NCBI GenBank assembly: GCA_016839605.1
Contig: JAEOTX010000172.1
Coordinates: 1 to 13,966 of the forward strand
DNA: 13,966 bases
Source of the DNA: Candidatus Thorarchaeota archaeon
GTDB taxonomy: Archaea; Asgardarchaeota; Thorarchaeia; Thorarchaeales; Thorarchaeaceae
Direction of reading: 5' to 3'
In this document: in pieces, positions 1-13,966 of the stretch
How positions within the stretch are numbered: position 1 is the stretch's first letter
Layout of the letters: the number at the start of each line of letters is the position of its first letter
Notes under the pieces: generated by a model
Database searches by the model: none
What the model saw: only the letters and a program-made list of their open reading frames with translations
What the model was told of the DNA's origin: nothing
Translations under genes and position numbers: made by a program

Positions 1-3000
1 AGTACAACTAGTACAACCATTGCTCCAACCATAAAGTATAGTGTAGATGGTCCGCCAGATGGCGGAGGGGGTGGAGGTGTAGTTGGACCAGTTGTTGTTG
101 TGGTCGTCTCATTGCTTTGCAGGGACAGGAATGCACTCGAGTAGGAAACGAACACCGGATCAACGATGATGTCGTGTCCACCCCAGTACTCGTAGCCAGC
201 AGTCATGAAGAGCATGGAAGCCTGAACATTCCAGTTCGTGACACTTGTACCAGATTCTGACTCAAACATCACACTAAATGCACCTAATGGAGCAGTGGAT
301 GAACCTGAGCGGTGAATTGTTGAATAACCATCTCCACCCCAAAGGTATGGGAGATCACCCATAGACACATTGGCAAATGGGCTGTCCTCTGAGCCAAACC
401 GGTAGTAGTCAGCACCTTGGCTGTCCTGGTTCGTGTCAGTGACTGGTCGCTCACCAGCAGTATAGCGGGTTGCGGTGCCAGTTGCTAGAATTCCGAAGTA
501 GTTCACAGCTAAGCTGCGTCCCGCCAAGACACTGTTGCCGAACTCATGAAGTGTCCAGTCACCAATGACCTGATCGATCTTGAATGAGACAGCATGGTTC
601 CAAGTCTGTGGATCTTCTGGGTCGTACTCAACCATGTCAACACTGAATGTGACATCAAATGACATCTCATCAATTGTTGCTGGTGTGATCCAGTAGTCGA
701 AGTTGGTCCTATTGAGTCCAATAGCGCCATCATATGACTCTCTGAAGGCCCATGGGCCTCTTAGTGAGTCTGAGTGCTCAACTCGAATTGGATATATGGT
801 CACATCAACGTCATAGATGGAAACACCAAAGTCAACTACAGTATCAGCAGTGACTCTAATGTCTCCTGAGTCATCAATGGAACCAAATGGCCGCCTCAAC
901 TCAATGCTTCCAATGTCATCTATCAAGACGACATGTGTCACTTCATCCGTTGTCAGCTGTCCGTTCTCAAATGAGAAGTCGGGAGCTGCTGGAGTAGGAC
1001 CAAAACCATCGTTGAAGATGAGAAGTCCAGCATACTCAGCCTGGAAATGAGCTAGAGTTGCTTGGTTCTCAGCTATGGATACCCAGAAGTTCTGAGTTGT
1101 ACCCCATGCAAACCAAGTCGTCTTCCAATGGTTCTGTTCAAGCCCTGTTATTCCACTGAGGTCGATTGTCCGATTCACTGTCATCCATGCAGCGTAGATG
1201 TATCCGGGCTTGGCAACGTCATTACCCATGTCTGCCCAGACAGTGTCTTGGATATCAACCATTTCAGCGGCATCAACAGGTGTCCAGTCGTCAGCATGGT
1301 ACCAGTAGAAGGTTTCATTGGCCTCATACCAGAGGTTTAGCTGAACGACACCCATCCAGTTCTCTGACCAGAACTCGTCACCCATATCACCAGGTGTTGG
1401 ATCAAAGCCTACTCCTACCCACATACCATCAACGCTCCAATTGCCCCACTCTCTCCAATATCCAGTCCTCTTGACAAAATACTGGTCATCCGTTGTGTAG
1501 ACATTTCCATCAAGGTCGATGGCACCGTCCTCAGTGATGGTCCATTTCTCAGGTTTATAGACTGGAATGTCACCGAGTATCAAGTGACGTGGACTCCAGA
1601 AGACATCTGATGAGATGTCGACTTCATTGTAGGCATCTGTCCAAGCATCAACAAGGTTGTTGTATTGAGGTACAGTAAGAGCTGTTCCGTTCAACCACCA
1701 AGGATAGTTCCAGGTTGCATTTGCTGTATCCCAGATTCTGAGATTGTCAATCACACCGACTTTCACACGTGCACTGTCTATGATCATGTCAGGCGCATCC
1801 GCAGTGAAACCAAATTGAACCTTAAGCGTAGTTAGAGATTCCTCAATTTCAATTTCAAAATCACTAACAGCTATGTGATTGGCTGGGATTGGAACAGTCC
1901 ACAAGTGGACACCACCATGCTCAAACATGCTAACCCAGTATGTGGATGAAGTTGACGCAAGATCCGTCCTGAAGTCTAAGACCACACTGTGGATAATATC
2001 TACTCTCCAATAGTGAGTTTCATTACCATCCATTCCGGTTCCCATGACCTCAATCGTAAGCTCCGCTAACTCTCGGGTCAAGTTGTAGTCAGCCACAGGT
2101 TCACCCTGTTGAAAGATGAACGATCCATTGACTTCCTCCATAGGCGCATGCACAAGCATAGTGAGGTTCAAGTTATCATCCTGCTGTGCGATATCTGCGA
2201 TATGACCCAAGTCATCGAATACAAATGCCTCAATGAAGCCCTTCTGGAAAGCTAGTTTCATGGTCTGCTTGTGGCTGACATCTGGTCGCGCTGTGATTGG
2301 CCTGCCATGGATATCAAAGACCATTGAAAGACTGAGCTCTGGCTCAATAGTCCCTCCGTTGAAAAATCCTTCATCAAGGTCAACTAGGTCTGTGAAGTAT
2401 CCACTCCATTGAAGTCTGTGGCCGCCATCGTAGACACCCATGTAGGTTGAATTGGTCACGAAGTAGTCTGACATCCGAATTGTGGCATTCTCAATGCAAG
2501 TCAGCAATGGGAACCACAAGCCTATGCCTCCACCAAGATCCACCCAGGTCCAATTGACATCAAGATAGCCAGCAAGGGCGTAGATGTCTGTTGCATTGTG
2601 TTTCAGGAACATGAATGGATAGAGCTCCACCTCCTGTTCCTCCCAAGCAACATCTCTGTTGAAGAGAACACTGTCGCTGTCTTGAAGGCCCTCGGGGTAG
2701 GTCCAGTTGGCAGTAATCTTTAGGCTCTCATTGAATGTGAGCTGTGTGAAAGGAATAAAGACCTCTCCAAACTGTGCTGTCGACATCATCCTAATCGTGA
2801 ACGTGTCACCCACATCCACGAAGTGTGTGATGTCGCCCTGAGGATTGACAATGTCTGCATAGTAGTAGTCAGGAAGCTGGAAGTCTCTAGGATCTACAGC
2901 CATACCTAGACCAATTGGTGGCGTGATGAATCCACCGCCTTCTAGAGCGGAAATCCACGATGGCGAGGCAGGTCGATTCATAGTATCAACAGCCTGCATA

Positions 3001-3569
3001 CCAGTCCACATAATTGCTGGCACGATCATCAACTCATAGGTGATCGCAAAGACAACTCTATAGTAGTCTGCTTCTTCAGAGTATTCACAAGAGAGTGAAT
3101 CAAGCGTGATGAAGTTTGCAGCAACTGGTGTTTCTGCTACACCAACGTATCGGAAAGCCATGCTGTTCCATCTGTCAGAAGTCACGTTGTATTCCAGGCC
3201 GAAGTATGGGGCTCTAGGACCTTGCTTGACACCCCAGAACTGGATTGCCTCCAGTTCATTTCCTTCTCCTAGGAAGATTTTCGGGACAGTGATATTGATC
3301 AATAAATCAGTCCCAACATTAACAAGATAGCTATTATCGGCTATATGGGTGAGATTGCTGGCGTAGCCTACCCAGATTTTGGGTTGCGGACCAAAGATCC
3401 ACTCGGAGTGTTCGGCAGAGTTGTCAAATTGTCTAACATCATCTGCAACCTGCCATGCCACTCGAATAAACGGATCAGTAGGAGTCTGAGCAGCTACGAG
3501 GCCTGCTGTCGCAACAACACTCACCGCGAATACCGCGATTATAGCAACAGTCGAAATTTGCTTATTCAT
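1..3569 (-). CDS. Large secreted, C-terminally membrane-anchored cell-surface glycoprotein (type I topology); 3' end truncated by the window edge (>1189 aa)
   Basis: Hand translation from the ATG at 3569 stays open to base 1. It starts MNKQISTVAIIAVFAVSVVATAGLVAA|QTP (Sec-type signal peptide). The body is acidic and rich in Trp/Tyr/Thr with about 21 N-X-S/T sequons. It ends ...NETTTTTTGPTTPPPPPPSGGPSTLYFMVGAMVVLVV (linker plus the start of a TM helix). AGGTGA RBS lies 5 nt upstream. Absent from the ORF track because no stop codon is inside the window. Confidence 0.92.
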   Translation of the reverse strand, partial: MNKQISTVAIIAVFAVSVVATAGLVAAQTPTDPFIRVAWQVADDVRQFDNSAEHSEWIFGPQPKIWVGYASNLTHIADNSYLVNVGTDLLINITVPKIFLGEGNELEAIQFWGVKQGPRAPYFGLEYNVTSDRWNSMAFRYVGVAETPVAANFITLDSLSCEYSEEADYYRVVFAITYELMIVPAIMWTGMQAVDTMNRPASPSWISALEGGGFITPPIGLGMAVDPRDFQLPDYYYADIVNPQGDITHFVDVGDTFTIRMMSTAQFGEVFIPFTQLTFNESLKITANWTYPEGLQDSDSVLFNRDVAWEEQEVELYPFMFLKHNATDIYALAGYLDVNWTWVDLGGGIGLWFPLLTCIENATIRMSDYFVTNSTYMGVYDGGHRLQWSGYFTDLVDLDEGFFNGGTIEPELSLSMVFDIHGRPITARPDVSHKQTMKLAFQKGFIEAFVFDDLGHIADIAQQDDNLNLTMLVHAPMEEVNGSFIFQQGEPVADYNLTRELAELTIEVMGTGMDGNETHYWRVDIIHSVVLDFRTDLASTSSTYWVSMFEHGGVHLWTVPIPANHIAVSDFEIEIEESLTTLKVQFGFTADAPDMIIDSARVKVGVIDNLRIWDTANATWNYPWWLNGTALTVPQYNNLVDAWTDAYNEVDISSDVFWSPRHLILGDIPVYKPEKWTITEDGAIDLDGNVYTTDDQYFVKRTGYWREWGNWSVDGMWVGVGFDPTPGDMGDEFWSENWMGVVQLNLWYEANETFYWYHADDWTPVDAAEMVDIQDTVWADMGNDVAKPGYIYAAWMTVNRTIDLSGITGLEQNHWKTTWFAWGTTQNFWVSIAENQATLAHFQAEYAGLLIFNDGFGPTPAAPDFSFENGQLTTDEVTHVVLIDDIGSIELRRPFGSIDDSGDIRVTADTVVDFGVSIYDVDVTIYPIRVEHSDSLRGPWAFRESYDGAIGLNRTNFDYWITPATIDEMSFDVTFSVDMVEYDPEDPQTWNHAVSFKIDQVIGDWTLHEFGNSVLAGRSLAVNYFGILATGTATRYTAGERPVTDTNQDSQGADYYRFGSEDSPFANVSMGDLPYLWGGDGYSTIHRSGSSTAPLGAFSVMFESESGTSVTNWNVQASMLFMTAGYEYWGGHDIIVDPVFVSYSSAFLSLQSNETTTTTTGPTTPPPPPPSGGPSTLYFMVGAMVVLVV
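60..107 (-). repeat. Low-complexity coding tract: Thr6 (90-107) and Pro6 (60-77) juxtamembrane linker
   Basis: Codons ACG ACC ACA ACA ACA ACT ... CCT CCA CCC CCT CCG CCA. The mixed synonymous codons indicate a protein-level repeat. Confidence 0.85.
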
Positions 3570-3574
3570 ATTCT

Positions 3575-3580
3575 TCACCT
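3575..3580 (-). promoter_or_regulatory. Shine-Dalgarno site (AGGTGA) of the surface-protein gene
   Basis: Minus strand reads ggaaAGGTGAagaatATG. Confidence 0.75.
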
Positions 3581-3728
3581 TTCCAAGGTCCACCGATTCC
3601 ATCTCTCATGACAGGCGGGAAAATCTGATGGCCTGTCATCTCGTCTTGGAAAAGAGATTGTAGGTGGTTTTCTCGTATTTGGCGCATTCATAGAGGTACA
3701 ATCCTATTGTCCTCTGATGGAAAAAACC
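3575..3728 (-). promoter_or_regulatory. Structured 5' leader / candidate cis-regulatory RNA
   Basis: Perfect 9-bp inverted repeat ATGACAGGC (3608-3616)/GCCTGTCAT (3631-3639). Bulged hairpin AGAGG-T-ACAAT-CCT-ATTGT-CCTCT (3692-3715). 8-bp pair TTTCCAAG (3580-3587)/CTTGGAAA (3645-3652) abutting the RBS. Confidence 0.45.
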
Positions 3729-3760
3729 GACAAACTGCAGTATATCATCGATTTGAGAAC

Positions 3761-3770
3761 ATATTAAGGT
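3761..3770 (-). promoter_or_regulatory. Candidate archaeal TATA box (CCTTAATAT) for the surface-protein gene
   Basis: Most AT-rich TATA-like element in the 3570-3793 gap. It would place a transcription start near 3735-3740, just upstream of the structured leader. Confidence 0.35.
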
Positions 3771-3793
3771 ATACTGGATGAGTCATACAGTCC

Positions 3794-4780
3794 CTAATTG
3801 GATGCTATTGCCTCAACTATACCCGCGTTTTCTTCGATAATAGCTTCTCCCTTGCTCTCTAGTATTCTCAGAAGGTCAAAGGTTTCAGCCAAAGCTAAGA
3901 CCATTGAATTCACATCATAATCGCCGAACTGCTTGCGTGAAAGCCAATAAAGAGTACGAGGTTGGGAGGAAAGGACGCCCTTCATTTGATCCAGCTTCGA
4001 GCTATATTCTGACTGCAACTCAGCCACTCTCGAAGAAAGGTCTGAAACTGGATCCCTGTGTCCTGGTAGAGCGGTATAGCCCGAAAGGGACTCCATCCGC
4101 TTCAGAGATCTAATGTATTTCACCATAGATATCTGCTCACTAATATCATAGTCAAGACTCGGATTCGAACTGATTGTAGCAAGGATATGATCGCCACTGA
4201 AGACTAGTTTTGAGTCATCACAGACAAAACAACATGAGCCACTAGAGTGACCTGGAACCCACATAGTCCTGAGGGTGCCAATGCTGGTCTTGATGGTAGT
4301 TCCCTCCTCCAGTAGAAACACATCTGGAACCGACTCTCCAAATCTGAGAAAATAGCTCTCTAGATATCCAACTGGCATCATTGGCCGTTCATCTGCCCCA
4401 ACTCCTGCCATCTCTATAATTCTAATATAGGATTGAACTCGGTCCTTGGTAAATGTCTCATAGTTCAACACTCGATTGCTGTCTGCTTCATGAATACTAA
4501 CAACTGTTGAAGAATCACCTTTGTGTTCATTCTCTCTAGCAATTGTTCCTGCTAGGCCCGTATGATCCACGTGTCCATGAGTCAGAATGACACGATCTAT
4601 ATCCTCTAGGGTGTATCCTGCTCGCAGAAGTCCCTTCCGAAGTGCTGCAAGAGCTTCATCCATCTTGGGTCCTGTATCAATCAAAATAACCGGGTCGCCT
4701 TCAATCAAATACGAATTCATAGTGCCAACTTCGAAAGGAGTCGGAATCTCTATCCGATGAATCTCCCGCGGAATATCCAT
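3794..4780 (-). CDS. Metallo-beta-lactamase-fold hydrolase with a probable C-terminal winged-helix-like extension
   Basis: All MBL motifs are present: LIDTG, THGHVDH (HxHxDH), PGHS, FSGDH, PGH. AGGAG RBS at 4791-4795. Substrate is not assignable from sequence. Confidence 0.92.
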   Translation of the reverse strand: MDIPREIHRIEIPTPFEVGTMNSYLIEGDPVILIDTGPKMDEALAALRKGLLRAGYTLEDIDRVILTHGHVDHTGLAGTIARENEHKGDSSTVVSIHEADSNRVLNYETFTKDRVQSYIRIIEMAGVGADERPMMPVGYLESYFLRFGESVPDVFLLEEGTTIKTSIGTLRTMWVPGHSSGSCCFVCDDSKLVFSGDHILATISSNPSLDYDISEQISMVKYIRSLKRMESLSGYTALPGHRDPVSDLSSRVAELQSEYSSKLDQMKGVLSSQPRTLYWLSRKQFGDYDVNSMVLALAETFDLLRILESKGEAIIEENAGIVEAIASN

Positions 4781-4807
4781 ACTTGATGCACTCCTATTGG
4801 AGGGCTG

Positions 4808-6823
4808 CTACAGCTCCTCAAAGTAGACTCTTAGCAGTTCAGCTACGTTACGTGCTCTAGATAAACAGCCGCGATCCCTGTGCGGTGAGGATCCATCAAA
4901 GAGTCCAGAGATTGTTCCAAGCGCTCCACGTCTGACCGAGCTTAATACTGGGCGAAAGAACTCTTGCTCCGCGAACATACGAGTGGAGGGCTCTCTACCC
5001 ATAACTGTGAGGTACGCAGAGATATACGCTCCAATTAGCCAAGGATGCACGCTGCCTTGATGAGTAGCATCAGCCCTGCTGCGAGGGCCACCAGTGCAAG
5101 CGCGGGCGTACCTTGCGTCTTGGGTGGAGAGTGTCCTCAATCCAAATGGCGTGACTAATTCATTCGTTACAACCTTGAGAACAGACCGTGCCATCTTGTC
5201 CTGCAGAAGCGGAAAGGGCAAGCTCAGAGCGAAGATTTGGTTTGGACGAACTGAGGCATCGTTCTCATCATCATTCACGACATCATAGAGATACCCCTTA
5301 TCTTCATCGTAAAATGTCTGCACGAAAGATTCTTGGATCCAGGAGGCTACAGCTTTGAACTCGTAGGGGTCACGACCCATTAGGTCCGACATGGATGCCA
5401 TCGCCATCAATGAATTGTACCAAAGAGAGTTGGTCTCAACACATTTTCCAACTCTCGGAGTGGCAACCCAATTTCCAATCTTCTCATTCATCCAAGAGAC
5501 CTCAATCCCATCAATTCCTGAACTGATTAGGCCGTCGTGGTCCTCGTGGATGTTATACTTGGTTCCAATTCTGAAAGATGCTATGATGGATTCCATTGTA
5601 TCCCAGATGATGCCTCGTAGAAATTCGGCATCATTTGTGGCTTGGATGTACTTGTAGACGCCCATTATATACCAAAGTGAAGCATCAACGGAGTCATATT
5701 CGGGCTGGATGCCCTTATCTGGAAAATCATTCGCAACGAGGCCATATCGAGAGTGTCTGGCGTATGTTGTCAGAATTGCTCGAGCATCTTGGAATCTCCC
5801 AATTGACATAGTCAATCCTGGAAGAGAAATTAGTGCGTCTAGTCCGATATCTGCCAGTTGGTGATAACCAGCGATGACTGACCTCATTCCAGTAGATGCT
5901 CGGTCAACTATGAAGGAGTCAGCATTTAGAACGAGCCACTCAATGTCTTCATCTCGTTCCTTTTCAGACATAGAGTATGCACGATCATTGAGTATTTTCC
6001 GCCTCCGAAGCTCCTCGAACCGTAGCTTGGCGAAGTCTTTGCGTTCTGCTTTCGCCAATCCCCCAAGATCTGCTAGCAACTCCTTTCTTGTAGGTCCAAC
6101 AGCGAAAAGAAGTGACAAGAAGTGTTCTCCTGGCTCCAAAACAGTGTGAAAGACTCCCGGTATATAGAGCTGCTCCTGATGTGGGAGGCCCATGTCTTTT
6201 TCTCTTCTATAGATCTGAGAGTCTGTGGGTCTTATCTCGGATGCTGCGAATTCAGCGTCTGGTGTGTAAGACAGCATCCATGGACTATTTGGACGGTCAT
6301 CAAAAGAAAAGTATGAGTGATCATCGATTGCTTCGACCTGTGGTGTGAAATCTAGGTGAGGGGGTCGTGCATGAAAGCCTCTGCAGGTCTGCAGTGGAGT
6401 GACAGTGAATACAATCTCCTCGTCATTTTTCAGCTCATAGTTCACTATAGTAAAATTCTTTCTATACGCCATGAACATTGCCTTGTCAATAGTCACACCG
6501 TCACTGACGAACTTCATCTCAGGAAGCGGATTCAGTTGGAAGCTCTCTAGCATTCGATAGCCACGATGAACAACTCCATTGATGGTCTGTTCTGTTGCTA
6601 GATTGAATTCTCCTTGAGATGTAGCGACAACCTCATCTAAGCGAGATAGAGTGAGCCATCTATCAACAGGCGGATTTAACGACGATACCAAGAGACCATG
6701 ATAACCTCTAGTATTGAGTCCAGCTATTGTGGATGAAGCGTATCCGCCGATGCCATTTGTATAAAGCCATTCAAACGTGACAGCTCTGTTGAGCTTCAAG
6801 TCAGCATCATCCATTATTATCAA
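4808..6823 (-). CDS. Archaeal-type glycogen debranching enzyme / amylo-alpha-1,6-glucosidase homolog (GDE_N + GDE_C), probably catalytically inactive
   Basis: Family motifs EWLYTNGIGGYASST, TRGYHGLLV, VIAGYH, SVDASLWY, PRVGKCVE, VRPNQIFALSL, TPFGLRTLS, HQG..HPWL. Catalytic motifs are degenerate (WMN for WMD, ISGLFDG for ISEIFDG). Start is either TTG 6823 or ATG 6814. Confidence 0.9.
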   Translation of the reverse strand: MIIMDDADLKLNRAVTFEWLYTNGIGGYASSTIAGLNTRGYHGLLVSSLNPPVDRWLTLSRLDEVVATSQGEFNLATEQTINGVVHRGYRMLESFQLNPLPEMKFVSDGVTIDKAMFMAYRKNFTIVNYELKNDEEIVFTVTPLQTCRGFHARPPHLDFTPQVEAIDDHSYFSFDDRPNSPWMLSYTPDAEFAASEIRPTDSQIYRREKDMGLPHQEQLYIPGVFHTVLEPGEHFLSLLFAVGPTRKELLADLGGLAKAERKDFAKLRFEELRRRKILNDRAYSMSEKERDEDIEWLVLNADSFIVDRASTGMRSVIAGYHQLADIGLDALISLPGLTMSIGRFQDARAILTTYARHSRYGLVANDFPDKGIQPEYDSVDASLWYIMGVYKYIQATNDAEFLRGIIWDTMESIIASFRIGTKYNIHEDHDGLISSGIDGIEVSWMNEKIGNWVATPRVGKCVETNSLWYNSLMAMASMSDLMGRDPYEFKAVASWIQESFVQTFYDEDKGYLYDVVNDDENDASVRPNQIFALSLPFPLLQDKMARSVLKVVTNELVTPFGLRTLSTQDARYARACTGGPRSRADATHQGSVHPWLIGAYISAYLTVMGREPSTRMFAEQEFFRPVLSSVRRGALGTISGLFDGSSPHRDRGCLSRARNVAELLRVYFEEL

Positions 6824-6849
6824 GCGTACTAGCCTCTAATCCACTGGTT

Positions 6850-6886
6850 TCTTTATAGCAGCCGTTTCTACTAGGCACTATAAGGA
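6850..6886. promoter_or_regulatory. Divergent promoter region with two TATA-like boxes forming an imperfect inverted repeat
   Basis: TCTTTATAG (6850-6858) and CTATAAGGA (6878-6886) are 8/9 complementary and lie between the divergent GDE-like and MFS genes. Confidence 0.45.
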
Positions 6887-6972
6887 TTCTGTGATTACGT
6901 GCAGAACACAGCAACAGGTAGCGTCATAAGGCACTCGACAGTTTTCCGCAACCACTAAGGGGAACATGCTCC

Positions 6973-8247
6973 ATGCCAGATATTCCTAATGACTTATCGG
7001 CTGATGCCGAATCATTAGCAATCGAAGAAGAGAGCTACGGGTTTCTTGGTTTGAGTAGCAGTCTTTGGCGTCTTGCAATTGTGGTAGGTATTGCGCAGTT
7101 TACCATTAGTATTTGGAATTGGGAGTTCAGTATCTTTCTAGAGACCTTCCTTGAGCCTTGGCAAATGGGCTTGATATTTTCAACCAGTACGATCGCTAGT
7201 CTGTTGGGATATTTCCTCTCTGGCACAATTGCAGATCGTATAGGCCGCAAGAAGACAATGATGTTCGCATTCCTACCTACAGCATTAGGTCTCTTCTTTC
7301 TGGTCAATTATCCTATGTGGCCATTCATCCCTCTAGAGTATGCTTCCATCATGTTTGGATGGAGCTTCATATTGATAATGAGCAGAGCAATACCAGCAGA
7401 TGAGATTGAGAGTACCGGAGGCCATAATGCAGCACGACGATTTACAATGGTACTCTTGCCTGCCTTTATCGTAGATGGCATCAGTCCTGCAATCGGAGCT
7501 ACCTTGCTCAATGTAGGTTTCATCCCAAGAGACCTTCACACATTGGCAGGTATCGGGGCGATTATTGCATGCCTGGCTGCATTCCTCCTGATCCAGGAGT
7601 CTCTAGGTGGAGAAATCCTTGATAGAACAAAGAAAGGCCCACTCATTTCCTTCAGACGACTGGGGTCCAACTTCTGGAAACTATCGGTGGGAATGATTGC
7701 TTTCATATTCTTCTTCAACTCCGCTCTGGCTTACTATGGAAACATCATCGTGGGTGAATGGGGACTCGATGAAACAACTTTTGGATACGCATGGAGCGGT
7801 TTCTCTGTAGCCACTGTGCTATTGATGCATACAATAAGTGGCTATGTTGACAGGGGACTGAAGAAATCTCTATTCCTAGCAATTCTAGGAAATGGAATAA
7901 TCATTACAGTGTTTGCACTCGCAGGTGGTGCTTGGACACTCTTTCTCCTCAACTTCATCTGGGCAGTTCCCGTTGTCATGTGGATTGGTGCTGAGAGAAC
8001 ACTGGTTGTTCAAGATGTGGATGAGGAGAACAAGGGAAGGGCTCTTGGCACGTATCAGTTCATCTCAAGTTCAACGAATCTTGTTGCAGCACCCTTTGGT
8101 GCGTATATCTGGACGGTCTCTGGAAGTCTCAGGACATTGTGGACCATCTCAGGTATAGGAGGAATCATCTCTGCTCTGTTTCTGGGTGGTGCACTGAGAT
8201 CAATGTCAGAGAAGAAGAAAGCTGACAGAAATCTTGACTCGGAGTGA
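6973..8247 (+). CDS. MFS transporter (copy 1)
   Basis: 424 aa with about 12 hydrophobic segments. Motif A GTIADRIGRKK, second-half SGYVDRG, and the E.KGRALG motif. Confidence 0.93.
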   Translation: MPDIPNDLSADAESLAIEEESYGFLGLSSSLWRLAIVVGIAQFTISIWNWEFSIFLETFLEPWQMGLIFSTSTIASLLGYFLSGTIADRIGRKKTMMFAFLPTALGLFFLVNYPMWPFIPLEYASIMFGWSFILIMSRAIPADEIESTGGHNAARRFTMVLLPAFIVDGISPAIGATLLNVGFIPRDLHTLAGIGAIIACLAAFLLIQESLGGEILDRTKKGPLISFRRLGSNFWKLSVGMIAFIFFFNSALAYYGNIIVGEWGLDETTFGYAWSGFSVATVLLMHTISGYVDRGLKKSLFLAILGNGIIITVFALAGGAWTLFLLNFIWAVPVVMWIGAERTLVVQDVDEENKGRALGTYQFISSSTNLVAAPFGAYIWTVSGSLRTLWTISGIGGIISALFLGGALRSMSEKKKADRNLDSE

Positions 8248-8272
8248 CCGAGGAATCTTCTTATCTCGGTTA
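8245..8272. promoter_or_regulatory. Inverted repeat ACCGAG-N12-CTCGGT upstream of the NurA-like gene (operator or hairpin)
   Basis: ACCGAG 8247-8252 and CTCGGT 8265-8270, extendable with G-U pairs. It encloses TTCTTATC and is followed by the AT-rich TAATATAAT (8279-8287). Confidence 0.3.
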
Positions 8273-8312
8273 GTTCCGTAATATAATCATAAGCAGGTAG
8301 CGGGGAACAGGC

Positions 8313-10229
8313 TTGTCAGAAGAAGGCTCACGAATTACACGCAGGCTGAAGAAAACAGGTGAACTTCTTCTGGGTGGGGCCAAACAACAGGTCACAAGTT
8401 ATAGGAGTCGTTTTGATAGTCTCAGTGGAATCTATGATGAATTTCTGTCGGACTACATCAATCAATATCCTGATAGGAAGACGGATCCATCTTTCGTGGA
8501 TCGATTCTTTGGTAAGCGCGAACTGAAATTTGCGGGCATTGATGGCACAATATGCAAGTATGATGTGTTCGACCTTATCATCTTCTTTGCAGGAGCCTAT
8601 TCATCTCATGGAGTGGCTCGGATTAATGATAGCGGGACAATTGAACTTGAGTATGAAGAGCAATTCCTCGAGAGGGGTATTGGCCTATCTAGCGTACTCC
8701 CTATCTACATCAATGAGGTTCCACTTATAGATCAGACAATTCTTGCACGAGGCGAAGATGGAAGTGTGGATCATACTGTAGCACACTCTGACTCTTGGAT
8801 AATTGATAATTCTGCTTTCGCAGACTATATGATGACTCTTTCAGAGTTCTATCTGGCTTATCGCTTGGTCAGCGGGGAGGATCCTGTGGACATCTTGCTC
8901 CTGGACCGAGTCTGCTCTTCCGAAATCTCTTCATCCTATGCTGAAACATCTGATTTCAGAATTGATGTTGAGAAAGAGTGTGGACTTGTTGGTCAGGATG
9001 TAAATGGCAGACCCTTCACCGCTACAGAATGGGTTCATGCGAGAAGGCTCCTAGGCAACATGGAGCTTGGAACTCCGCCCGCACGAGGCGAATATTTGCT
9101 TCCACGACTCATAGCGGAACTGATTCGTGAGAGCTCAGGTTTGACAAGAGACGAGCTTGCCACGCGACTGGGTATTGACTCGGAACCTAGGCGTGAACGG
9201 CTCGATAAGGAACTGGAATCAGCAATTCGAGGCAAGGGAGTTTCCAAAGGCATATTTGTACGCAAAGGCAAGCACTTCAGCATAAAGCCTGAATATAGAG
9301 ACCTCAGGATAAGATTGGAGACCCTTGTAGAAGAAACCTGTGAACGACTCTTTTCGGAGGATTCTTCGATCACCTATGATGAGCGGTTTAAAGTAGGAAA
9401 GCGATGGTTGACAACTAATGACTTGTCATTCCTTGCCCTAGCTTCTTTGTATCTTACAATCGAGAAATGCTGGCAGAACAAGACGCTCCTAGTAGGGGTT
9501 GCCAAAGACACATCTGCGAGGGATTTGAAGAGGCAGGTAATTCCTGTCCTGAATCATCTCGATATATCTGACAAAGGATTCACTGGTGAACAGGGAGACA
9601 CACCTGACACAGACAGGATGATTCTACAGTGGGTATCTCTTCAAGAGCGAGATAGTCTGAAGATACCATGGGCCACTATTGAATACGATACAGCATTCAA
9701 GACAGTAGTGCCTCACTTCGAAAGAAAGCCTGGGCTTGTATCAGGAGCCAGGAGGAATCAAATCTCACTAGAGAAGACTTTCGTTAAGGCTTACTTCCAA
9801 CTCTGTGAAGCTAAGTCGGACCCACGATTAAGGAGTAATGTTCTGCTCTATGATAGACTTGTGTATCCCGAGTTCGATGACAATGATGCACATTTGCTAG
9901 TGCTCAATCATGACTACGAGAGCAGACCTGAATCCCCTGAACCTGTTGAAACTGTCTTCTACTTAGGTGTGGAGAATCCGATTCAGTCCTTCACCTTATC
10001 ACTATTCAAAGCCATGACCAGTGCGAGTATCCCCGAGCTTTTCGGTCATCTGAAGCCGCTATTTATTGCAGATAAGGTGGCAAAGTATAATTTCAGTCAT
10101 TTCAAGAACATGGTCGAGAGCGCAGGAAATTGGCTCATCAATCGGCCAGAGTTGCGTGAATTTCTATTCTATCTGAGCACATTTAGAGAAAGGAGATCTG
10201 ACGTTGAACAGTCACGAAGAGGCACCTAA
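8313..10229 (+). CDS. NurA-family (RNase H-like fold) nuclease, enlarged, with an internal winged-helix-like insertion
   Basis: NurA-type motifs in the expected order: FAGIDGT (D77), ILLLDR (D198), LVGVAKD (K398), FGHLKPLFIADKVAK (D587; cf. GYPxPLxxA[H/D]xxA). Directly overlaps a HerA-like gene. TTG start is uncertain. Confidence 0.82.
   Translation: MSEEGSRITRRLKKTGELLLGGAKQQVTSYRSRFDSLSGIYDEFLSDYINQYPDRKTDPSFVDRFFGKRELKFAGIDGTICKYDVFDLIIFFAGAYSSHGVARINDSGTIELEYEEQFLERGIGLSSVLPIYINEVPLIDQTILARGEDGSVDHTVAHSDSWIIDNSAFADYMMTLSEFYLAYRLVSGEDPVDILLLDRVCSSEISSSYAETSDFRIDVEKECGLVGQDVNGRPFTATEWVHARRLLGNMELGTPPARGEYLLPRLIAELIRESSGLTRDELATRLGIDSEPRRERLDKELESAIRGKGVSKGIFVRKGKHFSIKPEYRDLRIRLETLVEETCERLFSEDSSITYDERFKVGKRWLTTNDLSFLALASLYLTIEKCWQNKTLLVGVAKDTSARDLKRQVIPVLNHLDISDKGFTGEQGDTPDTDRMILQWVSLQERDSLKIPWATIEYDTAFKTVVPHFERKPGLVSGARRNQISLEKTFVKAYFQLCEAKSDPRLRSNVLLYDRLVYPEFDDNDAHLLVLNHDYESRPESPEPVETVFYLGVENPIQSFTLSLFKAMTSASIPELFGHLKPLFIADKVAKYNFSHFKNMVESAGNWLINRPELREFLFYLSTFRERRSDVEQSRRGT
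10191..10195 (+). promoter_or_regulatory. Shine-Dalgarno site (AGGAG) for the HerA-like gene, embedded in the nuclease CDS
   Basis: AGGAG lies 8 nt upstream of the TTG at 10204. Confidence 0.6.
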
Positions 10230-12075
10230 TCACTTATTCACAGACTTCGAAGGAACATTTGATGGCAGGCTTGCAAGAGTAATTCCTGTAGCTGCAAACT
10301 ACACTTCAGAGTGGGCAGGTTCAGCAGCAAGGTACGATTGCAGAATCAAAATCAGATACAATAAGGAGTTAATGGCGCAGCTTGAAGAAGGCATGATGAT
10401 AGCTGTCCGCAACTTCAAGGGCCAGTCCAAGATTGCCAAGAAGAAAGGGGTTCAGCGCTATACTGTGATGGTAATTAGCAAAGTGTGGCCTCTGCATTAT
10501 GGATTGGGCGGCATAAGCGACAGTCACTATTATCCGATGCAAATGGAGATGATAGAACAAGCGGTTCCAGACTGGGACACTGATGACCAGGCAACCATGA
10601 TGGTTCATCTTACTGCAATTCCAATAAACTATGACCTCATTGTACCAGAGAAAGGAGAGATAGAATTCAGAAAGGGTTTCTCGTATCCTCTCATTGGAGA
10701 TAGAGTGCATGTCATCAACCTAGAAACAGTTGACCTCATCTATAATGGTAGAGTCAGAGAGGCACTTGGGCTGAAGAGAAAGGCCACATCTTCTGATCCG
10801 AAGAAAGACCCGCGGGTTGGTGTTCTCAGGATGTTCATGGACTCTGACAAAGAAGTTCCGGTACTCGTGGACCTCTATAAATTGCTTAGGTACCACTTTG
10901 GAGTGTTTTCCTTCACAGGAGGCGGGAAGAGCAATTTGCTCTCAAATCTTTTCAGGAGAATCCTATATCACACGAAGGATACGAAAATTGTCATCTTTGA
11001 TGTCAGCTGTGAGTATCCATTTCTCATGTCTGATGTGTTCTCCGATCCCAAGATCCATGCTAAGGTGATTGTGGAGGAAGAGCCAAGAAAGGCAGAGGAT
11101 TTCGCTAGGTCTATTGTAAAGCCTCGCGATTTTGAGGATGATCCCCGAGCAAATACTGCTCTCAAATCACTATATGACCTTGGCATGGTTACATTCTATA
11201 ATCTTCCTCAATCCCGGATGCCAACATATAGGTCTGTGCTCGATGACATCAACGACCTTCAAAACGATAATGCCTCTAAGCCGACCTATGTCCAAGCACT
11301 TGAACAAATTAAGGCGGCTGTGGCAGGCTGGATGGACTCTTGGGACAAGTCAGATGGTGATGCACTTGATAACAAGTTTGTTGACATGCTGCATAAGGAA
11401 GCTGTGACAGCAGTGGAAGATTTCTCTGTGTATCCGAAGTCAGGTGTGGCTGCGTGGGCTACAACCAGAGCAAAGCTCAAAGATGCCATTGCCAGAACGA
11501 GGAGTTCCAAGAAAAAGGGTGTGACAGTTAAAGACATGGTCAAAATGATGAGTGGTCCTGAACGTGTCATATGCATATCAATAGCAGATCCAGACATTCT
11601 CAGAGACATCGTAATTCGGATGACCGCTTCTGCTCTCAAATATCGGAAGAGAAGCTTTGAGATAAAGCCGCAAATACTGTTTGTCTTCGATGAGGCTCAG
11701 GAGTTTATACCATCAGGCGCTACCGGACAGGTTGCCAGGTGTAGTAGTGCGATTGAGAGATTGCTACGTCAGGGGAGAAAGTATGGACTTGGAGGGGTAA
11801 TCGCAACTCAGAGAATTGCGTATCTGAACACAAACATTATGCAACAGCTGCACACTTTCTTCGTTGGTACACTTCCTAGACCTTACGATAGAACAGTTGT
11901 TAGTAGTTCATTTCAGATTGATCTAAGTATTCTAGACAAGACGCTAGAGTTTCCCCCCGGGGCATGGCTTTTGTCAAGCTATATTGCAATGGGAATTGAT
12001 AACGTACCAGTGTTTGTTAAGGCTGACAACTCTGAAGATGCTCTGCAAGATCATATTGCCGCCATGGCGGAATGA
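10204..12075 (+). CDS. HerA/FtsK-superfamily ATPase (HerA/DUF87-like DNA translocase) with a probable N-terminal HAS barrel
   Basis: Walker A HFGVFSFTGGGKS (K242), IVIFD, Walker B FVFDEAQEF (D496/E497), arginine-finger LRQGRKYGLG (R525), sensor ATQR. Beta-rich N-terminal domain (EEGMMIAVRNF). Confidence 0.92.
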   Translation: MNSHEEAPNHLFTDFEGTFDGRLARVIPVAANYTSEWAGSAARYDCRIKIRYNKELMAQLEEGMMIAVRNFKGQSKIAKKKGVQRYTVMVISKVWPLHYGLGGISDSHYYPMQMEMIEQAVPDWDTDDQATMMVHLTAIPINYDLIVPEKGEIEFRKGFSYPLIGDRVHVINLETVDLIYNGRVREALGLKRKATSSDPKKDPRVGVLRMFMDSDKEVPVLVDLYKLLRYHFGVFSFTGGGKSNLLSNLFRRILYHTKDTKIVIFDVSCEYPFLMSDVFSDPKIHAKVIVEEEPRKAEDFARSIVKPRDFEDDPRANTALKSLYDLGMVTFYNLPQSRMPTYRSVLDDINDLQNDNASKPTYVQALEQIKAAVAGWMDSWDKSDGDALDNKFVDMLHKEAVTAVEDFSVYPKSGVAAWATTRAKLKDAIARTRSSKKKGVTVKDMVKMMSGPERVICISIADPDILRDIVIRMTASALKYRKRSFEIKPQILFVFDEAQEFIPSGATGQVARCSSAIERLLRQGRKYGLGGVIATQRIAYLNTNIMQQLHTFFVGTLPRPYDRTVVSSSFQIDLSILDKTLEFPPGAWLLSSYIAMGIDNVPVFVKADNSEDALQDHIAAMAE

Positions 12076-12153
12076 ATGCCAGCTTATGAAGGGCCGTCAT
12101 CGACACTAACTTAAGCGCGAGTCTTCAGCCAAATTCTGCAAGAGGACCGTACC

Positions 12154-13419
12154 ATGGCTGAAGGGCTTGAACATGTTGGAGAAGATGACACTACTCCAGC
12201 TAAGAGCCCTACACGCGAGATTCTTGGGCTTAGACCAGAGCTTTGGAGAGTTGCAGTCTTACTTGGTTTAGCTCAGTTTTCGGTTGGTCTTTGGAATTGG
12301 CAATTCAGTGTCCATCTAGACACATTTCTCGAACCATGGCAAATAGGCTTGACATATTCTGCTAGACCTGTGGCAATGCTCTTGGGAGGTTACCTTTCCG
12401 GGATGATGTCAGATTTCTTTGGTAGAAGGAAGACAATGGCTTTCAGTCTTGTACCAATCTCTTTTGGGCTTCTCACTCTTTCTTTCTATCCTATTTGGCC
12501 AACTATTCCCATTCAGTTCGGTCTTGTGATGTTTGGCATAAGTTCCGTCCGATTAATACAGAGAGCAATCCCTGCTGACGTTATCGAAGCAGAGCGGATT
12601 CAAGATCCTGCACGCAAGTTCATGATGATTATGGTGCCTCTTTGGTTAATGGACGGAATCAGTCCTTTAATGGGTACAATCTTGCTCAGCATTGGACTAC
12701 TCCCACAGCACCTCTACTTGATAGCAGCAATTGGAGGAGGATTTGCTTGCATAGCAGTCATTCTCGGAATCAAGGAGTCTCTTGCGAAGGAGATAATTGA
12801 GAAGGCCAAACAAGGGCCTAGAATACCAATACGAAGTCTTGGCCGGAATTTCTGGATGTTTTCAGGTGCATTGGTTTGTTACTTCTTTTTCTACAGCTCG
12901 GCAATCTCATACTTAGGAGTCCTCTGTGTAGATGAGTGGATGGTGGACATCACAACCTACGGACTATCATGGAGTCTGTTTTCATTTACAGGTGCAGTGA
13001 TCATGTATTCTGTGAGTGGTCTTGCTGACAAGAATGTAAAAGCAGCCCTCGTCGTCGCTATTCTTGGCAACGGATTATCATTCATAGGCTTTGGCCTCGG
13101 TTCTGGTGCGATCTGGCTTTATGTGATTAACATAATCTGGGCATTCCCGTTCATGCTATGGTTGGGGTCAGTACGGACTATCATAGCCTACAGTGTTCCA
13201 GAGGATCTCAAGGGGAGAGCATTCGGAACTTATGACATGCTAGCTGGTCTTACGGCTATGTTTGCGGCTTCATTTGGAGCACTTCTATGGCAAATGACCG
13301 GGAGCCTTAGATTTGTATGGGTTCTCGCTGGTAGCGGAATGATTCTTGTCACTTTCATAATCGCATTCGTGCTACGTAAAATTGAGATCAAACAGAATCA
13401 GATAGTTGTGCAACAGTAG
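12154..13419 (+). CDS. MFS transporter (copy 2, paralog of 6973-8247)
   Basis: 421 aa with about 12 hydrophobic segments. Motif A GMMSDFFGRRK, SGLADK, EDLKGRAFG. Colinear with copy 1. GAGGA RBS-like site and a CTTAAG TATA-like element (12110-12115) upstream. Confidence 0.93.
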   Translation: MAEGLEHVGEDDTTPAKSPTREILGLRPELWRVAVLLGLAQFSVGLWNWQFSVHLDTFLEPWQIGLTYSARPVAMLLGGYLSGMMSDFFGRRKTMAFSLVPISFGLLTLSFYPIWPTIPIQFGLVMFGISSVRLIQRAIPADVIEAERIQDPARKFMMIMVPLWLMDGISPLMGTILLSIGLLPQHLYLIAAIGGGFACIAVILGIKESLAKEIIEKAKQGPRIPIRSLGRNFWMFSGALVCYFFFYSSAISYLGVLCVDEWMVDITTYGLSWSLFSFTGAVIMYSVSGLADKNVKAALVVAILGNGLSFIGFGLGSGAIWLYVINIIWAFPFMLWLGSVRTIIAYSVPEDLKGRAFGTYDMLAGLTAMFAASFGALLWQMTGSLRFVWVLAGSGMILVTFIIAFVLRKIEIKQNQIVVQQ

Positions 13420-13422
13420 TTT

Positions 13423-13966
13423 TCATTCCTCTCCTGGCAGCAATAGTATCTTCTCAACATCCTTTAGTTCCGAGAGGTCGCCAAACATATGGCCAGATTT
13501 CTCAGCCTTGGTCTGAATATAATCCGCACTATATTTCGTGGGCTCAGTTATCAAGGGCACCCTCTCAACGATCTTCACACCAACATCAGTGAGCTGCTTT
13601 ATCTTTGCGGGATTATTGGTTAGAAGACGGACTGACCTTACTCGCAGGTTGTTCAGAATATTGGCAGCGATTCCATAATCACGTTCATCTGGCTTATGCC
13701 CGAGATGTATGTTCGCTTCGACCGTGTCATATCCTTGATCTTGGAGTGCATATGCGCGGATCTTCTCAGTAAGACCTATGTTCCGTCCTTCTTGACGCAG
13801 GTATAGCAGAACACCCTCACCTTCGGCCTCTATTCTCTCTAGAGATTCTATAAGCTGGTCTCTACAATCACACCTGAGACTCCCAATCGCATCACCCGTC
13901 AGACATTCAGAGTGGGCACGTGTGAGGACTCGCTCCTTGTCAACGACATTTCCCTTGATTATAGCA
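13423..13966 (-). CDS. ribA: GTP cyclohydrolase II (3' part; start lies beyond the right edge)
   Basis: Hand translation: ...VLTRAHSECLTGDAIGSLRCDCRDQL...LLYLRQEGRNIGL..KIRAYALQDQGYDTVEAN..LG...DERDYG...VRLLTNNPAK...YIQTKAEKSGHMF...GEE*. Contains the Zn-binding CX2GX7CXC motif. TGA at 13425-13423. Missed by the ORF track. Confidence 0.96.
   Translation of the reverse strand, partial: AIIKGNVVDKERVLTRAHSECLTGDAIGSLRCDCRDQLIESLERIEAEGEGVLLYLRQEGRNIGLTEKIRAYALQDQGYDTVEANIHLGHKPDERDYGIAANILNNLRVRSVRLLTNNPAKIKQLTDVGVKIVERVPLITEPTKYSADYIQTKAEKSGHMFGDLSELKDVEKILLLPGEE

Follow-up and report, generated by a model that had tools for sequence, protein, structure and literature searches.

A long NurA-like nuclease and HerA translocase pair in Thorarchaeaceae: neighbouring transporters by ancestry and a promoter element in common with DNA repair genes

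The stretch of DNA analysed here, 13,966 nucleotides from a Candidatus Thorarchaeota archaeon and referred to below as the window, carries four co-oriented genes coding for a major-facilitator transporter (MFS-A), a long NurA-like nuclease, a HerA-like translocase and a second transporter (MFS-B) (Table 1). Their spacing, with a gap of 65 bp, a 26-bp overlap and a gap of 78 bp, is exactly as placed by an earlier reading made from the DNA letters (hereafter the sequence-only reading) and, as was also noticed there, no Mre11 or Rad50 family match occurs among its ORFs. HerA-NurA constitutes the core end-resection machine of archaea. Its Asgard versions are uncharacterised and bear on the origin of eukaryotic repair (review PMC13748450).

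Table 1. Coordinates of the genes and features of the locus, in positions of the window
Feature	Position	Strand	Description
MFS-A	6973..8247	+	424-aa major-facilitator transporter; MFS_1 E 3.6e-15; syntenic neighbour outside the module
Palindrome CTCGG-AGTGA-CCGAG	8238..8252	+	candidate operator; overlaps the MFS-A stop codon (8245-8247)
TATA-like box TTCTTATCT	8258..8266	+	5 nt 3' of the palindrome; putative nurA-herA promoter
Long NurA-like nuclease	8313..10229	+	638 aa, TTG start
Winged-helix domain inside the NurA fold	9042..9308	+	NurA residues about 244-332
HerA-like hexameric translocase ATPase	10204..12075	+	623 aa, TTG start; overlaps nurA by 26 nt
MFS-B	12154..13419	+	421 aa; diverged MFS-A paralog; MFS_1 E 1.4e-16; outside the module

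The product of the third gene is a HerA translocase of the FtsK-HerA superfamily. It matches DUF87 (PF01935) with an E value of 1.5e-13 and 51.8 bits (cut-off 23.2), and its structure model (pLDDT 87.7) aligns with the S. solfataricus HerA 4d2i_B with a Z of 28.3 over 360 residues in the range 14-615, the N-terminal barrel being included, while the Pfam HAS-barrel model finds no match on it. Fold comparison also retrieved 8wiv (Z 27.6), HerA-DUF 9c1m (Z 26.1) and TdpA 8wet (Z 26.0), the Z values for repair and defence HerAs being tied within about 2. In the family alignment, the Walker A residues G239, G241, K242 and S243, the Walker B residues D496 and E497, and R522, R525 and K526 are all invariant. 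The repair-HerA equivalogs NF040819 and NF040937 give 47.8 bits (cut-off 970) and 39.5 bits (cut-off 800), respectively, and the antiphage HerA equivalogs of NCBIfam 48-52 bits, where 800-850 would be required. Among the PADLOC models, for which no cut-off is given, the best one for this HerA is PDLC01055, 'Type III coevolved', with 152 bits, and none matches the long NurA.

According to its AlphaFold model (pLDDT 79, pTM 0.81), the product of the second gene has a NurA (RNase H-like) fold. This model aligns with the S. solfataricus NurA 2ygk_B (Z 19.1, rmsd 3.5, 278 residues, model range 9-579), with 9x1l_G (Z 11.1) and with TdpB 8wet_G (Z 10.5), and its best ten Foldseek matches in the PDB are all NurA, with E values from 4e-8 to 5e-6. 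At the sequence level, the Pfam NurA family PF09376 reaches 12.9 bits (E 0.077), below its cut-off of 21, and no Pfam match exceeds its cut-off; a profile of 32 long-NurA members compared to the PDB sequences finds no NurA; and hhalign against the canonical NurA of this genome aligns only the GVxKD motif, GVAKD in the long form and GVVKD in the canonical one, with a probability of 40%. Since these sequence-based links are either negative or weak, the identity of the protein is settled by fold comparison alone. Residues D77, which sits in a GIDGT motif, E178, D198, K398, D399, D434 and D459 are invariant in 36 members, down to 21% identity, so that both residues singled out by the sequence-only reading, NurA D77 and HerA K242, belong to the invariant set of their families. 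In these 36 diverse members A586-D587 is nearly invariant, and the canonical C-terminal His of NurA appears, from the alignment, to be replaced in the long form. Over the model range 244-332, VIA-align matches the insert with numerous winged-helix domains (Z 8-9, rmsd 1.3-3.3, 56-72 residues). Annotation pipelines label this winged-helix-bearing long NurA form as merely hypothetical.

The long pair is the third NurA/HerA set of this genome. The sequence-only reading had described a non-canonical NurA-HerA module and had advised looking for a separate nurA-herA-mre11-rad50 locus. A nurA-like/herA/mre11/rad50-like operon was indeed found on contig C22, with a nurA-like gene (435 aa), HerA, Metallophos and a frame whose Rad50 zinc-hook match amounts to 23 bits (cut-off 24.3), and contig C205 harbours a Pfam-typical NurA together with a HerA with HAS-barrel. 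The module is additional to these housekeeping genes, and the possibility that it would be the only herA/nurA of the genome, with canonical repair orthology, is contradicted by the two further sets and by repair-equivalog scores far below cut-off. The long pair is also dispensable within its family: it is present in 52 of 85 family genomes, versus 84 of 86 for the first gene of the C22 operon; entire genera with near-complete genomes lack it; and it is absent from two genera with its flanks intact.

As regards its inheritance, the Thorarchaeota members form a clade (support 1.0) within a wider Asgard 'solo' clade (support 0.87), and the pair occupies the same chromosomal site across genera. 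Judging from this tree and from synteny, the pair is vertically inherited at a fixed site in this clade. Its neighbours were checked at about 35 Asgard solo-clade loci, by tblastn synteny throughout and by Pfam scans of selected neighbours, and no modification, CRISPR-cas, CARF or defence-island neighbour was seen at these loci. Neighbours within the solo clade comprise a glycogen debranching enzyme, ribA, an FrhB-like protein, a DNA ligase and a Holliday-junction-resolvase-like nuclease, and a gene for an Mrr-like restriction nuclease precedes the pair in one other Asgard family.

The palindrome CTCGG-N5-CCGAG has a single match in the window at one mismatch or less, and exact copies occupy the same position 5' of the long-NurA gene at 16 retrieved loci in addition to that of the window, these loci being not all from distinct genomes. 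The TATA-like box that follows is conserved as (T/C)TCTTAT(C/T) across genera, and both elements are kept 5' of nurA at locus L013, where the preceding gene is not an MFS gene; their spacing at nurA is similar to that observed at uvrB. An A/T-rich stretch at 8280-8287 was considered as TATA box and rejected, not being conserved in relatives. An RNA hairpin or terminator was rejected as well: because the arms are invariant and without covariation, and because the variants break pairing in an uncompensated way, the palindrome would more likely be a protein-binding site. From the conservation of these two elements, we infer that the nurA-herA pair has its own conserved promoter, which would separate MFS-A from nurA.

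The same palindrome-plus-TATA layout is conserved across genera 5' of uvrB, of ogt and of the C22 herA-mre11 operon. Of 30 family loci of uvrB, 22 carry the exact palindrome about 200 nt upstream of the gene and four others a variant with one mismatch, and these sites have fixed arms, variable spacers and a TATA box at +8. The ogt site is kept at one mismatch or less in 13 of 29 loci, with an exact copy in another genus, the site of the C22 nurA-like/herA/mre11 operon is kept in 18 of 30, and the layout in front of a uvrA-like gene was read in this genome alone. A scan of the genome itself for the palindrome (one mismatch or less) with an A/T-rich box returned 16 sites. In nine cases an ORF starts 20-260 nt further downstream, and five of these nine sites precede repair genes or operons, namely the NurA-HerA pair, uvrB, the gene of a 1638-aa UvrA-like protein, ogt and the nurA-like/HerA/Mre11-like operon.

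The exact motif occurs four times, versus 0-1 exact sites for permuted-arm controls, and the total of 16 obtained with the relaxed motif is modestly above these controls (1-14). The case for a regulon therefore rests on the nature of the downstream genes and on conservation among related, and thus non-independent, genomes. No genome-wide enrichment of the exact palindrome was detected in five Thorarchaeota genomes compared to a reversed-pattern control; the palindrome is carried by specific promoters only. Other sites precede non-repair genes (Pirin, a nitroreductase, a luciferase-like monooxygenase and an S8 subtilase region), and the regulon may constitute a more general response to stress. 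DUF3795/DUF763 was set aside as a weak candidate member, the palindrome being kept there in only a few same-genus genomes. No published operator motif for Asgard DNA-damage regulation was found in the literature. Taken as a whole, this common promoter element points to a genotoxic-stress regulon and to a repair role for the pair.

Comparison with the archaeal HerA-NurA end-resection complex (S. solfataricus 2YGK/4D2I; T. kodakarensis 9X1L, PMC12977600) reveals the same folds in both proteins, the two species giving Z values of 19.1 and 11.1 for NurA, and of 28.3 and 22.5 for HerA. As in that complex, the two genes are adjacent and overlapping; Walker motifs and candidate catalytic acidic residues are conserved in the long pair, and the promoter element of the long pair is also found at the herA-mre11 operon, the repair set of this genome. 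However, whereas end-resection NurA proteins count about 320-450 aa, the long form reaches 638 aa, contains a winged-helix insert and falls below the Pfam cut-off. Its HerA partner scores 48 bits against the 970-bit repair-equivalog cut-off, and the pair has no adjacent mre11/rad50 and is dispensable within its family.

The sequence-only reading had gathered the four genes in one cassette, in which NurA-HerA would degrade DNA and the MFS proteins would move the nucleosides/nucleotides, or in which HerA would take part in a Ced-like import together with membrane proteins. Although in this genus the genes share one orientation with little space between them, and although MFS-A is located 5' of the pair in most Thorarchaeaceae genera, such a cassette is highly improbable. 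In a synteny survey by tblastn with the window proteins over 35 loci, the order MFS-A/NurA/HerA/MFS-B was restricted to the same genus, other Thorarchaeaceae genera showing MFS-A/NurA/HerA followed by ribA or another gene. MFS-A precedes the pair in no other Asgard family, and tblastn with the window MFS proteins found no MFS homologue within about 6-8 kb of the pair in five of them. At L011 and L045, the MFS gene is inverted and two genes away from the pair, and at L013 and L049 no MFS gene abuts it. In four pair-less relatives (91-95% complete, no long-NurA match), the order UNK1200-MBL-GDE/MFS/ribA is kept, with the MFS gene directly against ribA. MFS-A is thus part of an older block of synteny (1200-aa protein, MBL, GDE/MFS/ribA), between the MFS and ribA genes of which most genera hold the NurA-HerA pair. 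MFS-B, which is 43% identical to MFS-A over 406 residues, is present solely in the same-genus loci L035, L036 and L038 and forms a long branch nested within the Thorarchaeaceae MFS-A clade; it is a genus-specific diverged duplicate. The persistence of MFS-A at the same site in genomes devoid of the pair and the confinement of MFS-B to one genus argue against a role of these transporters in moving DNA breakdown products, and the conserved putative promoter between MFS-A and nurA likewise argues against the cassette. As for DNA import, the Ced system combines a CedB/CedD-type ATPase with dedicated membrane partners, whereas here the CedD model reaches 30.6 bits (cut-off 600), the neighbouring membrane proteins are of the ordinary MFS_1 type without conserved linkage, and the structure models of NurA and HerA contain no membrane segments. 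An absence of MFS linkage at homologous pairs had been named by the sequence-only reading itself as what would speak for chance adjacency and, since homologous pairs elsewhere show no such linkage beyond local synteny, the cassette is refuted on its own terms. The two MFS genes are bystanders, neighbours by ancestry and not partners of the pair, and the locus thereby cautions that tight co-orientation with transporters can be mere synteny.

A more serious rival, which we nevertheless regard as less likely than a repair role, is that the pair acts as an anti-virus/anti-plasmid restriction module, a solo derivative of modification-linked long-NurA/HerA systems that would degrade captured foreign DNA, with the winged helix sensing a DNA mark or structure and self-protection provided by an unlinked methylase or by none. 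The TdpABC phosphorothioate defence (8WET) and the DndFGH/HerA 'capture' systems (PMC12839542) likewise associate a HerA-like hexamer with a NurA-like nuclease, and the fold comparison with these counterparts gives Z values of 10.5 for TdpB, 26.0 for TdpA and 23.3 for the DndH C-domain. Distant members of the long-NurA family lie beside a dnd cluster, with dndB-like and dndBCDE/A genes, as in Dnd systems; beside SIR2-ORC/Cdc6, a CARF protein, a DpdA/DpdC-like fusion and a D12 methylase; or beside a DpdA-like protein, DUF6884 and toxin-antitoxin genes, and members from other Asgard genomes are neighbours of a Dcm methylase or of a full-length DpdA (E 2.5e-70) with DUF6884. Besides, the top PADLOC model of this HerA, PDLC01055, corresponds to the HerA/NurA of type III CRISPR (clusters 57/58, Shah et al. 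2018, PMC6546367) and fits a distant family member full-length, with 261 bits, this member adjoining a CARF protein. The dispensability of the pair, including its absence from two genera with intact flanks, the two unlinked Dcm-type methylases of this genome and the Mrr-like gene 5' of the pair in one Asgard family are further points in favour of defence. However, the modification-linked members fall in separate tree clades and, unlike TdpAB/Dnd or the type III CRISPR-associated proteins, the Asgard solo clade has no PT, Dpd or methylase gene linked to it and no cas or CARF gene near it, nor any defence-island neighbour, in the approximately 35 loci examined. The vertical inheritance of the pair at one chromosomal site across many genera, the lack of any PADLOC match on the long NurA and the promoter element in common with uvrB, ogt and the herA-mre11 operon also weigh against this rival. 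DUF6884 was not found in this genome (80% complete), and a DndE search gave no match there, nor in the control genomes. The defence role advanced by the sequence-only reading is therefore the less probable alternative: distant relatives are defence-like, but the present clade is solo, shows vertical inheritance at an unchanging site and has an operator in common with repair genes.

As this operator is common to the pair and to uvrB, ogt and the herA-mre11 operon, the pair most likely repairs DNA. The same promoter layout at uvrB(A), ogt, the C22 operon and the uvrA-like gene leads us to favour, with moderate confidence, the explanation that the pair is a dispensable auxiliary DNA-damage-processing machine in a Thorarchaeaceae genotoxic-stress regulon, the MFS genes being bystanders. 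The functional unit would be a translationally coupled two-gene operon composed of the long nurA and herA, transcribed from its own promoter, in which the palindrome lies just 5' of the TATA-like box. By analogy with the solved HerA-NurA complexes, a hexamer of HerA would pass DNA on to a dimer of NurA, the latter carrying two extra winged-helix domains, and unwinding and degradation by the complex would start from DNA ends or nicks. The pair probably has a common ancestry with the restriction-type NurA-HerA modules coupled to DNA modification in other prokaryotes. More tentatively, and with somewhat less confidence than in the repair role itself, one may propose that CTCGG-N5-CCGAG governs a regulon made of uvrBA, ogt, herA-mre11-rad50 and the long pair, in which the latter would be a domesticated, restriction-derived machine whose winged helix would give it a new substrate or targeting specificity.

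Thorarchaeota thus keep three NurA/HerA-type sets, one of which is a long winged-helix-bearing form, and the locus offers a natural comparison between the repair-type and restriction-type uses of one nuclease-motor design. The operator in common represents a testable handle on DNA-damage regulation in Asgard archaea. If the proposed regulon is true, it would count as the first of its kind put forward for these organisms, and the pair would illustrate the recruitment of a defence-type nuclease-motor into repair.

The window is one entire contig (C108, 13,966 bp) of a metagenome-assembled genome, 80% complete and divided into 259 contigs, whose best hits place it in the Thorarchaeota (Asgard). 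The four-gene layout described by the sequence-only reading is present at identical ORF positions: the pair, made of a long NurA-like gene and a HerA-like gene overlapping by 26 bp, is separated by 65 bp from the upstream transporter gene (MFS-A) and by 78 bp from the downstream one (MFS-B). In line with the same reading, no gene of the window resembles mre11 or rad50. MFS-A and MFS-B are both MFS_1 transporters, sharing 43% identity, and the other genes code for a 1200-aa protein without known family, a metallo-beta-lactamase (MBL), a glycogen debranching enzyme (GDE) and GTP cyclohydrolase II (ribA). The first of these, at least 1200 aa long, has no Pfam, NCBIfam or PADLOC match, and its synteny with MBL and GDE is kept across the Thorarchaeaceae at 41-87% identity.

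The family search detects the HerA central domain in the HerA-like protein, whose alignment-based model (pLDDT 87.7) matches S. solfataricus HerA over residues 14 to 615 (Z 28.3). The NurA-like protein gave no above-threshold family match in Pfam, NCBIfam or PADLOC; its model (pLDDT 79, pTM 0.81) has a NurA fold, with Z scores of 19.1 for 2ygk, 11.1 for T. kodakarensis NurA and 10.5 for TdpB. Inserted in this fold is a winged-helix domain (residues 244-332), which may steer the nuclease to certain structures or marks in DNA, or bind the candidate operator described below. Members of the long-NurA family as distant as 21% identity keep D77, E178, D198, K398, D399, D434 and D459 unchanged, and the two proteins of the pair would be expected to form the usual hexamer-dimer machine.

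The own genome has NurA/HerA loci besides the pair. On contig C205, a Pfam-typical NurA (385 aa) overlaps a HerA with a HAS-barrel (509 aa), and contig C22 carries four consecutive genes coding for a 435-aa NurA-like protein, a 586-aa HerA, an Mre11-type metallophosphatase and a 693-aa frame with a near-threshold match to the Rad50 zinc hook. With no Pfam match and weak NurA-like motifs (LLLDG, AVSK), the 435-aa protein is probably a divergent NurA that has escaped recognition, the NurA and Rad50 identities in this operon being tentative assignments based on weak matches. Its gene is found in 84 of 86 family genomes, including all 23 of high quality. The long NurA occurs in 52 of 85; the genomes that lack it include most of those in genus g9 (91-95% complete) and the only one from g4. 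Given these two further sets and this patchy distribution, the window pair is a third, dispensable NurA/HerA set.

The transporters were proposed to form a cassette with the pair, a proposal that did not survive the recurrence survey. Exact protein look-up yielded six relatives, in all of which NurA and HerA are adjacent (overlap 26-29 nt) and the downstream MFS is absent. Among 35 loci compared by tblastn, the order MFS-A/NurA/HerA/MFS-B is confined to loci from the genus of this genome (L035, L036, L038); in different genera of the Thorarchaeaceae, MFS-A/NurA/HerA precedes ribA or some other gene. At L011 and L045 the MFS is inverted and lies two genes from the pair, and at L013 and L049 no MFS gene abuts it. 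In five other Asgard families with the pair, the roughly 6-8 kb around it gave no tblastn match to the MFS proteins. Decisive is the empty site offered by four near-complete genomes without a long-NurA match, where the block of 1200-aa protein, MBL, GDE, MFS and ribA is retained and the MFS directly abuts ribA. The transporter is thus independent of the pair, and readings that couple the two are very improbable. In the MFS tree, MFS-B is a long branch arising inside the family's MFS-A clade, which fits a diverged duplicate specific to the genus.

Alignment of the regions upstream of long-NurA genes revealed a conserved element, the palindrome CTCGG-N5-CCGAG with (T/C)TCTTAT(C/T) behind it, a putative promoter of the pair itself. 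Loci with an exact palindrome have a single copy, at the same position, and the element is also present at L013, where a gene other than an MFS lies upstream. This palindrome would be a transcription-factor site; no description of such an operator was found in a literature search.

Seven exact palindromes occur in the own genome, against about 2 expected, one of them 187 nt ahead of uvrB. The ORF after uvrB (962 aa) is taken to be uvrA by size and position. In the family, 22 of 30 uvrB loci have the exact palindrome in the same place and 4 more a one-mismatch variant; the arms are constant, the spacers variable, and a TATA box (GATATATC or ATTAATAG) lies 7-8 nt downstream. As a separate observation, several otherwise intact uvrB genes, at most 95% identical to the own-genome one (G377, G375, G372, G347, G352, G326, G328 and others), contain one or two in-frame TAG codons, which could reflect stop-codon recoding (e.g. 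pyrrolysine), assembly error or pseudogenes.

A relaxed scan of the own genome (at most 1 mismatch, with an A/T-rich box required) returned 16 sites, 9 of them with an ORF start 20-260 nt downstream. Five of these 9 precede repair genes, namely the window pair, uvrB, a gene for a 1638-aa UvrA-like protein, ogt (O6-methylguanine methyltransferase) and the C22 nurA-like/herA/mre11 operon; the remaining four stand before a DUF3795-DUF763 pair, the genes for a nitroreductase and for a luciferase-like monooxygenase, and, at the S8 subtilase site, an ORF of 90 aa. The DUF3795-DUF763 pair directly follows a DNA-alkylation-repair gene and starts 37 nt after an exact palindrome with TATA box GATATAAG, a site whose conservation does not extend beyond the genus. 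At ogt, a genome from a different genus has the exact motif; across 29 family loci the site holds its position in 13 when up to 1 mismatch is allowed and in another 6 at 2 mismatches. Of 30 loci of the C22 operon, 18 retain the site; the right arm does not vary there, and a TTTTTAT box is conserved as well. In three genomes, the same exact palindrome also separates an S8 subtilase gene from a divergent small ORF; the ORF is in turn followed by the gene of a coiled-coil protein.

Features and their positions
Feature	Position	Remark
Palindrome, candidate operator	window 8238-8252	spans MFS-A stop codon
TATA-like box	window 8258-8266	alignment of upstream regions
Protein of at least 1200 aa	window 3-3602	minus strand
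Divergent NurA-like gene, 435 aa	C22:20674-21981	= L150:675-1982
Palindromes at uvrB, ogt, C22 operon and uvrA-like gene, taken together	C172:7794, C116:277, C98:23067, C22:20593	C22:20593 at C22 operon; relatives' loci (uvrB, ogt, C22 operon) L075-L104, L155-L215
Palindrome, DUF3795-DUF763	C124:706	
90-aa ORF	C218:15420-15692	
Palindrome, S8 subtilase	C218:15546; L113 (G368) and L105 (G313), at 1501-1515	
NurA-HerA-DpdA-like-DUF6884 module	L061 7353-12729; L031 6985-12954; L033 8001-13051	L061: Asgard family f22

Permuted-arm controls gave 1-14 relaxed matches (0-1 exact), compared with the real motif's 16 (4 exact), and five relatives show no genome-wide enrichment of the exact palindrome, so that about half of the relaxed sites may be due to chance. 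The case for a regulon is therefore built on the identity of the genes and the conserved position of the sites, in genomes that are related to one another and not independent. On this basis, the palindrome and TATA box shared across genera by uvrB, ogt and the nurA-like/herA/mre11 operon define a candidate regulon, which would respond to genotoxic stress.

A role in defence has also to be weighed, since the contexts of distant long-NurA members are defence-like. A profile of 32 Thorarchaeota long NurAs retrieved 395 representative clusters, 255 of them with E < 1e-10; most have a length near 600 aa. One distant member adjoins a dndB/DpdB-like gene and a dndBCDE/A cluster, another lies beside SIR2-ORC/Cdc6, a CARF protein, a DpdA/DpdC-like fusion and a D12 methylase, and another beside a DpdA-like protein, DUF6884 and ParE/RelB genes. 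Two other Asgard genomes have distant members in a similar context: one NurA/HerA pair is followed by a Dcm methylase, and the other is flanked by a full-length DpdA and by DUF6884 (PADLOC PDC-M57A), a relative of YaaA/DUF328, the DpdC family (PMC11701544; PMC12839542). A module of long NurA, HerA, DpdA-like transglycosylase and DUF6884 (DpdC-like, PDC-M57A) recurs, once with a CARF protein; it looks like a 7-deazaguanine-type modification-restriction system with NurA-HerA as effector, and no description of it was found in a literature search.

The modification-linked members fall into two clades of the FastTree phylogeny. The Thorarchaeota long NurAs form a clade (support 1.0) inside an Asgard 'solo' clade (0.87), whose neighbours comprise a divergent DNA ligase, a Holliday-junction-resolvase-like nuclease, YdjM/HhH proteins and, once, an Mrr-like nuclease. 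DUF6884 was not found in the own genome (80% complete), and its two Dcm-type methylases are both unlinked to the pair. A defence function of the window pair is rather unlikely. The promoter element that the pair shares with the putative genotoxic-stress regulon tips the balance, with modest confidence, towards repair. To the description of this third NurA/HerA set are added the empty-site evidence, the putative promoter of the pair and its candidate link to a repair regulon.

Follow-up and report, generated by a model that had tools for sequence, protein, structure and literature searches.

The window, a 13,966-nucleotide stretch of a Candidatus Thorarchaeota genome, carries on its forward strand a gene for a long NurA-like nuclease (positions 8313 to 10229), which begins with a TTG codon and stays open over 638 aa, and directly after it a gene for a 623-aa HerA-like ATPase (10204 to 12075). 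Homologues of the nuclease start at the same residue, and a GAGG-type Shine-Dalgarno sequence is found 5' of the start codon in its relatives. The HerA-like product matches DUF87 (PF01935) above the Pfam cut-off (E 1.5e-13) as well as the PADLOC HerA models (E 5.5e-45). Its Walker A motif SFTGGGKS was located at 10909-10932 (FTGGGKS at 10912-10932), Walker B (VFDEAQ) at 11683-11700 and the Arg finger (GRKYG) at 11773-11787, all on the forward strand, while a HAS barrel gave no Pfam match in the product of 10204-12075. The two genes overlap by 26 nt, and an overlap of 26-29 nt recurs in other contexts. Judged from the sequence, the nuclease gene is translationally coupled to an ATPase gene in which all three motifs (Walker A, Walker B, Arg finger) are intact. 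The pairing of long nurA with herA was seen in 10-11 of the 12 contexts examined: a DUF87 gene lies directly 3' of long nurA in nine contexts besides the window, and in one further context a 546-aa gene, not domain-scanned, follows directly.

The Pfam NurA model (PF09376) gives the 638-aa protein 12.9 bits (E 0.077), under its gathering cut-off of 21 bits, and membership of the NurA family therefore rests on structure prediction and profile comparison. The AlphaFold2 model (pLDDT 83.7, pTM 0.86) was compared with S. solfataricus NurA (2ygk_A) using VIA, giving Z 20.9 and rmsd 3.9 over 314 of 319 residues (model residues 12-619). In a Foldseek search of the PDB with the same model, the ten best matches were all NurA (E 8e-9 to 1.6e-6). 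The N-terminal helix and the C-terminal helices of the NurA fold are present in addition to the PIWI/RNase H-like core, and the model indicates that the protein has the complete NurA fold. At the level of profiles, 18 of 32 long-NurA family members show a NurA Pfam match at E<=0.1 (best E 2.8e-6), and hhalign aligned the family with canonical Asgard NurA at a probability of 88% (E 3e-6). Against PDB sequences, neither phmmer with the 638-aa protein nor the Thorarchaeota-only profile found a match, nor did phmmer with the canonical NurA from the same genome; P. furiosus NurA was reached by the diverse family profile (A2) only. PADLOC and NCBIfam returned no match for the nuclease. With the whole S. 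solfataricus NurA fold recovered in the model and the acidic catalytic positions intact, the NurA-like identity proposed in the first-pass annotation stands.

The catalytic positions were assigned by profile alignment, all on the forward strand. In motif I (FAGIDGT), the first catalytic Asp, Asp77, and Gly78 (8541 to 8546) are invariant in family alignments A1 and A2, the latter being the diverse one; D77 aligns with D51 of P. furiosus NurA (AVDGS) and D72 of canonical Asgard NurA, and the motif fits the NurA consensus (I/V)(V/A)x(V/I)DG with its catalytic Asp (PMC13748450). The catalytic Glu178 (LSEFYLAY; 8844 to 8846) is invariant in A2 and is paired by hhalign with the invariant E141 of canonical Asgard NurA, both residues preceding the motif II Asp by 19-20 residues; P. 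furiosus E105 holds the equivalent position, 21 residues before D126 (PMC3300031). Motif II (ILLLDR) supplies Asp198-Arg199 (8904 to 8909), in which the second catalytic Asp, D198, is invariant in A2 and aligns with P. furiosus D126 (LMDGT) and canonical Asgard D160. Lys398-Asp399 of the GVAKD strand (9504 to 9509) are likewise invariant in A2, with GVVKD as the canonical Asgard counterpart. The fourth catalytic position, Asp587, lies in the motif III helix (PLFIADKVAK; 10053 to 10085) and is conserved in at least 90% of A2 members; because the A2 block GH..PLFlADK aligns with GY..PLQLAHH of P. furiosus, D587 corresponds to H411.

The equivalence of D77, E178, D198 and D587 with P. furiosus D51, E105, D126 and H411 comes from these profile alignments together with the global structural match. 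The four residues are fully or almost fully conserved in a family whose members fall to 21% identity, and the D-E-D-D metal-binding set is, as far as the alignments tell, intact. The first-pass annotation had placed D77 (FAGIDGT), D198 (LLLDR), K398 (GVAKD) and D587 (FIADKVAK) correctly. It was also right that motif II reads DR, with Arg199 in the usual place of Gly; across the long-NurA family this residue varies among R, L, Q, T, N, H and G. Its reading of AD for AH in the C-terminal motif was accurate, but the replacement is not special: four of six canonical Asgard NurAs also have Asp there, and the motif III His is therefore not strictly NurA-defining.

Since canonical Asgard NurA frames run to ~355-470 aa, the 638-aa protein is oversized, as had been claimed. 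An insertion module (aa 205-367; 8925 to 9413, forward strand) separates motif II from the GVAKD strand, such that D198 and K398 are 200 aa apart, compared with 47 aa (D160 to K207) in the canonical NurA of the genome. Inside the module is a winged helix-turn-helix domain (aa ~256-332; aa 258-332 at 9084 to 9308, forward strand). DSSP analysis of the model gave helix 262-272 (H1), a short strand 277-278, helix 279-285 (H2), helix 291-306 (H3) and strands 315-318 and 321-324 (wing 315-324), which is the winged-helix order. In VIA, residues 258-332 superposed on the N-terminal domain of RNase R with Z 9.6 and rmsd 2.2 Å over 65 residues, further matches being the RNA polymerase III complex chain 8iue_P, TtgV and OhrR. 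Predicted in isolation, the insert (aa 205-392) was folded (pLDDT 87.2), and among its best 50 VIA matches to 48,161 representative chains all were winged-helix domains (Z 7.8-9.0), most covering 57-68 residues at rmsd 1.3-3.0 Å and the longest 99 residues at a higher rmsd. Foldseek found no match for the isolated insert at E<=0.001, its weak matches having E 0.04 or higher, and the A2 profile gave weak sequence matches to the MarR-family protein SarZ (E 0.014) and to Z-alpha domains (E 0.035 and weaker). A complex prediction with two copies of the insert (aa 205-392) scored 0.02, with a mark of 0.42, and gives no reading on dimerisation either way.

DSSP order and VIA superposition thus bear out the claim that a winged helix-turn-helix is inserted after the second catalytic Asp and before the GVAKD strand. 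The claim that canonical NurA lacks it held as well, the insert being present in every aligned family member of ~600 aa and in no ordinary NurA. The insert is not peculiar to this one protein: it is common to a whole archaeal family of ~600-aa NurA-like proteins. The gene product is a double-length NurA with a built-in winged-helix domain and its own, coupled HerA motor gene.

These insert-bearing proteins of ~600 aa form a widespread archaeal family, found in Thorarchaeota, other Asgard lineages, Bathyarchaeia and Thermoplasmataceae. The nearest ESM Atlas clusters include Nitrososphaerota, an observation that is a lead only. Canonical NurA was detected in 147 of the 151 Asgard genomes sampled and the long form in ~35 of them. 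The genome studied here also holds a canonical NurA (74.6 bits), which adjoins a canonical HerA with a HAS barrel. Compared with five other genomes, the long NurA shows identities of 59, 34, 40, 39 and 40%, versus 70, 34, 33, 35 and 34% for the canonical protein. The Thorarchaeota pair would appear from these comparisons to behave as a vertically inherited, dispensable chromosomal paralogue beside the universal canonical NurA-HerA.

The reading that we favour, with a probability of roughly 62%, is that the product of the ORF is the nuclease subunit in a second, divergent machine of the HerA-NurA type, to which we refer as the 'long NurA' family. By analogy with the canonical pair, long NurA would most likely be a second HerA-driven DNA-end nuclease. 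As in the S. solfataricus, P. furiosus and T. kodakarensis complexes, a dimer of the NurA-like protein would dock to the HAS face of a hexamer formed by the HerA-like protein. The motor would feed a DNA end through the tunnel, as in the solved complexes and the canonical mechanism (PMC12977600), and the strands would part at the base of the dimer, each being cut at a two-metal site, again by analogy (PMC12977600). Because the insert occupies the same interval as the M domain of P. furiosus NurA, and the M domain is the apex, the insertion site would place both winged helices on the side of the dimer opposite HerA, its exit face. There they would most likely serve as an accessory module, holding nucleic acid or a partner protein and influencing the choice of DNA for processing, and most likely not as a transcription factor. 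The Thorarchaeota pair would work beside the canonical NurA-HerA, most likely in DNA-end processing, be it repair or the clearance of linear DNA.

A different role for the pair would be that of an anti-virus or anti-plasmid system, which destroys foreign linear DNA while the winged helices read a self/non-self mark in the form of a modification, a structure or a sequence, as might be compared with TdpAB; we regard this as unlikely, though as the likeliest of the alternatives. The long form is patchy beside a universal canonical copy: in its own family it occurs in 15 of 26 genomes and is absent from 11, several of which are 96-99% complete. One distant relative lies between dndB and dndA/E/D, and another beside SIR2+ORC/Cdc6-like, HNH and Dam methylase genes. 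Patchy presence and relatives in dnd and defence-like islands together mean that defence fits at least as well as repair. Further points in its favour are the structural match of the TdpAB nuclease chain (Z 12.9), the PADLOC HerA matches of the partner, and the T. kodakarensis HerA-NurA, which degrades both strands and for which an antiviral role was suggested by its authors (PMC12977600). Against this, the window contains no modification, methylase, phosphorothioation (dnd, ssp, tdpC) or other defence gene, no mobile-element genes flank the pair, and the nuclease itself has no PADLOC match. DndB was not found in the genome, which is 80% complete, with a model that matched two control genomes; the DndE model matched neither this genome nor any of 14 control genomes, so that only the DndB search carries weight. 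Moreover, housekeeping synteny is conserved, the GDE, MFS and MBL-fold genes around the pair being retained in other Thorarchaeota; seven of the nine non-Thorarchaeota contexts of long nurA are housekeeping; and the divergence of the long form resembles that of canonical NurA.

A more elaborate proposal, which we hold to be improbable, is that the paired winged helices at the far face read some feature of the DNA and accordingly permit or prevent HerA-driven degradation. The feature could be a modified backbone or base, a non-B structure (Z-like or other), or a short palindrome (e.g. the upstream CTCG-N-CGAG). Were this true, long NurA would be a version of HerA-NurA with built-in self/non-self discrimination or site gating, which would bear on the question of repair versus defence for the HerA-NurA machines of archaea. 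The suggestion of the first-pass annotation that the insert confers specificity, sensing or autoregulation found no direct support, the winged helix being the part of the protein that is conserved least and, in Thorarchaeota, only slightly basic. Its column identity is 0.57, the lowest in the protein, followed by 0.59 for the N-terminal helix and 0.68-0.77 for all other regions. Its net charge is +4 here (-17 for the whole protein) and on average +2.6 in Thorarchaeota; the wider family is close to neutral, with a mean of +1.2 and a range of -11 to +9. DNA binding by the winged helix is uncertain, since it is not consistently basic across the family.

Very unlikely, in our estimate, is that the winged helix serves as an autoregulator or a sequence-specific landing device by binding the conserved inverted repeat that immediately precedes the operon. 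That repeat, CTCGG-N5-CCGAG followed by TTCTTAT (8238 to 8264, forward strand), belongs to a consensus CACTCG-N6-CCGAG-nAAn-CTTCTTAT that 12-13 of 15 Thorarchaeota loci carry at ~-75 to -45 relative to the start. The CTCG-N6-8-CGAG motif with its adjacent T-rich box accompanies the nurA-like gene where a different gene lies upstream (L012/G055). A dimer would, in addition, present two winged helices with two-fold symmetry. However, there is an overlap between the motif and the stop codon of the preceding MFS gene, whose terminator the motif may be; the upstream hairpin showed no significant covariation and none above shuffled controls; and the recognition helix carries conserved acidic residues (RLDKELE) in a domain whose conservation is the lowest. 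The palindrome has only three matches in the genome, and a regulon was rejected because the two besides this locus lie inside an ORF and at the very start of an ORF. The motif may act as a promoter or operator, or else as the MFS terminator. Least credible of all is a protein without catalytic activity whose NurA fold serves the HerA-like motor as a scaffold or adaptor. For this reading the loss of the motif II Gly (DR), the replaced motif III His and the sub-threshold Pfam score might speak, but against it stand four acidic metal-binding positions that are invariant or almost so in the family and the occurrence of Asp at the fourth site both in four of six canonical Asgard NurAs and in T. thermophilus Argonaute (PMC3300031).

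The comparisons show that many archaea carry, beside the universal pair, a second HerA-NurA pair of distinct architecture. To our knowledge, no Asgard NurA protein has been characterised experimentally. A 2026 review of NurA treats Asgard NurA as canonical NurA with variable termini (PMC13748450); it makes no mention of the long form or of a winged-helix insert, and none was found in full-text literature searches. The long NurA-HerA offers a concrete test pair for the debate between DNA-end resection for recombination and destruction of foreign DNA, as well as a natural example of a domain of the DNA-reader type grafted into a PIWI-fold nuclease.

Among known systems, the prokaryotic Argonaute PIWI domains (T. 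thermophilus Ago and the short pAgo systems SPARSA/SPARDA) share the RNase H-like core at Z ~10, and T. thermophilus Ago has an Asp (D660) at the fourth catalytic site, as does long NurA (PMC3300031). Long NurA has neither MID nor PAZ, and its NurA matches are far stronger than those to Argonaute and cover the core together with the N- and C-terminal helices. D. radiodurans NurA-HerA (7F6D; PMC9960219) has the same two-component architecture with a much weaker match to the NurA fold (Z 10.6), and bacterial NurA carries an N-terminal extension (PMC9960219) whereas long NurA carries an internal insert. TdpAB, a phosphorothioate-sensing HerA-like/NurA-like defence complex of thermophiles (PDB 8WFD; PMC12914056), likewise combines a NurA-fold nuclease with a HerA-like ring, but its nuclease chain has 358 residues and, unlike long NurA, no large insert.

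The closest relatives are the archaeal HerA-NurA systems, represented by NurA of S. solfataricus (2YGK) and P. furiosus (3TAI/3TAL/3TAZ) and by HerA-NurA of T. kodakarensis (9X1L/M/N), with which the whole NurA fold is shared (Z 20.9, 14 and 15). Also common to both are the DG of motif I, a Glu ~20 residues before the motif II Asp, the GVxKD strand, a motif III helix of the form LxxA[H/D]xx[AV]K and an adjacent, overlapping herA-type gene. Long NurA differs in having ~250 more residues, ~160 of them in the insert with the winged helix, in the change of Gly to Arg after the motif II Asp and in its sub-cut-off Pfam NurA score; no mre11 or rad50 lies near its gene, and the pair exists in addition to the canonical pair of the same genome. 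The insert resembles the euryarchaeal M domain in its place within the PIWI fold, which in both cases follows motif II and precedes the strand that bears the Lys. The M domain of P. furiosus comprises residues 189-286, between D126 and the next PIWI strand; it makes up the pyramid's peak, at the dimer apex, lies on the rear side of the channel and provides a second dimer interface (PMC3300031). It is described as helices and hairpins, not as a winged helix (PMC3300031, PMC13748450), and it is by this description that the two are set apart. Long NurA is a variant of the known HerA-NurA machine and not a new machine.

The 638-aa product of window positions 8313-10229 (+), here long NurA, has the NurA fold, an assignment resting on its modelled structure rather than on Pfam. 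The Pfam NurA model gave 12.9 bits, below its cut-off of 21, and PADLOC, NCBIfam and single-sequence PDB searches returned no match. Since the sub-threshold match spread aa 74 to 411 over model positions 4-152 only, a large insert was already indicated. The AlphaFold2 model, built with 26 homologues as input, was confident (pLDDT 83.7, pTM 0.86), and its best 10 Foldseek matches in the PDB were all NurA (E 8e-9 to 1.6e-6). VIA re-alignment superposed S. solfataricus NurA over model residues 12-619 (314/319 residues, Z 20.9, rmsd 3.9 Å), followed by T. kodakarensis NurA (Z 15), P. furiosus NurA (Z 14), chain G of the phosphorothioate-sensing defence complex TdpAB (8wfd_G, Z 12.9) and the Thermotoga and Deinococcus NurAs (Z about 11); Argonaute PIWI and EndoV (Z 9-10) came after these. 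The gene is an unbroken frame of 638 codons with a TTG start, and more than 100 homologues at 54-90% identity, the labelled ones from Thorarchaeota, have the same first residue and near-equal length. We consider the gene call sound because GTG or TTG starts with a GAGG-type Shine-Dalgarno sequence ahead are common in relatives. At the neighbourhood loci L011-L024 and L034 (Thorarchaeota and relatives), non-ATG starts were frequent and a GAGG-like Shine-Dalgarno sequence usually lay 6-10 nt upstream.

The residues D77, D198, K398 and D587 lie where the first-pass annotation had placed them. Built from 32 diverse family members (21-58% identity), a sequence profile matched P. furiosus NurA (E 0.0044), equating AIDGT with AVDGS (D51), LLDR with LMDGT (D126) and GH..PLFIADK with GY..PLQLAHH (H411). 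When the family profile was aligned with that of six canonical Asgard NurAs (probability 88%, E 3e-6), D77 paired with D72, E178 with E141 and D198 with D160. D77, E178 and D198 are invariant in the family and D587 is kept in at least 90% of members, down to 21% identity; the metal-site set is therefore D-E-D-D. The annotation had correctly read DR rather than DG in motif II, where the residue after the Asp varies across the family. Its reading of AD rather than AH in the last motif was also right, but this is not a distinctive feature because 4 of the 6 canonical Asgard NurAs have Asp at the fourth site (EAD, not EAH), for which T. thermophilus Argonaute is a precedent (PMC3300031).

In long NurA, 200 residues separate the motif II Asp from the GVAKD Lys, compared with 47 in the canonical NurA of the same genome. 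The winged helix-turn-helix proposed for this interval is borne out by the order of elements in the model (DSSP: helix 262-272, a short strand, helices 279-285 and 291-306, hairpin 315-324) and by structural comparison. In the whole-model search, aa 258-332 superposed on the RNase R N-terminal domain (Z 9.6, rmsd 2.2 Å over 65 residues) and on the RNA polymerase III complex chain 8iue_P, TtgV, OhrR, IdeR and ScpB. When the insert was modelled alone (aa 205-392, pLDDT 87.2) and compared with 48,161 representative chains, the best 50 were all winged-helix proteins (Z 7.8-9.0, most over 57-68 residues, rmsd 1.3-3.0 Å). These included MarR, ArsR and IclR regulators, Z-alpha, linker histones, the Rpa2 winged helix and ScpB, with no subfamily prominent among the 50. 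By sequence, the 32-member profile weakly matched MarR-family SarZ (E 0.014) and, at E 0.035 and weaker, Z-alpha domains. Column identity in the winged helix (0.57) is the lowest in the protein, next to 0.59 for the N-terminal helix and 0.68-0.77 elsewhere. In Thorarchaeota the domain is mildly basic and has an Arg conserved in the wing and an RLDKEL helix, but over the wider family it is close to neutral. By itself the fold is compatible with DNA binding, partner binding or a structural role.

An inverted repeat, CTCG-N6-8-CGAG, followed by a T-rich box, nAAn-CTTCTTAT, is located at 8238-8264, overlapping the stop codon of the preceding MFS gene. Both elements recur about 45-75 nt before the long-nurA start in 12-13 of 15 aligned Thorarchaeota loci (alignment A5), and accompany long nurA at loci that have another upstream neighbour. 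No covariation was detected in the motif, and a genome-wide scan of the source genome found no regulon. The motif may serve as promoter, operator or terminator; autoregulation through its binding by the winged helix is only a lead.

When 1.84 billion representatives were searched exhaustively with a profile, 393 relatives were recovered (E<=0.001), the full-length ones mostly of 580-680 aa. All 32 aligned members contain the insert, which thus defines the family; it is not a trait of ordinary NurA (canonical Asgard frames, 355-470 aa). Named genome matches were Thorarchaeota (54-88% identity), followed by many Bathyarchaeia (38-42%). One family member is from Thermoplasmataceae, and the nearest ESM Atlas clusters held Bathyarchaeota and Nitrososphaerota proteins about 600-634 aa long, only 14-17% of which are recognised by Pfam NurA. 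In Asgard family f12 (e.g. G011:C1:39079-39219), weak matches were confined to the GVAKD region of ~450-aa frames that also score as Pfam NurA, and these frames may represent an intermediate-length class. In the literature searched, neither a long NurA nor a winged-helix insert is described.

Directly downstream, and overlapping long nurA by 26 nt, is a HerA-like ATPase gene at 10204-12075 (+) (DUF87 E 1.5e-13; PADLOC HerA E 5.5e-45) with Walker A SFTGGGKS, Walker B VFDEAQ and GRKYG motifs. In the Walker A motif (10909-10932), Ser takes the position usually held by the first P-loop Gly or Ala. In 9 of 11 further family contexts a DUF87 gene directly follows, often overlapping; one of the others has an unscanned 546-aa gene downstream and one has no DUF87 gene there. 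P0130, a 635-aa member on a 370-kb contig (L025:6001-7908), has no adjoining HerA gene and is followed by a P-type ATPase. Together, these results support the prediction that long NurA is an active, HerA-coupled NurA-type nuclease. The source genome also encodes a canonical pair (G000:C205:5046-8684; loci L001 and L003), comprising a 385-aa NurA (Pfam 74.6 bits) and an overlapping herA with HAS barrel and DUF87. A CTP synthase gene adjoins this pair, and within the 3.9 kb inspected there was no sign of mre11 or rad50.

We favour the view, at a probability of about 0.6, that long NurA is a chromosomal DNA-end-processing paralogue. Synteny is stable, and in most lineages the gene lies among housekeeping genes, those for ribosomal proteins included; in Thorarchaeota a glycogen-debranching enzyme homologue, MFS transporters and an MBL-fold gene are conserved. 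Long NurA diverges at a rate like that of canonical NurA (source genome against five others: 59/34/40/39/40% and 70/34/33/35/34% identity, respectively), and no modification or mobile genes were linked to long nurA. DndB was not found in the source genome (80% complete); the DndE search was also empty, although uninformative, as the same model matched none of the control genomes. That the pair is instead a defence system seems unlikely, even though its distribution is patchy beside a nearly universal canonical paralogue: full-length long NurA occurs in about 35 of 151 sampled Asgard genomes (15 of 26 in the source genome's own family) and is absent from several that are 96-99% complete, whereas canonical NurA occurs in 147 of 151 and in 71 of 72 high-quality ones. 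Also in favour of defence, a distant pair (P0143, 26% identity; L028:3890-13938) is a candidate phosphorothioate-linked restriction module because dndB lies on one side of it and a divergent dndA-dndE-dndD set on the other. The Thermoplasmataceae member P0153 (L027:2475-11939) adjoins an 836-aa SIR2_2 and ORC/Cdc6-like gene, HNH, DUF6884 and a Dam-type methyltransferase, in what looks like a defence island. The modelled structure suggests kinship with TdpAB, and even canonical HerA-NurA was recently proposed to degrade foreign DNA (PMC12977600).

Long NurA is a variant of HerA-NurA machines, not a separate category. The interval of its insert is occupied in P. furiosus NurA by the 98-residue M domain (189-286), reported for euryarchaeal NurA only (PMC13748450). 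In P. furiosus this domain is the peak of the pyramid-shaped dimer and is positioned at the channel's rear face (PMC3300031). The NurA pyramid of the T. kodakarensis complex contacts the HAS face of HerA through its base, with DNA reaching it by way of the HerA tunnel (PMC12977600). Because the M-domain interval corresponds to the peak and the base faces HerA, the winged helices of long NurA would, by this geometry, sit at the distal, exit side of the nuclease dimer.
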